This document shows positions 1 through 64,000 of a stretch of 64,000 nucleotides of DNA, one piece after another; the first letter of the stretch is position 1; the number at the start of each line of letters is the position of its first letter. Source of the DNA: a phage. The position numbers were made by a program, and so were the translations under genes. Under the pieces are notes generated by a model. The model made no database searches. It worked only from the letters and a program-made list of their open reading frames with translations, and was not told where the DNA came from. The stretch lies in assembly GCA_018175075.1 (NCBI GenBank), contig GCA_018175075.1_4100.2; one strand, written 5' to 3'.

Positions 1-1
1 G

Positions 2-118
2 GATAAGTATAGTTCAGATGTTATACCAGAGGTAATTAACGGATTACAACGAAGGGTTGATATACTTTCATATGATATAATCAATGGAAATATAACAATA
101 AGTATAAACCAAGTATAA
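2..118 (+). CDS. 3' end of an upstream gene (partial, hypothetical)
   Basis: Only open frame from the window edge; stop TAA at 116-118; no start in window. Confidence 0.3.
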   Translation, partial: DKYSSDVIPEVINGLQRRVDILSYDIINGNITISINQV

Positions 119-130
119 GGAGAATACTTC

Positions 131-652
131 ATGGAAGAAGGGAAAAAGAAAGACAAATTGGCAATACACTACACATCAGGTCACGATGTATGGTGTACCC
201 CAAAAGATTTCTTTAAGAAATTGGATGATGTGTGGCATTTTACATTAGATAGTGCATGTGTTAAAGAAACTGCGTTATGTTCTAAGTACTATACACCAGA
301 AACTAATGGTTTAGTACAAGATTGGGGTAATGAAATTGTATGGTGCAATTGTCCATATAGTGATATTAAATCATGGCTAATAAAATGCACAGATGCATAT
401 AACAAAGGGGCAACTGTAATGATTTTAGTACCATCTAGAACAGAAACTATAGCTTTTCAAGATTATGCATGTCCAGTATCTGATGCAATTTGCTTTATTA
501 AAGGAAGATTGAAATTCGTAGATCCACATAATCCACATAGAAAAACAACGGTAGCTCCGTTCCCGTCATGTCTATTAGTTATGGATAGAAATCTAACACA
601 AGCTAAAATAAACTTACTCAAATCTCTCGGAAACACGATGGTTAACATATGA
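131..652 (+). CDS. DNA N6-adenine methyltransferase (phage Dam-like small MTase)
   Basis: RBS AAGGAG upstream; motif WCNCPYSD resembles the (D/N)PPY catalytic motif of N6A MTases; ~173 aa as in small phage N6A MTases. Confidence 0.65.
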   Translation: MEEGKKKDKLAIHYTSGHDVWCTPKDFFKKLDDVWHFTLDSACVKETALCSKYYTPETNGLVQDWGNEIVWCNCPYSDIKSWLIKCTDAYNKGATVMILVPSRTETIAFQDYACPVSDAICFIKGRLKFVDPHNPHRKTTVAPFPSCLLVMDRNLTQAKINLLKSLGNTMVNI

Positions 653-1185
653 CGAAAGAAACATGTATATTATCATTTATGAGATGTAACCCAATACATC
701 ACGGACATGGTTTAGTGTTTGAAAAAGCTCAAGCACTACAAGAACAGTACAATGCTGATTTGAAAATATTCCTTAGTACCAGTACTGATAATATAAAAAA
801 CCCGCTTCCTCCTGAATTAAAGATGTATTACACTGAGGGTTTCTATCCTTCGGTTCAAGAAAACATTTATACTGAAGATAATCTTTTTGATATAATGCGT
901 GAATTAGATGGAAAATATTTAGATGTATTTTTTATATGTGGTTCAGACCGTATTGATTCTTTTCAGAAAACACTTGACAGTTACAATGGGAAGTTGTATA
1001 ATTTTTGTAATATAAAAGCAATTCAAGCAGGTATTGACCGCCAATCAAGTCAATATAGCTCAACACAAATGCGTAACTTCGCAAAAAATGAAGATTTTGA
1101 TAGTTTTCGTGAGTTTTTACCTGGAAATGACGAGGACTTAAAAATACAATTATTTGAAGACGTTATAAAATACATGAGGAAATAA
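649..1185 (+). CDS. HxGH-type nucleotidyltransferase, NMN adenylyltransferase-like
   Basis: N-terminal RCNPIHHGH (H-x-G-H motif) and C-terminal SSTQMR (ISSTxxR-like motif) as in the NadD/NMNAT family; overlaps previous stop. Confidence 0.55.
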   Translation: MTKETCILSFMRCNPIHHGHGLVFEKAQALQEQYNADLKIFLSTSTDNIKNPLPPELKMYYTEGFYPSVQENIYTEDNLFDIMRELDGKYLDVFFICGSDRIDSFQKTLDSYNGKLYNFCNIKAIQAGIDRQSSQYSSTQMRNFAKNEDFDSFREFLPGNDEDLKIQLFEDVIKYMRK

Positions 1186-1187
1186 TT

Positions 1188-1481
1188 ATGTCAGTACTGT
1201 TCAAAACCAATCCAGTACTTTGGGATCAAAATGAGCAATCAGGATTTCGTTCCATCCATGTTGAATACAAAGGTAATACTGTAGTTGCAATTATTGCTAA
1301 CAAAACTCTAGGAAACTGGACTGCACAGGTTGTTCCTATGGGATATTCTTACACATCTGATGAGGTTCAATTCCTGGCTGAACTATATCGTCAAGTGCCG
1401 TTTATCATTAATGTACTAGAAGGTAATGATACATTAACCCATGAAGATGTGATTAATTTTCTTGGAAACTTACATGTGTGA
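1188..1481 (+). CDS. hypothetical protein
   Basis: ORF in tight plus-strand gene array. Confidence 0.5.
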   Translation: MSVLFKTNPVLWDQNEQSGFRSIHVEYKGNTVVAIIANKTLGNWTAQVVPMGYSYTSDEVQFLAELYRQVPFIINVLEGNDTLTHEDVINFLGNLHV

Positions 1482-1761
1482 TGAAATAAATCTTACAGGA
1501 TATTTTTTACAAGAATCAATGATTAAATTTAGTGATAAATTTTCAGTACTGGATGGTATCGAAATGTGGCATGTCAAACCACTGTTCCACACTTTCAGTA
1601 AAGAGCACAAAATGTTATTGACTGAAGCCAGTAAATCAAATAACATATGTGAAATCAAAATTGGTGTAAATGTCTATAAAGGGATGGTTATCTTTTTTGA
1701 CAATAACAGCAACTACTTTTATATTGTTAAGGAGCATTACGTTGACAAATACAAATACTAA
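1462..1761 (+). CDS. hypothetical protein
   Basis: ORF; overlaps neighbours, boundaries uncertain. Confidence 0.45.
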   Translation: METYMCDEINLTGYFLQESMIKFSDKFSVLDGIEMWHVKPLFHTFSKEHKMLLTEASKSNNICEIKIGVNVYKGMVIFFDNNSNYFYIVKEHYVDKYKY

Positions 1762-2356
1762 TACATACTTCCGTTATCTTCGCTTAGGTCTTTCCCTACG
1801 TCCGATCCGTGGAAAGTGCGATTCACTCGCTGACCTTGACTATGCATATGCATTACATCATGAAGGTGTACAGTATGTATTGGGTGATTATGGTGAATTT
1901 GAAGAAACAAATGACAGTACTGGAATTAATGCTGGTGTAGAAAATCTTAACAACATTGCTAACAGTTCTCGCCATGACATTGTGTTACAGATTCAAAACT
2001 TTATTGAGCAGCACACAGGTAAACGTGTTTGGTGCTATGTCGGTACGGATGCACAAATGTCAATTTCATTCGGTAACGATGAAGGATATGTTGCACAGCT
2101 TATTATGGATTTTGAATCTGAAGAGAAGTTTTTAGAATTCAAAGAAAAGATTATTCAGTCACTTGTTGATATGGGTATCCCCGAAGATAAAATGCCAGAA
2201 GTTCAAAACATTGATGAATTTGTTTTGATTCCATCTGATGAGAAATATGATGCAATGTTTACTGCTCTTAATATTCCAGGAGTTATTGTGGAGTACTTTG
2301 ATGATGGTGATGATAGTATCTATATCGATCTAGATGACGATGACGACGATGAATAA
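1670..2356 (+). CDS. hypothetical protein with poly-Asp C-terminus
   Basis: ORF ending DLDDDDDDE; 92-nt overlap with previous ORF so true start is probably downstream; followed by terminator. Confidence 0.45.
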   Translation: MSIKGWLSFLTITATTFILLRSITLTNTNTNTYFRYLRLGLSLRPIRGKCDSLADLDYAYALHHEGVQYVLGDYGEFEETNDSTGINAGVENLNNIANSSRHDIVLQIQNFIEQHTGKRVWCYVGTDAQMSISFGNDEGYVAQLIMDFESEEKFLEFKEKIIQSLVDMGIPEDKMPEVQNIDEFVLIPSDEKYDAMFTALNIPGVIVEYFDDGDDSIYIDLDDDDDDE

Positions 2357-2362
2357 TGTACA

Positions 2363-2391
2363 TAGCCCGACATAAGTTCGGGCTATTTTTG
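2363..2391 (+). terminator. intrinsic terminator
   Basis: Hairpin AGCCCGA...TCGGGCT followed by T-run. Confidence 0.6.
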
Positions 2392-2402
2392 TAAGGGGAT
2401 AT

Positions 2403-2678
2403 ATGAATTATAAAGTTCTACAATATACATACAGTGTTTTGTTTGATTTACATCACAATGGAAGATATCTCAATACAATACGAGAAAACACATTCACTCA
2501 TACTATCTGGATTAATCACTTAATAATGATACGTGAATATTTTGTTAATAGTGAGATAATCATTCGTGGTAAAAAACAGAAGATAGAACAAGTTAATAGT
2601 TTTGGTGGTAAATTAGTACTATCATTTATAGATAGTAATACTAATGAAAGATATAGTATAGATTTGGTGGACATATGA
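2403..2678 (+). CDS. small paralog-family protein (member 1 of tandem array)
   Basis: N-terminal LQYTYSVLFDL motif shared with downstream neighbours. Confidence 0.5.
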   Translation: MNYKVLQYTYSVLFDLHHNGRYLNTIRENTFTHTIWINHLIMIREYFVNSEIIIRGKKQKIEQVNSFGGKLVLSFIDSNTNERYSIDLVDI

Positions 2679-2941
2679 ATTATAAAGATTTCCTACTAAC
2701 ATACAAGATTATTCGAGATTTAGCACACGACAATGATAGCCCTAGTCTAGAAGACACATGCACTGAAATGATTCATACGATTCGTGGTAAGATTAAAAAA
2801 AAATTCAGTACTGTTATTATTGGTGATGACCATGCAGAATTTTCTGATATAATCATTAGACGTGATGGTAAAGTTGAGGTTCAGTACTACACTGATTTTG
2901 GATTTACCAGTATTCCGTTGGAGATATTCCCTTGGGATTAA
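2675..2941 (+). CDS. small paralog-family protein (member 2)
   Basis: Shared N-terminal LLTYKIIRDL motif; start overlaps previous stop. Confidence 0.5.
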   Translation: MNYKDFLLTYKIIRDLAHDNDSPSLEDTCTEMIHTIRGKIKKKFSTVIIGDDHAEFSDIIIRRDGKVEVQYYTDFGFTSIPLEIFPWD

Positions 2942-3243
2942 ATTTAAATGATATACAATTCACTTATAAGATCCTATATGATTTGTATGATGTATACCTT
3001 GTTAGTAACAAAATAGGTTCACATAACCCATACAAAGAACAACCATTTATTGATTTATATATTGAGTACTTAGATTCAGTAGGTGAATATATAAAAAAGA
3101 ATTACAGTACTTTTATCGACGGAAATGATATATTCGAGTTCTCTGGAGTTAAATCATACAATGGGATTATCCATGTTGAATTTCTTGAAATAACCGATAG
3201 GGGATTTATCGAGATTAAAGTTGTGAAGTTGGTGAATTTATAA
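2932..3243 (+). CDS. small paralog-family protein (member 3)
   Basis: IQFTYKILYDLYD motif; probable TTG start with GGAG upstream. Confidence 0.5.
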   Translation: MGLNLNDIQFTYKILYDLYDVYLVSNKIGSHNPYKEQPFIDLYIEYLDSVGEYIKKNYSTFIDGNDIFEFSGVKSYNGIIHVEFLEITDRGFIEIKVVKLVNL

Positions 3244-3253
3244 GAGGTTACAT

Positions 3254-3565
3254 ATGTTATTAAATGATATACAATTCACATACAAATTTTTGTATATCCA
3301 ATACGCTACGGTTGATGCTGGAGAATATCTCTACGGTGAAATCTATCGTTCGGTATGGATAAAGTTTTTGGATGAATTACATGAATATTACCATGATTTG
3401 TGTATAGTTCGTGATAATAAAATATACAAATTCCGCGATATTGTTAGTCATAGCGGTAAGCTACGATTGGAATTAAGTACTGATAGTGATGTTGATTGGA
3501 TTGGTGTAAATTTACTGGAGTTGGAGAATGAAAAACAACTTAAAGGAAATACAAGTATTTTATAA
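3254..3565 (+). CDS. small paralog-family protein (member 4)
   Basis: IQFTYKFLY motif; RBS AAGAGG; ATG start. Confidence 0.55.
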   Translation: MLLNDIQFTYKFLYIQYATVDAGEYLYGEIYRSVWIKFLDELHEYYHDLCIVRDNKIYKFRDIVSHSGKLRLELSTDSDVDWIGVNLLELENEKQLKGNTSIL

Positions 3566-3812
3566 ATTCTTATACTTGTCATATGTAAAAGATGAGTACT
3601 ATGAAAGTGTGTATTATTTTTTATGGCAACATTACCGTACTATAGTAAGAGATTTATATATAGGAAAATCTATCATATCCAATGGTGAAAAATGTATATG
3701 TACTGATGTTGTTAGTTTTAATGGTTCTTTAACACTGTGTTTCAGATGCGATAATAATAGTGGGTCATTTTCATTAAACGTATATCAGTTAGAAGGAATA
3801 AATTTTGAATAA
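3528..3812 (+). CDS. small paralog-family protein (member 5)
   Basis: IQVFYKFLYLSY and YIGKS motifs. Confidence 0.5.
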   Translation: MKNNLKEIQVFYKFLYLSYVKDEYYESVYYFLWQHYRTIVRDLYIGKSIISNGEKCICTDVVSFNGSLTLCFRCDNNSGSFSLNVYQLEGINFE

Positions 3813-4005
3813 ATGTCCATATTGTAACAGTACTCAATTAGCTCGTTTCCGTTTAGATTCAGACTGGGCGACTGGTGCTGGTGATTTCTTCCCTATTAAT
3901 GATGATGCAGAATACACCGAAGAACAGCACAAAGATTTTGATAAATCATGGCGACCTGACATTGAGTGCATTTATTGCCTTAATTGTGAGCGTGTTCATG
4001 ACTAA
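3805..4005 (+). CDS. small zinc-ribbon protein
   Basis: CPYC ... CIYCLNC cysteine pairs. Confidence 0.5.
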   Translation: MNKCPYCNSTQLARFRLDSDWATGAGDFFPINDDAEYTEEQHKDFDKSWRPDIECIYCLNCERVHD

Positions 4006-4261
4006 AGCTGAACTAATAGTTCATACATATAAAATGATATCAAGTACTGAGTTATCATATAGTGCAGATAATCCAGTACTAGATTATTTTGTTGAATTAT
4101 TGAAAGAGCATTATATTGGTAAATCACTGATTCTTAATAATATTAATTTCACGGTAAAGGATGTAGCACCTGGAAAAAACGTACTAATAGTATGTGTTAC
4201 TTCATCTGATAACCCAGTATACCCAATATCAATAATTTTTGAGATATTAGGAGATTTATGA
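3998..4261 (+). CDS. small paralog-family protein (member 6)
   Basis: IVHTYKMI and YIGKSL motifs; start taken at internal ATG overlapping previous stop. Confidence 0.45.
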   Translation: MTKAELIVHTYKMISSTELSYSADNPVLDYFVELLKEHYIGKSLILNNINFTVKDVAPGKNVLIVCVTSSDNPVYPISIIFEILGDL

Positions 4262-4548
4262 ATATCATTTTAATGCAGAAAACATATGCTATATTGGTGA
4301 AAGATTATTCCATTACTTTCGATTCACAAGAAAGTGCTCTACAGAACCTATACAAAAACGTAACACAAGAATACAGAAATATGTTTTCTGACTTAGTAGT
4401 AGGAAGGTATTTCAGTACTAAAAAACGCAAAAAACTCAAAGTTGTAGATATTACTTTTTTCTCCAACGGGCATATAACAATTCATGGTGTAGAACATAAT
4501 TCACAAATATATCGTAACTACTCATCTAACGAGGTAACATTTTTATGA
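4258..4548 (+). CDS. small paralog-family protein (member 7)
   Basis: LMQKTYAILVKDY motif; ATGA overlap with previous gene. Confidence 0.5.
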   Translation: MNIILMQKTYAILVKDYSITFDSQESALQNLYKNVTQEYRNMFSDLVVGRYFSTKKRKKLKVVDITFFSNGHITIHGVEHNSQIYRNYSSNEVTFL

Positions 4549-4718
4549 GAACAGTATTTTTTATCTGGAGTCTTTTTTCATTGGCAGTACTGACAGTATG
4601 TGGGATTTGTTTACTTTCGACAATGAATGTCTGGTACATTAATTTACTATTCCCATTCGTAGGTGTAGGTTTAGGATTTACTTTACATAGTGTTTGTAAG
4701 GATTTTAATGGCAAATAA
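4545..4718 (+). CDS. small hydrophobic membrane peptide (57 aa)
   Basis: ORF below the track threshold, found by reading; ATGA overlap with upstream stop; two hydrophobic stretches. Confidence 0.35.
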   Translation: MRTVFFIWSLFSLAVLTVCGICLLSTMNVWYINLLFPFVGVGLGFTLHSVCKDFNGK

Positions 4719-4992
4719 ATCGAATGAAGTACTTGTTGCTGAAACAATGAAGATGGTTTATGCCATAACAACTAGTAATGATTTGTCTTACCCAATTAAG
4801 TCCAAGTTGAGGGATATAACTCTTCAGGTTATACAGCAGTACTACAAATCTAAACACAAAAGTATTATTAATGTTTATCGTGACTATGAAAGGATTCGCA
4901 TTTTGTTCTGGAACAAGAATCGAGTTCGTTCGGAATGTGATATAGAAAACTTTAAATTTGAGAATCTTTATTGTTACAAAGCGGGACAATAG
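4708..4992 (+). CDS. hypothetical protein
   Basis: ORF; start set at ATG 4708 (track uses GTG 4690). Confidence 0.45.
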   Translation: MANKSNEVLVAETMKMVYAITTSNDLSYPIKSKLRDITLQVIQQYYKSKHKSIINVYRDYERIRILFWNKNRVRSECDIENFKFENLYCYKAGQ

Positions 4993-5010
4993 CTCAAGTA
5001 GTGATATAAT
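4983..5010 (+). promoter_or_regulatory. sigma70-like early promoter (GGGACA -16- TGaTATAAT)
   Basis: -35-like GGGACA at 4983-4988; extended -10 TGATATAAT at 5002-5010. Confidence 0.5.
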
Positions 5011-5050
5011 ATTGGATGAGGAACAATAACTAACACAAGGAGTGTGTAAA

Positions 5051-5974
5051 GTGCCAAGTAAAAAGCCAGATTCTGAAGTATTCAGACTGGTTGATGAAAA
5101 ATTGAGTTCAATTGGTTCATCGGTAAAAATGGATAGAACAACATACACTACCATATCAAACAAATCAACTTTTTTCTGTGATGAATGTGGGTTTAGTAAA
5201 AATATCATAGTTAGGAATGTGTACAAAAATGGAATATTTTGTCACTGTCCCACATTTAAAACTTTATATAATAAATTGGGTGAAATTAATTCAAAATTAA
5301 AATTAGATATTTCCACATTCACAACTACAAAAAACAAATCTAGATTTTATTGTGACGATTGTGCGTTTGAAAGATATATGACGGTGCATGATGTTAAGTC
5401 TAGAGGTTCATATTGTAAATGTCATTCATCATATTGTATGCCGTTAGATATCGACGAAGCATATAACACTATTATGAATAAAATAAAAGATTACTCAAAT
5501 ACAATATATATGGATAAATCTACATACCGTGGTACACAATATAAGGTTAGATTTTATTGTACAGCGTGTAATTTTGACAAATATATTAATTATAGTAGAG
5601 TTAAATGTGGATCTCTTAACTGCAATTGTATCAGACCAATCCCAGAAGAAAGTAAATTATATATTTTAGGAATATATGAACAAAATATTTTAATAAAATA
5701 TAAAGTTGGTATTTCTACAAAGATTGATAAATCAAGACTAATTAGTATTAGGTCAAAAACTAATTTTATAGTAGAGGAATTATATTATTTTACTGGAAAT
5801 ACCGAAGTTATTAAAAGTGTAGAATATAATATTTTAAATCTGCTTAAAAATAGTAGTAAATTGCCAAAGGATTATTTTGGTGATGGGTATACTGAAACAT
5901 TTGATTTACAAGACATAAATCTTGTTATTGATTATGTATGTAAATGTTTACTCGAAAATAAATTAAAAATATGA
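5051..5974 (+). CDS. putative nuclease: three zinc-ribbon repeats plus C-terminal GIY-YIG-like domain
   Basis: Three repeats of F-x-C-D-x-C...C-x-C; C-terminal GIYEQNILIKYKVGIS resembles a GIY-YIG/T5orf172-type motif; probable GTG start after AAGGAG. Confidence 0.45.
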   Translation: MPSKKPDSEVFRLVDEKLSSIGSSVKMDRTTYTTISNKSTFFCDECGFSKNIIVRNVYKNGIFCHCPTFKTLYNKLGEINSKLKLDISTFTTTKNKSRFYCDDCAFERYMTVHDVKSRGSYCKCHSSYCMPLDIDEAYNTIMNKIKDYSNTIYMDKSTYRGTQYKVRFYCTACNFDKYINYSRVKCGSLNCNCIRPIPEESKLYILGIYEQNILIKYKVGISTKIDKSRLISIRSKTNFIVEELYYFTGNTEVIKSVEYNILNLLKNSSKLPKDYFGDGYTETFDLQDINLVIDYVCKCLLENKLKI

Positions 5975-5999
5975 AAATCATAAACACAAGGAATGTGAA

Positions 6000-6728
6000 A
6001 TGATAGATAATATAAAATTTGCAACAGAAATGGCGAATCAACTCAATATTGCAAATTTCCAAATGTTAACATCTGTTATGGCTGAACATGCTGCGGCATA
6101 TTCATCTAGCGGTATACAATGTGGACAAGCTAACATGTTAGCTGATGTTTATAGTGAAGTTCAAAGCAAACAATATAGCGTAAAGACATACAAGGATAAG
6201 TTCGTAAGTCTTTATATGAATGAAGATATTTCAGAAGACCGCAAATTCACCGATTTTATTATTGAACGCCGTATTAGTGGGGTTTCAGACCCAAATGCAG
6301 CAAGTGATATTGTATTCGATGAGGTATTAAAAGATATATATGAAAATGAATTGAAAAGTAAGAATCATTACAATGTACGTGAAACTAACACAGTGCTAGT
6401 TGGATATGATGAAGACGACCAATATTTCTATTTTCGTATAACAGAAGTTCCATTTGAATATAAAAAACCATCCACTACATCGGTAAAAGAATTCACTGAG
6501 AAGAGTAAAAACTTCAAGAAACACGAAGGAAACCGTTGTAGTATTAATGGTTATGATGAAAATGGTGTTCATGTTTATGAATGGGTTTCACCTAATTGCC
6601 AAACATACACTCGTTGCTTGAAAAAACGTTATAATTTAGAAGAGCATGAATCATTCTATTTTAAAGTTAAGAAGCAAGGTTACACTCGCCCCGCCGATTC
6701 TGAATTGATGGGTATGATATATTTCTAA
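6000..6728 (+). CDS. hypothetical protein
   Basis: ORF with ATG start. Confidence 0.5.
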   Translation: MIDNIKFATEMANQLNIANFQMLTSVMAEHAAAYSSSGIQCGQANMLADVYSEVQSKQYSVKTYKDKFVSLYMNEDISEDRKFTDFIIERRISGVSDPNAASDIVFDEVLKDIYENELKSKNHYNVRETNTVLVGYDEDDQYFYFRITEVPFEYKKPSTTSVKEFTEKSKNFKKHEGNRCSINGYDENGVHVYEWVSPNCQTYTRCLKKRYNLEEHESFYFKVKKQGYTRPADSELMGMIYF

Positions 6729-6738
6729 GGAAACTTCT

Positions 6739-7020
6739 ATGGATTTTTATCTACACACATGGACATACGAACAATATATTACATTATATCTTGAAATTAT
6801 TAACACAGAACCTAGGTGTGGTTGTTGGTTCGCAGATATCATAAAAGAGTATGCTGACGAGTTCGAGTTTGTGTATCTTGGGTCTGATATATTTGTAAAA
6901 AGTGTAGGTAAAACCGGACGAATCACTGATATAGATTACGACACTGTTAGTGTGAATTTCTATGTTGATTTTCCTGATGCTGGCGTTGATGGTGTATATT
7001 GTCTTTATGAAATAATTTAA
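6739..7020 (+). CDS. hypothetical protein
   Basis: ORF followed by terminator. Confidence 0.5.
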   Translation: MDFYLHTWTYEQYITLYLEIINTEPRCGCWFADIIKEYADEFEFVYLGSDIFVKSVGKTGRITDIDYDTVSVNFYVDFPDAGVDGVYCLYEII

Positions 7021-7027
7021 ATTCTTA

Positions 7028-7051
7028 GGCCAGCGTTTGCTGGTCTTTTTT
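7028..7051 (+). terminator. intrinsic terminator
   Basis: Hairpin CCAGC...GCTGG plus T-run. Confidence 0.6.
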
Positions 7052-7064
7052 CGCAGGTACAAAG

Positions 7065-7367
7065 ATGTTCAGTATAGATTTAATTAACAGTACTATCAAA
7101 ATGTTGGCTGATTTGGTGAGACAATCAAATGGAACTTTATATTCTGCAATGTATAAAATGTTTGACCGATATATCAAGGATTGTAACATATCATTATATG
7201 GACTTGCTGTTGATATAGACGATTACTATGGAATTAATACTTCATATAAAACAGGAATTTTAATTGGTATTAATATAAAGATGGGGTATTTCCCTTATTA
7301 CTGTATAGGATTACCAGATAATACTTTGGTAGAATATCCAGCCAGTACTATTAAATTAAGAGGATAA
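7065..7367 (+). CDS. hypothetical protein
   Basis: ORF. Confidence 0.5.
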   Translation: MFSIDLINSTIKMLADLVRQSNGTLYSAMYKMFDRYIKDCNISLYGLAVDIDDYYGINTSYKTGILIGINIKMGYFPYYCIGLPDNTLVEYPASTIKLRG

Positions 7368-7374
7368 AACTAAA

Positions 7375-7953
7375 ATGAATGTATTAGAATTAAGTACTAA
7401 GCTGATTAGTATGCGTAATGAGTGGTACGATTGGTTTTATAATGGTACTGATATGGATTTTTCAAAATATCCATTTATGGAATCAGGATGTGATGCAAGA
7501 TACCGCTGGTTGAGCAAAGATTGTTCTGGTTTACATATTCTAGTTGACGATAGTGGTCAGGGAATTATAAAAGATTTACTTCAAGTTGAACAACTCGTCC
7601 ATGATAATTGGTGTGATAACGATCCATACCTTGGAAATATGATTTATGTAAGTGAAGATGATTGCATATTCGTTATCCAGCGTCATGGTAATTCTATGTT
7701 TTATGTAGCAGACAGCAGTACTCCAGAAGGTGCAGCAGCCGATGGTCTTATGCCTAAGATTGATATATTGGAATTTGGATTACCTGAGCACTTCCAGATT
7801 AGTACTTTATACGATATTCCACCACTTGAGTTCTTTGAAGAATTTAAATTGTACTACAATGATCTTCAAAAATTGAGTACTGATCGACGCATTGAAATAA
7901 CTGTTAAGTACATGGACGGAACGAAATTAACTGATACGGGGATAGAATTTTGA
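7375..7953 (+). CDS. hypothetical protein
   Basis: ORF. Confidence 0.5.
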   Translation: MNVLELSTKLISMRNEWYDWFYNGTDMDFSKYPFMESGCDARYRWLSKDCSGLHILVDDSGQGIIKDLLQVEQLVHDNWCDNDPYLGNMIYVSEDDCIFVIQRHGNSMFYVADSSTPEGAAADGLMPKIDILEFGLPEHFQISTLYDIPPLEFFEEFKLYYNDLQKLSTDRRIEITVKYMDGTKLTDTGIEF

Positions 7954-8639
7954 TTAAAGATTTAGATAGAATTTTATATGTACTAAGGGGTGTAATTACA
8001 TTACATCCACAAATCAATCGAATTGAAAGTACATTTCAGTTGGAGTCAAGAGAAACTCCATATTCACATATATCAAATGTAGTTGGTTCACTCAGTACTG
8101 AAGACTCGCCTTACGATATTTGTGTATGTGAAGTACAACCAAGTTCGGATCTTGGATTTGCTATTTTTGATAAAAATCAAAATCTCATTAGTATGTTTCA
8201 GTGCAATAATCCTTTTTGGAAAACATGCCTGTATCCAGAGTGGGCGATGCTTGATCCAACCAAGAGTACCATTAAAGTTTATGACTCTAAAAATGATGAA
8301 GTCGTTATTGATTTGGATGAGTCAATGTCAGAGGAAGAACACTTTCAGCTAATGATGATGCGTGCTATGCCTGAGTACAATGCAATGATTAACACTGTGC
8401 AATACATTAAGGATACTATGCCATCATTGCGTACACATGAGTTTTGTCATCCTGTATTGTATGAACATTTGGATTTAGATTTCAGTACTATTAAATTTAA
8501 AGATAGTGTTATTAGATATATCCAAGAGGTTACTAAATTTGATTTTATTAGTACTATGAACAATAATCCAAAAACTAATTTTAGGCATCAGTACAATGAA
8601 TCTTTGTCCGGTGGACGCGATACAAGTTGGTGGAAATAA
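7950..8639 (+). CDS. hypothetical protein
   Basis: ORF; start overlaps previous stop. Confidence 0.5.
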   Translation: MIKDLDRILYVLRGVITLHPQINRIESTFQLESRETPYSHISNVVGSLSTEDSPYDICVCEVQPSSDLGFAIFDKNQNLISMFQCNNPFWKTCLYPEWAMLDPTKSTIKVYDSKNDEVVIDLDESMSEEEHFQLMMMRAMPEYNAMINTVQYIKDTMPSLRTHEFCHPVLYEHLDLDFSTIKFKDSVIRYIQEVTKFDFISTMNNNPKTNFRHQYNESLSGGRDTSWWK

Positions 8640-8640
8640 T

Positions 8641-8904
8641 ATGAATATTAAAGATAGATTACAATTACTATACACTATTGAACAGGCTGCTTTTGAACTT
8701 GTTAATAAAATCTCCGAAGAACTTCCCAAAGGAACTATAGTTCGTGTAATTGAGAGGGATTATGAATCTGGAGAAATTGAAGAACTAGTACTAACCGTGA
8801 ATAAAGTAACATACTATGAATCTGAGTTGGCTATCCAATGTATATCGGAAGATGGTAAAATATACTATTATGACACTGGTGTAGATATAGAGGTAATAAA
8901 ATGA
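8641..8904 (+). CDS. hypothetical protein
   Basis: ORF; start moved to ATG 8641 (GGTGGA upstream) to avoid overlap. Confidence 0.45.
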   Translation: MNIKDRLQLLYTIEQAAFELVNKISEELPKGTIVRVIERDYESGEIEELVLTVNKVTYYESELAIQCISEDGKIYYYDTGVDIEVIK

Positions 8905-10043
8905 CCCTTTTACAAATATATGAAGATTTAATGCACTTATGTAATACAAACGATGCGTTTTTTTATGTGGATCATAAAAGTCCTGCTGGTGGTACGTATC
9001 GTGTATTCAGTTATCGTCTAGCATCATACACTGATTTCATGCAACCAAATGCGTTGGAAACCCGTGGCTCTATGTGGGAAATTGATGAAGAAGGTGACAT
9101 GATACGTTGTGCAGCACGTACAATGAAAAAGTTCTTCAATGCTTACGAGAATCCTGCTACAATGTTCCCTGCTAACACCACATGCGATGACATTGCGGTA
9201 GTGATGCCTAAGTTGGATGGTTCGATTATCAGTACTTATCGTGATAATGATGGTGAGATTCGTTGTAAATCACATACTGCATTGTATTCTGACCATGCGA
9301 TTAACAGTACTCGACTTATTAACGAGAACCAGAATTTGTACCAGTACATCGACGAAGCGGAACGTTTAGGTTACACAGTTAATATGGAGTATACAAGCCC
9401 AGAGTACCGAATTGTATTACCATATCAGGTAGAACAACTGTTTGTACTGAACGTTCGACATCGTGTGAGTGGTGAGTTGCTATGTGGTAAAGCACTACGT
9501 GATAAGTTTCCATGTCTTGCACAGTACAGTACTAATATGACTGGAAAAGATATTCATCACACTTTTCCGGTACGAAATACCTTCCGTGAAAGCGTGGAGG
9601 AAGTTCATAAAATGCTTGATATTGAGGGTTTTGTGTGCATCCTAAATAATGGGACAATGTGTAAAATAAAGACTGACTGGTACAGTTCATTACATCTTAC
9701 AAAAGATAGTATTATTATTGATTCTCATTTATATGAAGCAGTATTAAATGGTTCAAGTGATGATTTAAAACAATTGTTCAGTACTGATGAATATGCTATG
9801 CAAAAGATATTAAGAATGGAACAATTGGTATTTTCGTGCTATAATGCATTACAAGATGAAGTAGAAAGCTTCGTCAAGGAACACAAGCACTTGGAGCGAA
9901 AGGAATTCGCAATGAAGGTTCAGGAGTGTTTAACTAATGAACTGAATCGTCAGGGCTTGGCCTTTGCAATGTATAACAATAAGAAAGTTGATTACAAAGA
10001 GACTCTTATAAAATACATGAAAATTGTACTAAAGGATTTTTAG
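8901..10043 (+). CDS. rnlA: RNA ligase 1 (T4 gp63-like)
   Basis: N-terminal region closely resembles T4 Rnl1 as I recall it (FFY...YR.FSY..ASY.D...P.ALE.RG.M.E); length 380 aa; RBS GAGGT. Confidence 0.85.
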   Translation: MTLLQIYEDLMHLCNTNDAFFYVDHKSPAGGTYRVFSYRLASYTDFMQPNALETRGSMWEIDEEGDMIRCAARTMKKFFNAYENPATMFPANTTCDDIAVVMPKLDGSIISTYRDNDGEIRCKSHTALYSDHAINSTRLINENQNLYQYIDEAERLGYTVNMEYTSPEYRIVLPYQVEQLFVLNVRHRVSGELLCGKALRDKFPCLAQYSTNMTGKDIHHTFPVRNTFRESVEEVHKMLDIEGFVCILNNGTMCKIKTDWYSSLHLTKDSIIIDSHLYEAVLNGSSDDLKQLFSTDEYAMQKILRMEQLVFSCYNALQDEVESFVKEHKHLERKEFAMKVQECLTNELNRQGLAFAMYNNKKVDYKETLIKYMKIVLKDF

Positions 10044-10073
10044 TACTATCTAGCCTAAGCACAAGGAGAAGTG

Positions 10074-10328
10074 ATGGCTAAACCTAAGTATAAAAATGAC
10101 GGTTCCCTTTCTCCGACTGAGTTCAGGAAAATACAAGAAGAAATCGATGAATTACAGCACAAACGCTCAATGAAAGGTGTGAAGATAAGTAAGAAACGAA
10201 TCGAGAATACCTTCGGATGTAGTAGTACTGAATACAAGAAGAAAAGGAAACCAAAAGGTGTTAAGCCGAGAATACATGATGTAACTCGCTATACATCGAA
10301 ACGTGAAAATAAATTTGATCCACTATAA
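10074..10328 (+). CDS. small lysine-rich basic protein
   Basis: RBS AAGGAG 5 nt upstream of ATG. Confidence 0.5.
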   Translation: MAKPKYKNDGSLSPTEFRKIQEEIDELQHKRSMKGVKISKKRIENTFGCSSTEYKKKRKPKGVKPRIHDVTRYTSKRENKFDPL

Positions 10329-10337
10329 GGAGTTCAT

Positions 10338-10568
10338 ATGAAAGTTGAAGTTCAGCATAGTATTGTTCAGGATATGTCAGTAGTTAAATTTCTTTCTCTG
10401 AAAGATTACTTCAGATGTATCAAGTTCCTAGAAGAATCTCAATTACAGTGGACCCCATTAAAGTACAGTTCATCCAATGATACTGCTAGTATTCGTTGTG
10501 ATGAATCTGTACTTGTGAAAATCTCCAAGCGATTTGGAGTAGGAAAAGTTAATGAGCACAGTAAGTGA
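10338..10568 (+). CDS. hypothetical protein
   Basis: ORF. Confidence 0.45.
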   Translation: MKVEVQHSIVQDMSVVKFLSLKDYFRCIKFLEESQLQWTPLKYSSSNDTASIRCDESVLVKISKRFGVGKVNEHSK

Positions 10569-10806
10569 CCTAAAATACTACAACAAAACTGCGGATACGT
10601 TTATTACTCATTTATATGAAGAATTTAGTCGTATCCGTAAGGAATATACAGGTAAATGTATTTTATATAGTTCTTATCATAGTGGTGGAATTGAAAGTGC
10701 TTACATTACTAAAGTGAAGTTTTCTGATGACTATCAATTACTCTTTGAATTAGATGATTGTTTCGTTATTGAAGCTTGTTTGATAGTGGATGTTCTAGAT
10801 AATTGA
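10552..10806 (+). CDS. small paralog-family protein (dispersed member)
   Basis: EYTGKCILY motif resembling the YIGK-x-V family motif. Confidence 0.45.
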   Translation: MSTVSDLKYYNKTADTFITHLYEEFSRIRKEYTGKCILYSSYHSGGIESAYITKVKFSDDYQLLFELDDCFVIEACLIVDVLDN

Positions 10807-10812
10807 GGACAT

Positions 10813-11127
10813 ATGAATAAAGAACTTGTATTTGAGAGGATCGAAAAGTTAAAGTACATTGAAAAGGAACTAATAGAATCTGTCGAATCAATGGTCGAAG
10901 ATTACGTTTTCGATTTTAAGAAAACATTGATTGGATGTAAAGTTAAATGCTGGGATCATACAATCAGAGAATGGTTCAGTACTATAATTCTTGATGTTAA
11001 AGTATCGCGTACTGCTATTGGTAATTTAGTAAATGGTGAATGCTTTGTATACACTGAATACAATAACGGAACAAGAAACCTTTCAAGAGGATGGCACAAA
11101 CTCGAAGATGTAGAATTCATTGAGTAA
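10813..11127 (+). CDS. small paralog-family protein (dispersed member)
   Basis: TLIGCKVKCW motif. Confidence 0.45.
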   Translation: MNKELVFERIEKLKYIEKELIESVESMVEDYVFDFKKTLIGCKVKCWDHTIREWFSTIILDVKVSRTAIGNLVNGECFVYTEYNNGTRNLSRGWHKLEDVEFIE

Positions 11128-11139
11128 CAAGGAGTAATA

Positions 11140-12072
11140 ATGCCAACTATTACACTAACAGTTGGATTACCTGGGTGTGGTAAAACCACATGGGCAGTTC
11201 AAGAAATTAAAAATGCCAAATCCAAGACTATCAACATCAACCGTGATGATATTCGTGAATCTATGGCTGGGTCACATGATGCTTACAAATTCAACGATGC
11301 TAATGAGCAGTACGTAACTAATTTACAGTTCAGTGCAGCAAATTCAGCAGCAGAGAATGGTTGGAACATCATCATATCCGATACAAACCTTAAACAACAT
11401 TTCCGTAATCTCTGGAAAGTATGGGCTAAAGATAATGGTTATGATTACAAAGAAAAGAACTTCTATGATGATTTTGTACCTAATGAAGACCGTGGTGCAG
11501 ATGTTCATGAATTCTTTAAGATTAAAGAGTTCGTAAAACTTTGTAAGAAATATAACCTCCAGCGTGAGCGTTCAGTACAAGATGATATCATTGACACAAT
11601 GGCAGATACGTACTATTATAGTAAGGCATTACACATTGGTTACTATGGTAATTCACGCGAAGCTGCTATCATCGTTGATATCGATGGAACTCTTGCTCAT
11701 AAATGGGGTCGTAATCCTTACGATGAAAGTACTGTTCTTCAGGATACACCTGATGAAGAAGTTATTTTGTCTATTATCGCTGAAGCAGTTTTTCATAAAC
11801 GCAAGATTATCGTCATGAGTGGGCGTACTGAAGGGTGTCGTACTGACACCGAACAGTGGCTTAAGAATTGGGGTGTTCCTTACGATGCATTGTTTATGCG
11901 AGGCATCGATGATAAACGTCCTGATGATGTTGTTAAATTCGACCTGTACATGAAAAATGTGGTTAATCAATACGATGTTAAAAAGGTATATGATGACCGC
12001 GAAGCCGTGACGTTCATGTGGCGTAAGCTACTTGGTTTGAAGGTATTTCAAGTAGATTTTGGACGTTTTTGA
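11140..12072 (+). CDS. pseT: polynucleotide 5'-kinase / 3'-phosphatase
   Basis: P-loop GLPGCGKTT and overall resemblance to T4 Pnk (INRDD, VDIDGTLA phosphatase motif); RBS AAGGAG. Confidence 0.85.
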   Translation: MPTITLTVGLPGCGKTTWAVQEIKNAKSKTININRDDIRESMAGSHDAYKFNDANEQYVTNLQFSAANSAAENGWNIIISDTNLKQHFRNLWKVWAKDNGYDYKEKNFYDDFVPNEDRGADVHEFFKIKEFVKLCKKYNLQRERSVQDDIIDTMADTYYYSKALHIGYYGNSREAAIIVDIDGTLAHKWGRNPYDESTVLQDTPDEEVILSIIAEAVFHKRKIIVMSGRTEGCRTDTEQWLKNWGVPYDALFMRGIDDKRPDDVVKFDLYMKNVVNQYDVKKVYDDREAVTFMWRKLLGLKVFQVDFGRF

Positions 12073-12112
12073 TAAAATAAATAGTGCATATATGACAAAA
12101 AGGACTTTCTAT

Positions 12113-12799
12113 ATGCACTATTATATTATATATAAAATAACCAATTTAATTAATAATAAAATTTATATTGGTGCTCATATGACTGATGACATAAATGATG
12201 AATATATGGGTTCAGGTGTTCTGATAAAGAAATCCATTAAGAAATATGGAATTGAAAAATTCAATAAAGAAATACTTTATATTTTTGATAATAAAGAAGA
12301 AATGTATAACAAAGAAAGAGAAATTGTTAATGAACAATTTATACAAAGAAGCGACACATATAACATCAAACGTGGTGGAGAAGGTGGCTACGGCGTAATT
12401 GATAAAGAAAATTGGAAAAAACAAATATCAACGGCACAAAAGAAGCGATATTCTTCAGGTGTTGTGGCTTGGAATAAAGGTAAATCTGTATCAGAAGAAA
12501 CACGTATTCAAATGAGTCAGAGGATGAAAGGTCGTTTCCCTGGAGATAAAAATCCTATGCATGGTAAACCCTGTACATATAAAATGACAGATGAAGAAAA
12601 AACATCATGGTCCAACAATATAAAGAAATCAAACACTGGTAAAAAGAGAACTGATGTTCAAAAACAAAAATATTCTTCGGTCGCGTCAAAACGAATTTGG
12701 TTAGTTCATAAAAGTGGTAAAGTTACTAATACACAAAATGAAAATGACCCACGTTTGAATGATCCAGATTGGCAACGTGGTCAAAAGTGGAGAGAATGA
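12113..12799 (+). CDS. GIY-YIG homing endonuclease (Seg-like)
   Basis: YIIYKITN...KIYIGAH GIY-YIG motif; C-terminal NUMOD3-like repeats; start at ATG 12113 with AAAGGA upstream. Confidence 0.8.
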   Translation: MHYYIIYKITNLINNKIYIGAHMTDDINDEYMGSGVLIKKSIKKYGIEKFNKEILYIFDNKEEMYNKEREIVNEQFIQRSDTYNIKRGGEGGYGVIDKENWKKQISTAQKKRYSSGVVAWNKGKSVSEETRIQMSQRMKGRFPGDKNPMHGKPCTYKMTDEEKTSWSNNIKKSNTGKKRTDVQKQKYSSVASKRIWLVHKSGKVTNTQNENDPRLNDPDWQRGQKWRE

Positions 12800-12823
12800 A
12801 TATTTTTATGGATTATAATTTTT

Positions 12824-12850
12824 GAGGGATCATATGTTGGTCCCTTTTTC
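12824..12850 (+). terminator. intrinsic terminator
   Basis: Hairpin GGGATCA...TGGTCCC plus T-run. Confidence 0.6.
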
Positions 12851-12867
12851 TTTTAAGGAATATTATA

Positions 12868-13044
12868 ATGAATGTAAAAACACAGATGTTATTACAAAAA
12901 GAATACTTAGAAAATATAGAAATGTTCTATAGATTGTCTTTATACGAAAAAAAACATAAAAAATATAGCTTTTCTAAACATCTAAACACAAGTACTGATG
13001 ATTATCTATTTTCATCAATGTTTTATGTGAGAGGTTTATTATAA
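12868..13044 (+). CDS. small hypothetical protein (58 aa)
   Basis: ORF below track threshold; AAGGAA RBS 8 nt upstream; stop overlaps next ATG (TAATG). Confidence 0.4.
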   Translation: MNVKTQMLLQKEYLENIEMFYRLSLYEKKHKKYSFSKHLNTSTDDYLFSSMFYVRGLL

Positions 13045-13304
13045 TGGATAAATTTCACACAGATATAACACAGATAGGTAATCTTATCAATAGTCTAATT
13101 ACTGATTTAGAAGAAAAGTACTTAGGTCGAAATGTATACGTAGAAATGTATGAAACATATGGTGTTATTGATATGATTTATTACAGTGCATTGAAGTGTG
13201 AAATACGTTTAACAGTATGTTTGTTTGAAAAAAATACATTCAACAGAAGTACTGCAATTCGCCAAGTTGGAGTTGATGATATAGAATTATACGAGGAACA
13301 ATGA
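13044..13304 (+). CDS. small paralog-family protein (dispersed member)
   Basis: EEKYLGRNVYVEMY motif. Confidence 0.5.
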   Translation: MDKFHTDITQIGNLINSLITDLEEKYLGRNVYVEMYETYGVIDMIYYSALKCEIRLTVCLFEKNTFNRSTAIRQVGVDDIELYEEQ

Positions 13305-13555
13305 TGTTTGAGCAGGACTTAGAGATATTCAAAAGTCATATTGATTACTTGACTATATTAGAAAATGATTTAACTACAAAGTACAAAGGCATTCGTGTTC
13401 TGTGCTGGTATGATGATTGGGATTATAAACGTGAACTCACGATTGATCGAATTTATTTCAGTGACGGTGTACTAAATGTACATGGTGTAAATGATTTTGG
13501 TCATTCATATACATATTCTAATAATGCTAAATTTAAAAGGATCTACAATGAATGA
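13301..13555 (+). CDS. small paralog-family protein (dispersed member)
   Basis: TTKYKGIRVLCWYD motif. Confidence 0.5.
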   Translation: MMFEQDLEIFKSHIDYLTILENDLTTKYKGIRVLCWYDDWDYKRELTIDRIYFSDGVLNVHGVNDFGHSYTYSNNAKFKRIYNE

Positions 13556-13850
13556 ATATTATCATAATTTATTCGATTACATAAAACTAATAGATGATCT
13601 TTCTTTTGAATTTCTCAGTACTGAAAAAGTTCTTGAACCTCTCTATTATGATTGTATTAGTTCACTATGTTTAGATGAAAAAGAGATATTAGCAAACAAC
13701 TTACCATCCACGGTCTGTACAATCAATGGTTCCAAGGCATTAGTGTGCGAGGTTAATTTTCATAAATCACTTAATACAATTGTTTACAAGTTCGATAACA
13801 CTTGGGTAAATCATGTAACCAGTAATATTAAATCTGTGAGATTTTTATGA
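13548..13850 (+). CDS. hypothetical protein
   Basis: ORF; start at ATG 13548 after AAAAGGA. Confidence 0.45.
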   Translation: MNEYYHNLFDYIKLIDDLSFEFLSTEKVLEPLYYDCISSLCLDEKEILANNLPSTVCTINGSKALVCEVNFHKSLNTIVYKFDNTWVNHVTSNIKSVRFL

Positions 13851-14143
13851 ATATAAAAAAATTATTTGAACAAGTAAATTTATTGTACTGGTGTTCAGAC
13901 GGGTCAGATAAAGAAAATAGTGAAGCTTTTTTAGAATTATTCAGAAATGAAATACACATAATTAGAAGATACTTAATTGATAATAAAACTGAAGTAAAAG
14001 TTAGATACCATAATGGTACTTTAAAGAATGGTATAATTATTGGATTGATAGTTACACGAATGTCTAGTAATATTAAAGTTGCAGTAAGATTAATGACTGA
14101 TGATGGTGTCTACACAATAGAAGCTAGTGAGATTATATATTAA
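13847..14143 (+). CDS. small hypothetical protein
   Basis: ORF, overlapping start/stop. Confidence 0.5.
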   Translation: MNIKKLFEQVNLLYWCSDGSDKENSEAFLELFRNEIHIIRRYLIDNKTEVKVRYHNGTLKNGIIIGLIVTRMSSNIKVAVRLMTDDGVYTIEASEIIY

Positions 14144-14449
14144 ATGGATATACAAACATTCAATAAACTTAAGTACTATGATAATGGTTTTGCATTAATA
14201 ATTAACGAACTTGATGGAATACCATACGAATATCATAATCAATTAATGAAGATAATAAAATGTATATGTGAAGAATTAAAAAGTATATTTAAAAATGAAT
14301 ATGTTTATGATTTAGGTAATAGTAGCAAAAAACTATACATAAAGAAATTCTGGGGAACGCATTGCGGTTTGATGGTCGATTTAGGTTTAAGTTTAGACGA
14401 TAATTCTGAATCATGTTCATTATATATAGATGAAATGCGAATATCATGA
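14144..14449 (+). CDS. hypothetical protein
   Basis: ORF. Confidence 0.5.
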   Translation: MDIQTFNKLKYYDNGFALIINELDGIPYEYHNQLMKIIKCICEELKSIFKNEYVYDLGNSSKKLYIKKFWGTHCGLMVDLGLSLDDNSESCSLYIDEMRIS

Positions 14450-14475
14450 GACGTATCAGAATTCGGTGATATAAT
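14447..14475 (+). promoter_or_regulatory. sigma70-like promoter with extended -10 (TGaTATAAT)
   Basis: TGATATAAT at 14467-14475; weak -35 TGAGAC. Confidence 0.4.
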
Positions 14476-14506
14476 TTGATTACATCACCAATAGGGAGAA
14501 GTTGAA

Positions 14507-14833
14507 GTGAATGGTTCGTTTTTAACAATATTAGAAAAGACAACCGAGATGCTTTCTAGCTCGTTAATGCAGATTTTCAGTACTAATAATTTATACAATA
14601 CCCAGGTGTTAGATTCAATTAATAATAACTATGTGGTAAGTATATCTGATGAAATATGTCCATTTAACGCGTATTCAATTTATAGTGTAGAAGAGTTTCG
14701 TATATCCGAGATTCGATGTGGTTTTGGTGCTTGGTTAGTTCTAAATGAACGTTCAGGGTTGTCTTTATACATCGAAGAAGTTAGTAAATTTATATACAAA
14801 GGAGTAGAATATGTTAACCCCAATTATTCTTAG
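14507..14833 (+). CDS. hypothetical protein
   Basis: GTG start after AGGGAGAA RBS. Confidence 0.5.
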   Translation: MNGSFLTILEKTTEMLSSSLMQIFSTNNLYNTQVLDSINNNYVVSISDEICPFNAYSIYSVEEFRISEIRCGFGAWLVLNERSGLSLYIEEVSKFIYKGVEYVNPNYS

Positions 14834-15440
14834 CAGTGCATATGTAATCGGTATTATTATTTCTGGTATGCTTGCATATAACTATAACCGAAGTGTTCTA
14901 GGTTATGTAGTACTTGGTACAGTACTAAGTCCAGTGATTGCCATTGGTCTTCTTGTTATGCTAGGTGAGAAAAATACAAGCTTCTTTATTACTAAAGAAC
15001 TTGATAAAATCACTCCAGCACCAGAAACAGTTATTCCAGAAGTTAAAGAAGAAGTTAAAGAAGTTGAAGTTCAAATGCAAGTTAAAGTGTATAATACACT
15101 TGAAGAAACTGATCCTAAAGTTGTAGTGAATGTAGTTCCAGTCGTTGAAGATGTGAAACCAAAAGCTCCTAAAGTACAGAAAAATACTAAAACTGCAAAG
15201 AAAGCTCGTTACACTAAAGGTAAGAACAAAGGTAAATCTAAGGATGAACCACAACTAGGTGTTCATGACCATACTGCACAAATTGCAACGGCAGCGACCG
15301 CAGCAGCAATCGTAACATCACCAATCTACAACAATGATGATTACAGTGATTATAGCCGTCACAGCAGTTCTTCCTCTGATTCTTGTTCCTATGATAGCTC
15401 TAGTTCTGATTCAAGTTCATCGTCTGGAAGTTGTGATTAA
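14811..15440 (+). CDS. membrane protein with Lys/Val/Glu-rich linker and Ser/Asp-rich C-terminal tail
   Basis: Two N-terminal hydrophobic segments; C-terminus SSSSSDSCSYDSSSSDSSSSSGSCD. Confidence 0.5.
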   Translation: MLTPIILSSAYVIGIIISGMLAYNYNRSVLGYVVLGTVLSPVIAIGLLVMLGEKNTSFFITKELDKITPAPETVIPEVKEEVKEVEVQMQVKVYNTLEETDPKVVVNVVPVVEDVKPKAPKVQKNTKTAKKARYTKGKNKGKSKDEPQLGVHDHTAQIATAATAAAIVTSPIYNNDDYSDYSRHSSSSSDSCSYDSSSSDSSSSSGSCD

Positions 15441-15769
15441 TGTCAATGAAACCACTAATTCAACATAATATTTTTTATAGGTCATTATTCAAAATTCAAG
15501 ATGATTTTTATCAGACGTTGAGTAATGATCTTATAGGTAAAACTGTACGATATTCGGAACAATACATCAAACGTATGACAAGTCAGTATATTGACCCTGA
15601 ATACGAATACGACATTGAACACATTAATCCCAATACTAGAATGAAAATCATTGAGATATTTAAGAATGGGAGAACTATAGGTGCTGAAATTGAGTACTTG
15701 AATTGTGATTGTTACATAGATACAGAGTTGAGTTTGGATTATCTTGTTTTAGTGGATGATGAGGAATAA
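15440..15769 (+). CDS. small paralog-family protein (dispersed member)
   Basis: LIGKTVRYSEQY motif. Confidence 0.45.
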   Translation: MSMKPLIQHNIFYRSLFKIQDDFYQTLSNDLIGKTVRYSEQYIKRMTSQYIDPEYEYDIEHINPNTRMKIIEIFKNGRTIGAEIEYLNCDCYIDTELSLDYLVLVDDEE

Positions 15770-15771
15770 TT

Positions 15772-15987
15772 ATGATAACATTTTTTGCAATATATGGATT
15801 TGTAGCATTTGTTACATTTATAACCAACTTTCTAGTACTTAATTGGGGTTGTTTTAAAGATGAAATCATGATTATCATGAATCTCCAAACAGCAGCACTG
15901 ATGGCTATTATTTGGCCTGTAACATTAGTATATATTTTTATTTCACTTACCCAAGATATTATTAACAAATATAAGAGAAAGAAATAA
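15772..15987 (+). CDS. small membrane protein
   Basis: Hydrophobic ORF. Confidence 0.45.
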   Translation: MITFFAIYGFVAFVTFITNFLVLNWGCFKDEIMIIMNLQTAALMAIIWPVTLVYIFISLTQDIINKYKRKK

Positions 15988-16238
15988 TGTTCAACACTGA
16001 CTTATCACATCTGCGATATCTTATGTCTTTGGCTGATGATTTTATAAATGATCTGAAGCCAAAATATATTGGTCAAGAAGTACGATTAATAAACTCCAGA
16101 GGGTATGGAAAGTATATTATTACTGATATGTATATTAGTGGTGGTGAATGGCGTTTTAAAATTAATACTTATCTTAAAGATGGTTCTTTTGCTGGAACAC
16201 AAGTTACTAAACACACTAATATTATATGGTTGGAGTAA
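15987..16238 (+). CDS. small paralog-family protein (dispersed member)
   Basis: KPKYIGQEVRLIN motif. Confidence 0.5.
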   Translation: MFNTDLSHLRYLMSLADDFINDLKPKYIGQEVRLINSRGYGKYIITDMYISGGEWRFKINTYLKDGSFAGTQVTKHTNIIWLE

Positions 16239-16240
16239 TA

Positions 16241-16984
16241 ATGAAACACTTCTTAGAAGTAACCGTACCTGATGATAAAGATTTATACATTGTAGGTGAT
16301 TTGCATGGTAATGGTAAACTATGGGATGCTACAGTGAAAGAATTTGGTATTACACACAATGATTATGTTTTCAGTGTAGGTGATATTATCGACCGTGGAG
16401 AACAAAATTCAAAGCTCCTTTTTGAATTTTTGTTCGGAGAAAATCGTTACATGATTGCGGGTAATCATGAGATGATGTGCGTTGATTCGGAAACACTTCG
16501 AGATTGGTATCATTGTTGGATAAGTAATGGTGGTGATAAATTCCTTGATGAAGTTGGAGGAACAGGCATTCAATTCTTTCGTCAGTACTTAAAGGATCTC
16601 CCTATGATTATCCAAATCAATCACCGAGGATTGAAGATTGGGTTAGTTCATGCTGGTGTTCCGTTGGAATATACAACATGGGAACGATTTGTTAATGGGA
16701 CAAAATCACTTAGTGCTGATATAATTGATAAGTGCTTGTGGGATAGAAAAACATTCGATTATTGTAGAACTAATAATACATATTATGCACCTAAGTTAGA
16801 TGGAGTGCATTGTGTCTTTAGTGGACATACAGCAGTTACAGATCCACTCATTTACGGTAATCGCATTTGGATTGATAGTCAGTTCTTGACGGGTGACTTA
16901 ACTCTCGCTACTCCACAAAGTGGTGGAATGAGATACTTACGTAAAGAAAAAGATGAGTACTCATTCAATCGTTTCAAAAGGTAA
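16241..16984 (+). CDS. Ser/Thr protein phosphatase (PPP family, lambda-PPase-like)
   Basis: GDLHGN, GDIIDRG and GNHE motifs; start at ATG 16241 after GGAG. Confidence 0.8.
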   Translation: MKHFLEVTVPDDKDLYIVGDLHGNGKLWDATVKEFGITHNDYVFSVGDIIDRGEQNSKLLFEFLFGENRYMIAGNHEMMCVDSETLRDWYHCWISNGGDKFLDEVGGTGIQFFRQYLKDLPMIIQINHRGLKIGLVHAGVPLEYTTWERFVNGTKSLSADIIDKCLWDRKTFDYCRTNNTYYAPKLDGVHCVFSGHTAVTDPLIYGNRIWIDSQFLTGDLTLATPQSGGMRYLRKEKDEYSFNRFKR

Positions 16985-16989
16985 TAATT

Positions 16990-17232
16990 ATGCATGATGT
17001 AGTTAAAAAATATTTGAATGATAGATATATTATGAAAAAATCTATTAATTCTATCCTAAAAGACCATGCTAATCAAATACGTGAGATTCTATCAAATAAA
17101 CTTATTGGTTGTTCAGTTGAGTTCAACTACAAAAAGAATGTCGTGAAGATTGGAGTTATTAAACGTGTAGTTGCTGTTTATGACCAAAAGTATATGTTGA
17201 AATTGAATATGATGGTAAATTATCACAATTAA
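16990..17232 (+). CDS. small paralog-family protein (dispersed member)
   Basis: NKLIGCSVEFNY motif. Confidence 0.45.
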   Translation: MHDVVKKYLNDRYIMKKSINSILKDHANQIREILSNKLIGCSVEFNYKKNVVKIGVIKRVVAVYDQKYMLKLNMMVNYHN

Positions 17233-17268
17233 GTACTGAAGATTTAACATTTTTATAAGGAAATAGAA

Positions 17269-17496
17269 ATGAAAGTAATTCAAGTTATGGTAGAAAAATA
17301 CCAAACTGAAGATGGTCGTATTTTTGATTCAGCTAAACAAGCTGAACACCATGAACGTATTATTTCGGGTGCACGTAAAGTATGTCCTACATGTAATGGA
17401 ACACAACAAGTACCGTCAGAAGATTACCGCAGCTTTTATGCTTGTCCACACTGTGATGGGAAAGGCTACGTAGAAAAACAAGAGGTATGGAAATGA
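17269..17496 (+). CDS. small zinc-finger protein (CxxCxGxG type)
   Basis: CPTCNGT and CPHCDGKG motifs. Confidence 0.5.
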   Translation: MKVIQVMVEKYQTEDGRIFDSAKQAEHHERIISGARKVCPTCNGTQQVPSEDYRSFYACPHCDGKGYVEKQEVWK

Positions 17497-17906
17497 AATT
17501 GTATTGTTTAACTAATATGTACTGCCAAGGTGTCCAAGCTGGTATTCAAGCATTCCATGCTGGTGTTAAACTAATTAAAGAATATGAAGGTACTGCTTTC
17601 AGTACTATTATTGATGAATGGTACTATGAACACGAAACTATTGTAGTACTAAATGCTGGTGGACATGATAAGTTAAATTCTTATTATAACAACCTTAGCA
17701 AACAGGGAAAAGTTCCGTTTGCCAAATTCAATGAAGCTGGATTGAATGATGCTATTACCTGTGTAGCAGTACTGTGTACGTCTGAAATGATTGAAGACAT
17801 GGCTGTTATGCGTATGAATCTTCCTGCTGGTGATCAACTAATGCAAGTAAAATATGGTGCATTGTTTGACACACTAAAAGCAATCAGTACAATGAGGACT
17901 ATTTGA
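17487..17906 (+). CDS. hypothetical protein
   Basis: ORF. Confidence 0.5.
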   Translation: MEMKLYCLTNMYCQGVQAGIQAFHAGVKLIKEYEGTAFSTIIDEWYYEHETIVVLNAGGHDKLNSYYNNLSKQGKVPFAKFNEAGLNDAITCVAVLCTSEMIEDMAVMRMNLPAGDQLMQVKYGALFDTLKAISTMRTI

Positions 17907-19105
17907 TGGATTTTCCAGAGAAGTTATTTGTTGCACGTTCCTATGTAAACCACAACCAAGTTGATGGTTTTATTATCGATGCAACAAGATCACATACAAA
18001 AGCGTTTGAAACAAAGAAAGAGAGAGCAGAGTACTGGGCAAAGAAGAACAATCTTCCATCGTTATATATTGACAACGTTCCAACTACTGGATTTTGTGTA
18101 GTTGATAAATTAACAATTCATGCACGAGAAACATATTTCACAATCCGTCACCCAGAAGGATTTGAATTTATGATTAGTGCCAAAAACATGAATGATTTAA
18201 TTATCAATAACGATATAATCAAAGGTGTTTTTGTAGACCCAATGTTTTTCAACAATAACTTAGAATTAATTAATGGTAAAACAAAAACATTTGCTAAGTT
18301 AGTTGAAAAAGAAAATAAAAAAGAACAACAAAAAGAAACTGTAGCAGGTCTTAAAGTTGGTGATGGTTTCACGTATCTCAAAGAAGATTACTATTACTGC
18401 GGTAAAGTACATGCAATTTGTATAAAGAAAACTAAAGAATTTGCATACCCCGACAAAAGTTCTGTTTATCATTTACTTTTTAACAGTACTCGTGGAACTT
18501 ATGCATTGAATCAACGTTTGGATAATTACAATCTTGAACCTCGTGCACTCCTGAATAAGAAGACTACGGCAGATGAAGAAATTAAACTTGCTAATGAATT
18601 TTGGCAAAGCTATAGAACAAACAGACATAACCCATTAGGTGAATCTAATATTCCAGTACTGGTACACAATAAATCATTTAAAGCAAAAGACCTTAAAATT
18701 AAATACGAAGAAATAAATGTTGATGATCTTATGAATAATGGACGTTTCAACGAGAACGTACCATTTATGACTAAAGATAATGAACAAACATATCGCGTAT
18801 TTTTTGGTGTAAGTAATAATACAACGCGTAGTTATTATGGGCGTAGTGGAGATTATAATATCCATTATAATGATAAATTTGAACGCTTTAGTGCATATCC
18901 AGTTCAAATTGATGATAATGGGATTATGGTAATGGATGTTGATATTAATGAACACTCATCATTTAGTACATGGAATGGCTATCGTTCCCCATTCTTCCCA
19001 CCAAATGAACGCAAAACATCAAGCACTCGTTACTACCAAGACAAACCATGTCACGTCCAACTATCAATTAGTAATCCACTTTATATTGGAAAGTATTATC
19101 TATAA
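17903..19105 (+). CDS. hypothetical protein (400 aa)
   Basis: ORF immediately upstream of DNA ligase. Confidence 0.55.
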   Translation: MMDFPEKLFVARSYVNHNQVDGFIIDATRSHTKAFETKKERAEYWAKKNNLPSLYIDNVPTTGFCVVDKLTIHARETYFTIRHPEGFEFMISAKNMNDLIINNDIIKGVFVDPMFFNNNLELINGKTKTFAKLVEKENKKEQQKETVAGLKVGDGFTYLKEDYYYCGKVHAICIKKTKEFAYPDKSSVYHLLFNSTRGTYALNQRLDNYNLEPRALLNKKTTADEEIKLANEFWQSYRTNRHNPLGESNIPVLVHNKSFKAKDLKIKYEEINVDDLMNNGRFNENVPFMTKDNEQTYRVFFGVSNNTTRSYYGRSGDYNIHYNDKFERFSAYPVQIDDNGIMVMDVDINEHSSFSTWNGYRSPFFPPNERKTSSTRYYQDKPCHVQLSISNPLYIGKYYL

Positions 19106-19116
19106 AGGAATATACA

Positions 19117-20535
19117 ATGAGCATTTTAGCAATTCTTGAAAGCATTAAAAATACTAGCAGTACACTAGGCAAAAAAGCTATTCTTGAACAAAATAAAGAT
19201 AATGTAACTTTACAAAAAGTACTGAAATATACACTAGACCCTTCTATCGTTAGTGGCTATAAGAAGCTCCCTGCCGCTGATGACGTATATCAACATATGA
19301 CGTTAGATGAAGCAATTGATAAGCTAGAATGCATTTACAAGCGTGATGTGACAGGAAATGCGGGGCGTGATTTCATTGCTTCAGTACTGGGTTCAGTATC
19401 AGAAGATGATCAAGAAGTTCTCCGTAAAATGCTTACTAAAAACCTTGATTGTGGTATTCAAGAAAAGAACTGCAATGATGTATTTGGTAAAGGCTTTATT
19501 AAAGACGAACCATATATGCGTTGTTCTTTGATTGACAAAAAGACTGCAAAGAACATCAACTTCAAAGATTATGGTTACGCTATATCAGAAGTGAAAATGG
19601 ATGGTCAGTACTTGAACCACGTTGTCATTAATGGTTCATTAACTTCTACATCCCGTAATGGTAAACTATACGACTTCCTGGGTTGTCGTGATGGTGAGAT
19701 GGCAGGTCTTGCTCACATCATCCAAAGTAAAGATGAACGTTTTAGTAGTGGTGTAGTCTTTATGGGTGAAGGTGTAGTACTGGACAATGATGGAGAAACC
19801 ATTCTCCCACGCACTACTGGCAATGGTATAATTCAGAAAGCTGGAAAAGATAGTATCAGTCAGAATGAAGCAATGCGTACTGTATTTGTTCTATGGGATG
19901 TTGTTCCATATGATGCATTTTGTGAAGGTGTATGGGATGTAAAACGTAAAGAACGTCGCGAGATCTTAGTAGATGCAATTAACGAACTCAGTAGTGATTT
20001 TGTTCGTATGGTTGGATTCCGTAAAGTTCTAAACATCAAAGAAGCATTTGAGTACAATAGTGAACTAATGAGCGTAGGTGAAGAGGGTTCAGTACTGAAA
20101 TGTGAAGATGGTATCTGGAAATCTCACACTTCTCCTAAGCAATTGAAAATGAAACTCAAAATGCAACTGGACTTGCGTATTGTTGGTTTCAATGAAGGTG
20201 AAGGTAAGCGTAAAGGTAGCCTTGGTTCTTTACAACTGGAAAGTGCTTGTGGTACATTGAAAGTTAATGTAGGTACTGGAATTAAAGAGAAAGACGCAGA
20301 ATGGACGTTTAAAACCATTTGGGAAAGAATGCAAGAACTCATCGGTCAAGTAGTAACAGTAGAGTGCAATGATATTGTATTCGATAAGCGTACTGGTGAG
20401 CCATCACTGTTCTTACCAGTGTTTATTGAATTTAGATTTGACAAAAACACTTGTGATGATTATACTCGTATCTTAGAAATTCGTGAGAGTGCAGTTGAAG
20501 TGTTCTCAAACAGTATTATTGACGCATTAGGTTAA
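19117..20535 (+). CDS. ATP-dependent DNA ligase (T4 gp30-like)
   Basis: N-terminus resembles T4 DNA ligase (KQKQAILEKNKDN in T4 vs GKKAILEQNKDN here); KxDG-type motif EVKMDGQ; RBS AAGGA. Confidence 0.85.
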   Translation: MSILAILESIKNTSSTLGKKAILEQNKDNVTLQKVLKYTLDPSIVSGYKKLPAADDVYQHMTLDEAIDKLECIYKRDVTGNAGRDFIASVLGSVSEDDQEVLRKMLTKNLDCGIQEKNCNDVFGKGFIKDEPYMRCSLIDKKTAKNINFKDYGYAISEVKMDGQYLNHVVINGSLTSTSRNGKLYDFLGCRDGEMAGLAHIIQSKDERFSSGVVFMGEGVVLDNDGETILPRTTGNGIIQKAGKDSISQNEAMRTVFVLWDVVPYDAFCEGVWDVKRKERREILVDAINELSSDFVRMVGFRKVLNIKEAFEYNSELMSVGEEGSVLKCEDGIWKSHTSPKQLKMKLKMQLDLRIVGFNEGEGKRKGSLGSLQLESACGTLKVNVGTGIKEKDAEWTFKTIWERMQELIGQVVTVECNDIVFDKRTGEPSLFLPVFIEFRFDKNTCDDYTRILEIRESAVEVFSNSIIDALG

Positions 20536-20554
20536 CCATTTATTGGAGGTAATT

Positions 20555-21346
20555 ATGAAATTTGTTGTAACATCTGATGTACACGGTGGGACTGATTACC
20601 TCCATAGTGGTGATTACAGTGATACAGTACTGATTATTGCTGGGGACTTCGATGAAGTTAAACGCAGTCGTTACCGTACTGGTATCGAATCACTATGTAA
20701 GCAGTTTAAGAATGTAGTACTGGTTCCTGGCAATCATGAATATTATGGTTCCAATATCCACAAAACGCATAAAGTACTGTCCGATATACAAGATGAGATT
20801 CCAAATTTCATCTTTTTGCAAAACAAATTTGTATGGCTGGATGGAGTACTGCTTGTTGGTAGTACTCTGTGGACAGACTTCGATAAAGGTAATTCTTTGA
20901 CGAAGTTTGATGCTCGTCAGAAGATGAACGATTACAAACATATCCGTCATGGAACAACATCAGAGCCTTGGCGTAAGAAACTGACACCAGATGATACTGA
21001 GTTTATGCATCACAAAGATAAACAATTTATCAAAAATTCTATTGACACAGTTCGCTTTATGCATGATAATGATTTCAAGGTCATCGTGGTTACCCATCAC
21101 GCACCAAGTTATCAAAGTATTTCACCAAAATATAAAAATGATTCACTGAATGGTTGTTACTGTTCCGATATGGATCAGTACATTGAAGATTTGGGTGCTG
21201 ATGTTTGGATTCATGGTCATGTTCATAGTAGCTTTGACTACCACATTGGTAAGACACGTATCATTTGTAATCCACGAGGCTATGAATCATACAGTGGAGC
21301 TTGTGAGAATTTTGATTACAATCCTAAATTTGTATTTGAAATTTAA
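20555..21346 (+). CDS. calcineurin-like metallophosphoesterase
   Basis: SDVHGG, AGDFDE, GNHEYY, GHVH motifs; start at ATG 20555 after GGAGG. Confidence 0.75.
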   Translation: MKFVVTSDVHGGTDYLHSGDYSDTVLIIAGDFDEVKRSRYRTGIESLCKQFKNVVLVPGNHEYYGSNIHKTHKVLSDIQDEIPNFIFLQNKFVWLDGVLLVGSTLWTDFDKGNSLTKFDARQKMNDYKHIRHGTTSEPWRKKLTPDDTEFMHHKDKQFIKNSIDTVRFMHDNDFKVIVVTHHAPSYQSISPKYKNDSLNGCYCSDMDQYIEDLGADVWIHGHVHSSFDYHIGKTRIICNPRGYESYSGACENFDYNPKFVFEI

Positions 21347-21358
21347 TGAGAGGATATT

Positions 21359-21742
21359 GTGTCATTAATTTATTTTGAACTACCAGAATATACCAATTAT
21401 CCAAGCCGAGTTATTTGCTCAGTTTATAGTAATGCATATCATCACTTGTTAGTGAATAGTAATAAAGCTGTGCATTATTATCGAAATAAAGAACCACGTA
21501 CATTAAAGAATCGTTATGGTTTTGACCCAACTAACACTGAAGTTGAACTCTGTGATCTGTTTGGGGAAGTAATGGTGGTGTTGAAACGAGATATTCATCT
21601 TTTCCATACATACAAACTTAATCAGTACTTTATGGAAACACTGTCTATACGTTCCCATGCTCCGATGATTAAAGTTGATTTGAATTATGTTGATGATAAA
21701 TTGAAATATGATTTTATAAATTCACTTGTTTATTTGGAGTAA
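21359..21742 (+). CDS. hypothetical protein
   Basis: GTG start after GAGAGGA. Confidence 0.45.
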   Translation: MSLIYFELPEYTNYPSRVICSVYSNAYHHLLVNSNKAVHYYRNKEPRTLKNRYGFDPTNTEVELCDLFGEVMVVLKRDIHLFHTYKLNQYFMETLSIRSHAPMIKVDLNYVDDKLKYDFINSLVYLE

Positions 21743-21743
21743 T

Positions 21744-22148
21744 ATGAATATACGTTCAGTACGAATATTTTCATTTGTTGACATGAATGAAAAACACTCT
21801 TATGTGTTTGAAACTGTCAATAAGTTAAATCCTCATACGGCAAAAATGATTGAAACCATGAAGATCTTGAGTTTGCATATAGAAGTTTACTATCTTCATG
21901 ACGATTCTGTTTTTGTATATGATGATGGATGGTATGACGGTGTGTTTTATGATGACATTAGCACTACTGCTGATTACTACTTTCTAGTGAGTAATCCACT
22001 ATTCAGTACTAAAACTTTGTTTGACATTACCGATACAAGCGTGTATGATACAAGTCATGTTGAGTTACTTAAGTTTGATCCAGTATTATTCAACAAAGAG
22101 ACGGCGTATTGGATGACTGATTTCTTTTCAAATATTCCAGTAAAATAG
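21744..22148 (+). CDS. hypothetical protein
   Basis: ORF; start at ATG 21744 after GGAGT. Confidence 0.45.
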   Translation: MNIRSVRIFSFVDMNEKHSYVFETVNKLNPHTAKMIETMKILSLHIEVYYLHDDSVFVYDDGWYDGVFYDDISTTADYYFLVSNPLFSTKTLFDITDTSVYDTSHVELLKFDPVLFNKETAYWMTDFFSNIPVK

Positions 22149-22149
22149 T

Positions 22150-22178
22150 TTGGACATTTTAAATCTTAGTGATATAAT
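22150..22178 (+). promoter_or_regulatory. sigma70-like early promoter upstream of clpP
   Basis: -35-like TTGGAC/TGGACA at 22150-22156; extended -10 TGATATAAT at 22170-22178. Confidence 0.55.
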
Positions 22179-22212
22179 ACTCACAACAACGAAATAATAG
22201 AGGAAATTAATA

Positions 22213-22908
22213 ATGGTTGAACAATTCATGTTTGGTGGTTATGCTAATGGCGAAGTACGTAACATTTCTATTCCTTACGTAGTTGAGAAAGTTAATGGTT
22301 CAGAACGTACATATGATCTAGCATCTCGTATGATGCAAGACCGTATCATTTTCCTTGATACTGATTTCAATGATCAAATGGCACATATCATCAAACAACA
22401 ATTGGTATGGTTAGACTCACAAGGTGATTCCCCTATTACATTCTACATTAGTTCACCGGGTGGTTCAGTACACGCAGGTTTGGGTATTGCAGATGTTGCT
22501 AAGTCTTGTATTTCCCCAATTCGCACTGTAGTTATGGGTTATGCAGCATCAATGGGTTGCTATACACAATCTGTTATTGGGACTAAAGGTTTCCGTTTAG
22601 GTGGTAAACGCTCATACTTCATGTGTCACCAAGTAAGTTCTGGTACACAAGGTCTAATTACTGACCAGAAGATTTCACTTAAACATTCTGATGCCCTAAA
22701 CACTCTATTGACTAAAGAAATTGCAGAAGCAGTTGGTGTATCACACGAACAACTACTGAAAGATGCGGATCGTGACCTGTGGTTGAACGCTGAAGAAGCA
22801 CTCGAATACGGTGAACATGGTTTCATTGATGGTATCATCCTCGGACCACGCAACGAAGAAGGTAAGTATCTCGTCAAACGTCGCGGTGGCGTTGAAGAGT
22901 GGGTCTAA
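22213..22908 (+). CDS. clpP: ClpP-family serine protease
   Basis: ISSPGGSVHAG, catalytic GYAASMG and CHQ motifs; RBS GAGGAA. Confidence 0.75.
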   Translation: MVEQFMFGGYANGEVRNISIPYVVEKVNGSERTYDLASRMMQDRIIFLDTDFNDQMAHIIKQQLVWLDSQGDSPITFYISSPGGSVHAGLGIADVAKSCISPIRTVVMGYAASMGCYTQSVIGTKGFRLGGKRSYFMCHQVSSGTQGLITDQKISLKHSDALNTLLTKEIAEAVGVSHEQLLKDADRDLWLNAEEALEYGEHGFIDGIILGPRNEEGKYLVKRRGGVEEWV

Positions 22909-22920
22909 TTTGAATTTCAT

Positions 22921-22950
22921 TTGATGCCTCATTTGGGGCATCTTATTTCT
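22921..22950 (+). terminator. possible attenuator/terminator hairpin
   Basis: Hairpin GATGCC...GGCATC followed by interrupted T-run. Confidence 0.35.
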
Positions 22951-22959
22951 GGAGATTTT

Positions 22960-23250
22960 ATGAAAGTTCTTGTACGTAATAATACTGAAGTCAATGATGT
23001 GTTAGATGATTCAGAGTTTATTAATACCGCATTAGATCAGATTAGTGCAGTGGCTATTGAATTGAAAGGTGTTGACGAGGCAGAACGAGTACTCAATGGT
23101 TTTTCTATTGTTCTCGAATTAATGCAAGAAGTTCTTATTAAAAAGAACATTAATCCAATTAACGCAGTTCAACACGCAGAAGCTATGCGTCAAGAACATG
23201 GCACATTCTCAGATAAAAAATTCATCAGTACTGACGAGGGGAAAGAATAA
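22960..23250 (+). CDS. hypothetical protein
   Basis: ORF; start at ATG 22960 after GGAG. Confidence 0.45.
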   Translation: MKVLVRNNTEVNDVLDDSEFINTALDQISAVAIELKGVDEAERVLNGFSIVLELMQEVLIKKNINPINAVQHAEAMRQEHGTFSDKKFISTDEGKE

Positions 23251-23251
23251 T

Positions 23252-23698
23252 ATGTCTAATGCACAATACAAAGAAGGTTCTGCCGCGTTTAAAAACAAAG
23301 TAGTTTTTAACAATGAACAGCTAAAATCACAGCACCCATTATTCCGTCAAGGATATCGTGCTGCACAAGCTGAAGCTATGAAGAAAAATAACGTAACCTT
23401 CCCAACAACTCTGTATGATATTCCCAAACGTCCTTCAGTGTTTAAAGCAGAATGGACTGACATTATGGCAGCAACTAAACGTCCTCGTTTTGCTAAACTT
23501 CACACTGATGAAGGTCGCTGGATGTTGATGGGTATTATGAAAGCAGTTGAGAAACAGGCACATACTATTGTTCGTTACAAAGACGTTGTAGCTATGGTTG
23601 ATAAAGCATTTGATCTTATTCTCCAGTACGGTTATGATGAAGGTGTACTAACTGTTTCCGATTGTGAGCAGTACCAGTACACTCCATTCCAGAAATAA
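23252..23698 (+). CDS. hypothetical protein
   Basis: ORF; start at internal ATG 23252. Confidence 0.45.
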   Translation: MSNAQYKEGSAAFKNKVVFNNEQLKSQHPLFRQGYRAAQAEAMKKNNVTFPTTLYDIPKRPSVFKAEWTDIMAATKRPRFAKLHTDEGRWMLMGIMKAVEKQAHTIVRYKDVVAMVDKAFDLILQYGYDEGVLTVSDCEQYQYTPFQK

Positions 23699-23704
23699 TT
23701 ACTT

Positions 23705-23733
23705 AGGGAATCTTTCATGATTCCCATTTTATT
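23705..23733 (+). terminator. intrinsic terminator
   Basis: Hairpin GGGAATC...GATTCCC plus T-rich tail. Confidence 0.6.
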
Positions 23734-23811
23734 TGCTGCATATCAAAAATTATTGATCAAAAATTGATCCATACAAGGTAAATACCCAAGGTGTAATTGT
23801 TAATAGGGTAG

Positions 23812-24018
23812 GTGGATATGCAGCAATATAATTTAACTGAAGAACAAAGTGATATTTTTTATCATCATATGTTTTTAATTGATGAGTTTGCTTTGAAAAT
23901 TAATTCTGAAGCAATTGATATATTGAAGAAATGGTATTCATATTATAATAAAAACAAAAAGTGGTATTGGTTTAATAGAAATTTAAAGTCATTTTTTAAA
24001 AACAATAACACAAGTTGA
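23812..24018 (+). CDS. small hypothetical protein
   Basis: ORF. Confidence 0.4.
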   Translation: MDMQQYNLTEEQSDIFYHHMFLIDEFALKINSEAIDILKKWYSYYNKNKKWYWFNRNLKSFFKNNNTS

Positions 24019-24028
24019 TAGTGTAGAA

Positions 24029-24367
24029 ATGATACATAGTTCAATTGGATATAGTTATTTGACTAAACACAATAATACTATGATGTTATCCGGTTTTAAA
24101 GTTGAAAGAATTTCAAAGCTTACAGGTTTATCATTAAAAACAATTTTATATGATATAGAAAAGATTTGGAAAACTATAGAATTCATGCACAAAAATATGT
24201 CATTCATATATAGAAATTATGATATATTCACTGAGGTACGTCAATATCATAATAAACCTTATGTATTGAATGAAAAGTACTATAATCATATGGAAGTTTG
24301 TTCTAAACTCGTTGATGATTGGAATCTAGAGGGACATAATGAAATACACACACATAAGTATAGATGA
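24029..24367 (+). CDS. hypothetical protein
   Basis: ORF. Confidence 0.45.
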   Translation: MIHSSIGYSYLTKHNNTMMLSGFKVERISKLTGLSLKTILYDIEKIWKTIEFMHKNMSFIYRNYDIFTEVRQYHNKPYVLNEKYYNHMEVCSKLVDDWNLEGHNEIHTHKYR

Positions 24368-24863
24368 TACTAATATCTGGTTAGATAACATAATCAAGAC
24401 ATTAGAATTAATTAAACTTACATTACAAAAAACTACTGATATTGAAATTAATATTAAACAAGAAATATTAAACTATTATCATAGAAACAAATATAGCACG
24501 TTTATCTCTAAATTAATTTATGGATTATATGATATTGAAGATATTTGCATCGGTTACAGTACTGGTATTTGCTTCACTGTTAATGGTTTAAAAAATGATT
24601 TAAATTTCAGACTTTCCGATGAAGAGCAAGATTTTCGTAGATTTTGTGATAATATTATGGATACAGACAAAATTACATTTGTGATTGAATTAAATCAAAC
24701 ATGGTCTACATATGCAGATAAACCATTTGAAATTAATGAAACAGATGTGTTAAACTATATTCGAGTTATGAAAATTCATGATTTGTGTAAAAACGCATTG
24801 TTAAGTATTGGAGCTTATAATGAAACATACGACTTGGTTGAAGATAGCAGAAGTAGTTGCTGA
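24339..24863 (+). CDS. hypothetical protein
   Basis: ORF; 3' end overlaps cd start, boundary uncertain. Confidence 0.45.
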   Translation: MKYTHISIDDTNIWLDNIIKTLELIKLTLQKTTDIEINIKQEILNYYHRNKYSTFISKLIYGLYDIEDICIGYSTGICFTVNGLKNDLNFRLSDEEQDFRRFCDNIMDTDKITFVIELNQTWSTYADKPFEINETDVLNYIRVMKIHDLCKNALLSIGAYNETYDLVEDSRSSC

Positions 24864-25299
24864 GGAAAGTAAATGTATTTCACAAAAAGTTGGTTGTGTT
24901 ATTGTTAAAAATAATAGAGTATTGAGTACTGGATACAATGGAACGCCATCTAAGCAGCCAAACTGTTGTGATGTAAATCAACATTTAGTGAACGATGGTC
25001 GTTTTCAAGACTGGGTTGATGATGCAGCAAAACATGAACATCATGAGTGGAGTAATATTCATGAGATCCATGCAGAGATGAACGCTTTACTGTATAGTTC
25101 TCCGACTGAACGCCAAGGAGCAACTCTTTACACAACTCTACAACCATGCTATACTTGTTCTAAGTTAATCGCAGGTAGTGGGATTACCCGTGTAATTTAT
25201 CACAAAAGTTATCCACGAACACCACCTGAAGCGATTAAAGTACTGGAAGATGCTGGGATTATTGTTAACTGCATTTATGACAAGGGTATGAATCAATGA
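24820..25299 (+). CDS. cd: dCMP deaminase
   Basis: HAEMNAL and PCYTCSKLI zinc-binding deaminase motifs; start at ATG 24820. Confidence 0.8.
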   Translation: MKHTTWLKIAEVVAEESKCISQKVGCVIVKNNRVLSTGYNGTPSKQPNCCDVNQHLVNDGRFQDWVDDAAKHEHHEWSNIHEIHAEMNALLYSSPTERQGATLYTTLQPCYTCSKLIAGSGITRVIYHKSYPRTPPEAIKVLEDAGIIVNCIYDKGMNQ

Positions 25300-25550
25300 C
25301 ATTTATGATTGTTGGATTTCTATCAATATTAGTATTATTTTTTATAACAGTAATGTTTGTTATTGATGATAATGACATTTCTCAACGAAACTATGAAGTG
25401 CGTTTTTCTGCACAAAATAATAAGTACTATATTGTAAACTGTATACACCGTAGTGAGAAAAGGGTAACAAGTAGATTTGGATTTACCATTTATTATAAAG
25501 ACCGAGTAGAAGCTGACATGATTTGTCAGAAGCTTAATACTGTAGAATAA
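25296..25550 (+). CDS. small membrane protein
   Basis: N-terminal hydrophobic segment; followed by bidirectional terminator. Confidence 0.45.
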   Translation: MTFMIVGFLSILVLFFITVMFVIDDNDISQRNYEVRFSAQNNKYYIVNCIHRSEKRVTSRFGFTIYYKDRVEADMICQKLNTVE

Positions 25551-25578
25551 AAAAAGGAGCCACAAGGCTCCTTTTTTG
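25549..25578. terminator. bidirectional intrinsic terminator between convergent genes
   Basis: Hairpin GGAGCC...GGCTCC flanked by an A-run and a T-run. Confidence 0.65.
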
Positions 25579-25956
25579 TTAACCAGGGATGTTACAATAA
25601 TACAAATCCCAAGGGTGATATTTCATTTCTCCAGTACTCAATTTAATTTTATGAAACTGGAATGATTCGGCAAATGCACTATCATCAATCTTAATACAAA
25701 AAGTATTTTTTGCTAAAGTTGGTGCAATCTCTAGTGCAGTTTTAGATGCATCTAATCTGATTTTATCTTTATCAAAACTTGTTATAGTTACAAAACGATA
25801 AACATTAAAATCAGTGTCGATAAGATCGTAAACACAACTAGAACGTTGATTAAAGATGTTCAAGTTATATTTCAATTCACCGTTTATATTAGCGGCGGTT
25901 ACACAAAAGCCGCCGATATTGAATGGTAATTTACCTTGTGCTGCTATAGCTTTCAT
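25579..25956 (-). CDS. hypothetical protein (only substantial minus-strand gene in window)
   Basis: 125-aa ORF; minus-strand RBS AGAGGAAA upstream of ATG; convergent with plus-strand genes. Confidence 0.55.
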   Translation of the reverse strand: MKAIAAQGKLPFNIGGFCVTAANINGELKYNLNIFNQRSSCVYDLIDTDFNVYRFVTITSFDKDKIRLDASKTALEIAPTLAKNTFCIKIDDSAFAESFQFHKIKLSTGEMKYHPWDLYYCNIPG

Positions 25957-26084
25957 ATTTTATTTCCTCTTATTAATAAACAACTACTTTTACAGATTGT
26001 TGTACCTTTTATATTTACACCGTCAACTAAATATCCACCTAAAGTGAATGGAAATTGGTCTTGTCCTGCGATTGGTTTTCCCAT
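25955..26084 (-). CDS. upstream small ORF (43 aa) translationally coupled to 25579..25956
   Basis: Minus-strand ATG preceded by TAAGGAG; stop TGA overlaps the main ATG; peptide MGKPIAGQDQFPFTLGGYLV resembles the main protein N-terminus MKAIAAQGKLPFNIGGFCV. Confidence 0.4.
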
Positions 26085-26162
26085 TAAGGGCACTCCTTAT
26101 AAAAAAGCTTTACATTTGGTATGTGTTTGTGATAGAATCTTCACAGTGATTGTACTAAGGGG

Positions 26163-26190
26163 ATTATCAGATGAGGGAAATTTGAGTTAA
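26163..26190 (-). promoter_or_regulatory. candidate minus-strand promoter (TTAACT -16- GATAAT)
   Basis: Read on reverse complement; lies in divergent intergenic region. Confidence 0.3.
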
Positions 26191-26203
26191 GTACAGAAAA
26201 AGT

Positions 26204-26232
26204 TTGACTTAAGTGTTTAAGTACTATATTAT
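26204..26232 (+). promoter_or_regulatory. candidate sigma70-like promoter (TTGACT -17- TATTAT)
   Basis: -35 TTGACT at 26204-26209; flanked by TTAAGT(AC) repeats. Confidence 0.45.
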
Positions 26233-26265
26233 TTATATCTTCCTAACCAAAATTAAGGATTTGTT

Positions 26266-26874
26266 ATGAAAAGACTATGGCTTGAGGTAGTACAAGCAGT
26301 AATGCTTCTGATGTTGATAAATTTTCCAGCCAGTGCTGGTATTGAAAGTAAAAATGTGATAAAGTACAATCCTGAAACACGTAATGTATATTTCATCTCA
26401 GATATTACGGATGGGTCACTAAAGCGTATGATGGAGTTGTATGATAAAGAACACTATGATACCATTACCATCACATCGCCAGGTGGTGATTTTGATGCTG
26501 GGATTAAAATGGCAAACTTCGTTAGAGACAATGGTATAAATTTAATTGTTTCTAGGTATTGCAACTCAGCATGTACTGTGGTATTCTTCAGTGTAGCTTT
26601 TGAAAAGCGATACATGATAAATCGCTCAGTACTGGGTCTTCATAACATTTCGATTAAAAGTAATGTTACTGATGGTGATAATTCATTTGTGTCTGTAAGA
26701 CAGCTATCAACTTTTACCGAAGAAATGGCAACAAAGGTAGGTTTCCTTTTTTCACTATATGCAGCAAATGGAATCCCACCAGAAGTTCTATTTAGAGTTA
26801 GTCGTTCTCGTGGTGAAGATGTTGTAATATTAACAAAACCAGAACTGGTTTTTTACGGTTCAGTCAAACAATAA
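26266..26874 (+). CDS. secreted ClpP/S49-fold serine protease-like protein
   Basis: N-terminal signal peptide (hydrophobic core, AGI); ITSPGGDFDAG and NSAC motifs resembling the ClpP SPGG and Ser-site regions; a His is present. Confidence 0.5.
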   Translation: MKRLWLEVVQAVMLLMLINFPASAGIESKNVIKYNPETRNVYFISDITDGSLKRMMELYDKEHYDTITITSPGGDFDAGIKMANFVRDNGINLIVSRYCNSACTVVFFSVAFEKRYMINRSVLGLHNISIKSNVTDGDNSFVSVRQLSTFTEEMATKVGFLFSLYAANGIPPEVLFRVSRSRGEDVVILTKPELVFYGSVKQ

Positions 26875-26944
26875 AAATAATTAAAATAACAGGATGATTA
26901 TGATGTACTTCCTTTGTTATTAATTATATTGAGATTATATAACT

Positions 26945-27205
26945 ATGACAAACATCCAAAACTTGACATCTATTATTTTTTATGCTACTGTAGTAATGTA
27001 TGCTACAGTTATTTTTCTAACAGTTTTCATTTACAAAGATTATCGTAATGGCTTTATTGATCCAACTACAATGAAGTTCAATTCAAAATTCGAAGCAATA
27101 ATTTATTATGTACTATCAACTTCATACTTGGTGTGCCTAATGTTGTTAGGAGCACTAATTTATATCTTATACACAACATTATTTGCAATTGGAGCTATTT
27201 TATGA
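26945..27205 (+). CDS. small membrane protein
   Basis: Two hydrophobic segments. Confidence 0.45.
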   Translation: MTNIQNLTSIIFYATVVMYATVIFLTVFIYKDYRNGFIDPTTMKFNSKFEAIIYYVLSTSYLVCLMLLGALIYILYTTLFAIGAIL

Positions 27206-27795
27206 CCTGTATTATTGCACACACTGACGGAGTAAGTTCTTTTATTGCTGGGGATAAGTTAGGAAGCAATGGATTTACAAAAACTGTTCAAACTGAGCCA
27301 AAGGTATTCGAGAAAGAATTTATCAAGTTACATGATGATGGACTAACTAGAACTAAAGAAGTAATGGCATTGGGTTATACTACATCATTTCGTATGGGTC
27401 AGTTGTTAAATTATAACCTTAATTTACCTGAACAAGATGCTAGTCAAACATTTTCACAATATTTGGTTCTTAAAGTTATTCCAATCATTCGTCAAATGTT
27501 TAAAGAAGAATGGGGTGCACGAGATGCATCACAAGATGTAGGTGGTGGACAATTTATCATTCTCCACAATCATACAATCTATGAAGTTCAAGAAGACTTT
27601 TCAGTACTACAACCTAAAACAAGAATTACCGCAGTAGGTAGTGGGACATATCATGCAATTGCAGCAATGCAAGCATATATTGAAGTTGAGAACGAATCTA
27701 AAAAACCACTACACGAACGTATCAAATCAATTTTTAAAATTGTTAGTGATAATGTAACAAGCGTAAGCGAAGAGTTTGATGTTTTAAAATATTAA
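27202..27795 (+). CDS. HslV/proteasome-like Ntn-hydrolase peptidase
   Basis: Predicted N-terminus MTCIIAHTDG...IAGDK and AVGSGTYHAIAAMQAY, compared with E. coli HslV TTIVSV...IAGDGQ and IAIGSGGPYAQAAARA; Thr2 would be N-terminal after Met removal. Confidence 0.5.
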   Translation: MTCIIAHTDGVSSFIAGDKLGSNGFTKTVQTEPKVFEKEFIKLHDDGLTRTKEVMALGYTTSFRMGQLLNYNLNLPEQDASQTFSQYLVLKVIPIIRQMFKEEWGARDASQDVGGGQFIILHNHTIYEVQEDFSVLQPKTRITAVGSGTYHAIAAMQAYIEVENESKKPLHERIKSIFKIVSDNVTSVSEEFDVLKY

Positions 27796-27822
27796 AAGTA
27801 CTAATATTATAAGAGAGAATAG

Positions 27823-28023
27823 ATGATGGCATACACAATTTATGAATGGGTTTTGAGTTTTTTTATAGTTTTTTCTATTGTTGTAATTTATAACAATGCT
27901 AAATGCTTATATAGAGACTTGAAATCCAATGGTTATCACAAAGATAATAATTTTATGTATGCCTATCATATTGGAATCATTCTGTTATTATCAATATATT
28001 TAATTGTTTTTTATAAGGATTGA
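27823..28023 (+). CDS. small membrane protein
   Basis: Hydrophobic ORF. Confidence 0.45.
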   Translation: MMAYTIYEWVLSFFIVFSIVVIYNNAKCLYRDLKSNGYHKDNNFMYAYHIGIILLLSIYLIVFYKD

Positions 28024-28025
28024 AT

Positions 28026-28778
28026 ATGATATCAGAAAAATTTATAAGCAATGAAGGTAAAAAGCGATTACTGATTATATCAGGTGCAGGACTTTCTGTT
28101 GAAAGTGGTATGGAACCTTTTCGATTTGATGATGGTTTGTGGGATACATTTAAAATTAATGATGTATGTAACATTGCTAGTTTAACTACGAAATATCACG
28201 TTGTTCATTCCTTCTATAATACATTACGTGTAAAATTGGGACAATGCGAACCCAATGCAATGCATTATTTTATAAAATCGTTAGAAGATCAATATGGTGA
28301 TTGCTTCCTTCATATGACTTCTAACATGGACGATCTTTATACTCGTATTGGTGGTCATGAGCTTAAACTTCATGGAAACTTGTGCGAAGTTATTGAAAAT
28401 TATAGTATCAATTCCGATGATTATAATGTTATTAACTGCGGATACGAACCATACATACCAAAACATGATGTTTTTGCTAAACCAAATGTAGTAATGATTG
28501 GAGAATATCATCGTTATGTTGATGGTATTCGCTTACCAATTTACGAAGAACGAAATAATGTGTTGAAATCTCTTAATGAAAATGATACAGTTATTGTAAT
28601 TGGTAGTAGCGATACAGTACTGGTATGGTCGAGATTAGCAGCAGCATTACCATGTTATAGTGTTAATGTTAACATTCGTAAAAATGATAATGATTTTTTG
28701 TTTAATGAAAAAGTTATCAAGCCAGCAACCAAAGCAATACCGCATCTAGAGACTATAATTAAGGAACGTATGAAATGA
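28026..28778 (+). CDS. Sir2-family (sirtuin-like) NAD-dependent protein
   Basis: GAGLSVESGMEPFR NAD-binding motif and LHGN catalytic His motif; start at ATG 28026. Confidence 0.65.
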   Translation: MISEKFISNEGKKRLLIISGAGLSVESGMEPFRFDDGLWDTFKINDVCNIASLTTKYHVVHSFYNTLRVKLGQCEPNAMHYFIKSLEDQYGDCFLHMTSNMDDLYTRIGGHELKLHGNLCEVIENYSINSDDYNVINCGYEPYIPKHDVFAKPNVVMIGEYHRYVDGIRLPIYEERNNVLKSLNENDTVIVIGSSDTVLVWSRLAAALPCYSVNVNIRKNDNDFLFNEKVIKPATKAIPHLETIIKERMK

Positions 28779-29326
28779 GTGTTAAAGAAGTTCCCTTTGG
28801 TGAATATGGCACACGTGCAAATTTTGTATTTTGTTATTTCTTTGCAAGAAAATGCAACCCTTACAAAAACTATGAGTTGAATGATATACCAGAAGTAAAT
28901 TTAGTATTACTGCAATTACGATGGGATGGTCTTCTTGGTGGATGTGGTGGAACCGTAGAAAGTACTGATATCTCACTAGAAGATGCGTTGCGTCGTGAAG
29001 TTCAAGAAGAAATGGATTACAATATTTTTGTTTCCCATCTTCGACCACTCAAAACTTTTGAAATTTACCCAGGTGCAAACAGTCACAGTTTTAGCTATGA
29101 AGTAACCTATGACGAGTTGAAACACATTAGAGATGGATACACTAATGCTAAACATGCAAGTGCAGAAGTTGCTGGTGTAAATTTATGTCATATTTCTCGT
29201 TATTCTAAGGGACAAAATCGAGAAGCGGGATATAATAATCTTATGACACAGAACTTCATCGGTACAGCAAAACAAGAATTGGAGTATCTGGTTCAAAAAG
29301 AAAACTTACTAATTAGTTATCTATAG
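28775..29326 (+). CDS. Nudix-like hydrolase
   Basis: GCGGTVE ... REVQEE matches a Nudix box with atypical spacing. Confidence 0.45.
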   Translation: MSVKEVPFGEYGTRANFVFCYFFARKCNPYKNYELNDIPEVNLVLLQLRWDGLLGGCGGTVESTDISLEDALRREVQEEMDYNIFVSHLRPLKTFEIYPGANSHSFSYEVTYDELKHIRDGYTNAKHASAEVAGVNLCHISRYSKGQNREAGYNNLMTQNFIGTAKQELEYLVQKENLLISYL

Positions 29327-29335
29327 GAGTTTAAC

Positions 29336-29656
29336 ATGTCTTACTCAATGTTTTTGGATGATATTCGTGATGCAAATCTATATTATCCAAACCAAGATAT
29401 GGTGGTATGTCGTGACTTTAAAAGTGCATGTGAATATGTTATTGAAAATGGAATTCCAGCATTTGTATCATTCGACCATGACTTGGGTGATGTGAGCGAA
29501 GACGAAAAGACTGGATATTCTTTTGCTAAGTTTCTTATTGATTATATGTTTGATAATAATATTAAAGAACCGTTTGAGTACTTTGTTCACAGTAGTAATC
29601 CTGTTGGTAAAATTAATATTGAAACATACTTAAACAATGGATTTAACTCATTATGA
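29336..29656 (+). CDS. hypothetical protein
   Basis: ORF; RBS GGAG. Confidence 0.5.
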   Translation: MSYSMFLDDIRDANLYYPNQDMVVCRDFKSACEYVIENGIPAFVSFDHDLGDVSEDEKTGYSFAKFLIDYMFDNNIKEPFEYFVHSSNPVGKINIETYLNNGFNSL

Positions 29657-29955
29657 TTCAAACACACATCAAAAGTCTTATTTGTACTGTTCTGTTAGGT
29701 GCAGGAGTTCTTTGGTTCGGACAGTATCACGAGAACACTAAGCGTACCAACATTCACTACAATACCGCAGAAGTTGTTAGTTTAGGACAATGTAGCGAGT
29801 CCAAATGTTCATTTATGTATAAAACCCAAAGTGGTGAAGTACGTAATGGACTATCAAGAGAACCAGTTTCAATTGGTCAACTTGTTTACCAGGAGTGCTG
29901 GGAAGAAAAGGTTCGAGGTTCACGTTGCTATGTTGAATACGAACCAAATATGTAA
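29653..29955 (+). CDS. small membrane protein
   Basis: N-terminal TM segment; conserved cysteines. Confidence 0.45.
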   Translation: MIQTHIKSLICTVLLGAGVLWFGQYHENTKRTNIHYNTAEVVSLGQCSESKCSFMYKTQSGEVRNGLSREPVSIGQLVYQECWEEKVRGSRCYVEYEPNM

Positions 29956-30015
29956 TAATCCGAGTCAATAACATTAGTCGAGTACAAGGATGTACTCATA
30001 ACTCAAGGATGTTTT

Positions 30016-31455
30016 ATGAAAAAATATACAATTGACACAAACGTACTACTATCTGACCCTAATGCATCTATTGCTTTTGATGGTGCTGCAATCATTCTAC
30101 CATTTACAGTACTGGAAGAATTGGATTCAATTAAGAGTCGTAATGTAGATGTTTCACGCGATGCTCGTGTTGCTATTCGTAACATTGAAGCAATTATTGC
30201 AGATGCATCACATGATGAGATTAGTAGTACTGGTGTTAATATTGCTGATGTTCATACCAATATGAATCCTGATAGCAAATTGTTTGTTATTACAAACGAA
30301 GAAGCTGAAGCACTAATTCGTACTAAAGGTTCAGAAGAGAAAGTTCAAACCCTTCTCAAAAGCACAGTACCTGATGATAAAATCATTCTGGTAGCTTTAG
30401 CAACAGAATCAGTACTGGTAACTCGTGATATCAACATGCGTATCAAAGCACTAAGTTATGGTGTCGAGGTACAAGATTATCGCCATGATATTGTTATTGG
30501 TGATAGTGATTTGATTCACATTGGTCAACACCATTTGGAAATCAATTTTTGGGAAGTATATAGCAACTTAACCAATACTAATATTCAATCCGAACAAGTT
30601 GGTCGTCGTTTGTATCATTACATTTCCAAAAGCTTGATTGAGCATTTGCTCCCACAAAATCTATGCATCGGGGATTATCTATATGATGATGCAGACGTAT
30701 TATTTGTGTACGAAGGTCAATCAGCAATTGAGGAAGATGATGGAACACTAACACCAGAAGATATTTTGGTATTCCAAGATATTGGACAATCAGTAGCTTT
30801 ACGTGCTAAAGTATGGGATATTAAAGCAAAGAATATCCAACAAGCACTCGCCATCAACAGTATTCTCGATCCTGATGTACATCTAACAGTACTGCTAGGT
30901 TCTGCTGGTACTGGTAAAACACTAATTACGATTGCGACTGCATTAGAATTAGTACTGGAAAAACGTAAATACGACCGAATCATCTTCTCTAAAACTCAAG
31001 ACTCACAGTTTGAAGATATTGGTTTCTTGCCAGGTTCAGAAGCAGAAAAAGTGATTCCATTCTGTGGAGCCGCAATTGACGCGTTAGAGTTTCTTCATAA
31101 AGATGATGCTAACCCTCAAGGTAGTATTGAAGAGATTATGAAACGTAATGTTATTCAATTTAAAGCACTAAACTTTGTACGTGGACGTTCATTCACCAAC
31201 ACTATTCTAGTAGTTGATGAATTCCAAAACATTACACCTGCACAAGCCAAAACAATCTTGACACGAGCAGGATTAAACTGTAAAGTAGTAATTATGGGTA
31301 ACTTGAGTCAGATTGACAGTAAGTTTATTAGTCCTGTTAACAGTGGTTTGACATATGTAACTGAGAAGTTTAAAGATTGGGCAGGTTGTCGTGTCATCGA
31401 ACTAGAAGGTGTTGTTCGTTCACCACTTGCAGAATTTGCTGAAGAAAATATGTAA
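30016..31455 (+). CDS. phoH: PIN-domain / PhoH-like ATPase
   Basis: N-terminal IDTNVLL (PIN-like); Walker A LLGSAGTGKT; Walker B-like ILVVDEFQN; RBS AAGGA. Confidence 0.8.
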   Translation: MKKYTIDTNVLLSDPNASIAFDGAAIILPFTVLEELDSIKSRNVDVSRDARVAIRNIEAIIADASHDEISSTGVNIADVHTNMNPDSKLFVITNEEAEALIRTKGSEEKVQTLLKSTVPDDKIILVALATESVLVTRDINMRIKALSYGVEVQDYRHDIVIGDSDLIHIGQHHLEINFWEVYSNLTNTNIQSEQVGRRLYHYISKSLIEHLLPQNLCIGDYLYDDADVLFVYEGQSAIEEDDGTLTPEDILVFQDIGQSVALRAKVWDIKAKNIQQALAINSILDPDVHLTVLLGSAGTGKTLITIATALELVLEKRKYDRIIFSKTQDSQFEDIGFLPGSEAEKVIPFCGAAIDALEFLHKDDANPQGSIEEIMKRNVIQFKALNFVRGRSFTNTILVVDEFQNITPAQAKTILTRAGLNCKVVIMGNLSQIDSKFISPVNSGLTYVTEKFKDWAGCRVIELEGVVRSPLAEFAEENM

Positions 31456-31459
31456 TATT

Positions 31460-31482
31460 GTATGGGACATTATGTCCCATAC
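31460..31482 (+). promoter_or_regulatory. perfect palindrome overlapping a promoter -35 (possible operator)
   Basis: GTATGGGACAT-TAT-GTCCCATAC inverted repeat with no T-run. Confidence 0.4.
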
Positions 31483-31493
31483 ATGATATAATG
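31464..31493 (+). promoter_or_regulatory. sigma70-like early promoter (GGGACA ... TGaTATAAT)
   Basis: GGGACA at 31464-31469; TGATATAAT at 31485-31493; shares the 12-mer ATGGGACATTAT with the promoter at 55294. Confidence 0.55.
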
Positions 31494-31523
31494 TTGTTAT
31501 CATAATACAGAAGGAGATATAAA

Positions 31524-31712
31524 ATGGCTAAACAACCTAAGAAAAAAGAACCAGTAGCAAAAGTTAAGAAAGAGAAAGTTATTCAATCTAAAGAACAACG
31601 TATGTACGAACAACGTAAGAGTGAAACCCTATCCGGTCTTCAAGCTCTACGCAAACAAGGTGTACTAACTCGTGCACAGTACCGTGAACTAGTAGCTCAG
31701 AAAGGTTTTTGA
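31524..31712 (+). CDS. small basic protein
   Basis: RBS AAGGAG; Lys-rich. Confidence 0.5.
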   Translation: MAKQPKKKEPVAKVKKEKVIQSKEQRMYEQRKSETLSGLQALRKQGVLTRAQYRELVAQKGF

Positions 31713-31815
31713 TTCATTTGAAGACATATTGTGGAGTTCTTAATAAATACTTTTATAAGAATAATAATACTTTTTATTAAATTAAAAAGAACTCCATGTG
31801 TTATTTCAGTTTTTC

Positions 31816-31843
31816 GTCCCTGTCTTTTGGCAGGGATTTTTTA
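31816..31843 (+). terminator. intrinsic terminator
   Basis: Hairpin CCCTG...CAGGG plus T-run. Confidence 0.55.
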
Positions 31844-31938
31844 TATCTATATCTTGACAAAAGGAACAAATCATGAGAACATGTATTAAAGGAAGAATGA
31901 CTTTCCATTAGGTTATTTTAACTTAAAGGAGATTTCAT

Positions 31939-32496
31939 ATGTTTTTTGACCAAACATTTACGTTGTATCACGATTCTGGTAAAGTTGAGATTATTGATAA
32001 TCTGTTAGAGTACATTGCGGAACATGACGGTATAGACCGTTTCCACAGTAAGATGAAATTCGATTTAGCTGAATTCAACAAAAAGAATCGTGAAACATTT
32101 TGGAAGAACCGTTTCTATTACGAAATGTTTCCAGAAAAGTTTGTGGGTTATTATCTTTGTACTGAAAAAGGATTACTTGTATCTCCTGATTTACTTATGG
32201 GTGAATACATGATACTCTATAATGAGTACTGGGAACATAAACGTAAAGCTCGTGATACGGAATGGCGACATAAGCGTTCGTATATGTACAAACATAACCA
32301 CTCCCGATACAAGCGTCCTAAGACACAACAAGAGCGTCGTATGGCTTGTGCAGTACTGAAGGATGAGGGGGAACCTGATATACGTGGAAGACGTAAGATG
32401 CGTTCATTACCATCGTATTGGGACGATATCAGAACAAGACATAGTACTGGCTGGAAATACAGTACTAAACGTAAACATCAATACAAAGGGAGCTAA
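31939..32496 (+). CDS. hypothetical basic protein
   Basis: RBS AAGGAG; Arg/Lys-rich C-terminus. Confidence 0.5.
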   Translation: MFFDQTFTLYHDSGKVEIIDNLLEYIAEHDGIDRFHSKMKFDLAEFNKKNRETFWKNRFYYEMFPEKFVGYYLCTEKGLLVSPDLLMGEYMILYNEYWEHKRKARDTEWRHKRSYMYKHNHSRYKRPKTQQERRMACAVLKDEGEPDIRGRRKMRSLPSYWDDIRTRHSTGWKYSTKRKHQYKGS

Positions 32497-32511
32497 TGCT
32501 CCCTAATTTTA
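32487..32511 (+). terminator. possible terminator
   Basis: Hairpin GGGAGC...GCTCCC then TAATTTT. Confidence 0.4.
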
Positions 32512-32523
32512 TAGGTGAACTTT

Positions 32524-32853
32524 ATGAACAAAATTGACGTTACTGTAGTAATTGGTTATATTGAAATTGAACCGTGTGGCATTGATACCTTTATTGACAC
32601 TCTTAATAAGTATCGTGCTGAATATAACGGTCACATTAGTCTTTCACCAGACAGTGGTTACGGCGGTTTTCATGGATACAATGTAATTTGGACCAGAGAA
32701 GAAACTGACGAAGAATATAATACACGAATTGAAGCTGAATCTAAAAGATGTGAAGAAATTGAACGTCAAGAAATGAAACACTTAATGAACAAGAAATCAT
32801 TAAGTACCGAAGAGAAATCTAAACTGCTAAAATACATCAAGGATTACATGTAA
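32524..32853 (+). CDS. hypothetical protein
   Basis: ORF; start at ATG 32524. Confidence 0.45.
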   Translation: MNKIDVTVVIGYIEIEPCGIDTFIDTLNKYRAEYNGHISLSPDSGYGGFHGYNVIWTREETDEEYNTRIEAESKRCEEIERQEMKHLMNKKSLSTEEKSKLLKYIKDYM

Positions 32854-33503
32854 TGAAAAATGTAACTCAAGAAAAGATTCTGTACCTTGCAAAGTACAAT
32901 GGTGGTTTCAATATCATTAGCCGTGAGTACAGTGGTAATTTGGCTAAGTTGATTGACAGTTTGTTAGAATTTGATTTCATTAAATGGGAAACTAATGAAC
33001 TTTGGTACGAATATGCTGGTCAGAAATGGGAAAGTGATTATGATAATGCAATACATTCATACACTATCACCAAAGCAGGTGAAGTTCGATTAGCCATTAT
33101 GCGTTGTGCATATACTTACAAAAATCATAAAGGTGAAGAAAAACATATTCGCAGAAATGAAGAGCTATTACTTCTCATGGAAGCAGCAAAAGTTACAATG
33201 CATGATTTGTTCCACCACCCACGTTGGTATGAAAATCTAACAAAAGCAGAGTACAAAGCTTTACGTTACATTGATGAACAAAACAACAACCCAGTTGAAG
33301 TTGATGATGTTAGTGATGATGAACTAAGCCTCAAAAATGTATTTGAAAGTACCAGTACTGAAAGTATTACAGACATTTCTGTACAGATGGCACTAAAAGC
33401 AATGGAACTTTTCAAGACACAATATGAAGGACACAGTGCTGAAGAAGTAGAGCGTGAGTTCATTACACGCGTACAGATTGCATTGTTCCAATCGAAAAAG
33501 TAG
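32853..33503 (+). CDS. hypothetical protein
   Basis: ORF. Confidence 0.5.
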   Translation: MKNVTQEKILYLAKYNGGFNIISREYSGNLAKLIDSLLEFDFIKWETNELWYEYAGQKWESDYDNAIHSYTITKAGEVRLAIMRCAYTYKNHKGEEKHIRRNEELLLLMEAAKVTMHDLFHHPRWYENLTKAEYKALRYIDEQNNNPVEVDDVSDDELSLKNVFESTSTESITDISVQMALKAMELFKTQYEGHSAEEVEREFITRVQIALFQSKK

Positions 33504-33509
33504 GATGAT

Positions 33510-33689
33510 ATGAAATTTTTACTTGTACTAATCGCAGTTCTTATGGTATTATCTTGTTCAGTTAGTAATGGTTCATACATTTACGTATCAGTATTTGAAG
33601 AAGCTCCCGACAACTGTGTATTAACTCACACTGGAATTGTGTTAGTTAATGGTAAACCATCAATCGAGTACTTATGTATAGGTGATTAA
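33510..33689 (+). CDS. small putative lipoprotein (59 aa)
   Basis: ORF below track threshold; signal peptide with lipobox-like LSC. Confidence 0.4.
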   Translation: MKFLLVLIAVLMVLSCSVSNGSYIYVSVFEEAPDNCVLTHTGIVLVNGKPSIEYLCIGD

Positions 33690-33692
33690 ATT

Positions 33693-33923
33693 ATGAAATT
33701 ATTATATATTTTTATTATTTCTTCTATTGTATTTCTGAGTGGATGTGCTCCTAAAGTTGATGAGATGGATGCTGAAATCATCCGTCAAGGTTTAACAAAG
33801 CTAAATCACCAAGGAACACTATACGCATGTCATACTATGCGTCATGGGCAAGATCTTAATCTCATGTGCAGGAAGATTGTGAATCGCAAACGTCTTAATA
33901 CTGTTCCGAAGGATGCACAATGA
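33693..33923 (+). CDS. small putative lipoprotein
   Basis: Signal peptide with lipobox LSGC. Confidence 0.5.
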   Translation: MKLLYIFIISSIVFLSGCAPKVDEMDAEIIRQGLTKLNHQGTLYACHTMRHGQDLNLMCRKIVNRKRLNTVPKDAQ

Positions 33924-34090
33924 AAGAAGTAATTGACTACAAATGTAAAAATTGTGGCAAAGATAAGGGTAAGCATTCAGTACAAGGGATGGCTTGCCCG
34001 AATCCAGGTCGTGGTAATTTCAGAGGGTTCAGTACTGAAAAGTCTTACGAACCGGATCATACCAAACCTGTAATGGGTTATAAATTATGA
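33920..34090 (+). CDS. small zinc-ribbon protein (56 aa)
   Basis: ORF below track threshold; CKNCG...CPNPG; ATGA overlap with upstream stop. Confidence 0.4.
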   Translation: MKEVIDYKCKNCGKDKGKHSVQGMACPNPGRGNFRGFSTEKSYEPDHTKPVMGYKL

Positions 34091-34446
34091 GTGATTATGT
34101 AGCATTTCTTCATCGCTTTGGAGAAGCTAAAGAAAAACATATTATCCGTATGCCATTATATGGTGAAAAAGACTGGTACAAAAGTACTATCAGTGTAGGT
34201 GCATTTCGTGACCGTGAAGCTGGATTCTTTCTGGGTAAGAAACATGAACGAGAGGTACTTTGCTCACTGTGGCGTTTGGATGAATGGGATAGTGAGAACG
34301 TAAGAACTGCTGAGTCAATGCTGGCTATTGTTGGTATTGCGAACTATCAGCATCCATATGACCTATTACCTACATTTGAACATGCTTCTTTGTTTGATTT
34401 TTACAAAGCAGTAGGGTATGATTATAAAAAGAAACGTTACATTTAA
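34087..34446 (+). CDS. hypothetical protein
   Basis: ORF. Confidence 0.5.
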   Translation: MSDYVAFLHRFGEAKEKHIIRMPLYGEKDWYKSTISVGAFRDREAGFFLGKKHEREVLCSLWRLDEWDSENVRTAESMLAIVGIANYQHPYDLLPTFEHASLFDFYKAVGYDYKKKRYI

Positions 34447-34492
34447 TATCAGTACTACCACAGTGGGCAGTACTTTTTAATTGGAGATTACT

Positions 34493-35107
34493 ATGACTAC
34501 ATCGGAAAAGTACTGGTGGATTTTGGCTCATCCTAAATTCATAAACAAAGATATGGTTCCAGCTAGGATTGATATAGAACCTCATGATGTGTGTCCAATG
34601 ACAAATCGAATTGAAGATTTCAAAGCATTGAATACAAAGACTCAATTTTGGGTAGAATTTCTTTCACCAATGTATATTGAGCAAGACGACGAATGGGTAC
34701 AAGCACATGATTATCAATTGGATTGTGGTGGTGATACGTATGAAGAGGCGATTGATAAATTATACAAAAATGTGCTAAACACATATGGTGATTACACCCA
34801 ACAAGAAGCAGATAACACATTTAATAAGATCCATGCATTCAAATCTACTCCATCAATTTTTAATCCCACTAAAACTGTTTGGGAGGAACGACACAGTTGG
34901 AGTTCATGTGTAATCGATGAAGAAACCAAAGAAAAAATCATCGATGATATAAAAAATTTAAAAAATACGATAGAAGCCTTGCGTGAATTCATAATGTCTT
35001 GTACAATAGAACAACAGAAAGAGGCAAAGATACATTTGGAGAGTGAAGAATGTAAACTTTGGGTTCTAGAGAAATCTATTGAAAAGGGTATAGACTTAGA
35101 CTTATGA
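34493..35107 (+). CDS. hypothetical protein
   Basis: ORF; start at ATG 34493 after TTGGAG. Confidence 0.5.
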   Translation: MTTSEKYWWILAHPKFINKDMVPARIDIEPHDVCPMTNRIEDFKALNTKTQFWVEFLSPMYIEQDDEWVQAHDYQLDCGGDTYEEAIDKLYKNVLNTYGDYTQQEADNTFNKIHAFKSTPSIFNPTKTVWEERHSWSSCVIDEETKEKIIDDIKNLKNTIEALREFIMSCTIEQQKEAKIHLESEECKLWVLEKSIEKGIDLDL

Positions 35108-35472
35108 ATAGTAAATTGGAGAAACTAATCGAAGAATTACGCCAGATGCCACCTATTGAACAAGTAGGAAATTACAAACGGTATCGTGTTATTGCTCGTG
35201 CACTTGATAAAAAAGGTAGAGTACTGGCAACTCGCACAAATTCTTATACACAGACTCACCCAGTACAGAAGGGTTTCGCCATTCGTGCTGGGCGACCGCA
35301 AGGTGAGTTTCTTCATGCTGAAATTTCATGTTTACTGGCTGCTCGTGCTGATGTTCATACTTTACTGATTGCACGGATAAGTAAAGATGGAATTCCTGTT
35401 CCGGCTAAACCATGTGAAATTTGCTCATTAGCAATAAAAGAATATGGGGTGAAAGAGATTATCCACACATGA
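35104..35472 (+). CDS. CDA-fold zinc deaminase-like protein
   Basis: HAE and PCEIC motifs of cytidine/deoxycytidylate deaminase-like zinc enzymes. Confidence 0.55.
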   Translation: MNSKLEKLIEELRQMPPIEQVGNYKRYRVIARALDKKGRVLATRTNSYTQTHPVQKGFAIRAGRPQGEFLHAEISCLLAARADVHTLLIARISKDGIPVPAKPCEICSLAIKEYGVKEIIHT

Positions 35473-35690
35473 AAATTGAAAGATATGCTAAGCATACTGT
35501 TGGGTGTGTAAATGATATATTCTATTATTATATTTTTGCACCTGAACTACGTTTTCAAATCACAACATACAATGATGGCAGATTTAAAGATACAAACTTC
35601 CTCATAACCGACTTAGCAAAGTATGCGAATACAGAACATTTTAATCATTTAGTATTTGTGTACTGTATACCAAACCCAAATAAAAAGTAG
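35469..35690 (+). CDS. small hypothetical protein
   Basis: ATGA overlap with deaminase stop. Confidence 0.4.
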   Translation: MKIERYAKHTVGCVNDIFYYYIFAPELRFQITTYNDGRFKDTNFLITDLAKYANTEHFNHLVFVYCIPNPNKK

Positions 35691-35700
35691 GAGATTAAAA

Positions 35701-36060
35701 ATGGCTAAAACAATTTCTTTAAAAAATGAAAATGTAGGACAACGCAAAGATGGTTTCTTTGGTTTTTCTTGGACAACATTATTCTTTGGACCGTTCCCTG
35801 CATTGTTTCGTGGTGACTTTATTACGTTCATCGGTGCATTCGTAATTTACTTCATCCTCAACGCAGTGTCATTTTGGATTGTGGGTACAATTGCAATGGT
35901 TGTATGGGCATTTCTTTATAATAAGTACTACACCGTGAATCTCATCAAGAATGGGTATAAATTCAATGGCACACATGAAGAAAATGCTGAAGCTGCAATG
36001 GCTTTGCAAATTGATTTGAATAAAAACAACACAGTTGATAAAAATAAAGATCCTGAATAA
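35701..36060 (+). CDS. membrane protein
   Basis: RBS AGGAGA; hydrophobic segments. Confidence 0.5.
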   Translation: MAKTISLKNENVGQRKDGFFGFSWTTLFFGPFPALFRGDFITFIGAFVIYFILNAVSFWIVGTIAMVVWAFLYNKYYTVNLIKNGYKFNGTHEENAEAAMALQIDLNKNNTVDKNKDPE

Positions 36061-36279
36061 ATGGAAAAATATGACATAATTTACGATTATTATGGTAAGG
36101 CTTATATGAAGTGTGGGCGTTATGTTGAACTCTCTAATAGAGAATCAATAGATCCCCACACTCTTATAACAATTCATAATTCGTACTATAAAAAAGTTAC
36201 AATAGCTAATTTCGCTACATACGTGAATAATCCATTATTTCCTTACATTATTCAGTACTACTGTAGAGTTATCAAATAA
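36061..36279 (+). CDS. small hypothetical protein
   Basis: ORF. Confidence 0.4.
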   Translation: MEKYDIIYDYYGKAYMKCGRYVELSNRESIDPHTLITIHNSYYKKVTIANFATYVNNPLFPYIIQYYCRVIK

Positions 36280-36291
36280 GGTAAAAAAGAA

Positions 36292-36702
36292 ATGTTAGCT
36301 GATGAATTTATGTCACTAAGTATCAAGATATTTGATATACTAGGTGATGAAACAGATTTCAATCTAAGCGACAAAGATATTCCATTGGAAGATGGTGGAT
36401 ACTTTTTTGCGATTGGAACTACGTATAATCTGGATCTTTCAAAGCCTATCAGTGATGATAGTGATTATAATGCAACAACATATTTTGATTTCCAGCTTGA
36501 TGGACATAAAGAGCGTTTACTAACGTACAGACGTAAAGGTAGTTTCAATAGAACCGAGATTACAATAATGGATTTTGAAAAACGCATTGAACTAGCTAAG
36601 AAACATCCATTCATCAGTACTCATACATTTAATAGACTAATCGATCTATTAGATAATTATCCATATACAATCCGAGGGTCGTTACGTTTAAATGCAGAAT
36701 GA
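36292..36702 (+). CDS. hypothetical protein
   Basis: ORF. Confidence 0.5.
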   Translation: MLADEFMSLSIKIFDILGDETDFNLSDKDIPLEDGGYFFAIGTTYNLDLSKPISDDSDYNATTYFDFQLDGHKERLLTYRRKGSFNRTEITIMDFEKRIELAKKHPFISTHTFNRLIDLLDNYPYTIRGSLRLNAE

Positions 36703-36877
36703 AATCTTCAAAAAAGAATACGATGGTGAAAGTCTCTATGATATTCAAAGAGACGTACATGAAGCATTCGATTCAAGATTTAACCCATTAGCTGAACAAA
36801 TCCCACAAGATGAGTTTGGTTTTCAGGAAGGCACTTTCACAGTGACTATTACATGGAGTCCAGATGAGACTAGCTAA
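36692..36877 (+). CDS. small hypothetical protein
   Basis: ORF. Confidence 0.4.
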   Translation: MQNEIFKKEYDGESLYDIQRDVHEAFDSRFNPLAEQIPQDEFGFQEGTFTVTITWSPDETS

Positions 36878-36980
36878 ACTTGTCATAGGTTGTAGTGCAC
36901 TTGCTGCATATATGCTTTTTTCCGCACCAACCAATGTATTACTGTTAATTTGGGCAGTTGTTATATTAGCAGTACTTTAA
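36864..36980 (+). CDS. possible 38-aa hydrophobic peptide
   Basis: ORF below track threshold; GGAG 5 nt upstream; ends at terminator. Confidence 0.3.
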   Translation: MRLAKLVIGCSALAAYMLFSAPTNVLLLIWAVVILAVL

Positions 36981-37003
36981 AGCACCCTAGTGGTGCTTTT
37001 TCT
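36979..37003 (+). terminator. intrinsic terminator
   Basis: Hairpin AGCACC...GGTGCT plus T-run. Confidence 0.6.
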
Positions 37004-37139
37004 ATTTGTGCAAATAAAAACCAATGTGACTTTTCCTTGATATAGGTCAAGAGAAATAACCTGTTCTGACGCTATAATGTTGTCTGGTGATATTAAATAT
37101 CTTCACCCCCAGATGATTTCAAAATACAAGGAATGTACA

Positions 37140-38945
37140 ATGCAATTAGATAAATTATATACTGACGTAACGAATTTCCTCAATCAGAGCAATACTGATC
37201 TTACCAACGAAAATGCGAACAAAGATGCGAAATGCGTCAATACACACAGGGATTTACTTGCAGGTATCCTATCTAAGCATTATTCACAAGATGTTATTCC
37301 AAATGAGCTAATGCAGTGGCATAATGATGGTTATGGTCATATTCATGATTTAGACTACTATATCAGCCCATTAACCAACTGTTGCTTAGTTAACTACCCA
37401 GATATGCTAAAAAATGGATTTACCATTGGTTGTGCCAAAATTGAAGAACCAAAGAGTTTTAGTGTAGCATGTACAGTACTGACACAGATTGTACAAGCAG
37501 TAGCTAGTTCCCAATACGGCGGTCAATCGTTGGCTCACATTGATGTTGGTTTAGAACCTTACGTTCAAAAGTCATGGGATAAGCTGTTAGAAAAACAAAA
37601 GAAATATAATCTAAGTGATGAGTTCATTGAAGAAGAATTACGAAAAGAAGTATACGATGGATGTCAAACATTACTTTACCAGACTAATTCAATGATTAGC
37701 ACTAATGGACAAGCTGCATTCATTTCTCTTAGTTTAGGGCTTAATACTTCTAAATTTGGTAAATTAATCACTGAACAGTACTTAAAAGTTCATGAGAATG
37801 GTTTAGGTAAAGATAAGATTACTCCAGTGTTTCCTAAAGTAATTTTCTTTTTACAAGATGGTATAAACATGAATACCAATGATAGTAATTATGACCTTAA
37901 ACAGTTAGCTATGCGTTGTGCATCAAAACGAATCTACCCAGACTTTGTTTCAGTTCCATTAAATCACAAAGTGACGGGAAGTAGTAGTACTGCTGTAACA
38001 CCGATGGGATGTCGTTCATTCTTAGGAAAATGGGAAGATTCAAATGGAAATGAACAATACAACGGTCGTTTCAATTTAGGTGTGGTTTCTATCAATTTAC
38101 CTCTAATTGCTCTTGAGAGTGATTCTGATGGAGAGTTTTTTGATAAGATAGACGAGCATATGAATATTGCATATCGTGCTCAGATGAACCGTGTGGAGCG
38201 TTTAAAAGGCACTAAAGCGAAGCAGAATCCAATTTTGTTCATGGAAGGTGCATTAGCACGTTTAGGTGCAGAAGAAACCATTGACAAGCTATTTTACAAT
38301 GGTTATGCTAGTATTAGTATTGGTTATGTTGGTCTTGTTGAATGTTCAGAAATCCTCACTGGTTCTATCAGTAAGGAGTTTTGTATGTCAGTACTGAATT
38401 ATATGAAAGTAAAATGTGATGAGTTCAAAAAAGAAAGTAATATTGCTTTTAGTCTATATGGAACTCCAGCAGAGTCGCTTTGTTATAAATTTGCACGTTG
38501 CATTGAAGCAAAATATCCTTCAGTACTAAAACGTGATTACATCACAAATTCCTTCCATCAACCAGTATGGGTAGAAAGTTCTCCATTTGATAAATGGAGT
38601 TATGAAGAAGGCTTTGCTTACCTAAGTAACGGTGGAAACATCAGTTATGTTGAATCTCCAAACTTAGCAAACAACATTCAAGCACTTGAAACATTAGTTA
38701 ACTATGCTTACACGAAGATACCATATTTTGGTATTAACCAACCAGTTGACCATTGTTATGAATGTGGCTTCCAGGGTGAGTTCAGTGTAGATAAACATGG
38801 TTTCCACTGTCCGGTATGTGATAATCGTAATGAGAAGACAATCTCAGTGATTCGTCGTGTTTCTGGTTACTTGGGTAATCCTTCTTCGCGTGGATTCAAT
38901 AAAGGCAAACAACAAGAGTGTTGTGAGCGTATTCAGCACAAATAA
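37140..38945 (+). CDS. nrdD: anaerobic ribonucleoside-triphosphate reductase
   Basis: C-terminal glycyl-radical motif RRVSGYLG and CxxC...CPVC; N-terminal NENANKD resembles T4 NrdD; start moved to ATG 37140 (AAGGAA RBS) because the track ATG 37077 overlaps a TATAAT. Confidence 0.85.
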   Translation: MQLDKLYTDVTNFLNQSNTDLTNENANKDAKCVNTHRDLLAGILSKHYSQDVIPNELMQWHNDGYGHIHDLDYYISPLTNCCLVNYPDMLKNGFTIGCAKIEEPKSFSVACTVLTQIVQAVASSQYGGQSLAHIDVGLEPYVQKSWDKLLEKQKKYNLSDEFIEEELRKEVYDGCQTLLYQTNSMISTNGQAAFISLSLGLNTSKFGKLITEQYLKVHENGLGKDKITPVFPKVIFFLQDGINMNTNDSNYDLKQLAMRCASKRIYPDFVSVPLNHKVTGSSSTAVTPMGCRSFLGKWEDSNGNEQYNGRFNLGVVSINLPLIALESDSDGEFFDKIDEHMNIAYRAQMNRVERLKGTKAKQNPILFMEGALARLGAEETIDKLFYNGYASISIGYVGLVECSEILTGSISKEFCMSVLNYMKVKCDEFKKESNIAFSLYGTPAESLCYKFARCIEAKYPSVLKRDYITNSFHQPVWVESSPFDKWSYEEGFAYLSNGGNISYVESPNLANNIQALETLVNYAYTKIPYFGINQPVDHCYECGFQGEFSVDKHGFHCPVCDNRNEKTISVIRRVSGYLGNPSSRGFNKGKQQECCERIQHK

Positions 38946-38953
38946 GGTAAATT

Positions 38954-39286
38954 ATGGATTTAAAGCCAATTGTGGTTAACAAATACAAAGAACCGTATGA
39001 TGTGTATATTGGACGTGGGTCTAAATGGGGAAACCCATTTACCCATATTAAAGATAAACAAACCAAAGCCGAGTTCATTGTTAGTACAAGAGAAGAATCA
39101 ATTGAAAAATTCAGAGAATACATTATTGAACGTATTTCTTGTGGAGAAGTTAAGATTGATGAATTACTTGAACTCGCAGGGAAACGCCTTGGTTGTTTCT
39201 GTAAACCAAAATCATGTCACGGCGATGTTCTTGTCGAAATAGTGAGTGCAATATTAGATGAATTACCAGACGATAATCAAGGATGA
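38954..39286 (+). CDS. small conserved protein (GRGSKWGNPF motif)
   Basis: Motifs YIGRGSKWGNPF and CFCKPKSCHGD; sits between nrdD and nrdG. Confidence 0.5.
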   Translation: MDLKPIVVNKYKEPYDVYIGRGSKWGNPFTHIKDKQTKAEFIVSTREESIEKFREYIIERISCGEVKIDELLELAGKRLGCFCKPKSCHGDVLVEIVSAILDELPDDNQG

Positions 39287-39728
39287 TTTAGTAAATGGAG
39301 AGGGCGTTCGCTGCTCTTTATTTGTTAGTGGGTGTTCGCACGGATGTGATGGTTGCTTCAATGAAGAAGCATGGGATTACAGAAGTGGTCAATTGTTCAG
39401 TACTGAAACAGTTGAGATTATACTACAGGAACTAAAAAAACCATATGTTAGTGGTTTGTCACTTCTAGGCGGCGATCCATTAATGAAAAAGAATATAGAT
39501 GAAGTTTTAAATCTATGCAAAGTAGTTAAAGAAACTTATCCTAGTAAAACTATTTGGTGCTGGAGTGGGTATACTTTAGATGAGATTATAAAAAATCATG
39601 CTAAAGATATACTTCAGTACTTAGATGTATTAGTTGATGGTAAATTTATTGAGTCCGAAAAGAATTTAAAATTACCTTTCCGTGGTTCAAATAATCAAAG
39701 AATACTATATAAAAATAAAGATTTTTAG
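39258..39728 (+). CDS. nrdG: anaerobic ribonucleotide reductase activating protein (radical SAM)
   Basis: CSHGCDGC CxxxCxxC motif; N-terminus MNY...VNGEG resembles T4 NrdG. Confidence 0.85.
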   Translation: MNYQTIIKDDLVNGEGVRCSLFVSGCSHGCDGCFNEEAWDYRSGQLFSTETVEIILQELKKPYVSGLSLLGGDPLMKKNIDEVLNLCKVVKETYPSKTIWCWSGYTLDEIIKNHAKDILQYLDVLVDGKFIESEKNLKLPFRGSNNQRILYKNKDF

Positions 39729-39731
39729 CAT

Positions 39732-39756
39732 AAGCACCCGTTGGGTGCTTTTTTAT
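39732..39756 (+). terminator. intrinsic terminator
   Basis: Hairpin AGCACCC...GGGTGCT plus T-run. Confidence 0.65.
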
Positions 39757-39762
39757 TATGTA

Positions 39763-39770
39763 TATAAATA
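39763..39770 (+). promoter_or_regulatory. T4-type late promoter motif TATAAATA
   Basis: Exact TATAAATA about 35 nt upstream of the 39805 ATG. Confidence 0.45.
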
Positions 39771-39804
39771 CATTAACTAATATCTAATTTATAAGGGATA
39801 TATA

Positions 39805-42501
39805 ATGTCAAAGAAAATATATGGTGGCTTAGATGTCACACATAATGTGACAGTTAATGGTAAAAGAACAATTCAAGGAATAAATGAACAAGTTTTTGAT
39901 TCCAACGGTAACTTGGAATTAGATACTTATTCCAGAGATGAAGTACTAGATATAGTAAGTATGATGCCAATCTCCCATTATGGTTCACAAAACTATCTAC
40001 CTGCGGGTGTTTCTGGGGATTTCAATGGTGCATCAGAAAACCAGTCACAACGTAGAAATAAAATTTTATTAGAAAACGATGGTACACTAGTACTTTTACG
40101 TAGTGGGACAAACGGTAGTGTTGAGGGATTATTTTATTCATATTTGGCTAACGCATTATCAGTTGATGACATGAGCCGTACAATTAACACTAGTCGTCAA
40201 TACAAGCCTGGGTTTTTTGGTTCAAATAGAGTTGCGATTGGTTTATACAATACTGATCCAAATATTTTACTCGGTAGATATATTGATACTTCTAACAGTA
40301 CTAATGGTTTGTTCATATCAATTACCAATGGTACATTAGATGATAAATTGCATACTGGTTTTTTCGTTAACCAAGCAGATATATCACCTGAAGGTGGTAT
40401 TGAATATGCTATGATGGCAGAAGATGGTTCTATATATGTTTTTAACGTACTTAATGAAAATAACCAACTACAATTAGTTGTTGTTAAAGTTGTTTATAAT
40501 ATAAGCAATGGTACTTATACTGCAACTCGAATTACTGGATGGACTACTAAAACATTTTATAACACGACATATTCTGCACAAAATAATATGGTTATTACTA
40601 ATCAGGTAACATCAACAAATATTGCTGATAAACCTTATGTGTATGTTCCACAAAATCTACGCGGTATTGGGATTTACATGACATCAATTGATTTATATGT
40701 TGCACAGCAGCCAGGAACGCAGAATTTCCGCTTTAGAATGAACGGGGATGCTTGGTTTACAATGGCAACATATAATACACGTCCACAGCATAGTTACAGT
40801 TTTGTGTTCAATATGAGTACTAAACAATGTACATTAGATGCGGGTAACGATATTGGTTCATATCAAGCACCATTAGTTATAACTAATACTGGTTCGGCAT
40901 TAGTTCCTACTGGTAACGTTTTAAATAACGATCCATTGTATAACCATGCAAATGCAAGAAACATTTATAGTTCATATTTTTATTTAAATTCAGGTGAAGC
41001 ATTTTGTACTGCATGTCCAAACTTAGCAGAACCATTACTTATGCAAAAAGCTAAGTTTCCTATTCAAATAGTTTATAGTATGCTGAATGTCCGTGCTGTA
41101 CTTTCTACTGACTTCAAAGGTGGTATAGTTCGCCCGTCTTTTGGTTCAGCGGTTGGTTCATTTATTAATGGTGTAGAATTACTACCAGATAACAGTACTA
41201 AACAATATTCACGTGCATCAGGTAGTGGTGGATTTAGACCATCATATGCAGTTCATAAAAGTACTCCTAATTTTACATTTAAATCATTATCTTTAGGAAC
41301 AATACAAGGTTATGAACCTACAGTTGAACGTGCTAATGTTGATGATAATGCAAATAATAGAATTTTTATTAGTAGTATTTCTGGGTCAACTGTCACAACC
41401 AATGGTGGTATTTTTATGGTTGGGAAACGTTATTCACAATCATTATCCTATGATAAAAACTTAAATGGCACAGGAATTATAAGCGTTACACAATCAGTAC
41501 TGGACAATTTTAGAAATACTGAATATGCCAAAGTTCTAAGTGATTGGAATTTATCAGCACAAGCATACCGTGATATGACACTATTTGTTCCACAACAAAC
41601 AGACATTCCAGCTTTTGTTATGTTGAGTACAATTACTAATGATTATAGAAACTATATTAGAATTGCTGAAGTTAATGTCAATACTAGAGTTGGTAATATT
41701 ACATCTATTACATTTAAGCGTTTAGTACTTGAGAATACGTATGGTGATAACTTTACACCAACTGGGAATGGTTCGATTGCATCTTCTTCTGTTGGTTTGA
41801 CCATATATGATGGTGGTTCATTCTACTTCATTGGTGGTTCTGACCCATTATCACATCCAACAATAGGTAATACTGCAACTCATCAATTTAGAGCATATGT
41901 AACTAAATCAACTGCACAATTTACAAGTTTTATAATTACTGGATCTCATGCCAGTTATGAACAAGGAAGTCAACCAGCAGCATTACCTGGTATTGGTTTT
42001 GGAATTTTTGAACCAATGGATTACTCAAATAAAATGACATTCAAAAAATATGGAACAACGATTGCAGACTATAATAACTGGACTGCACAAGGTAGCCCAA
42101 TTAACGTAGTATCCCAGGACGTTGCTCAAGGGTTTATTGTATATTTTACAGAGGAAACACCAGTTATTCTTTCAGGTAAGTCATTTTCACTACCAGTTTC
42201 AAATATTGATTTGAGAACTATTAAGTCTAATCCAGCAAATACAACATTTTATGTATATGTTAAATTGGAACAAGGATTGGCAAACTATTACATAACTACT
42301 GATGTTATTTCTGAAACAGGAACAACTGCATATAATATTTTTTGGATAGGTACAATTCAAACTAATGCAATTCAAATCGAAACAATTAATATACAAAAAC
42401 GTTCCCGTTTAGATATATTTGGTGCTTCACTTGAATCAGCAGGTTCATCGTTCCCAGTTAGCTACGGTCTACCATCACAAACAGGAACCATAAACTGGTA
42501 A
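39805..42501 (+). CDS. large fibre-like structural protein (paralog A)
   Basis: 898 aa, Ser/Thr/Asn/Gly-rich; shares N-terminal (LRSGTNGS) and C-terminal (GSSFPVS.G.PS.TGT..W) blocks with 43117..45846. Confidence 0.5.
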   Translation: MSKKIYGGLDVTHNVTVNGKRTIQGINEQVFDSNGNLELDTYSRDEVLDIVSMMPISHYGSQNYLPAGVSGDFNGASENQSQRRNKILLENDGTLVLLRSGTNGSVEGLFYSYLANALSVDDMSRTINTSRQYKPGFFGSNRVAIGLYNTDPNILLGRYIDTSNSTNGLFISITNGTLDDKLHTGFFVNQADISPEGGIEYAMMAEDGSIYVFNVLNENNQLQLVVVKVVYNISNGTYTATRITGWTTKTFYNTTYSAQNNMVITNQVTSTNIADKPYVYVPQNLRGIGIYMTSIDLYVAQQPGTQNFRFRMNGDAWFTMATYNTRPQHSYSFVFNMSTKQCTLDAGNDIGSYQAPLVITNTGSALVPTGNVLNNDPLYNHANARNIYSSYFYLNSGEAFCTACPNLAEPLLMQKAKFPIQIVYSMLNVRAVLSTDFKGGIVRPSFGSAVGSFINGVELLPDNSTKQYSRASGSGGFRPSYAVHKSTPNFTFKSLSLGTIQGYEPTVERANVDDNANNRIFISSISGSTVTTNGGIFMVGKRYSQSLSYDKNLNGTGIISVTQSVLDNFRNTEYAKVLSDWNLSAQAYRDMTLFVPQQTDIPAFVMLSTITNDYRNYIRIAEVNVNTRVGNITSITFKRLVLENTYGDNFTPTGNGSIASSSVGLTIYDGGSFYFIGGSDPLSHPTIGNTATHQFRAYVTKSTAQFTSFIITGSHASYEQGSQPAALPGIGFGIFEPMDYSNKMTFKKYGTTIADYNNWTAQGSPINVVSQDVAQGFIVYFTEETPVILSGKSFSLPVSNIDLRTIKSNPANTTFYVYVKLEQGLANYYITTDVISETGTTAYNIFWIGTIQTNAIQIETINIQKRSRLDIFGASLESAGSSFPVSYGLPSQTGTINW

Positions 42502-42512
42502 AGGATTACATA

Positions 42513-43100
42513 ATGGCATATAAAATAAGAGCAGACCTTAAGGCAATGCAACAAGTAACAGTTCAGGGTAAAAGTACTGGTCTTGGTGTATTAGGTAATA
42601 ATATGACTTATTACCCAACAAATTCAAATGGGGAATGTACATTCCCCTCTATTACCAAAGATGAAGTTAACTTTATTGTCAATGGATTACCACTTACACA
42701 ATACGGAGAATTGTATGATGACGCTAGTCTAAATATTACTTCATCAGGCTATAGTCTTACATTTAACAGACAGATACCATCATTTATTGGTGGTTATCTT
42801 TATAAATTTCCAGCAGTTTCTATTTTTGCTTCAACTGTTTCATCTGGAACACAAACACAATACGTATATGCAACGTTAGTTCTCGGTGAACCAATTTATA
42901 AAATATCACCAACACAAATACAAGAATCTGAAATTATAATGTTTATTGGAACACTGACCGTTGGTACAAGTGGTATTACAAATATAAACATTAATAAAGT
43001 ATCCAGATTTAGTACATATAGACCTAGTGTTACACAAAAAGGTTCTTCATTCCCAGTCAGTACTGGAAAACCATCAGAAACTGGTACAATTGGTTGGTAA
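42513..43100 (+). CDS. short fibre-like paralog (195 aa)
   Basis: C-terminus ...YRPSVTQKGSSFPVSTGKPSETGTIGW matches neighbours. Confidence 0.5.
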   Translation: MAYKIRADLKAMQQVTVQGKSTGLGVLGNNMTYYPTNSNGECTFPSITKDEVNFIVNGLPLTQYGELYDDASLNITSSGYSLTFNRQIPSFIGGYLYKFPAVSIFASTVSSGTQTQYVYATLVLGEPIYKISPTQIQESEIIMFIGTLTVGTSGITNININKVSRFSTYRPSVTQKGSSFPVSTGKPSETGTIGW

Positions 43101-43116
43101 ATTAAGGAAAAGAAAG

Positions 43117-45846
43117 ATGTCATCAAAACGAATTATAGGAAGTGCCGAGATCCTTGGGAACTTGGCAATTGGACAAAGGTACGCTATGCGTACTTTTAAT
43201 GGAACCTCACCGAATGCCAATACTGGAATTGTTCAATATCCAATATATAAGCGTTCAGAAGTTCAAAGTATTTTAGATATGTTGCCTATATCACGTGTAG
43301 GAGAAATGGATTACTTACCATTAAACGTAAGTGGATCGTATGAAGGTGCTACACCTATGTCAAGTGACCAAGTAGTTCAGCCAACAATTATTGAAGATGA
43401 TGGAACCGCCGTTGTTCTGCGTAGCGGAACCAATGGTAGTACTAAAGGTTTTTATTATTCATTTATACGAGATCTCCGAAATATAACTATGATTTCACAA
43501 GAAAGTGTTATTTCAACCAATTCAATGTATAAACCTTCAATTATGAGTAGTACTGAAAATATTAAGTATTTTATTGGCTCTAATGGTTATGAGATGCTTG
43601 GATGTTTAAGTACTGAAGATAATTATATTTTTACTATAACCAATGGCACATTTAACGAAATATCACATATTCATGCTAAAGTTCCAAGTACTTCTTTTGG
43701 TAATGATATGCCAATATATACACATATTGTTGGGACAAAGGTTTATATTTGGTGTAAAGATAAAAGTGTTTCTAATTTAGGATTAGCACTTTCAATTTAT
43801 ACAGTAGAGCTAAGTGATGTGAAAGCAAGCTCAATGGCATCATTAACAAAAGTTACTGGGTTATCAGGTCAAACTGTTCGAAACACAAGTTATTCTGCAT
43901 CTAATAACATAAGAGTGTTCGATAAATTATATAGTGTTGGTACTAGCTCGGATTCATTATTCGAAGTTACATCACCAGTATCACGTGTAGAATTTTCAGA
44001 CTATACAGACTTTAACATTCAAGCCAACGTTAGTCCTGATTTATCAAAAATACGTGTAACTTTATATCCAACACATCGAATGGTTACACCTTTGTATATT
44101 TCAACAGTTTATGGTACTGGAATAAGTTTTGTTTATAATATAAACTCAAAATCTATGTCACTAGATGGTAGTGCTCGTGCACCTGCAACTGTTTCATATA
44201 ATAATGGATTTCAAGTTTCTAACCCATTTGAAATTAATATGGTCAACTTCACAGGGACAACTGCTGCTGGTGTATTAGGAAACGCAGGTGGTTTATGTCA
44301 AACTAAAGATGGTTTGGTATTTGCATCTAAATTTAGATGGAGTTCAACTGAATTTTATGGTCTACAACGATATAAGGTTAGTGGTACACCGTTTGATTCA
44401 TGGGTTGCCAGTACTAGAACCGCAAGTAACGTTATAAATGCAAACGTTTTACCAGTTTTTGGTAGTGCTGTTGGTGCAAACCTTTTAGGTGTACGTTTCA
44501 TCGATAATAGAAAAATATTATTAGCATGTTCTGGTACGTATGATGATGTAACATATAATTATAATAATACTGTTTTTTCTGAAATAGGTTCACAACCAAC
44601 ATATCAATATAACTCAGTTCAAAATAATACTACATTAAATGGTTTTGCACCACAATCTAATCGTAAACAAATAGGCGATGATTTTACATACACTGCTATG
44701 ATTTCTCTTGTTGATACCGATGGTAGTGTTAGATGCTATGGAACATCATTCATTGAAGGTGTATATAAAACAAGTGGTGGATTATTAAACCCAGATACTT
44801 TAGAATTTGATGAAACATATACAATAGAACCAACGGTATTAGAATCATTAAAACAAGATATTTTTGCTAATATAGGAAACTCTGGCATTGTTGGCACACT
44901 ATCTGGACAAATTGTATTATATTATGTACCTGATAATACTTTTTCTAAATCCATCGCAGTAGTTTCAGCATATAATCTTAACAATAACCAAGGTTATGCA
45001 ATCTATGCCGAAGTTGATGTTGTATTATCTGGAACTAACATAACTTCAGCTACATTGGTGAGTACTAGATATGAGACACTTAGTTCTGTTACAGGAATTA
45101 TTACTGAAGCATATATGAAACGTTGTACTGGTCTAACAGTTGCAAAATATTCAGGATTTGGTTACATTGGTGTTGATGCTGTTCATCAATTTTCACAACC
45201 AGGTAATGCACAATTTAAGATGATGATAGCTAAAACAGTAGATGGTGTCATAACATCAAATCGTTTTTTATCATCTAGTTACATCCAACTTGGTGCAGCA
45301 TATCAACATGGTGTTATTCCTGGTGTTGGTTTTGGATATTACAATTTTCAAGATTCTGACTATCAAACCAAATCTGTATTCAGCGTTTTTGGTACAACAT
45401 CTGCTGAAATGGATGGTTTAATTAGCGGAAATGGTAGCGTTAAAGAAAAGATTGTGGTAGTATCACAAGACGTTGCACAAGGATTCTCAGTGTACTTTAC
45501 ACGTGAAGTTCCGGTGTTTTTAGGTGGAATTTTCGACAGACTACCTATACAAAGTGTTGATTTAAGTACTGTAAAAAGTAACCCAGCTAATACTACGTTC
45601 TATTTGTATATACAAATGAACAGGAATACTAAGAAAGCGTCATATGTTATTAGTACTGAAACAATTGATGAATCTTTAACTAGCACTTACATTGGTAAGA
45701 TAGTTACTGGAACTTCAGGAATAACTTCAATTGATACAGAAAAAGTAACTCGTTTTTTGACATATCGTCCAAGTACAACGAAACGTGGTTCAGCGATACC
45801 TGCCAGTACTGGTGTACCATCAGGTCCAGGTACACGTTGGAAATAA
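43117..45846 (+). CDS. large fibre-like structural protein (paralog B)
   Basis: Start at ATG 43117 after AAGGAAAAG; shared N- and C-terminal blocks with 39805..42501. Confidence 0.5.
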   Translation: MSSKRIIGSAEILGNLAIGQRYAMRTFNGTSPNANTGIVQYPIYKRSEVQSILDMLPISRVGEMDYLPLNVSGSYEGATPMSSDQVVQPTIIEDDGTAVVLRSGTNGSTKGFYYSFIRDLRNITMISQESVISTNSMYKPSIMSSTENIKYFIGSNGYEMLGCLSTEDNYIFTITNGTFNEISHIHAKVPSTSFGNDMPIYTHIVGTKVYIWCKDKSVSNLGLALSIYTVELSDVKASSMASLTKVTGLSGQTVRNTSYSASNNIRVFDKLYSVGTSSDSLFEVTSPVSRVEFSDYTDFNIQANVSPDLSKIRVTLYPTHRMVTPLYISTVYGTGISFVYNINSKSMSLDGSARAPATVSYNNGFQVSNPFEINMVNFTGTTAAGVLGNAGGLCQTKDGLVFASKFRWSSTEFYGLQRYKVSGTPFDSWVASTRTASNVINANVLPVFGSAVGANLLGVRFIDNRKILLACSGTYDDVTYNYNNTVFSEIGSQPTYQYNSVQNNTTLNGFAPQSNRKQIGDDFTYTAMISLVDTDGSVRCYGTSFIEGVYKTSGGLLNPDTLEFDETYTIEPTVLESLKQDIFANIGNSGIVGTLSGQIVLYYVPDNTFSKSIAVVSAYNLNNNQGYAIYAEVDVVLSGTNITSATLVSTRYETLSSVTGIITEAYMKRCTGLTVAKYSGFGYIGVDAVHQFSQPGNAQFKMMIAKTVDGVITSNRFLSSSYIQLGAAYQHGVIPGVGFGYYNFQDSDYQTKSVFSVFGTTSAEMDGLISGNGSVKEKIVVVSQDVAQGFSVYFTREVPVFLGGIFDRLPIQSVDLSTVKSNPANTTFYLYIQMNRNTKKASYVISTETIDESLTSTYIGKIVTGTSGITSIDTEKVTRFLTYRPSTTKRGSAIPASTGVPSGPGTRWK

Positions 45847-45849
45847 ATT

Positions 45850-45880
45850 TAAAGCTCGTCTATTGACGGGCTTTTCTTTT
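45850..45880 (+). terminator. intrinsic terminator
   Basis: Imperfect hairpin AGCTCGTC...GACGGGCT plus T-run. Confidence 0.5.
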
Positions 45881-45891
45881 ATGTGTATAAT
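45863..45891 (+). promoter_or_regulatory. sigma70-like promoter (TTGACG -17- TATAAT) overlapping the terminator hairpin
   Basis: TTGACG at 45863-45868; TATAAT at 45886-45891. Confidence 0.5.
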
Positions 45892-45913
45892 TGAATAAAA
45901 ATAGGAGGAAATT

Positions 45914-46480
45914 ATGGTCAAATCTTTATTACCGCCACCAAAACGTCACAAAATCAAAGAAATGAAAGAACAACGTACATTAAAGATGTACATCAATTTA
46001 GTTAAGTTACTGTGTAAAAGTCCATCGCTCAAAGCAGAGTTTAAAACTGATGATGACCGCAAAGCACTAATTGAGATGAAGTATATGCTCAGTAAAATGT
46101 CCTTTTACAAATTTGTAAAAGAATACGCATCTGACCCATTTAGTCCTCGTTGGAGAGCCAAACCAAGAGAGTATTTTTACGGTGGTTCATATACGGATCT
46201 CATTCAAGACACAGTGATGGGAGTTGAATTTGAAATCGATTATGATCCGAATGGTGTGGAAAGCTGGCCGATTGAGAAACGTTTACCAAGTGAAGAAGAA
46301 ATTTATGTTTATGCAAGAAAACTTTCAAATTTCAGTTCAAGAATTACTCTAGGCAATTTAGATTCATTTATTATTTTCTATACACGTGTTGGTGTAGATA
46401 AAATGGTAACTAAACTCAATGAACTTTCATTACAACAAAAACAGATTAATGCATACAAAGACATTACTGATTTATACTAA
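45914..46480 (+). CDS. hypothetical protein (triplet paralog 1)
   Basis: RBS AGGAGG; KTDDDRKALIEMKYMLSK motif shared with next two genes. Confidence 0.5.
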   Translation: MVKSLLPPPKRHKIKEMKEQRTLKMYINLVKLLCKSPSLKAEFKTDDDRKALIEMKYMLSKMSFYKFVKEYASDPFSPRWRAKPREYFYGGSYTDLIQDTVMGVEFEIDYDPNGVESWPIEKRLPSEEEIYVYARKLSNFSSRITLGNLDSFIIFYTRVGVDKMVTKLNELSLQQKQINAYKDITDLY

Positions 46481-46492
46481 TGAGGAATGGAT

Positions 46493-47008
46493 ATGTTTTT
46501 TGGATCAGTTGGAAAACAAAACAGTACTTTAATTTGGCATGAAATTATCTTTAAAATTATATCTAAAAGCTACTCACTAAAGGATATTATCACCACAGAT
46601 AATGATAGACGTATCCTGTTAGATGCAAAATATAAATTGAGCAAACACCCTTTACTTTCTTTAATCATTGATTACGTTAATGATTATGAATCTAGTCGTT
46701 GGAAGTGGGAAGACGGCGGTTTATTTCGTGGAAAAACATTCTACGGTGCGGAACGATATGTTTTCAGTGATACATCAAATGGCGTTAAGTTTGCTATTAG
46801 AAACTTTAACTCCAAAGAAAATGATTATCTTGAAAGTGGAGTGAAAGTATATATCGATAATAATAGCAATGTACTAACATATGACGAATCACTAATTATG
46901 TTACAAATAATGCGTGGAGTTGAAGGTGTAAGAAACAACCTTACTAAATTGAAAATCCAGCAAAATGATATACATAATAGACAGAAAATTAAGGGTTTAT
47001 ATAAATGA
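46493..47008 (+). CDS. hypothetical protein (triplet paralog 2)
   Basis: TTDNDRRILLDAKYKLSK motif; start at ATG 46493. Confidence 0.5.
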   Translation: MFFGSVGKQNSTLIWHEIIFKIISKSYSLKDIITTDNDRRILLDAKYKLSKHPLLSLIIDYVNDYESSRWKWEDGGLFRGKTFYGAERYVFSDTSNGVKFAIRNFNSKENDYLESGVKVYIDNNSNVLTYDESLIMLQIMRGVEGVRNNLTKLKIQQNDIHNRQKIKGLYK

Positions 47009-47514
47009 TTTCATTTTTCAAAAAGAAACAAAAAGTTGATGAAACCGGATTAGAATCGTTTCTGTGGACTCTTATCATCAAAAAAAGCCCATTGATGAAA
47101 GAATATGCTATCAATGATGCTAATAGAAAAACTATCATTGAATACAAATACGAATTATCAAAATGTGATCCAATCGTTTATCACTTTGCGAAGTACTGTT
47201 CAAACAATTTATCGGATATCACAATCGACCACGAGTCAGTCCCGATGAGTTTTCCTTATGGTGATTGGGTAGATACTTTTGATATTTTTGATGGGTCAAA
47301 TGGTTTCAGTTTCTTTTACTCGTCAAATAAAGCAAGTGTTCGTATTAAAACAGACATAGGTTGGACACAGCATAGCTCAAATAAAGAAGATTATAATTTA
47401 TTAGCTGACGTATACCGAAGTGTGAAGAATTCAAAGGATATTGATGAAAGAATTAAAAAGCAAAATCGTATATCTTTATCACTTGAAACATACAAGTCAA
47501 AGTATGGTGGTTAA
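47005..47514 (+). CDS. hypothetical protein (triplet paralog 3)
   Basis: INDANRKTIIEYKYELSK motif. Confidence 0.5.
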   Translation: MISFFKKKQKVDETGLESFLWTLIIKKSPLMKEYAINDANRKTIIEYKYELSKCDPIVYHFAKYCSNNLSDITIDHESVPMSFPYGDWVDTFDIFDGSNGFSFFYSSNKASVRIKTDIGWTQHSSNKEDYNLLADVYRSVKNSKDIDERIKKQNRISLSLETYKSKYGG

Positions 47515-47516
47515 CT

Positions 47517-47918
47517 ATGACTACAGTTGATGATATCTATAGCACTATACGCAATATGAGTACAGATAGAAAAGTATTTGGCGATAAAGAAAAATCTAAG
47601 TGTTATGGTATTGATTCTTTTGATATAATTTCTTATGAGTACAATACAAGTGGAAATAGTTCACTGAATATCGTCTGTCCTCGTGACCCAGAAAATAATT
47701 TTATGTATGTTGAAATTAATAATGATGGAATGTTTTTTACAAAAGTTTTCAAAGGTGGAATTAATTACGAACCTATTGAATGTATGAATGAAGAAACTTT
47801 CTTTCAAGAAGATACAATTATCAATTTAGGTTTTAGTTTTGATGATTATAAAACATTAGAACATGACTTTAATCGTTATTATAATGGTTTCTTAAAGGAG
47901 TTAACAATTTATCTATGA
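47517..47918 (+). CDS. hypothetical protein
   Basis: ORF. Confidence 0.5.
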   Translation: MTTVDDIYSTIRNMSTDRKVFGDKEKSKCYGIDSFDIISYEYNTSGNSSLNIVCPRDPENNFMYVEINNDGMFFTKVFKGGINYEPIECMNEETFFQEDTIINLGFSFDDYKTLEHDFNRYYNGFLKELTIYL

Positions 47919-49147
47919 ATAACCAATATATTGAACAAACAATAGTGAAACACTTGGCTGGGTCACAAGCCTACGGAACCAGTACACCGGAAAGTGATAC
48001 TGATTATCGTGGTATTTTTCTTGCTAATAAAGAATTTATTCTTACACCCTTCTATAAGGTCAAAGAGGTAGCTGACAAAAGCGAAGAAGATACTAAATTC
48101 TATGAGTTGAATCAGTATTTAAAATTATACACTGAAGCTAACCCTAATATTCTTGAATCACTTTGGGTTGAACCTGAACACATTGTGGAAAGTACTGAAA
48201 TTTATGACTATCTTCGTTCATTTAACCAAAAACTTCTTAGTTCCAAGATTGCATTTTCATACACTGGATATGCATATAATCAGATTAAGCGTATGACAAA
48301 TCATCACGGTTGGATGGATAAAGAGCGTATTGCTGAAAAACGATTAAATGAGATTTTAGAAGAACACCCTGTCGATGAGGTTCTTGCGTGGATGTATGAT
48401 TCATTCCCACAGTATCTTGTTGAACGTTTAGATACATCCAACTTACATCCATTTAATGCTAAAAAGATTGATTTTGAAAAATATATGCGTGATACATCAT
48501 TGCAGTTAGTTTCGAAAAATCCATTAAAGCAATATCATTTCGTAAGATTAGTGCATAACTACACTACTGAAAAAATTCTTGATCGTGATTTCAATTTATT
48601 GAATTTTAATAATGGTTATGAACTAATTCATTACGGAGAAAACATTTTTGCGATTGTTAAGAATCCTAATGAAAGCACTATTAACCATGATGGTTCATTG
48701 CGTTATTTTTCAAAAGAACGTAGTACTGAAGAGTTGAAAACCAAACCAGAACTAATTGTAAAATTTAACGAAAAAGAATATCAGGAAAATAGTGAGAATA
48801 GGAAAAGTTATCATAAATGGAAAGAAAATCGTAATGCCAAACGTGCTATTTTAGAATCACAACACGGATTCGATTGCAAACATGCTATGCACACAATTAG
48901 ACTTTTGAATAGTGCAGAAGAAGCATTACAGAGTGGAATTATTCAAGTTAAACGACCTGATGCACAAATGTTGATGGATATTCGTAATGGTAAGTGGAAG
49001 TATGAAGAAGTATTAGAATATTTCGATGATAAAGTACAATACATTCGTGATGTTCTATATAAGAAATCAGTACTTCCCAAAAAACCAAACATTAAATTAG
49101 CATCAAAAATTATCATTGATATCAGAGAAATGCAATGGTATAAGTAA
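47915..49147 (+). CDS. Pol-beta-superfamily nucleotidyltransferase-like protein
   Basis: N-terminal GSQAYGTSTPESDTDYRGIF fits the hG[GS]...D.D minimal nucleotidyltransferase motif. Confidence 0.5.
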   Translation: MNNQYIEQTIVKHLAGSQAYGTSTPESDTDYRGIFLANKEFILTPFYKVKEVADKSEEDTKFYELNQYLKLYTEANPNILESLWVEPEHIVESTEIYDYLRSFNQKLLSSKIAFSYTGYAYNQIKRMTNHHGWMDKERIAEKRLNEILEEHPVDEVLAWMYDSFPQYLVERLDTSNLHPFNAKKIDFEKYMRDTSLQLVSKNPLKQYHFVRLVHNYTTEKILDRDFNLLNFNNGYELIHYGENIFAIVKNPNESTINHDGSLRYFSKERSTEELKTKPELIVKFNEKEYQENSENRKSYHKWKENRNAKRAILESQHGFDCKHAMHTIRLLNSAEEALQSGIIQVKRPDAQMLMDIRNGKWKYEEVLEYFDDKVQYIRDVLYKKSVLPKKPNIKLASKIIIDIREMQWYK

Positions 49148-49152
49148 CATAC

Positions 49153-49353
49153 ATGAGTATAATGGTACTAAAAATGCCATTATACTCGATAAATACTCAA
49201 TATAAATTAACGCAAGGATTAAGTATGGCACAACAAATTTTCACAGATATCCACACTACCGGAGTTATTAAATTTCAAAATAATTTTTCAGGTGCAACTG
49301 GCGTAGACATTAAAAATGATGGTTTTAACATTGTCAGTACTCGGATCTATTGA
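49153..49353 (+). CDS. small hypothetical protein
   Basis: ORF; overlaps next ORF in another frame. Confidence 0.3.
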   Translation: MSIMVLKMPLYSINTQYKLTQGLSMAQQIFTDIHTTGVIKFQNNFSGATGVDIKNDGFNIVSTRIY

Positions 49354-49852
49354 CGGTGAAGATAGTTCTCTTAGTGATTCGGTAATTGCATCATTTGGAA
49401 CAAATAAAAACAGTTCTTTTATTATTTCTGGCTGGACTGGAATGACTTCTTCCGAAAATAATGTAAAAATAAAAGCTAAAGCTACTAATGAGAATCATGA
49501 AACAGAATGGGTAACATTGTATGATAGTGCTAGTAACAAGTTATATAATGTATTGAGTTCTAATAATATTTTAATTAATCCCCTATCAGGTAATACAGTT
49601 TTTAATATTAATTTATCTGATAGAAATACCACTATTGCTATTGGTTCTGCTCCTACTGAAGTTTATTCAATTACTATCCTATTAACTCAGCAAACAGGGT
49701 CTAACCTCGTTAATTGGGGTTCAAATGTTAAATGGTCATATAATAGACCAGTTGTTCTTTCTTATGAAATTGGTGAAAAAGATATTATTTCATTAGAAAC
49801 ATATGATAAAGGAGTTACATGGTACGGTGCATTAATTAGAGCAGGAGTATGA
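49316..49852 (+). CDS. hypothetical protein
   Basis: ORF; start uncertain. Confidence 0.4.
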   Translation: MMVLTLSVLGSIDGEDSSLSDSVIASFGTNKNSSFIISGWTGMTSSENNVKIKAKATNENHETEWVTLYDSASNKLYNVLSSNNILINPLSGNTVFNINLSDRNTTIAIGSAPTEVYSITILLTQQTGSNLVNWGSNVKWSYNRPVVLSYEIGEKDIISLETYDKGVTWYGALIRAGV

Positions 49853-49853
49853 T

Positions 49854-52643
49854 ATGTTAAACAATAATATTGATAATATTGTACAACTTCTTTATGGGCA
49901 TCACAAATTTATTGAAAGAAATACTGGTGATACAATAGACCCAACAGTACAGCATTATGTGGTGAACAATCAGGGTGTTTTGGCGAACAACCGCCATTTT
50001 ATTAACTATTCTGCAATGGAAGGTCAACCAAACGGTGACGGGACAACAGAAGGTCAAAGTCTATTAATTTTAGGATACATTTATGCATATCTGGCTACAA
50101 ATGATCCATTGTTTTTAGATAAGGCAAAGTGGTATTGGGACGCATATCATCAGTACTTTTATGCTGGACGTGAATTACCAGATCCACCTACACCGCTACA
50201 ATGTAACTGGATAGTTAATGCAAAAGAACCTATATTGGCTAACTGGCCTTTAGCTGATGATGGATGGCCTACACATGGTGGTTTCAAGGGTGTAGAATTT
50301 ACATTTACAAATGGTCAATGCAAAATACCACATGGTGCACCATATTATGGTCAGTTCTTGGATAAAGTGACATTTGCATTCAAAGGTGCTTTAGCATGGA
50401 ACCAAATAAATGCGTCAGTAAAAGCTTTATTACCAGATGGTAGTGTTGATTGGGATACACCAGGTGAACAATATGATGTTGACTGGATTATTGATTTCAT
50501 GGGTAGAAAAATCGACTGGGATGGTAATATTTTAGCAGAAGGTTTTGACGAATCTGAAAAAGGAACTGTTCAATTAAAGAATACAACAATTAATGGTGTA
50601 TATAAATTAAATTTTGCTAATCGTCAACCAGTAGAATATGGTGGTGTAATAATTCAACGAAATGAAATGCAACACAACCGCCCACTTCATGTTCCAATTG
50701 ATTTAGAATTTGCTGATAACGCATCAGATGCAGAATTATGGTTTAGTGATGCTTCGTATTTGTTATATAAAATAACTAAAGAAAGAAAACATTATTTGGG
50801 TTGGAAATGTTCACTACTCACATGCTATGCTTATGGTGATATCGACTCCAGAGATAAATTTTTCAGACAAAGTACAATTGTAACCACACCATTCACTGAT
50901 GGTATTTCCTATGAATATTTTTATCCAAGTGATGCTATTGCTAAGTTTGGTAGAAATTCGTTAGGATACATTACTATCAGACAAGACCAAAGTGCACAGA
51001 GTACTATGGAGCAACAAGCTATTTGGTTCAGGGTAAATGCTGATTCAAAATTGCTAGTTGACTATGGTGGCGTGTGCGATGATGGTAAACCGTTATCATT
51101 TAAACCAGTACTGGAATTGTCAAAAACAAAAAATGACCATGATGTTGTTCGTTATCGTTGCGGCTTACCAGAAAGTAAAGACCAAAATATCACACATTCA
51201 TTAACACCGTTAAGTGCATTTGTTAGAGAAAAGAAAGCAGATGGTTCCCCTTATATAATTGCTGATAGTAGAATTGTTGTTCCTTATGGTGCAGCTACGT
51301 CCGAAATGTTATATAGTACTGATATATTAGTTACACGCCGCGATACCATTAATCAGTTAGTTTGTGGTGAAGATGATGGTGCTGTTATTGGATTTTGGCT
51401 ATTAGCAACAAATAAGTCTGAAGTTAAATCTTTTACCTATCGTTCATATGAAGATGATTACAATATAAGAATTGTAGATGATAATGGTTGGAGATGGTGG
51501 TGGATGATTCCTGCAACACACGGGGAATGGACTACAATCACACTAAGTTCCGATACATTACGTTTATCTGGGTATCAGCCAAATCATCCAAGTTCTGACC
51601 CAAGACCAGATGCACCAGTTTATAGTGAACTAGAAGATATTACTATTTTACCTGATACAACCCCAGTAGATGGTGTTGCTGCAATAATTGATTGGTATTG
51701 TATTAATGACATTCCAGAATTATACACGGATGCTGACGGTGATGACTATACTATGACATTTTCAATAACAATTGCAGGTGAATCACCATATACTGCACAG
51801 TTAGGGGATTGTGTAATCAAGGATTATTTGTTAAACTCATTGCATTACACACCAGGAACAATACCATTTTCTAACATCACTGACCCGTATGCGAACCAGT
51901 ATTCAGGATGGCGTGGTTTACCGTATCCAGGTTATCAATATCCTGTGATATATTGTTTTAAAGACCAGCCGGTAGATAACACACGCTTAGGAAACATGTT
52001 AAGCTTTATGAAAGATTCCCAAACATGGTTTACTCAACAATTCGGTACTGTTGGTCCGTGTGCACAAGCATATGTTTGGAACCGCTGGGATAACTTAAAA
52101 TATGGTGAACCAGATACATTTACTATGCTACATTGGGGTGATCAAGCATGGAGTGGGTATGAACCACGTGCGTTCTTTGGGGCTGCCAGAGCATGGCAAG
52201 AACTCGCAGAGAGAGGAATTGAACCACCAGCAGATCTTGTTGAATTTTGTGAGAATTGGATTCACTTTTTAATTCAATTTCAAAAAGATAATGATGGTCG
52301 TTCACCAACAATCTTCAATAAAGATGGCACAGTTGAAGGTCCAGATTGGGACTTTACAGGTCATATGTGTGGGTTGTGGTTAGCTGGGGCTTGTGCTGCT
52401 GGATTGGCTGGATGTAAAATAGAAGGTCTAACAACACTCGCTGATAACTTAGTTCTCGAACTTCAAAAGAATTATGTTATTGTAAATCCAGGTTCACCAA
52501 TGAATGGTTCATGGAGTCCAGCAGTTAGAGAAGGTACTGATAATGGTATGTTTTTTGGTTTCTGGGCAGGTGAGATTATGCGTGGATTGGGATTATACTC
52601 AATGTACCGCTTAAACACACCAAATCGTTTCCGTGATTTATAA
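49854..52643 (+). CDS. large hypothetical protein (929 aa)
   Basis: Long Trp/Tyr-rich ORF directly after the fibre-like genes; no motif I can assign. Confidence 0.5.
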   Translation: MLNNNIDNIVQLLYGHHKFIERNTGDTIDPTVQHYVVNNQGVLANNRHFINYSAMEGQPNGDGTTEGQSLLILGYIYAYLATNDPLFLDKAKWYWDAYHQYFYAGRELPDPPTPLQCNWIVNAKEPILANWPLADDGWPTHGGFKGVEFTFTNGQCKIPHGAPYYGQFLDKVTFAFKGALAWNQINASVKALLPDGSVDWDTPGEQYDVDWIIDFMGRKIDWDGNILAEGFDESEKGTVQLKNTTINGVYKLNFANRQPVEYGGVIIQRNEMQHNRPLHVPIDLEFADNASDAELWFSDASYLLYKITKERKHYLGWKCSLLTCYAYGDIDSRDKFFRQSTIVTTPFTDGISYEYFYPSDAIAKFGRNSLGYITIRQDQSAQSTMEQQAIWFRVNADSKLLVDYGGVCDDGKPLSFKPVLELSKTKNDHDVVRYRCGLPESKDQNITHSLTPLSAFVREKKADGSPYIIADSRIVVPYGAATSEMLYSTDILVTRRDTINQLVCGEDDGAVIGFWLLATNKSEVKSFTYRSYEDDYNIRIVDDNGWRWWWMIPATHGEWTTITLSSDTLRLSGYQPNHPSSDPRPDAPVYSELEDITILPDTTPVDGVAAIIDWYCINDIPELYTDADGDDYTMTFSITIAGESPYTAQLGDCVIKDYLLNSLHYTPGTIPFSNITDPYANQYSGWRGLPYPGYQYPVIYCFKDQPVDNTRLGNMLSFMKDSQTWFTQQFGTVGPCAQAYVWNRWDNLKYGEPDTFTMLHWGDQAWSGYEPRAFFGAARAWQELAERGIEPPADLVEFCENWIHFLIQFQKDNDGRSPTIFNKDGTVEGPDWDFTGHMCGLWLAGACAAGLAGCKIEGLTTLADNLVLELQKNYVIVNPGSPMNGSWSPAVREGTDNGMFFGFWAGEIMRGLGLYSMYRLNTPNRFRDL

Positions 52644-52644
52644 C

Positions 52645-52673
52645 TTGACATAGAAAAAGTAATTATGTATAAT
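52645..52673 (+). promoter_or_regulatory. consensus sigma70 promoter (TTGACA -17- TATAAT)
   Basis: TTGACA at 52645-52650; TATAAT at 52668-52673. Confidence 0.65.
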
Positions 52674-52674
52674 C

Positions 52675-52705
52675 AGAGAACTTCATATGGAGTTCTCTTT
52701 TTTTA
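52675..52705 (+). terminator. strong intrinsic terminator
   Basis: 10-bp stem AGAGAACTTC / GGAGTTCTCT, 4-nt loop, seven T's. Confidence 0.7.
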
Positions 52706-52717
52706 TAAGGTGATAAA

Positions 52718-53137
52718 ATGTTAAATGAACGTATTAAAAATGCACTACATGTATTGAACCAAGAAGTAAATTCTATTGATAAAAGTACTGACCGTTATAA
52801 AGTAATGCATGAAATCAAACAAGAATTGGAATCTATTAATAAGGGAGAATGGTGGTATCTTCAGCCCGAATATCAAACTCGTGAATTAAACGATGTTGAA
52901 AAAGAAATTGTCAAATTCATCACTACTCGTTACTGTGATACATCAGAGAATGAGGTATCAGCGAACTTCAATCTTACTAAATTGGAAGTCGAAGAAAAAT
53001 TCAATTTTGATTGGCTTGATTGGATTGAAATGGTCATGGAACTAGAAGAAAAATTCAATGTTGAAGTTGATGAAAAGTTCGAGAATAATGAAACGAAGCT
53101 GTATGAACTAGTAGAACATATTCAAAAAATGTTGTAA
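52718..53137 (+). CDS. acidic hypothetical protein
   Basis: ORF. Confidence 0.5.
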   Translation: MLNERIKNALHVLNQEVNSIDKSTDRYKVMHEIKQELESINKGEWWYLQPEYQTRELNDVEKEIVKFITTRYCDTSENEVSANFNLTKLEVEEKFNFDWLDWIEMVMELEEKFNVEVDEKFENNETKLYELVEHIQKML

Positions 53138-53190
53138 AACTATACAATTGTATACTCTAAATAATATCATCAACTATAGGAGATATTATT

Positions 53191-53565
53191 ATGAGTATGT
53201 TAGAAATAATTGTTTCAAAAATTCTTATTCCATTTTGGAAACCAATTTCTTTTGTATTATTAATTGGCGGTTCAGCTTATGCTGGTTGGGAAGCTAATAC
53301 TTATTACAGTGGATATCAACAAAGCATAGAGCAACAAATAGCTAAAAAAGTTGATACCGCCTTGGATAAAATGCAACAAGAAAATGCAAAAAATTACCTT
53401 GAAACTAAAAAAATCATGGAAGATAATGCTAAAGTTATTGAAACAAAGGTTCCTTTTATTGTAGAACGTGAAGTTTATAAGAATGTATGTTTAGATGAAG
53501 ATGGTGTAAAAGTACTGAATGAACTAAAACAAAATTCTCAAGCAGCGAGGAATAAATTCAAATGA
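53191..53565 (+). CDS. i-spanin-like protein (N-terminal TM plus coiled coil)
   Basis: N-terminal TM helix then charged helical region; RBS AGGAGA; adjacent lipoprotein gene, an arrangement like the T4 spanin pair. Confidence 0.45.
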   Translation: MSMLEIIVSKILIPFWKPISFVLLIGGSAYAGWEANTYYSGYQQSIEQQIAKKVDTALDKMQQENAKNYLETKKIMEDNAKVIETKVPFIVEREVYKNVCLDEDGVKVLNELKQNSQAARNKFK

Positions 53566-53870
53566 AAAAATTATTAGTTCCAATGATTTCTTTTTTAATT
53601 ATAAGTGGGTGTGCCGAGCAAGTAAAACTACAATCCCCCGCACCAATTAAACAAGAAATTCTGTTAGAAAGATGTGATGATGATACACCTCTACCACAAA
53701 AAATTATGATTGACAAAAATGGTTTTAAAGGTTATGATGGTGCAGAAATTCTTAAAGTACTTACTCGTTGGGATGCAGTATACAATGAATGTGCTTTAAA
53801 ACATGACGCATTGATTAAAACTATTCGTGATTTACAAGGTAAAGATATTAAAATCAATATCAAGGAATAA
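53562..53870 (+). CDS. o-spanin-like lipoprotein
   Basis: Signal peptide with lipobox LIISGC; start overlaps upstream stop. Confidence 0.45.
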   Translation: MKKLLVPMISFLIISGCAEQVKLQSPAPIKQEILLERCDDDTPLPQKIMIDKNGFKGYDGAEILKVLTRWDAVYNECALKHDALIKTIRDLQGKDIKINIKE

Positions 53871-53871
53871 A

Positions 53872-54483
53872 ATGAACAAATATCATGTTTACTATACGAC
53901 AAAATTATCACTTCTTGAAGAATTAAATCAACGAAGTACTAAGATGAAACGCTACACTTTAAATGGTATTACTTTTCGATATTTCCCACAAAAAGTTCTT
54001 ACTTTTGTTAAGAATCCAAAATGCGTGGCATGTGGGATTGAAGCTACTGAAGTACGCATTGAACGTTCATTATGTTCTGATCCAGTATATGGTAAACCAC
54101 ATTTAAATGTATATGCTGTATGTGGTCTTTATGAAGTTTTAATGACAGTTGACCATAATCATCTGGCATCTAAGGGTGGACCTGATTTAGAGTCAAACTT
54201 TAATACTATGTGCTCCAGATGTAATCAACTACGTTCGAATAAAACTGAAACAGTTGATGAGTTTCTTGAAAAAGTTAAAGGTCGTAATCTTCTCCAAGAA
54301 CATATGAATAATTTCTTTAATGTACAAAAAAAGAAAAATAACATTGACAAGTCGAAACTACTAGAAGAACGTAGGTTACGTCAAGAATTATGGGAAACCG
54401 ATCATCTATGGCATGTTCGAGAGTTTGGTCGTCATATGAAAGCTTTGAAAAAAGAACAGAAGAAATTGAATAAACATGATTGA
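53872..54483 (+). CDS. HNH homing endonuclease
   Basis: TVDHNH...SKGGPD...N...CSRCNQLR HNH motif; RBS AAGGAA. Confidence 0.7.
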   Translation: MNKYHVYYTTKLSLLEELNQRSTKMKRYTLNGITFRYFPQKVLTFVKNPKCVACGIEATEVRIERSLCSDPVYGKPHLNVYAVCGLYEVLMTVDHNHLASKGGPDLESNFNTMCSRCNQLRSNKTETVDEFLEKVKGRNLLQEHMNNFFNVQKKKNNIDKSKLLEERRLRQELWETDHLWHVREFGRHMKALKKEQKKLNKHD

Positions 54484-54495
54484 TATGATATTATA

Positions 54496-54526
54496 AGGAC
54501 TTGAGTATTCAAGTCCTTTTTTTTGG
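54496..54526 (+). terminator. intrinsic terminator
   Basis: Hairpin GGACTTGA...TCAAGTCC plus eight T's. Confidence 0.7.
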
Positions 54527-54535
54527 AGAAAATAA

Positions 54536-54892
54536 ATGAAATCTAAAATCTTTTTACCACAATTAATGTGGCATCTAGCAGAGTTAGATGAAAATGATGA
54601 ATTTACTGACTATGGTGCATGGGATGACAGTACTGAAACTTTTAAACCAGATGTAAAATATAAAATCATCTACAATGAAAGCAAAGGGCACAGAAGGTGG
54701 ACTGAAGAATTTGATCTCGTATTTCTTGACATGAGCACAAATAAGTTTTATCATTGTACTTATGAACGAGGTTTAACAGAAGATAGACCAGTACAACCAT
54801 TCAGTAATGAAACTGATGGTGTTAAGTGCAATGAAGTTTCTGTAACCAGAGAAGAAATTATCACTTATCGAACTTTGTGGAAATATTTGTAA
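54536..54892 (+). CDS. hypothetical protein
   Basis: ORF. Confidence 0.5.
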   Translation: MKSKIFLPQLMWHLAELDENDEFTDYGAWDDSTETFKPDVKYKIIYNESKGHRRWTEEFDLVFLDMSTNKFYHCTYERGLTEDRPVQPFSNETDGVKCNEVSVTREEIITYRTLWKYL

Positions 54893-54893
54893 A

Positions 54894-55292
54894 ATGCTTA
54901 AAGAATTAGATTTTTCAAACTTAGAAATTATCAGTGCTGTAAAAAACATTTCCGATATGGGAGATGAGAAAGCAGTTCTTGTTACTATTACTTTTGTAAA
55001 AGAAAAAGATAGCTATAGCCATTTAACTGGTATTGAAGAACTAATTCATAAAACCAATCTTGAGAATGATGGTAAACTCATCAAGCTTCAGGCTTCATAT
55101 ACGCAAAAAACGTCAAATTTTATAGACCTAAATAATGTAGTCAAGGTGGTATACAATCATCCTGAACACACATATAGGAACACGACAAGAAATGAAAATG
55201 TTGCTAACGATTCGAATATTATCGAAGATGTTGAATTCATAAACACAATTTTTGATCGTTGTTCTAAGGATTTAAAAAAAGTATACATGTAA
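54894..55292 (+). CDS. hypothetical protein
   Basis: ORF. Confidence 0.5.
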   Translation: MLKELDFSNLEIISAVKNISDMGDEKAVLVTITFVKEKDSYSHLTGIEELIHKTNLENDGKLIKLQASYTQKTSNFIDLNNVVKVVYNHPEHTYRNTTRNENVANDSNIIEDVEFINTIFDRCSKDLKKVYM

Positions 55293-55293
55293 T

Positions 55294-55321
55294 GGGACAT
55301 TATATGTTCCAATGATATAAT
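55294..55321 (+). promoter_or_regulatory. sigma70-like early promoter (GGGACA -16- TGaTATAAT)
   Basis: GGGACA at 55294-55299; TGATATAAT at 55313-55321; shares ATGGGACATTAT with the promoter at 31464. Confidence 0.55.
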
Positions 55322-55327
55322 GTATAT

Positions 55328-55843
55328 AGAAAATGACAACGGACATTGAAAAATGGACACTGAGAACCTACTTCTCTTGAAAATGTAAAGGATAGATGAG
55401 CTTTACCGTTGTAGCGAACAGCAGAAGAAACCTGTTAGAGTACTGGCATTCAAACAAACACGATGTAAGACCACGAATCACGGCGACACGGCTGTATAAA
55501 GAACTCCGATAAGCATACAGAGAGTTCCTAGATAGATGTATAAGGTTCGCACCTTACCAGATTTGCTAAGGGAGTTTAAGGATAGCGGACGCAATTTTAC
55601 AAGAAAGTTGCGTCCAAAATTTGAGAACAGGTACTTACTTTGATCGAATAGAGTTAGTACTGAGTGCTGTTGATGAAAAGACCAGCGACCGTTGCATATG
55701 ACTGCGATAGAGAGAAACCGAGCAACCCGCTTTCGCTCTCTAAATTTTGGTACAAGAAAGATCCGTCCAAAATTTGAGAAATTCGCAATTCGATAATATC
55801 CGATGCCATCATCGTCAAGAGAGACTTAATTGTCTCTTTTTTA
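55328..55843 (+). ncRNA. candidate structured non-coding RNA (~515 nt, unknown class)
   Basis: Promoter-to-terminator interval with no ORF of 60 aa or more inside it; visibly more GC-rich than flanks; internal repeated hairpin modules; terminator at 55817-55843. Confidence 0.4.
55817..55843 (+). terminator. intrinsic terminator
   Basis: Hairpin AGAGAC-TTAATT-GTCTCT plus T-run. Confidence 0.6.
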
Positions 55844-55982
55844 TTACCTTCATTCCCCTGCGGGGGGATGTAATAGTCCTCAACAAATCCCGTCAAGTTT
55901 TTAAAGTACATTATCATTTTCAGAAGGAACTAGTTTACGAAGTAAACGCAGTGACTTCTTGAGTTACGAGAGAACGAAGTGA

Positions 55983-56411
55983 ATGAGTAACACAACGAAA
56001 ATATCCGATAAATCCGAATTAACACAAATGTTATTCAAAGAATATTTTGAGTTTCAGATAAAAGACGAACAACAATTACCACAGCAATATTTGAAAAGAA
56101 TTAAAGATCCGTCAGTAATTACTAAAGAAACTAATTTTTATAATAGTATTTTGGATTTCGTTAAATCAGTTCATACAACAAGACCTATTGTAGTTTTGTT
56201 TTTTGATAAATCTATTCCTTTAGTAGTTCCTGAAAATGTATTTTTTATTTCAGAAACTGATTTAAATAATCAAAGTACTGTAAGTAGATTAAGAAATTGC
56301 TTACTTGTAGTATGTGATTCTTCTTTGTATAATAACAGAATACTATGGGATAGAAGTAAACGCAATGCAGTTTCGGAAATGAATCCTGAAATTACCTTTA
56401 TTATTAACTAA
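55983..56411 (+). CDS. hypothetical protein
   Basis: ORF. Confidence 0.5.
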   Translation: MSNTTKISDKSELTQMLFKEYFEFQIKDEQQLPQQYLKRIKDPSVITKETNFYNSILDFVKSVHTTRPIVVLFFDKSIPLVVPENVFFISETDLNNQSTVSRLRNCLLVVCDSSLYNNRILWDRSKRNAVSEMNPEITFIIN

Positions 56412-56443
56412 ATAATAAGAGAATAACTCTAAGGAGAGATATT

Positions 56444-56884
56444 ATGGAAGATATTAATGATTTACGACACGTAATGGACTTTATCGGAAGTACTGAAGAA
56501 GATAATTCATATGATGAAGTACTATTAACTTTTATTGAAAATAGTTTGTTTTTAAGTTCTGCTGCACATAACTGGCACTTACAATGTCATTTTTATACAA
56601 AGCATTTACAATTAGATGAACTATATAAAGAATTACCAGAATATGTAGACGCATTTGTTGAAGGTATCATGAATAATCGTGGTGCTTTGCAAGTTGGGAC
56701 TGGTAATAGTTATCGTTTTACACCAATTGAAGATTGTGTACCAATTCTTGAAGAATATGTTGAGCAATGCAGAGCAATTCATGATATGCTTGAAGAATCG
56801 GGTGATTACGGCAGTGTAAACACATTAGAAGATATTATGAGTTTTGTTGAAGGAACACTTTACAAACTTAAAGTTTTACAATAA
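56444..56884 (+). CDS. acidic hypothetical protein
   Basis: RBS AAGGAG. Confidence 0.5.
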   Translation: MEDINDLRHVMDFIGSTEEDNSYDEVLLTFIENSLFLSSAAHNWHLQCHFYTKHLQLDELYKELPEYVDAFVEGIMNNRGALQVGTGNSYRFTPIEDCVPILEEYVEQCRAIHDMLEESGDYGSVNTLEDIMSFVEGTLYKLKVLQ

Positions 56885-56889
56885 ACTAT

Positions 56890-56920
56890 ATGGAGAGTCG
56901 CTATGACTCTCCTTTTCTTT
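56890..56920 (+). terminator. intrinsic terminator
   Basis: Hairpin GGAGAGTC...GACTCTCC plus T-rich tail. Confidence 0.6.
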
Positions 56921-56932
56921 TGGAGAAATAAT

Positions 56933-57550
56933 ATGAAATCGCATGAGTTAGCAAAATTACTACTATCTCAACCAAATCTAGAAATTTATCATTATGATGC
57001 AGAGAGTGACTTGCATTATCAGAATTTTGATAATAGATTAATGGTTACACCATCTGGTATTTTCACAACGGTAAAACCTACATCAGTTTCTGAAAATGTA
57101 CTTACACCATACGAAACCCCCCTCTTGGGTCATGTGCAAATTTTCTTTAAGGATGGTACTATTACTCCAAAATTGGAGGGTTCACATATTCAAACTGTTC
57201 TTAGCTTAGAATATGGGTTGGTATTTAACATTCCTTATGAAAAGCCAATTGTTTTATTAGGTAAAAATAAATCAACACAATTCTCTAATCAACATGCTGT
57301 TTGTTATACATCTGATGATATTGATTTCATTTCAGTACTGACAGAATATGATCCTAATACTTGGAATGAAACATGGGAAAATATGTCATATGATGAAGCA
57401 ATTGAATGTGGTAAAAATTTAGCCAAAATGTTATTTCCACAAAAAGAAGAACTTTCACAAGAACAAAATGAATCATTTTCTAAAGATTTTCCTGATTCTG
57501 AATTCAATGTAAAAGTATCACCTTCTATGATTGATAAAATTGAAAAATAA
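56933..57550 (+). CDS. hypothetical protein (paralog of 58286..58870)
   Basis: Start at ATG 56933; N-terminus MKSHELAKLLLSQPNLEIYHYD parallels MKAKDLAALLLQNPEMEVYHEH. Confidence 0.5.
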   Translation: MKSHELAKLLLSQPNLEIYHYDAESDLHYQNFDNRLMVTPSGIFTTVKPTSVSENVLTPYETPLLGHVQIFFKDGTITPKLEGSHIQTVLSLEYGLVFNIPYEKPIVLLGKNKSTQFSNQHAVCYTSDDIDFISVLTEYDPNTWNETWENMSYDEAIECGKNLAKMLFPQKEELSQEQNESFSKDFPDSEFNVKVSPSMIDKIEK

Positions 57551-57562
57551 AAGAGGTTGAAC

Positions 57563-57916
57563 ATGAGTGATTACCGCGTAACATCTGGACTAATGGCACG
57601 TCTTATTGAAGCAGTTCCTGAAGATGATTATGAAGCTATTTCAGATCGTCTTTTTGACGCAGATTCTAAACTCCATATTACATATGATGGTGCATTGATT
57701 TACAGTACTGATATTGATATGTCTAGTTATGAATTTGAGATTTCTTTTGGTAACAAACTAACTACTGAAGAATTCGCTCGAAAATGTGAGCGTGAAGGAT
57801 TCTGTATTGATATTAGTTCAGTTCAGCCATATACATCACTGTGGTATGATGGTGCTGATAGTCCAATGTCTACTACATCTTTACAGGATTTTCTAAATGC
57901 AAATCAAAAAGATTAA
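57563..57916 (+). CDS. hypothetical protein
   Basis: RBS AAGAGG; ATG 57563. Confidence 0.5.
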   Translation: MSDYRVTSGLMARLIEAVPEDDYEAISDRLFDADSKLHITYDGALIYSTDIDMSSYEFEISFGNKLTTEEFARKCEREGFCIDISSVQPYTSLWYDGADSPMSTTSLQDFLNANQKD

Positions 57917-58289
57917 ATTCCACCAGCATTGTTCTATACATGAATGTGATGATTGTGGTATACAAATGAGTGACATTTATACAGTTTCCTGTAAAGGTTT
58001 CAAATTCACTCACGGTGAACCTGCTTATTGTTATGGTACAGAAGAAGGTGATATCGAAGTAGTACTGAAAGAATTGTTCCAGTACTTGCAAAGTGTAGGC
58101 CATGATGTTACAATACCCACATATTATGAAGATGATTATGATGCACATGTAGAAGAAAATACATATTATAATCAATTCGTTTATGGTAATGGTTTTATCA
58201 CATATCTACATGAGAATGGTATTGAGGTAAAAACTAAGTACACCAGTGATGATTATGATGATGATAATTCTATGGAGATTGAAGATTGA
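57897..58289 (+). CDS. hypothetical acidic protein
   Basis: ORF. Confidence 0.45.
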   Translation: MQIKKIKFHQHCSIHECDDCGIQMSDIYTVSCKGFKFTHGEPAYCYGTEEGDIEVVLKELFQYLQSVGHDVTIPTYYEDDYDAHVEENTYYNQFVYGNGFITYLHENGIEVKTKYTSDDYDDDNSMEIED

Positions 58290-58870
58290 AAGCAAAAGAC
58301 TTAGCAGCACTGTTGTTACAGAATCCTGAAATGGAAGTGTATCATGAGCACATGCACATTGATGACATGTGTGACGCTTACTATTCACCAGAAAATGTGT
58401 CTGGTATTGAAATTACCCCTAGTGGCGTATTCATCAGTACTGAACGTATTGATTATAATTCCCAGCAAGAAATCAAAACTCCACATAATAAACCTCGCAT
58501 TGGTGCTATTGACCTAGTATTTCATCAGGACCGTTTGGTAGAATATGATGAAGAAGATGGTACTACCCGAACTGATGTTGAGAATGTAGTTTTTCGTTTT
58601 TATAATGCATACGAAGACCCAACTACTGGAGAAGATTTCTTCCGTGAGCTATTAGAGGATGGAGAAGTTTATGGTCAGGATGGTACGGTTTTTGTACTGG
58701 ACCCTAACTATGAGCCAGATCACAATACATGGCAATTCTATACACCAGAAGATGTAATGGAAGTTAAAGTACTTACTGATCTTGACGATAAATGGAATCC
58801 TATGTATACTTCAATGACATATGAAGAAGCCAAAGAATACTTCGTTTCTAAACTAAACATTACAAAATAA
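58286..58870 (+). CDS. hypothetical protein (paralog of 56933..57550)
   Basis: Probable TTG start; shared N-terminal motif. Confidence 0.5.
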   Translation: MKAKDLAALLLQNPEMEVYHEHMHIDDMCDAYYSPENVSGIEITPSGVFISTERIDYNSQQEIKTPHNKPRIGAIDLVFHQDRLVEYDEEDGTTRTDVENVVFRFYNAYEDPTTGEDFFRELLEDGEVYGQDGTVFVLDPNYEPDHNTWQFYTPEDVMEVKVLTDLDDKWNPMYTSMTYEEAKEYFVSKLNITK

Positions 58871-58887
58871 TAAGGATTCACAAATTT

Positions 58888-59169
58888 ATGAAAATTGTTG
58901 CAAGTGCATGGATGAAACTACCAGATGGTACAACTGCTTTTGAAGAATATGGCTTTGTTGAAAGTGTCGATGAATTAAAGCGTTTCAAGAGTGAAAATGA
59001 TGATGATGTTTTTGATATTGTATTTGTATATCATCATATTCCTAATGATACTGATTATGAACATTATTATTATCATCCTGATTTGTTGGAAACACTTGTA
59101 TGCGACAACTATCATGAAATTGATGAAAATACAGCTTTACTAATGTTGAGTACCGTATCTCCGGTATAA
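58888..59169 (+). CDS. hypothetical protein
   Basis: ORF. Confidence 0.5.
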   Translation: MKIVASAWMKLPDGTTAFEEYGFVESVDELKRFKSENDDDVFDIVFVYHHIPNDTDYEHYYYHPDLLETLVCDNYHEIDENTALLMLSTVSPV

Positions 59170-59177
59170 GGAGTTAT

Positions 59178-59657
59178 ATGTATAACCTTACAATTATCCG
59201 CGAACCAAATGATTATGAAGGTAATACAATCTATGGTGAAGTTTTGGTATTTCAAAGTACTGAACAAAGTGGTATTGAACATAAATTAAAAGATTATTTA
59301 CGTGATCATTTATATCTGTACCGTACTGATGCAAATTGTAATTATGGTGATATAATGTTTATTGTAACGCACAATGGTGCGGTAATTGAACATGTGAATA
59401 TGACAAATGTAATGGATTTTTATAATTACACTGATACTTCTTTTCCATTGGATAACTATTTCAGTACTGTTTTTGATACGTTACGTAAGAACGTTGCTAA
59501 AAATGATAGATTCTGTACTAATTTTAGATTATTAGAAACAAATACAAGAAAGAATCTTTCTAAGAAGTATGATGAAGAACATAAGAAAAATCAGGAAATT
59601 CAACGTTTACATGAGTTAATGAAGAAATATCCCAACGAGGTCAAATATGGCTCTTAG
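59178..59657 (+). CDS. hypothetical protein
   Basis: RBS AAGGAG. Confidence 0.5.
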   Translation: MYNLTIIREPNDYEGNTIYGEVLVFQSTEQSGIEHKLKDYLRDHLYLYRTDANCNYGDIMFIVTHNGAVIEHVNMTNVMDFYNYTDTSFPLDNYFSTVFDTLRKNVAKNDRFCTNFRLLETNTRKNLSKKYDEEHKKNQEIQRLHELMKKYPNEVKYGS

Positions 59658-59985
59658 AGGACAAACTCAATATAAGTGTATTGAAGAAATCAGAAAGAAA
59701 GATGGAACACTTTTTGACAGGAAATTAAAACAAGAATATAAAGACCTAAGAGATGTTATCCGAAATGAAAGTTTCGGTGGGAAGCGTAGGCAGAAGATTT
59801 ATGAATTTCTGAAGAATGGTGTAGAAATTCAAGTCAATGGTCTTCATTGTGTACAAACCAAAAACGATCCAGATATTTTACGTCTTTTAAAAGAGGGTAA
59901 AATAGAAATGTTCAATATCCCAATTTCATCCTATGGTAATAGATTAAAATGTAAGCACACGTACTTAAGGATTAAAAATGGGTAA
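59647..59985 (+). CDS. basic hypothetical protein
   Basis: ORF. Confidence 0.45.
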   Translation: MALRGQTQYKCIEEIRKKDGTLFDRKLKQEYKDLRDVIRNESFGGKRRQKIYEFLKNGVEIQVNGLHCVQTKNDPDILRLLKEGKIEMFNIPISSYGNRLKCKHTYLRIKNG

Positions 59986-60562
59986 ATTAGTATATTACTA
60001 TGGTAGTATGTCTAGTGGTAAAAGTACTCATCTTTTACAAAAAGCATATAACCATAAGAAAAATGGAATGAAGGTAATTTACTTAACCAGTGCACTTGAT
60101 GATCGTTATGGAACAGGAAAGATTACTTCAAGAATTGGCATCGAAGCTGTGGCTGAAGTAATTCCAAAAAATGACATTAGTGTTCTTCTTAAAGTTAAAG
60201 AAACACTCAAAAATGACGTTGACATTAACAGTATCTATATTGATGAATGTCAATTTTTAAACAGAGAACAAATTGACCATTTAGCTGATATAGCAGATAA
60301 TTATGGTGTTGATGTTTCCTGTTATGGAATCCGAACAGATTTTGAATCCAATCTATTTGAAGGTTCACAAAGACTGTTCGAAATAGCTGATGACATACAT
60401 GAACTTAAGAACGTGTGTGAGAATCAGAAGTGTGGCAAAGAAGCCACTATGAATGCCCGTATAGTTGAAAGTACTGATAAAGTCTTTATTGGTGGTGATG
60501 AATCATACAAGAGTCTATGCAGAACTTGCTATATGGATTATATGAGGAATAAAAATGGTTGA
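59978..60562 (+). CDS. tk: thymidine kinase
   Basis: P-loop GSMSSGKST; C-terminal CENQKC...CRTCY zinc motif typical of type II thymidine kinases. Confidence 0.85.
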   Translation: MGKLVYYYGSMSSGKSTHLLQKAYNHKKNGMKVIYLTSALDDRYGTGKITSRIGIEAVAEVIPKNDISVLLKVKETLKNDVDINSIYIDECQFLNREQIDHLADIADNYGVDVSCYGIRTDFESNLFEGSQRLFEIADDIHELKNVCENQKCGKEATMNARIVESTDKVFIGGDESYKSLCRTCYMDYMRNKNG

Positions 60563-60779
60563 TTCATTTATGAAACGCGTTTTGAATGATGTACTATCTG
60601 GATTTAAAAAAGCAACTAGTCTTATTTTTAGTTCAGTAGTGATGGTTATTACCGTAATGGCATTTGCACTTGTACTGCATTTTGTACCATTCTGGTTAGT
60701 ATTCATTGTACTCATTGTTCTTCTAGGTACGCATGTTTATTATGTTTACCGTGAAGCTTTGGATGATGATAACGTTTAA
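60555..60779 (+). CDS. small membrane protein
   Basis: Two hydrophobic segments; followed by T-run hairpin. Confidence 0.45.
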   Translation: MVDSFMKRVLNDVLSGFKKATSLIFSSVVMVITVMAFALVLHFVPFWLVFIVLIVLLGTHVYYVYREALDDDNV

Positions 60780-60785
60780 AAGTGT

Positions 60786-60812
60786 TTGGCCTCACTATGT
60801 GGGGTCTTTTTT
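60786..60812 (+). terminator. possible terminator
   Basis: Weak hairpin then TCTTTTTT. Confidence 0.35.
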
Positions 60813-60823
60813 AAGGTATCTAT

Positions 60824-61267
60824 ATGCATAACGAAACTGAAGTCTTCAAACGTTTCATTGATATTTGTTTACACACGAATTTGGTATATTTGGGTCCAGG
60901 AGCAAACTTCAGAACTTTATCTTCAATTTTAGGATACACTGAACCATCATGCTTATATTGCGATGGGAACATGATCCATCTCACTGACGGTGATTTTAAT
61001 GTTCAGTACATTTCACAATGTGATATGTATGTGTTTAATACACCAGAATATAATATTATTATTGAAGAACGTACTAAAGATAATTACCCAACCCAATATG
61101 TAAGTTGGGATAGAACAGATTGCGTATATGCCACTGGTCCAGTACAGAAACCTATGAACTATCCTACTATTCATTTGAATGTTATCCATGATGAATTGAA
61201 AGATTACTGTAACAGTATTTCAGATTCGGAAACAAAATACTTTCCTATTATATTTTTTAAGGTTTGA
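60824..61267 (+). CDS. hypothetical protein
   Basis: ORF. Confidence 0.5.
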   Translation: MHNETEVFKRFIDICLHTNLVYLGPGANFRTLSSILGYTEPSCLYCDGNMIHLTDGDFNVQYISQCDMYVFNTPEYNIIIEERTKDNYPTQYVSWDRTDCVYATGPVQKPMNYPTIHLNVIHDELKDYCNSISDSETKYFPIIFFKV

Positions 61268-61659
61268 TTATGAGATGGCGTAAACGACATGTAACAAGAT
61301 TTGATAAAATAATCAAAAAGTATTTCTCGCATAAGTTAGATCCAATCATACTTCAACTAAGAAGTAGTATGTTTGATAGACGTTTCCCACAGTGTTTAGA
61401 ATCGTACAGTCGTAAACGTTACAAGAATGAATACCTGGTATATCGTTATGATTTATCAGAATTCTTTTTGAATACTCGTGTATCTGTACCCATCAGACTG
61501 TACTCAAGGGTAAAACGAAGTAGGGTTCAAGATATTACATATGGATATCTTATGATTGAAATCGACGACCTCAATGAAAAAACTGGCAGAAATTACAGTA
61601 CTTTATGTCTGGAAAACCATGATTCAATAAAAAGAATCATAGAAGAGTTGGGAAAGTGA
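61264..61659 (+). CDS. hypothetical protein
   Basis: ORF. Confidence 0.5.
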   Translation: MIMRWRKRHVTRFDKIIKKYFSHKLDPIILQLRSSMFDRRFPQCLESYSRKRYKNEYLVYRYDLSEFFLNTRVSVPIRLYSRVKRSRVQDITYGYLMIEIDDLNEKTGRNYSTLCLENHDSIKRIIEELGK

Positions 61660-61688
61660 GATTTTTAGTGCTATAATTGGAGATGAGT

Positions 61689-62033
61689 ATGAAATACATC
61701 GATAAAGGTACAGTGGAGACACAGTACTGGAATATCCATATTGCTGGTGATATTCAAACAGCAAGAGAATACACAAGAAAATTTGCGTTTAAGCATGGCT
61801 TTTGTGTACAATTAATTCCCTGTGAATATATCTACACTGGTGGTCTTGAAAGTGGGATGTGTGCTCGTATTATTCAGTACCCACGCTTTCCAAAAGAAGA
61901 AGTATATCTCAACCGAGATGTATTAAACTATGCAAAGGGTTTAGCTGAAGAGTTGTGTCAAAAGAGCTTTACTATAGAGCGAAATAATGATACAATTTAT
62001 TATGAAAGTGATGAACCTTTACACAAGAAATAA
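61689..62033 (+). CDS. hypothetical protein
   Basis: ORF; start at ATG 61689 after GGAG. Confidence 0.45.
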   Translation: MKYIDKGTVETQYWNIHIAGDIQTAREYTRKFAFKHGFCVQLIPCEYIYTGGLESGMCARIIQYPRFPKEEVYLNRDVLNYAKGLAEELCQKSFTIERNNDTIYYESDEPLHKK

Positions 62034-62044
62034 AAGGAAAATAT

Positions 62045-62176
62045 ATGAATGGACTAAAGAAATTTGGTAAAGATTTTCTAAAATGCATACGCTACACATA
62101 TGATGCAAATCCAGAAATGACTGCCATTGTGGGTGTGTTTATTACACTCGTTGTATTAAGCTTTATTGTGGTGTAA
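62045..62176 (+). CDS. small membrane peptide (43 aa)
   Basis: ORF below track threshold; AAGGA RBS; hydrophobic C-terminus. Confidence 0.35.
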   Translation: MNGLKKFGKDFLKCIRYTYDANPEMTAIVGVFITLVVLSFIVV

Positions 62177-62179
62177 AAT

Positions 62180-62383
62180 ATGATTGAAATTAATGCTGAT
62201 ATATATTGTAGTGCATCACCCAATTACTTCATTTATGCACTAAGTACATTTGGTGAAACTGAAGGTGAAACTTTTGTTTTAGTAGAGAATACTACATGGT
62301 TCAAAACAAGTAATAAAATTCCGAAAGATGTTTTGGAAACATATGTTCGTATTGAAAATAAAAACATATATGTAATTTTATAG
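62180..62383 (+). CDS. small hypothetical protein
   Basis: ORF. Confidence 0.4.
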   Translation: MIEINADIYCSASPNYFIYALSTFGETEGETFVLVENTTWFKTSNKIPKDVLETYVRIENKNIYVIL

Positions 62384-62390
62384 GTAACAT

Positions 62391-62801
62391 ATGATTGAAA
62401 TGGAAGGAACTCTGGTGTATGATCCAGATCGTGGCACTATGAAAAAGAAGAAGGACTTCTGGTTAGTACTACAACTTCCATTACAGTTGGTTCGATACTA
62501 CCAGTACTTCATCAGAACTGACTTACATATTGATATTAAAGACCCACAATGGGGAGCACATGTCAGTATCGTTCGTGGTGAAGTGCCACCAAATCCAGAG
62601 TACTGGAAAAAGTACGATGGAATGAAAGTAAAGATAAAGTTCAATCCTTGTATTGAGATAGTAAAAGATAAAAAGAATCCAGGTTCATTCTTTATCATTG
62701 AATTTGAAGATGATTTCATCACACATATTAGAAATGAACTAGGACTACCAACCAAGTACTTTAAATATCACATCACTGTAGGTAGAACTTACTACGATTA
62801 A
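62391..62801 (+). CDS. 2H-phosphoesterase-like protein (LigT-like)
   Basis: Two H-x-S/T-x motifs (AHVSIV and YHITVG) about 90 aa apart. Confidence 0.45.
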   Translation: MIEMEGTLVYDPDRGTMKKKKDFWLVLQLPLQLVRYYQYFIRTDLHIDIKDPQWGAHVSIVRGEVPPNPEYWKKYDGMKVKIKFNPCIEIVKDKKNPGSFFIIEFEDDFITHIRNELGLPTKYFKYHITVGRTYYD

Positions 62802-62825
62802 TGTGGTTTTTACAGTAAATATGTC

Positions 62826-62853
62826 TTGTAATAAAATAAAAATATGCTATACT
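62826..62853 (+). promoter_or_regulatory. candidate promoter (TTGTAA -16- TATACT)
   Basis: Spacing and hexamers approximate the sigma70 consensus. Confidence 0.35.
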
Positions 62854-62969
62854 ACTTAAACATTTGAAAAGAACGTTTTTGTACTGTAGAAAGTCCGATG
62901 AGGCTTTTGCAAATGGCCTCTTTGCCATCTTTGTGATTGCCCATCTTAACAATCAACAAAGGAGGCGTT

Positions 62970-63896
62970 TTGAAACAAGCGAAAAAAGCACTGAAAACTA
63001 AGACTACTTATGGTGTTCTAGTTTGCACAGTACTTGTCGCTGCGATTGGATTTTATGGTTTTTCTCAAAATGATCGTGTATCATCATCGGACGAAAGTCA
63101 GGTACACAATTTAAAACCACAAGTTACGCAAATTCAAAAGCAGGAATTACCAAAGGTAGAAATATCAAAGGATGTTCCACGCGGCGAGAAGCATTATACG
63201 GTTCAACCTGGTGATAGTTATTATTCTATTGCTAAAAAGTTTAAACCTAAAAATGTACAACTTGAAGAGTATGTTATTTTGTTGAAAAATATCAATTTAA
63301 ATGCTACTCTTCATACTTCTCAGGGTATCTTTATCCCAACAAAAGAGGATTTGAAGAACGTATTGTTACCAGATGTGACTGTACTGTTTGATTATAATGA
63401 TCCAGAAATTGTCAATCACATCAAAGAAGCTGAAGGTTCAATTGAATTTCAGTCCAAGAACAAACGCCGTTTACTTGGTGGGAAAGTCGGAGTTCCTTTC
63501 CACAATTCTAAATTTCATCCCTACAAGGACATGAAAGGTAATTATACAATAGGTTATGGGCATTATTTGGGTAGAAAAGAATCTGATGCGATTAAGTACA
63601 GAAACGGTATTACCAAAGCTCAAGCCAATAAACTTTTAATGCAAGATATGAAAAGAACATATAATGACTTTTTATTATTGATGCAGAAAAAAGAAGCAGT
63701 AAATCTGACCAAAGAACAACAACGTATTCTTTATGAAATGTCCTATACAATGGGTGTTGATAAATTAGCAACGTTTAATAAACTTTGGAAAAGTGTGAAA
63801 AATGATAACCCTAAGAAATTTAAAAAAGAAATTATGAATTCCTTATGGTATCGTCAAGTTACAAACCGAGCAGATTTGTTGTTAAGTTCACTCTAA
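62970..63896 (+). CDS. membrane-anchored LysM-domain lysozyme (T4 lysozyme-like C-terminal domain)
   Basis: Probable TTG start after AAAGGAGG; N-terminal TM segment; LysM-like YTVQPGDSYYSIAKKF; C-terminal YKD.KGNYTIGYGH...WYRQVTNRA resembles T4 lysozyme. Confidence 0.6.
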   Translation: MKQAKKALKTKTTYGVLVCTVLVAAIGFYGFSQNDRVSSSDESQVHNLKPQVTQIQKQELPKVEISKDVPRGEKHYTVQPGDSYYSIAKKFKPKNVQLEEYVILLKNINLNATLHTSQGIFIPTKEDLKNVLLPDVTVLFDYNDPEIVNHIKEAEGSIEFQSKNKRRLLGGKVGVPFHNSKFHPYKDMKGNYTIGYGHYLGRKESDAIKYRNGITKAQANKLLMQDMKRTYNDFLLLMQKKEAVNLTKEQQRILYEMSYTMGVDKLATFNKLWKSVKNDNPKKFKKEIMNSLWYRQVTNRADLLLSSL

Positions 63897-63912
63897 AAAA
63901 GGAAGGTGAAGT

Positions 63913-64000
63913 ATGCTAAATCTAAATATTCAAGGCAACGTTGATATCACTCCAGCAATCCAAGATGCTATTTACAATGAAGCAAAAAGTCTGGATAAGT
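63913..64000 (+). CDS. 5' end of a downstream gene (partial, hypothetical)
   Basis: RBS AAAAGGAAGG then ATG; runs off the window. Confidence 0.35.
   Translation, partial: MLNLNIQGNVDITPAIQDAIYNEAKSLDK

Follow-up and report, generated by a model that had tools for sequence, protein, structure and literature searches.

A conserved Sir2–Nudix–cREC–PhoH2 module beside a variable peptidase slot in an Asteriusvirus jumbo coliphage, with a possible role in NAD+-dependent RNA end processing

What had been read from the sequence as a single accessory island (26266-29326), pairing two proteases with Sir2 and Nudix genes, is two separate things, namely a variable slot (26266-28023) and a conserved module of five genes (28026-31455). 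Iyer et al. (2022) predicted an NAD+-dependent, Tpt1-like system for the processing (repair) of RNA ends, and the module may be this system, a reading that we consider quite possible, with a chance somewhat below even.

The stretch of phage DNA that was analysed (64,000 nucleotides; the window) belongs to an Asteriusvirus (121Q/PBECO4/UB-type) jumbo coliphage and is 98.8% identical to deposited genomes in which these genes already bear the labels protease, HslV, Sir2 and Nudix. The genes of the locus are ordinary ones, previously annotated in E. coli jumbo phages, and the mechanism proposed for them is testable. The genes of slot and module, and the candidate promoter ahead of them, are on the + strand. 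The same gene block also includes, likewise on the + strand, 16-19 kb upstream of the module and not contiguous with it, the genes of a T4-type RNA ligase 1 (8901-10043; Pfam RNA_lig_T4_1 and T4_Rnl1_C) and of a polynucleotide kinase-phosphatase (11140-12072; Pfam AAA_33 and HAD_PNKP).

The six open reading frames listed by the sequence-only reading are all present and look catalytically intact, and both the identities given to them and the assignment of Sir2 and Nudix to NAD/ADP-ribose chemistry were borne out. Comparison with phage 121Q revealed purifying selection, with dN/dS of 0.01-0.11 for all tested genes where computable (0.09 or less in the module, where the value for cREC was not computable). 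The extent of the feature had been drawn too short, in that it stops in the middle of the gene block: the module reaches 2.1 kb beyond its end and also comprises the genes of a cREC protein, a 100-residue membrane protein and PIN-PhoH2, and it is cREC and PIN-PhoH2 that are the informative partners of Sir2 and Nudix. Among 15 Rak2-like jumbo-phage loci used for comparison, the order Sir2, Nudix, cREC, 100-residue protein, PhoH2 is kept in every one that extends far enough (15/15), at Sir2 identities down to 43%; given this synteny and a normal G+C content, the block from Sir2 to PhoH2 is not an accessory island. The Sir2 and Nudix genes overlap by 4 nucleotides, as do those of cREC and the 100-residue protein. 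The 15 loci form one syntenic lineage, so that common descent may suffice to explain the order of the genes. The same sirtuin clade (31-40% identity) is found independently in rV5-like phages, where it lies between RNA_lig_T4_1, a directly adjoining cREC domain and a kinase without phosphatase domain, and in T5-like phages, where it adjoins a HAD_SAK_2 'RNA repair' phosphatase.

The module is opened by the sirtuin (28026..28778; PF02146, E 4e-20; 73 bits, cutoff 24), assigned to a CobB-like, phage-specific clade without the Cys4 zinc site. The motifs by which it had first been recognized (GAGLSVESG..FR and LHGN) are present, and alignment with 17 relatives confirmed conservation of the catalytic residues, with Gly20, Gly22, Ser27, Gly28, Asn100, Asp102 and His116-Gly117 invariant; within GAGxS the glycines do not vary, and two relatives have Asn for the alanine. 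The catalytic set of sirtuins is complete, with the general-base His present. Between the HG and GE motifs just two non-conserved Cys are found, no CxxC occurs in the Rak2-like Sir2 clade, and the Cys4 module is also missing in approximately 41 of the 94 scorable clade representatives. The AF2 model (pLDDT 84, pTM 0.85) matches the structures of E. coli CobB (6rxq and 1s5p; E 1e-16, TM 0.74-0.82), and the placement among sirtuin subfamilies is CobB/SIRT5-like by both sequence and fold. This likeness, along with the lack of any match to the PADLOC defence models at E ≤ 0.01, makes the analogy with NAD-depleting defence effectors, which had been drawn at the outset, a weak one: judged from its sequence and fold, the phage sirtuin is not a defence-type NADase.

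With CobB and SIRT5 as the best sequence and fold matches and the catalytic set complete, the sirtuin could work as an NAD+-dependent lysine deacylase (or a protein ADP-ribosyltransferase) and in this way reprogramme proteins of the host or the phage at an early stage of infection, while Nudix and cREC would clear O-acyl-ADP-ribose or ADP-ribose to AMP and sugar phosphates, in keeping with the use of ADP-ribose-containing substrates by NUDT16-type enzymes. Such protein modification appears rather unlikely. The lost Cys4 zinc module is the one that shapes the peptide cleft, the Arg with which CobB recognizes succinyl groups has a Leu as its aligned counterpart in the phage sirtuin, no macro domain adjoins, and the neighbouring genes, in three lineages of phages, point to RNA enzymes and not to protein-modification partners.

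The Nudix gene (28775..29326), whose start overlaps the Sir2 stop, encodes a NUDT16-like hydrolase (PF22327, E 8e-19, 68.6 bits, cutoff 27) with NUDT16 and X29 as best PDB matches (E 3e-12) and with an invariant R74-E75-x2-E78-E79 that aligns with RELREEL of NUDT16; this type of Nudix was not found outside the Rak2-like jumbo lineage. It is followed by cREC (29336..29656), a cyclic-phosphate-processing receiver-like domain (PF20274, E 1.5e-22, 80.5 bits, cutoff 27) with conserved motifs DD and SFDHDLGD and an almost invariant HS(A/S)NP(V/I)G; no histidine kinase is encoded in its neighbourhood. Nudix and cREC have a gene each in this phage and form a single polypeptide in 9 of the 15 lineages, a fusion which argues that both act on one small-molecule substrate. 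Next come the 100-residue protein (29653..29955; PHROG 14661 'membrane protein'), in which the N-terminus is hydrophobic and four cysteines do not vary, and which is found at the same position in 15/15 loci, and the PIN-PhoH2 RNA helicase-nuclease (30016..31455), which closes the module. The latter matches PIN_4 (E 7e-20, 72 bits), PhoH (E 7e-44, 150 bits) and NCBIfam PhoH2 (E 2e-44, 152 bits, the equivalog cutoff of 680 not being reached), is 70-80% identical across genera, and keeps invariant both the PIN acidic residues (Asp7, Glu34/35, Asp120/121 and Asp138) and the Walker A/B motifs (GSAGTGKT and DE).

A role in the turnover of capped RNA might be envisaged for these proteins, with the Nudix hydrolase removing NAD or nucleotide-metabolite caps, PhoH2 degrading the decapped RNA and the sirtuin using NAD or NAD-capped RNA as donor. 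Cleavage of NAD, FAD and dpCoA caps has been demonstrated for mammalian NUDT16 (PMC7337524), and PhoH2-type proteins unite, according to the NCBIfam name, RNA helicase and PIN RNase; yet the scheme holds no role for cREC and leaves the Nudix-cREC fusion unexplained, caps are not indicated by any of the data, and we regard it as very improbable.

RNA repair, the reading that we prefer, was put forward by Iyer et al. (2022) for a sirtuin-centred neighbourhood of Serratia phage BF (PMC9503650, section 3.7.3; PMC7824862), and the genes found here have the composition of their type 1 sirtuin RNA-repair neighbourhood, except that no 2H phosphoesterase is linked. From the gene identities, motifs, synteny, fusions and linkage to RNA enzymes we infer the following substrates and steps. 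The sirtuin would act in a Tpt1/KptA-like manner, an RNA 2′-phosphate oxygen attacking C1″ of NAD+ with departure of nicotinamide; the 2″-OH, activated by His116, would then attack the phosphate to yield an RNA 2′-OH and ADP-ribose 1″,2″-cyclic phosphate. Cyclic phosphates, either of this ADP-ribose by-product or at RNA 2′,3′-cyclic ends, would be opened by cREC, the Nudix hydrolase would cut the ADP-ribose pyrophosphate to AMP and a phosphoribose derivative, and PhoH2 might unwind or trim the RNA substrate. Indeed, the established chemistry of sirtuins (attack on C1″, followed by His-assisted attack of the 2″-OH) parallels the two steps of Tpt1. The fungal and plant Trl1 and Tpt1 system consists of a ligase, a kinase and a cyclic phosphodiesterase, followed by an NAD+-dependent enzyme that removes the 2′-phosphate, and the ligase, kinase and cREC contexts of the sirtuin clade match this list of parts.

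Several observations speak against RNA repair. The closest solved relatives of the sirtuin are the protein deacylases CobB and SIRT5, and no biochemical report on this sirtuin clade or on cREC was found in the literature. The phage already has T4-type Rnl1 and a PNKP with phosphatase domain, a pathway that leaves no 2′-phosphate, and PIN nucleases leave 3′-OH ends rather than cyclic phosphates. The 2H enzyme of the published model is absent genome-wide in Asteriusvirus, that of the sister phages being of the Acb1 (anti-CBASS) family and not of the LigT type, and the model assigns no role to the conserved 100-residue membrane protein. To these come the possible inheritance of the gene order within a single lineage and the lack of NUDT16-like Nudix matches outside it.

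The variable slot is occupied in the sister genera by NAD+ salvage genes (Nampt and NMNAT-Nudix), which lie directly upstream of the module in every non-Asteriusvirus locus, and by an Acb1-family 2H enzyme, found in most loci. None of the three has a match in the window or a homologue in the complete PBECO4 genome (348 kb; best E 6.5 for the BF 2H protein), and no Asteriusvirus is among the best 60 of 1,951 records matching Nampt. The proposal that the phage carries enzymes that make NAD is, thus, not supported, none being recognizable. Nor is the NMNAT-like call for the protein at 649-1185 supported: searches of Pfam and PDB gave no match for this protein, which PHROG places in 'cytidyltransferase' families and which aligns with phage NMNAT domains at an hhalign probability of 10%, over 51 columns, with only the generic HxGH and SSTxxR motifs in common. 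Asteriusvirus, devoid of the salvage and 2H genes genome-wide, is thus predicted to consume and process NAD/ADP-ribose and not to make NAD+.

The sister loci also bear on a function in counter-defence, by which Nudix and cREC would destroy immune signals or toxic metabolites derived from ADP-ribose and the sirtuin would modify a component of the host defence, the module forming one counter-defence region with the genes for NAD+ salvage and the Acb1-like genes that the sister genera carry. The salvage genes that precede the module are parts of NARP2 (PMC13464706), Iyer et al. (PMC9503650) argue that soluble ADP-ribose derivatives are the main target against which phages deploy Nudix, cREC and Macro domains, and a host-type promoter would mean early expression. 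However, the degradation of signals needs no NAD+-consuming sirtuin, no report was found in the literature of Thoeris-type signals being degraded by a Nudix or cREC protein from a phage, and Asteriusvirus has kept the module though its salvage and 2H genes were lost, so that the two parts are separable; counter-defence is, on balance, unlikely to be the function of the module.

The slot heads an early gene block, which is probably transcribed from a host-type promoter. The presence of a promoter of its own had been proposed, and a near-consensus sigma-70-type candidate (TTGACT-17-TATTAT, 26204..26232) was indeed found by consensus scan in the 309-nucleotide divergent intergenic region ahead of the block. 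The window, 121Q, E9.1 and PBECO4 share it letter for letter and diverge upstream of 26178, but promoter-like matches in such AT-rich DNA are not above chance (44 observed against 34.8 ± 5.7 expected), from which the candidate is statistically indistinguishable.

The first product of the slot (26266..26874) is a ClpP-fold protein, a putative serine peptidase, whose hydrophobic N-terminus, terminating in ASA|G, is a predicted signal peptide or membrane anchor. The match to Pfam CLP_protease (E 0.007, 16.6 bits) is under the 20.2 cutoff; the profile aligns with PDB ClpP (E 1.5e-3) so that Ser101 and His126 coincide with the catalytic Ser and His, these two residues and TSPGGD are invariant, and the AF2 model matches ClpP structures in Foldseek (E 1e-8, TM 0.60-0.70). 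It is followed by an 86-residue protein with two hydrophobic segments (26945..27205; dN/dS of 0.09 against 121Q) for which Pfam and PHROG searches returned no family match, and whose stop overlaps the start of the HslV-like N-terminal-threonine peptidase (27202..27795). The latter matches PHROG 1040 (E 4e-24) and, in a profile search, PDB HslV (E 9e-7, the alignment covering both ends) and has the Thr2 nucleophile, the equivalents of Asp17 and Lys33, and the Gly-Ser-Gly loop (Gly146-Ser-Gly148); across 30 relatives Met-Thr2-Cys3, Asp18, Lys34 and Gly146-x-Gly148 are invariant. Its scores are below those of the curated models (19.9 bits against a cutoff of 137 for NCBIfam; 18.9 against 157.75 for TIGR03692), and no HslU-like gene adjoins it. 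The slot ends with a 66-residue protein with two hydrophobic segments (27823..28023), conserved in 121Q, E9.1 and PBECO4 and lacking a family match.

As these genes are contiguous, co-oriented and tightly spaced with Sir2 and Nudix, and are probably served by one promoter, the two peptidases, Sir2 and Nudix might form one functional island, e.g. with proteolysis regulated by, or regulating, NAD-dependent modification; moreover, an HslV-like gene lies near Nampt and PhoH in an unrelated 87.5-kb phage contig and adjoins PhoH in another. The pairing does not hold up across phages. Of the 15 Rak2-like loci, 2 have the ClpP-like gene (present near Sir2 only in 121Q-type phages and RaK2) and 4 the HslV-like gene at up to 10 kb from Sir2, most loci bearing the module are without peptidases, and Sir2 is missing from all four HslV-like contexts examined in other phages. 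The dS of the HslV-like gene against 121Q (1.5, as opposed to 0.14 or less for its neighbours) indicates, furthermore, an allele swap independent of the neighbours. A single island is, then, scarcely probable, and the slot peptidases are only a lineage-specific neighbour of the module. That these peptidases, which stand where every sister genus has counter-defence genes and behind each of which a tiny membrane protein of two hydrophobic segments is encoded, make up a new protease-based device for counter-defence or host takeover (e.g. an HslV-like subunit borrowing the HslU of the host), which took over after the loss of NAD+ salvage while the NAD+-consuming module was kept, its sirtuin possibly being the first to act on RNA, is a speculation that we hold to be quite doubtful.

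Among known systems, the slot peptidases keep the folds of bacterial HslV and ClpP, along with the active-site residues of HslV and the catalytic Ser and His of ClpP; they differ in scoring under the curated family cutoffs, in having no adjoining cognate AAA+ partner and, for the ClpP-fold protein, in a signal or anchor sequence where ClpP has its axial N-terminal loops. NARP2 (Nampt and NMNAT), which immediately precedes this module throughout the sister genera, is found neither in the window nor anywhere in the PBECO4 genome. Defence Sir2 NADases (ThsA, DSR, Sir2-HerA) have an adjacent sensor partner (SLOG, HerA, TIR, etc.), whereas Nudix, cREC and PhoH2 are the neighbours here and the fold search returns deacylases instead. 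CobB and SIRT5, class III sirtuins, give the best sequence matches (E 3e-22) and have GAGxS, Asn, Asp and the catalytic His in common with the phage clade, in which a 'GYEPYIP' segment of its own replaces the zinc knuckles, the Arg of the succinyl-binding Tyr-x-x-Arg pair of CobB is aligned with Leu, and the genes adjoin RNA and ADP-ribose enzymes. The similarity to NUDT16 and X29 extends to PDB alignments covering RE-x2-EE and the C-terminal FIG(T/S)A; the phage protein, a predicted hydrolase, differs in its frequent fusion to cREC. The Serratia phage BF neighbourhood (sirtuin, 2H, Nudix, cREC and PIN) has the same sirtuin clade (44% identity), NUDT16-like Nudix, cREC, 100-residue protein and PIN-PhoH2 in the same order, while here Nudix and cREC are separate, 2H is missing and peptidase genes replace the upstream NAD+ salvage genes. 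Finally, the logic proposed for the module is that of Trl1 (ligase-kinase-CPDase), Tpt1, Cpd1 and Poa1, i.e. cyclic phosphodiesterase action, NAD+-dependent 2′-phosphate removal and by-product clean-up; no protein of the module is homologous to these enzymes, and the sirtuin may take the place of the ART-fold Tpt1, cREC that of the 2H enzyme Cpd1 and Nudix that of the macro-domain protein Poa1.

This phage group has in common a core module, at 28026-31455 of the window, which encodes a Sir2-family sirtuin, a NUDT16-like Nudix hydrolase, cREC (29336-29656; PF20274, E 1.5e-22), a 100-aa membrane protein (29653-29955, between cREC and PhoH2) and a PIN-PhoH2 helicase-nuclease (30016-31455); the peptidases encoded just before it, at 26266-28023, are an accessory part. 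The six open reading frames proposed in the sequence-only reading are confirmed where it had placed them, with their identities, and its interpretation is supported in part: its NMNAT-like call and the making of NAD by phage enzymes find no support, and the genes for cREC, the 100-aa protein and PIN-PhoH2, which follow the Nudix gene directly and in tight coupling, were absent from it. A profile scan of IMG/VR with the sirtuin gave 30 loci encoding relatives. The order Sir2, Nudix, cREC, 100-aa protein and PhoH2 is kept in all 15 Rak2-like loci extending far enough, which form one syntenic lineage of jumbo phages, so that common gene order is weak evidence by itself. Across the Rak2-like loci the identity of Sir2 falls to 43%, and in nine of the 15 Nudix and cREC are a single polypeptide. 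An IMG/VR scan with the NUDT16-like Nudix returned the same contigs only and, therefore, offers no independent test outside the Rak2-like phages.

As compared with this constancy, a ClpP-like gene is close to Sir2 in the 121Q-type phages and RaK2 only, and an HslV-like gene in 4 of the 15 loci, which argues against one island including the peptidases, as had been proposed; nor is the island a compositional one, its G+C (0.31-0.35) being equal to that of the remainder of the window. In every lineage the plus-strand block starts after the same minus-strand gene for an Ig-like virion protein, and the DNA from there to Sir2 forms a variable slot. It holds genes for a ClpP-like protein, an 86-aa membrane protein, an HslV-like protein and a 66-aa membrane protein in Asteriusvirus; a ClpP-like protein, NMNAT-Nudix and Nampt in RaK2; NMNAT-Nudix, a 173-aa protein, Nampt, a small membrane protein, a 2H phosphoesterase and a zinc-binding protein in the phages of BF type; and NMNAT-Nudix, Nampt, an HslV-like protein and 2H in a fourth type. 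With respect to 121Q (window 26945-27795; 8946-9799 of comparison locus L001), the HslV-like gene has a dS of 1.5 and that of the 86-aa protein 0.57, versus 0-0.14 for the flanking genes, a contrast implying that the slot recombined independently of its neighbours and indicating a recombinational allele swap within it. The dN/dS ratios versus 121Q are 0.01-0.11 for all genes computed, excluding the 66-aa open reading frame and with cREC lacking synonymous differences.

The ClpP-like protein, encoded from 26266, gives a weak Pfam match (E 0.007) despite which it is predicted to be of the ClpP fold: a search with its AF2 model retrieves ClpP structures (E 1e-8), and the invariant TSPGGD motif, Ser101 and His126 align with the oxyanion loop, Ser and His of ClpP. 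A hydrophobic stretch, residues 4-26, ends in ASA-G. No Pfam match was found for the HslV-like protein (27202-27795); its profile retrieves HslV from the PDB at E 9e-7, and Met-Thr2-Cys3, Asp18, Lys34 and a Gly-Ser-Gly are invariant in a 30-sequence alignment. Both peptidases look catalytically competent. The 86-aa (26945-27205) and 66-aa (27823-28023) proteins have two hydrophobic segments apiece. No functional link between the peptidases and the sirtuin was found. Relatives of the HslV-like protein occur in many unrelated phage contigs, within early or auxiliary gene regions: directly after PhoH, in a 309-aa form (locus L060, 329-2053); downstream of Prs, Nampt, YAcAr and PhoH (locus L057, 1-6549); near Apyc1 and an FtsH-like gene (locus L061, 1304-6317); and in a fourth context with uninformative neighbours, with Sir2 nearby in none of the four. 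The presence of NARP2 and Acb1-like genes in the slot of other phages would allow the peptidases to be read as counter-defence or host-takeover proteases, a speculative proposal of low probability.

Upstream of the block there is a candidate for the promoter that had been ascribed to it: a near-consensus TTGACT-17-TATTAT element at 26204-26232, in a divergent intergenic region of 309 nt, is identical in four relatives, but this DNA shows no excess of promoter-like matches over its shuffled versions, so that the promoter is only plausible. Bases 26000-26178 match 121Q only among the relatives, all others aligning from 26179. An imperfect repeat flanks the candidate -35 (TTTGAGTTAAGTAC at 26181, TTTGACTTAAGTG..TTTAAGTAC at 26203) and may represent a regulator site. 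The idea of a recurrent phage promoter motif was rejected, the -35 context being found no more often than by chance, as were terminators splitting the block, since the three weak hairpins (two inside open reading frames, one antisense in the first) are at chance level; tRNA and structured RNA were looked for in the region and none was found.

The 250-aa sirtuin (PF02146, E 4e-20) finds E. coli CobB (E 3e-22) and SIRT5 as top sequence matches, and its AF2 model (pLDDT 84) superposes on CobB with TM 0.74-0.82. In the alignment the GAGxS glycines, Asn100, Asp102 and His116 are invariant; the Cys4 zinc site is absent, and a conserved '..EVIENYS...GYEPYIP..' segment is found in its place. A search of 1.84 billion representatives gave 137 clusters at E <=1e-30, among which members with the zinc site and members without it are interleaved, both kinds having an 'IGY' motif absent in CobB. 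Among bacterial species-representative genomes the nearest matches reach at most 34% identity and look like housekeeping CobB. No PADLOC defence model matched, and on this ground, along with the CobB-like fold, a Sir2 of the defence type was rejected. The protein is a phage-specific offshoot of CobB-like sirtuins and not a defence NADase. For such an enzyme, action as a protein deacylase with clearance of the by-product has to be weighed, and is considered rather unlikely. Two variants with 63-64% identity (P0011 and P0013) carry GNG for GAG, and their NAD+ loop has no FR motif; activity may be altered or lost in them.

The Nudix protein is specifically NUDT16-like (PF22327, E 8e-19), with NUDT16 and X29 as closest solved structures; turnover of NAD caps by the module is judged very improbable. 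The 100-aa protein, at the same place in 15 of 15 Rak2-like loci and matching no known family, combines a variable hydrophobic N-terminus with some 65 C-terminal residues forming a domain that bears four invariant Cys and the motifs GQC and GQLVYQxCW.

That the phage makes NAD+ had also been proposed. The 178-aa protein at 649-1185, taken for an NMNAT, has no Pfam or PDB match, belongs with PHROG 'cytidyltransferase' families, reaches an hhalign probability of 10% with phage NMNAT domains and has only the generic HxGH and SSTxxR motifs in common with them. The Nampt and NMNAT-Nudix of sister genera are parts of the NARP2 pathway (PMC13464706), and the window has no counterpart of either. In the complete PBECO4 genome, tblastn gave a best E of 0.69 for Nampt and 6.5 for 2H and no NMNAT-Nudix match at E <=10, with nine of nine module and slot proteins recovered as positive controls, and the PBECO4 annotation lists none of the three genes. 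Among the 60 best-scoring phage Nampt matches listed, every other Rak2-like genus is represented and Asteriusvirus is not. The phage is predicted to consume and process NAD and ADP-ribose without detectable NAD+ synthesis, one genus apparently running the module, which uses up NAD+, in the absence of phage-encoded NAD+ salvage.

Escherichia phage UB and about 20 other Asteriusvirus genomes are 98.8% identical to region 26000-29700, and 121Q is 94.3% identical; as a query the region matched 39 phage records, 24 with at least 80% query coverage. RefSeq 121Q genes 473-480 and those of PBECO4 already bear the labels protease, peptidase HslV family, Sir2 (NAD-dependent deacetylase), nudix hydrolase, membrane protein and PhoH-like, so that naming the genes repeats known annotation. 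As a discovery the window adds little, since both the gene annotation and the description of the module existed before; what is added is the correction of the module boundaries to 28026-31455, the separation of the peptidases from it, the genome-wide lack of salvage and 2H genes in Asteriusvirus, and the assignment of the neighbouring 2H gene to the Acb1 family. Other genes may also be mentioned. At 22213-22908 lies a canonical ClpP (PF00574, E 3e-41) publicly labelled 'head maturation protease', perhaps wrongly, since PBECO4 has an annotated T4-type prohead protease at another place (gp520). At 17487-17906, a PTH2-like peptidyl-tRNA hydrolase domain (E 2e-5) carries no annotation beyond 'hydrolase'; the block to which it belongs also encodes RNA ligase 1 and PNKP. 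A 323-aa WGR-domain protein, encoded in PBECO4 at 60563-61534 (L036 10563-11534), 2.2 kb downstream of PhoH2, is missing from the window and unannotated in the matching stretch of E9.1 and 121Q; the PBECO4 macro-domain gene is just beyond the region that the window covers. The window contains none of the PBECO4 genes for WGR-domain, macro-domain or further Nudix proteins.

As to function, Iyer et al. (PMC9503650, section 3.7.3) distinguished a clade of phage sirtuins that occurs in three types of gene neighbourhood and proposed that the sirtuin removes RNA 2'-phosphates like KptA/Tpt1, with partner enzymes opening cyclic phosphates or degrading the ADP-ribose cyclic-phosphate by-product; cREC was first defined in PMC7824862. 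A literature search for experiments on cREC or on sirtuins of this clade yielded none. The clade is a rare concrete case in which comparative genomics predicts a new class of sirtuin substrate, an RNA 2'-phosphate in place of acyl-lysine, and the present E. coli phage provides a tractable host for testing it. The 2H gene of sister phages (L011 9311-9757, Serratia phage BF), part of the published neighbourhood, is placed by Pfam in Acb1 (anti-CBASS), with 56 bits where 27 is the cutoff, and matches the LigT-type 2'-5' RNA ligase family below threshold only. Being of the Acb1 family and absent from Asteriusvirus, it may be a counter-defence gene of the slot instead of a module part: it is dispensable and resembles an anti-CBASS enzyme, leaving sirtuin, Nudix, cREC, Cys4 membrane protein and PhoH2 as the minimal conserved set. 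That this set breaks down ADP-ribose-derived immune signals is considered improbable.

NAD+-dependent RNA repair is, tentatively and at somewhat less than even likelihood, the reading placed first for the module, owing to the likeness, in parts and in chemistry, to the Trl1 and Tpt1 system. This phage already has, 16-19 kb upstream of the module, genes for an Rnl1 of T4 type and for a PNKP that includes a phosphatase domain; the Rnl1 and PNKP route does not need removal of a 2'-phosphate. The two other neighbourhood types were re-derived independently here. T5-like loci have a HAD_SAK_2 'RNA repair' phosphatase after Sir2, and rV5-like loci (L025 6685-12075, L023 and L028) have, in order, a metallophosphoesterase, an RNA_lig_T4_1 ligase, cREC, a 134-aa kinase without phosphatase domain, Sir2 and a DNA ligase. 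In fungi and plants, the Trl1 and Tpt1 pathway employs a ligase, a kinase and a cyclic phosphodiesterase, and then an NAD+-dependent enzyme that removes the 2'-phosphate. Sirtuin chemistry, in which attack at C1'' is followed by His-assisted attack of the 2''-OH, mirrors both steps of Tpt1, and the RNA ligase, cREC, kinase and sirtuin of the rV5-like loci correspond to the parts list of fungal Trl1 and Tpt1.

Follow-up and report, generated by a model that had tools for sequence, protein, structure and literature searches.

The ClpP fold is used by several groups of proteases that differ in their catalytic residues and in the parts attached to the common domain. In ClpP the N-terminal axial loops dock an AAA+ unfoldase, either ClpX or ClpA, and the SPGG loop has the role of oxyanion hole. 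The S49 enzymes SppA and SohB work with a Ser-Lys dyad. A Ser-Lys dyad is also found in NfeD and the Pyrococcus protease 1510-N, together with transmembrane and OB-fold C-terminal parts and a stomatin partner gene. Exported ClpP-fold proteases are thus already known in the form of SppA, SohB and NfeD and, to our knowledge, all of those known outside the cytoplasm are Ser-Lys enzymes. The ClpP/crotonase fold also houses enzymes that are not proteases, which is a caveat on any assignment of a protease from the fold.

The DNA analysed here, referred to as the window, is a stretch of 64,000 nucleotides from a 121Q/PBECO4-type jumbo coliphage (Asteriusvirus), and the region is 92.6-96.9% identical at the DNA level to 22 such genomes. 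The target gene is an ATG open reading frame at 26266..26874 on the plus strand, which gives the 202-amino acid protein described in the initial annotation. The product is 96.5% identical to 121Q gp473, annotated as "protease (ClpP-like)" in both GenBank and RefSeq, and neither the gene nor its ClpP-like nature is therefore new. The frame is a real gene and not a chance one, since orthologs with 25-97% identity recur in about 50 phage records and in many metagenomic contigs. The features of the gene are as follows.

26204..26232, plus strand: candidate sigma70-type promoter, with -35 TTGACT at 26204-26209, a 17-nt spacer and -10 TATTAT at 26227-26232 (10 of 12 consensus matches; function and timing presumed)
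26255..26259, plus strand: ribosome-binding site AAGGA, 6 nt 5' of the ATG, read directly from the sequence
26266..26337, plus strand: predicted Sec signal peptide, amino acids 1-24, MKRLWLEVVQAVMLLMLINFPASA, with a predicted signal peptidase I cut after A24 (n-h-c architecture, heuristic)
26338..26871, plus strand: mature ClpP-fold domain, amino acids 25-202 (178 amino acids)
26476..26487, plus strand: S71-P72-G73-G74, aligned to ClpP SPGG and counterpart of that oxyanion-hole loop; S71, G73 and G74 are invariant
26560..26574, plus strand: C99-N-S101-A-C103, the putative nucleophile Ser101 (aligned to the ClpP catalytic Ser) between two invariant Cys that are a candidate disulfide
26641..26646, plus strand: H126-N127, both invariant, with H126 aligned to the ClpP catalytic His as the putative general base
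26872..26874, plus strand: stop codon TAA

The reading that we favour, with a probability of about 0.6, is that the gene encodes a Sec-exported, probably soluble periplasmic serine hydrolase of the ClpP fold, most likely a peptidase, which would have a Ser101/His126 pair, an SPGG loop and a C99-C103 disulfide, would work without ATP or an unfoldase, and would be made from a host-type promoter and not packaged into the virion.

On its single sequence the protein is only marginally recognisable. Pfam CLP_protease (PF00574) matches it with an E-value of 0.0074 and 16.6 bits, under the gathering score of 20.2, and two NCBIfam ClpP models score 23.6 and 17.6 bits against cutoffs of 228 and 251 (best E-value 3.3e-5), leaving it below the curated score threshold for ClpP proper (MEROPS S14/PF00574). 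Pfam NfeD1b_N gives 12.1 bits (E-value 0.14) against a cutoff of 40. A phmmer search of the PDB sequences with the single sequence returned just chance matches (GFP-like proteins and others) at E-values above 0.03, and a family profile was therefore needed. PF00574 is matched by 6 of the 17 subfamily members, with a best E-value of 2.4e-7. An hhalign comparison of the alignment of these 17 members (25-52% identity) with a set of ClpP sequences, among them the ClpP of the window itself, gave a probability of 98.9% and an E-value of 2.2e-17 over 157 columns, which cover the whole domain, with the homologous region beginning at approximately residue 37. The top matches of the subfamily profile to the PDB sequences are ClpP and the NfeD 1510-N protease only, and PHROG 26024, "protease", matches the target from end to end.

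Structure prediction gave a similar answer. A first AF2 model made from 10 close sequences was mediocre (pLDDT 71), although Foldseek nonetheless matched it to ClpP; it is superseded by a second model of the mature protein made from 29 sequences (pLDDT 91.4, pTM 0.85). Both models are of monomers. SppA and NfeD are also among the structural matches, with SppA more distant than ClpP, and the best viral match is an uncharacterised protein of phage RaK2 (TM 0.92). The entire domain has the ClpP-type alpha/beta fold, with the putative nucleophile Ser at a strand-helix elbow and the SPGG loop at the oxyanion hole, as expected of the ClpP/crotonase-fold superfamily. The family-level evidence is decisive where the single sequence is marginal, and the target is a ClpP-fold protein.

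The initial annotation had also claimed an N-terminal signal peptide, and here several heuristic criteria agree with it. The leader has K2 and R3, a hydrophobic core from V8 to F20 (best 12-residue Kyte-Doolittle mean 2.26) and then P21-A22-S23-A24 before G25, which satisfies the -3/-1 rule (Ala-x-Ala) with a Pro at -4 and is a textbook signal peptidase I site. The n-, h- and c-regions of a cleavable Sec-type signal peptide can all be assigned, F20-P21-A22-x-A24 is invariant in close orthologs, and the more distant members of the subfamily have analogous leaders that end in small residues. This call uses residue rules and hydropathy, and the presence of E7 and Q10 within the leader counts against it. 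Glu7 and Gln10 are both invariant in close orthologs, which is unexpected in a signal peptide, where only hydrophobicity is needed. From these properties we consider that the protein is probably exported via Sec and soluble in the periplasm.

The pattern extends to the wider family. Of the 188 relatives retrieved, 177 have C-x-S-x-C with the correct spacing from the preceding S-x-G-G, and in 159 of these 177 a His lies 22-26 residues after the Ser. By a crude threshold a hydrophobic N-terminal leader is present in 155 of the 177, and 36 of these leaders are lipobox-like, while many of the 22 "leaderless" relatives are fragments or borderline cases. The three ClpP-like matches that clearly have no leader do not have the Cys pair. 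Judged from this co-occurrence, with the leaders called heuristically, export and the Cys pair appear to travel together, which fits a disulfide formed in the periplasm.

The same leader could instead remain uncleaved as a signal anchor and tether the enzyme, in the manner of SppA or NfeD, to the periplasmic side of the inner membrane, where it would trim membrane-associated peptides or proteins, for example leftover signal peptides of exported phage or host proteins. A membrane-type segment of 19 residues can also be called in the hydrophobic stretch (Kyte-Doolittle 1.4-1.85), the invariant E7 and Q10 suggest that the leader does more than target the protein transiently, SppA and NfeD are known exported or membrane-bound proteases of this fold that recur among the structural matches, and tandem-domain relatives of the target recall the tandem architecture of SppA. 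We nevertheless regard an anchored enzyme as unlikely, since the core is short (approximately 13 residues) and followed by a canonical, conserved P-A-S-A|G site, the leaders of many relatives are of the lipoprotein type and certainly undergo processing, and the target lacks the Ser-Lys dyad of SppA and NfeD.

The assignment of the active site rests on the alignments with ClpP. BLASTP against the ClpP of the window, the comparison of the profile with the PDB and hhalign all place Ser101, His126 and SPGG on their ClpP counterparts. The initial annotation had compared ITSPGGDFDAG (amino acids 69-79) and RYCNSACTVVFF (amino acids 97-108) to the SPGG and GxAASMG regions of ClpP, and had made its interpretation depend on the Ser/His pair aligning with catalytic positions, which the pair does with the catalytic Ser and His of ClpP. 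For the second segment it is the position of the catalytic Ser that holds; the GxAASMG motif itself is replaced in the target family by Y-C-x-S-x-C, in which both Cys are invariant. The downstream His noted in the same annotation is His126, 25 residues past Ser101 as is usual for the ClpP catalytic His, and this spacing is equal to that in the ClpP of the window. Across 17 diverged members S71, G73, G74, C99, S101, C103, H126, N127, Y165, G169 and P171 are invariant, and an alignment of 29 sequences, distant members among them, shows no change at R115, which corresponds to an Arg conserved in ClpP.

The 17-member subfamily alignment shows no third catalytic residue that is conserved. Position 185, near the ClpP Asp, is D, E, N, S or T across the subfamily, and hhalign puts the ClpP Asp on V186. 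The subfamily also has no conserved Lys; K157 (Ser+56), the sole candidate for a dyad, varies between K, N, R, Y, M, T and S. Because there is no conserved Lys and the Ser and His fall on ClpP positions, the chemistry of the target looks like that of a ClpP-type Ser-His pair and unlike the Ser-Lys dyad of SppA and NfeD. The same lack of a Lys, together with the lower structural similarity, led us to reject membership of S49 or NfeD. Of the earlier interpretation, in which the protein was ClpP/S49-like, the ClpP fold and the register of the Ser and His are thus retained and the S49/NfeD-type membership is lost. As the third residue is not conserved, the activity might be weak or the chemistry might be other than that of a classical triad. 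Around an elbow of this kind the C-alpha atoms at i-2 and i+2 are typically near enough for a disulfide, and C99 and C103 may well form one that braces the nucleophile turn.

Two alternatives accept the export of the protein and differ in what it does there. With the ClpP/crotonase fold and a Ser-His pair, it might hydrolyse something other than protein, as an esterase or amidase whose target in the envelope would be, for example, a lipid, the acyl chain of a lipoprotein or the stem peptide of peptidoglycan. The breadth of the fold allows for this; against it, ClpP proteases are clearly the nearest relatives in both sequence and structure, the Ser, the His and SPGG are at ClpP peptidase positions, and crotonases do not have this Ser/His pair, so that such an enzyme seems to us rather improbable. 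Alternatively the protein might be a ClpP-like scaffold without catalysis, which would serve as an inhibitor or decoy by binding to an envelope protein of the host. The missing third catalytic residue would suit such a role, and other systems have inactive paralogs of ClpP, for example ClpR. However, Ser101, His126, the SPGG glycines and the flanking Cys are strictly conserved at 25-52% identity and family-wide, from which a working active site is expected, and a dead scaffold is improbable indeed.

To place the target among its relatives an exhaustive HMMER search with the family profile was made against 1.84 billion representatives, which gave 1,867 relatives at E-values of 1e-3 or less, each relative being a cluster at 50% identity. 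The members of approximately 200 amino acids form a subfamily in jumbo phages, and tblastn finds them in phages of Escherichia, Salmonella, Klebsiella (K64-1, RaK2), Erwinia, Xanthomonas, Vibrio and Bradyrhizobium. More distant relatives of approximately 250 amino acids are cellular, and one narrow peptide pattern alone gave 526 chromosomal loci in diverse Gram-negatives, including Vibrio, Shewanella, Alteromonas, Kangiella, Pseudomonas, Proteus, Massilia, Janthinobacterium, Campylobacterota, Myxococcales and Rhizobiaceae. A comparison of the neighbours of 80 bacterial loci found none conserved past genus-level synteny (the best cluster was in 7 of the 80), and the bacterial genes of the family are stand-alone. 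Longer relatives contain tandem copies of the same domain only, and other partner domains in the multi-domain relatives were ruled out, as each partner is the same domain repeated. The target thus belongs to a large, uncharacterised group of exported ClpP-like proteins that is widespread in Gram-negatives as stand-alone chromosomal genes.

Curated libraries barely detect this family: the NCBIfam model SppA_dom gives a trace match in 1 of 40 relatives, a cluster look-up returned names that are all "hypothetical" or absent, and the only names from the sources of the homology search are automated ClpP labels. The labels of the phage orthologs conflict, and range through hypothetical protein, protease, head maturation protease, ATP-dependent Clp protease proteolytic subunit, ClpP/crotonase-like domain protein and nudix hydrolase. 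Records such as OQ708376.1, PP777464.1 and PQ471516.1 show this mixture, and harmonising is needed. The ortholog in phage WPEC3, 52% identical, carries the depositors' note "protease; COG3904 superfamily". COG3904 carries the description "predicted periplasmic protein". A table entry in a genome paper puts COG3904 in category S, function unknown. A published function was not found for any COG3904 member, the literature giving one unrelated usage of the name and this bare table entry. In the literature searched nothing relevant was found on exported or periplasmic ClpP-like proteins, nor on the activity, localisation or timing of any member of the target family.

In the phages the ~200-residue subfamily holds a fixed genomic position. 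The order in Asteriusvirus is an Ig-like virion protein gene on the minus strand, the target, an 86-amino acid membrane protein, an HslV-like peptidase, Sir2 and Nudix. In a metagenomic relative that is approximately 25% identical the wider order is kept as ligase, Metallophos, ClpP, dCMP deaminase, Big_2 proteins (minus strand), target, NMNAT, NAMPT, Sir2, Nudix and PhoH. This fixed position is seen across the RaK2/121Q-like jumbo phages. Sir2 (Pfam E-value 3.7e-20) and Nudix genes (together 28020..29326, plus strand) lie shortly downstream of the target in the window, and in distant relatives (loci L002, L009 and L010) the same slot also has NMNAT-Nudix and NAMPT. As these genes occupy the downstream slot, the target borders the conserved NAD-metabolism block of these phages. 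Its neighbours are genes of nucleotide and NAD metabolism, with no scaffold or capsid gene among them.

Other genes near the target include peptidases. A canonical leaderless ClpP is encoded at 22213..22908 on the plus strand (PF00574, E-value 3.3e-41), with SPGG, GYAASMG, MCHQ and DRD motifs, and lies 4 kb upstream of the target. An HslV-like Ntn peptidase is encoded at 27202..27795 on the plus strand; it matches PHROG 1040 (E-value 4e-24) and has no Pfam match. The protein begins M-T-C-I-I-A-H, and Thr2 could be the N-terminal nucleophile once the Met is removed. The ClpP, the target and the HslV-like gene make three peptidase-fold genes within 6 kb. The 86-amino acid protein (26945..27205, plus strand) has two long hydrophobic segments and no family match; its gene overlaps the start of the HslV-like gene (ATGA). 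In close Asteriusvirus relatives this gene always separates the target from the HslV-like gene; in more distant phages it is not adjacent to the target. A functional module of the target, this membrane protein and the HslV-like peptidase was considered and rejected, as the pairing is limited to close Asteriusvirus and NMNAT/NAMPT are found instead in EJP2, L002 and L010. On the other side of the target is the Ig-like virion protein gene (25579..25956, minus strand), one of two minus-strand genes among the 111 called in the window. Minus-strand Big_2/Ig-like genes are also found in the same divergent slot beside the target orthologs at L002 and L010.

The label "head maturation protease" is attached to more than one gene of this region. 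It is carried by 121Q gp464, the ortholog of the ClpP of the window, and by PHROG 94. For this canonical phage ClpP the label is probably a mis-annotation, as the clade has its own T4 gp21-type "prohead core scaffold and protease" beside the capsid genes. Iyer et al. (PMC7824862) read the ClpP of jumbo phages as directed at the host. For the target gene itself we consider it very unlikely that the label is correct, because the ortholog gp346c is not in the list of proteins of the phAPEC6 virion proteome and because the prohead protease is a separate gene. In the same proteome the Ig-like neighbour gp347 was detected at 75% MS coverage. That the target is cytoplasmic, either as a head-maturation protease or as a second subunit paired with the canonical ClpP of the phage, is hardly credible: names on some records ("head maturation protease", "ATP-dependent Clp protease proteolytic subunit"), the ClpP gene 4 kb away and a weak match to NCBIfam Clp_rel_HeadMat (E-value 4e-4) point that way, but that match scores 20.4 bits against a cutoff of 120, the leader and its AXA site are conserved, the Cys pair tracks with export, the virion list and the gp21-type protease speak against a head function, and the N-terminal axial loops by which ClpP docks an AAA+ partner are absent.

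Because the preceding gene is on the minus strand, the target opens a new plus-strand transcription unit. A plain scan for the sigma70 consensus is of little help in this AT-rich window, with no enrichment of sites (17 against 15.5 in shuffles), and the call of a promoter is made from its conservation in orthologs instead. When the upstream regions of seven orthologs, otherwise diverged, are aligned, TTGAC is invariant and TAnnnT is found at constant spacing. Only three such motifs in the window, this one included, are intergenic and 52-73 nt upstream of a gene start, and a purine-rich GAGG/AGGA is retained upstream of the ortholog starts. The related phage PA5oct relies on the RNA polymerase of its host for transcription, and the motifs -35 TTGAC and -10 TATAATA are found there at mapped transcription starts (PMC7318152). 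It is a reasonable inference that the host sigma70 RNA polymerase transcribes the target, which would therefore probably be expressed early. The initial annotation had proposed early expression, which would follow from a host-type promoter.

Under the favoured reading of an exported periplasmic hydrolase, the host polymerase would transcribe the gene, probably early, and the 24-residue leader would route the protein through Sec, to be cut after Ala24. The mature domain of 178 residues is homologous to a ClpP subunit and would fold as one, with Ser101 as nucleophile, His126 as base and SPGG as oxyanion hole. A Cys99-Cys103 disulfide would probably brace the active-site turn in the oxidising periplasm. 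The enzyme would act without a chaperone partner, because the periplasm contains neither ATP nor an AAA+ unfoldase and the axial loops are replaced by the leader, and its likely substrates would be peptides, unfolded segments or exposed loops of envelope and periplasmic proteins. It would be neither a part of the virion nor a head-maturation protease. The roles suggested earlier, receptor shedding and superinfection exclusion, are neither supported nor excluded by these results.

A bolder form of this proposal, which we put forward tentatively and would not expect to hold in full, is that the proteins form a distinct peptidase family: exported and of ClpP type, independent of ATP and unfoldase, with a Ser-His pair that has no fixed acidic partner and a turn stapled by C-x-S-x-C. 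Such an enzyme would have been captured by RaK2/121Q-like jumbo phages, placed behind an early host-type promoter and used to cut a specific host envelope or periplasmic protein, which might be a receptor, a periplasmic defence effector or a cell-wall tether. Remodelling of the envelope from within the periplasm would, if true, be a new strategy for a phage. The fixed position of the phage copy behind a host-type promoter suggests a periplasmic role during infection, and few of the phage enzymes that act in this compartment are understood. The finding of a substrate would allow a new peptidase family to be named and the conflicting GenBank labels of the gene to be corrected, and could show by what means jumbo phages alter the envelope of the host.

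Among the systems already described, the ClpP-related head maturation proteases of phages (NF045542; PHROG 94 and 1684) resemble the target in being phage-encoded and of the ClpP superfamily of serine proteases. In contrast to those enzymes the target has a predicted signal peptide, no capsid-module context and no place in virions so far as the phAPEC6 list shows, and the weak match to the NF045542 model is shared by 26 of 40 cellular relatives. COG3904, as a predicted periplasmic group of unknown function, would fit the target family, which is uncharacterised and predicted to be exported, the link between them being the WPEC3 depositors' note. None of the dyad, the transmembrane and OB-fold parts or the stomatin partner of NfeD (NfeD1b_N) is present in the target, which ends after the ClpP-like domain. 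The dyad of SppA and SohB (S49) is not seen in the target family, in which the His at the ClpP position is invariant and no Lys is conserved. ClpP itself (S14; PF00574) is cytoplasmic, whereas the target is predicted to be exported, with a signal peptide in place of the N-terminal axial loops, and would therefore be unable to dock ClpX, ClpA or another AAA+ unfoldase; ClpP has GxAASMG and a catalytic Asp, and the target has Y-C-x-S-x-C with two invariant Cys and no conserved Asp found. What appears to be new, as judged from sequence, is thus a large family, none of whose members is characterised in the literature searched, that would be exported and yet have a ClpP-type Ser-His pair, a nucleophile flanked by Cys and no fixed third residue.

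Follow-up and report, generated by a model that had tools for sequence, protein, structure and literature searches.

What would a phage gain from a peptidase of the proteasome type when no partner ATPase is encoded beside it, and is the protein in question truly of that type? Both questions are raised by an open reading frame on the plus strand of the 64-kb stretch of phage DNA analyzed here (the window), which the first-pass annotation had read as an HslV/proteasome-like Ntn-hydrolase of a T4-like phage. Translation of positions 27202–27795 confirms a 197-aa protein (MTCIIAHTDGVSSFIAGDKLGS...AVGSGTYHAIAAMQAY...VLKY) that begins M-T-C and carries the motifs quoted for it, and the E. coli HslV strings given for comparison are correct when checked on MG1655 hslV.

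The phage itself is of another kind than had been supposed. Megablast of the window returned Asteriusvirus jumbo phages of E. coli and Salmonella at 94–99% identity, including PBECO4, 121Q, phAPEC6, G17 and UB, whose genomes measure about 350 kb. On these matches the source phage is an Asteriusvirus of the PBECO4/121Q/phAPEC6/G17 group and not T4-like. T4-type genes found in this Asteriusvirus window are those for RNA ligase, PNK, NrdD and dCMP deaminase. The gp345c product of phAPEC6 is 100% identical to the window peptidase. RefSeq labels the orthologous genes “peptidase HslV family” (PBECO4 gp096, YP_009150410.1; 121Q gp475), and the names given to orthologs by GenBank submitters are “protease” or “hypothetical protein”. 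PADLOC contained no defence-system model matching the peptidase.

The features of the locus are collected in Table 1. A program-made list of open reading frames opens the peptidase frame at GTG 27133. Because a GGAG lies 7 nt upstream of ATG 27202, because this ATG overlaps the preceding frame in an ATGA, and because homologs share the MTC N-terminus, the sequence places the true start at ATG 27202 rather than at the GTG. M-T-C stands exactly at the N-terminus in 254 of the 269 homologs fetched, and homologs without an M-T start have an internal MTC, VTC or GTC downstream of an evidently mis-called start. The ATGA overlap predicts translational coupling of the peptidase gene to the 86-aa membrane-type ORF, which we regard as genomic context only; this upstream ORF has no match in PHROG or Pfam. 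A promoter and terminator scan returned 38 against a shuffled expectation of 29.9 ± 6.7, which is not above expectation, and no operon boundaries are claimed.

Table 1. Annotated features of the peptidase locus (positions in the window; residue numbers refer to the precursor unless marked as mature)
Feature	Position	Strand	Remark
Upstream 86-aa ORF, predicted membrane-spanning segments	26945..27205	+	ATGA overlap with peptidase ATG
Shine-Dalgarno GGAG	27191..27194	+	7 nt 5′ of ATG 27202; read from sequence
Proteasome-like (apparently AAH-type) N-terminal-threonine peptidase CDS, 197 aa	27202..27795	+	Stop codon included
ACC codon, Thr2 (mature Thr1), predicted catalytic nucleophile	27205..27207	+	Alignment to HslV Thr1 (hmmsearch, hhalign)
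GAT codon, Asp18 (mature Asp17), predicted catalytic triad	27253..27255	+	Alignment to HslV Asp17
AAG codon, Lys34 (mature Lys33), predicted catalytic triad	27301..27303	+	Alignment to HslV Lys33
Lineage-specific insertion of ~19 residues (38–56)	27313..27369	+	Modelled as extended beta-hairpin
Signature G-Y-T-T-S-F-R-M-G-Q-L-L, residues 58–69	27373..27408	+	Predicted oxyanion-hole Gly, then start of helix H1
Loop after helix H2 (“pore loop” position), residues 101–117	27502..27552	+	Longer than that of HslV, not basic
G-S-G, residues 146–148	27637..27645	+	Aligned with HslV G123-S124-G125 and 20S G128-S129-G130

Searches with the single peptidase sequence matched PHROG_1040 (“peptidase HslV family”) at E = 4e-24. 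In Pfam the peptidase alone gave no match to Proteasome (PF00227), only an insignificant one to the connectase N-domain (E = 0.088), and phmmer against the PDB stayed at noise level, with recoverin and HslV at E ~1. These failed single-sequence searches of Pfam and the PDB were resolved only by using a family profile, which was built from an alignment of 40 sequences (alignment A1). Against the PDB, the profile retrieved proteasome-family chains only, HslV being the best (E = 5.9e-8, aligned over residues 1 to 170) and bacterial and archaeal 20S beta subunits and BPH (E = 2e-3) following below it. Alignment to E. coli HslV with hhalign gave a probability of 93.5%. An AlphaFold2 model of the peptidase is confident (pLDDT 92.6, pTM 0.88) and in Foldseek matches HslV at E = 5e-10 and BPH with TM scores of 0.73/0.78. 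DSSP places helices in the model at 63–72, 84–104, 149–161/163–166 and 170–184 and a last strand at 192–196 near the C-terminus, and the alpha-beta-beta-alpha Ntn fold of a proteasome beta subunit (MEROPS T1 superfamily) is present. The profile search and the structural comparison that had been proposed as checks therefore both support the assignment: as judged from profile and model, the protein is a proteasome/HslV-type Ntn-hydrolase, and the fold assignment is secure.

That part of the first-pass reading stands; HslV orthology does not follow from it. On the NCBIfam HslV equivalog models NF003964 and TIGR03692 the peptidase reaches 19.9 and 18.9 bits, where the cutoffs stand at 137 and 157.75, and E. 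coli HslV, run on the same models as a control, scores 302 and 288. By these scores the peptidase is not HslV proper. A tblastn search of phage records with genuine E. coli HslV did not detect the peptidase family. Its 14 matches are mostly short unannotated “phage” records with 50–98% identity to bacterial HslV, and since most of the 14 also match HslU, they look like host-derived DNA. Several features set the phage peptidase apart from HslV. There is no hslU next to its gene and no homolog of HslU in its phage group, and it carries Cys rather than Thr at mature position 2. It has its own T-x-S-F-R-M-G-Q motif together with a 4-residue deletion directly after the oxyanion Gly, and Asteriusvirus peptidases add a 19-residue beta-hairpin. 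Its pore loop is longer and non-basic, with Glu103, Ala106 and Arg107 aligned to HslV Arg86, Arg89 and Lys90, residues that line the HslV pore and respond to HslU (PMC5777263).

In sequence and modelled structure, the clade is separate from HslV and BPH, about equally distant from the two, and a sister of both. BPH is the closest stand-alone relative; epoxomicin binds its Thr1, and it shows no protease activity in standard assays (PMC5777263). The sequence relationship of BPH (PDB 5OVS/5OVT/5OVU) to the peptidase is weak (profile E = 2e-3), and its pore loop is strongly acidic, whereas that of the phage peptidase is mixed (KEEWGARDASQDVGG). BPH is also chromosomal and lies in stress-regulated bacterial operons, in contrast to the phage-borne peptidase clade.

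Fuchs, Alva and Lupas described in 2021 several new proteasome homologs in phages without AAA+ partners (PMC8665760). Among these, the AAH group is borne by phages, reaches its highest abundance in Actinobacteria and is not accompanied by an AAA+ protein (PMC8665760). Like AAH, the family has a compact beta-type subunit of ~180 aa with helices H1–H4, no propeptide, no C-terminal S12/H5, and Thr1/Asp17/Lys33; typical members have 176–190 aa and start at M-T, the hairpin insertion being lineage-specific. The distribution likewise agrees for the Actinobacteria and phage parts of the AAH range. Matched to these published descriptors and with PPH excluded, the clade (PHROG_1040) fits AAH and appears to be the group of the 2021 paper. 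Two points differ. The Asteriusvirus hairpin is extra relative to AAH, and although the 2021 paper saw no connection with phages in Actinobacteria, one Streptomyces copy detected in our searches is part of a prophage. PPH resembles the peptidase in being a phage-borne group I proteasome homolog without an AAA+ partner, but it is shorter (about 140 aa) and has no helix H2. The window peptidase has 197 aa (the family about 180) with H2 modelled at 84–104, and length and the presence of H2 thus exclude PPH identity. In Aeromonas phage 2L372X, a ~139-aa protein of the length expected for PPH directly adjoins a member of the peptidase family.

Conservation of residues was assessed in 222 relatives, each below 50% identity. 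T2, D18, K34 and G146 (precursor numbering) are 100% conserved, and G58, G148 and V188 are 99% conserved; the N-terminal Thr, on whose conservation the first-pass annotation had made its reading depend, is thus invariant in this set. In the alignment, mature Thr1, Asp17 and Lys33 fall at the exact proteasome/HslV positions, and G58 aligns with HslV Gly45 (20S Gly47) of the oxyanion hole. Alignment and conservation therefore agree on a predicted N-terminal Thr nucleophile with Asp17, Lys33 and an oxyanion Gly, as in the superfamily. At position 147, equivalent to 20S Ser129, Cys (54%) prevails over Ser (38%) among the 222 distant members. Alongside the 4-residue deletion relative to HslV, the oxyanion Gly leads into a clade signature, G-[YF]-T-[TS]-S-F-R-M-G-Q-[LI]-L, in which T60 (95%), S62 (98%), F63 (90%), R64 (97%) and Q67 (95%) are conserved across the 222 relatives.

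The Cys at mature position 2, present in 96% of the phage branch, was considered as an alternative nucleophile and rejected, because Ala or Val replaces it in actinobacterial members and Thr1 is invariant. The insertion at 38–56 lies between the Lys33 strand and the oxyanion-Gly strand, is modelled with strands 35–43 and 50–59 at pLDDT of about 95, and is missing from most family members (about 178–187 aa) in alignment A1. The pore-loop blocks at 101–120 have lower pLDDT (69–78), and HslV is gapped there in the profile alignment. Thr following an initiator Met is a permitted substrate of methionine aminopeptidase. Given this specificity, and because the peptidase has no propeptide, loss of the initiator Met should be enough to free Thr1 at the N-terminus.

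The family is large. In public data, clusters at 50% identity number 8,490 with E ≤ 1e-3 and at least 2,291 with E ≤ 1e-30, and at least 37 viral structure clusters in BFVD share the fold. About 200 cultured-phage records contain the family, mostly those of T5-like Epseptimavirus and Asteriusvirus; it also occurs in phages of Vibrio, Aeromonas, Xanthomonas, Geobacillus, Moorella, Tenacibaculum and Psychrobacter. A proteasome-like peptidase is therefore not the unusual phage feature it had been taken for. HslV genes without HslU were noted in the 2020 genome paper on jumbo phage pSal-SNUABM-04 (PMC7823757), and with the RefSeq and PHROGs labels in place and orphan phage homologs published in 2021, the observation is real but already known. 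With a 69%-GC member as the query, the search brought up numerous chromosomal proteins from Streptomyces, Actinomadura, Dactylosporangium and Nonomuraea. These actinobacterial members score 166–180 bits on the A1 HMM and are 26–29% identical to the window protein over the full length. The prophage holding the one Streptomyces member is clear from its portal, S78 protease and capsid genes. A single Dactylosporangium copy adjoins another Ntn-hydrolase, DUF1028. In IMG/VR, 374 family stretches lie on contigs of 4–480 kb with 27–71% GC.

No partner ATPase was found near the gene. An HslU-like AAA+ gene had been reported missing from the vicinity, and phmmer with E. coli HslU against all window ORFs of at least 40 aa indeed returned nothing below E = 1. 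Annotation of the 15 window ORFs of at least 250 aa, 11 of them scanned with Pfam or PHROGs and the other 4 read from the PBECO4 RefSeq annotation, revealed neither HslU nor a Clp-type ATPase in the 64 kb. These large ORFs include RNA ligase, PNK, metallophosphoesterases, DNA ligase, Sir2, PIN-PhoH, NrdD, an RlaP-type nucleotidyltransferase, a tail protein, lysozyme and several of no named function. No PPH-like ORF that could supply a second proteasome-like subunit was found in the window either.

Across all phage records, tblastn with HslU found HslU-like genes in Erwinia and Salmonella jumbo phages and in only 4 “Escherichia” records. Because these 4 compare with at least 30 E. coli records of the Asteriusvirus group, the group, on this search, lacks an HslU homolog. 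phAPEC6 encodes one AAA+ protein, gp265c, a virion component of the MoxR type (PF00004 at threshold) that adjoins a VWA/DUF2201 protein about 57 kb from the peptidase. MoxR with VWA is the usual pairing and is not a protease unfoldase; a role for gp265c with the peptidase is formally conceivable.

A survey of 86 loci, representing 41 lineages at 60% identity, revealed no conserved neighbour, no neighbouring family being present in more than 6 of the 41 lineages. The commonest neighbours are PhoH, dCMP deaminase, RNR and a thymidylate-synthase-like gene, and no HslU-, HslV- or PPH-like gene was found beside the 86 loci. PhoH recurs nearby (in the window, an Aeromonas phage, L006 and L007) but reaches only 6 of the 41 lineages; being a PIN-PhoH RNA-type NTPase and a virion protein in phAPEC6, it is not considered a partner. 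A conserved membrane partner was likewise rejected: beside the gene in EPS7 (T5-like), Vibrio and Aeromonas phages, the flanking small ORFs have no homologs. Because no neighbour is conserved across lineages and the flanking ORFs are not conserved, the survey indicates that the peptidase gene travels by itself, its typical location being among early or nucleotide-metabolism genes.

The place of action can be narrowed with the proteome of phAPEC6. Mass spectrometry identified 62 proteins in its virions; the peptidase gp345c is missing from this set, and the neighbours of gp345c, gp341c (PhoH-like) and gp347, are present in it (PMC7247149). A separate head-maturation protease is also encoded (PBECO4 gp105; in phAPEC6 the virion-borne gp227c, which is a prohead core scaffold and protease). 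Because the peptidase is absent from the virion proteome and the phage has this separate protease, we take it to be intracellular and non-structural.

Taken with the fold, the catalytic residues and their conservation, these results lead us to favor, as on balance probable, a propeptide-free Thr1 peptidase that forms an HslV/BPH-like double ring and cuts inside infected cells with no unfoldase dedicated to it. The initiator Met would be taken off by the deformylase and methionine aminopeptidase of the host, which would expose Thr1. The Thr1 hydroxyl, activated by Lys33/Asp17, would attack peptide bonds in the manner of HslV and the 20S proteasome, assisted by the backbone of the conserved Gly58 (20S Gly47). 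HslV is a dodecamer of two hexameric rings and BPH a tetradecamer; by analogy, two stacked rings of the phage subunits probably enclose a chamber, with the active sites facing inward. With no dedicated phage unfoldase, the targets would be peptides, proteins that are unfolded or intrinsically disordered, or a single specific substrate. Because BPH is labelled by epoxomicin and yet shows no protease activity in standard assays (PMC5777263), the name “peptidase” is used here for a predicted activity.

A different partner has been proposed, namely the HslU of the host. The peptidase would then dock on host HslU, replacing or competing with HslV, and act as a hybrid ATP-dependent protease against folded host or defence proteins, or simply titrate HslU. 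E. coli, Salmonella, Vibrio, Aeromonas and the Firmicute hosts of many family phages do have HslUV. The pocket of HslV (Ec/Hi) that receives the HslU C-tail is formed by Phe54, Phe57, Lys80 and Gln114 (PMC6429459). In the hhalign alignment, which is variable in these regions, counterparts are kept for Phe54 (Phe63), Lys80 (Arg97) and Gln114-Pro115 (Gln137-Pro138 of the Asteriusvirus protein, “VLQP” against “VVQP” of HslV). In the same regions, however, Phe57 aligns with Gly66, and across the family the conservation of the pocket is uneven: Phe63 is present in 90%, position 97 is R/K in 73%, and position 137 is Glu in 50%, Lys in 15% and Gln in only 9%. The pore residues Arg86/Arg89/Lys90 are not kept, the 4-residue deletion lies beside the oxyanion Gly, and the score falls more than 115 bits short of the HslV equivalog models. 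The family is moreover abundant in Actinobacteria and their prophages, a phylum not marked for HslV (PMC8665760, Table 1), and because this phylum is without HslUV, HslU cannot be the general partner of the family. Use of host HslU by the Asteriusvirus peptidase itself is, from the sequence comparison, possible but unlikely.

It is likewise unlikely, in our estimate, that the protein is an Ntn-hydrolase acting as a highly specific amidase or transpeptidase, through connectase-like ligation, on one protein, or on a small-molecule amide. The proteasome superfamily includes the ligase connectase, and the missing protease activity of BPH points the same way. With Arg64 at 97%, the near-invariant T-x-S-F-R-M-G-Q motif is suggestive of a particular ligand or P1 preference. 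Nucleotide-metabolism and auxiliary genes (PhoH, dCMP deaminase, RNR, thymidylate synthase) are the usual surroundings of the gene, and the Dactylosporangium copy beside DUF1028 would also suit such an enzyme. A weapon of infection, which either plugs into host HslU or uses the clade pocket to cleave one host protein, such as a defence or stress factor, seems to us rather improbable; the distribution of the family, one mobile gene in phages of very different kinds, would be in keeping with such an accessory “counter-host” role.

Inactive proteasome-fold subunits exist, among them the 20S alpha subunits and inactive beta subunits, and an inert scaffold, decoy or inhibitor that poisons HslV rings or sequesters HslU would have precedents in them. 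Two or three paralogs are present on some phage contigs (L056), an arrangement that recalls hetero-oligomers. Against an inert protein stands the conservation of Thr1, Asp17 and Lys33, which is 100% among more than 200 divergent members and extends to each of the three paralogs of L056; because the triad is fully conserved, selection appears to act on catalysis rather than on a dead scaffold, and we consider an inert protein very unlikely. A virion morphogenesis (prohead maturation) protease is scarcely credible even though several phage records say “protease” and there are virion structural genes a few kb upstream, given the phage's own head-maturation protease (gp105/gp227c), the absence of the peptidase from the virion proteome, its position among early or nucleotide-metabolism genes in other phages, and the nature of known prohead proteases, which are serine or herpesvirus-type enzymes and not Ntn-hydrolases.

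The preferred reading thus remains that of a Thr1 peptidase probably acting without a dedicated unfoldase. A literature search found no function reported for the family, and for this large clade with its perfectly conserved triad the biological role in the phage is the remaining question. Tractable T5-like coliphages (Epseptimavirus) carry the family, so a knockout can address this role directly. The answer would show of what use a proteasome-type protease is to a virus, and whether proteasome-like particles work without an unfoldase.

In some phages, members of the peptidase family occur side by side with one another or with another proteasome-like gene. On one 324-kb jumbo-phage contig from IMG/VR (L056), three paralogs were found, two of them in tandem, and MTC, Asp17 and Lys33 are intact in all three, suggesting from sequence that they would form hetero-oligomeric rings of active subunits. 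In Aeromonas phage 2L372X (record L004; genes 210 and 211, one of which crosses the record origin), a family member at 6001-6552 directly adjoins a ~139-aa proteasome homolog, (V)TTIAYKNG..., of the length expected for a PPH. Two different proteasome-like genes are thus adjacent in a single phage.

A tblastn search of phage records showed that other jumbo phages, including Erwinia phages Ea35-70, Special G and Simmy50, and Salmonella SPAsTU, encode HslU-like ATPases that are 33-43% identical to the E. coli protein. In BFVD, some related phages, e.g. Special G and RisingSun, show proteasome-fold proteins that match more weakly. Complete HslUV-like pairs may therefore exist in phages elsewhere, unlike the orphan peptidase of the window. 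In phAPEC6, a MoxR-type AAA+ ATPase is paired with a metallopeptidase-like protein, and this ATPase is present in virions by MS (PMC7247149).

The genes surrounding the peptidase gene are listed in the table. The putative second protease carries a signal-peptide-like segment at its N-terminus (MKRLWLEVVQAVMLLMLINFPASAG) and matches PHROG_26024 "protease" end to end; its similarity to ClpP is weak (E=0.007 with CLP_protease from Pfam and E=3e-5 with the ClpP subfamily in NCBIfam). Two unrelated protease folds are neighbours in this one gene string. Neither hydrophobic ORF has a match in PHROG or Pfam, and neither is annotated in the RefSeq record of PBECO4. Directly 3′ of the peptidase region lies a gene run (28020-31455, +), an NAD/nucleotide-signalling-flavoured cluster that could have a counter-defence role. 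In phAPEC6, the PhoH-like protein of this run (gp341c) is found in virions, with 8 peptides (PMC7247149). Further along the window, the two large paralogous proteins contain no Pfam domain.

Genes around the peptidase in the window, and loci on other phage records
Feature	Location	Strand	Remarks
Putative second protease, 202 aa	26266-26874	+	~330 bp upstream of peptidase gene
Hydrophobic ORF, 86 aa	26945-27205	+	TM-like segments; upstream of peptidase, overlaps its start codon (ATGA)
Peptidase, 197 aa	27202-27795	+	
Hydrophobic ORF, 66 aa	27823-28023	+	TM-like segments; other side of peptidase gene
Sir2	28020-28778	+	
Nudt16-like Nudix	28775-29326	+	
cREC_REC protein	29336-29656	+	"cyclic-phosphate processing receiver" domain
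Small protein, 100 aa	between cREC_REC and PIN-PhoH genes	+	PBECO4 counterpart annotated "membrane protein"
PIN-PhoH	30016-31455	+	
Large paralog, 898 aa	39805-42501	+	PHROG_3573 (unknown function), E < 1e-260
Large paralog, 939 aa	43027-45846	+	PHROG_3573, E < 1e-260
Peptidase-family paralogs	L056 6001-6549; 6578-7123; 9097-9765		
phAPEC6 gp264c + gp265c	L093 15066-17890		MoxR-type AAA+ ATPase (gp265c); VWA/DUF2201 metallopeptidase-like protein (N4 gp25-like)

No phage link was reported for AAH in Actinobacteria by Fuchs et al. 2021 (PMC8665760). In contrast, the family copy on the Streptomyces sp. NBC_01237 chromosome is located inside a prophage, together with portal, Peptidase_S78, capsid and methyltransferase genes. 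In Dactylosporangium the copy has a non-phage setting, in the order TetR, AAH-like gene, and DUF1028 with a PG-binding domain, DUF1028 being another Ntn-hydrolase family.

A sub-group of the family (P0053, P0085, P0087-P0092, P0095 and P0128; e.g. Vibrio phage 166E36-1, 327 aa) carries an acidic linker followed by a conserved ~35-aa C-terminal module, "..ELKEVAKxLGIKYPHNIGIEKLREKI..". Pfam gives no match for this module, whose sequence resembles a nucleic-acid-binding motif of the helix-extension-helix type (SAP / Rho-N-like); if it is one, the peptidase would be tethered to DNA or RNA.
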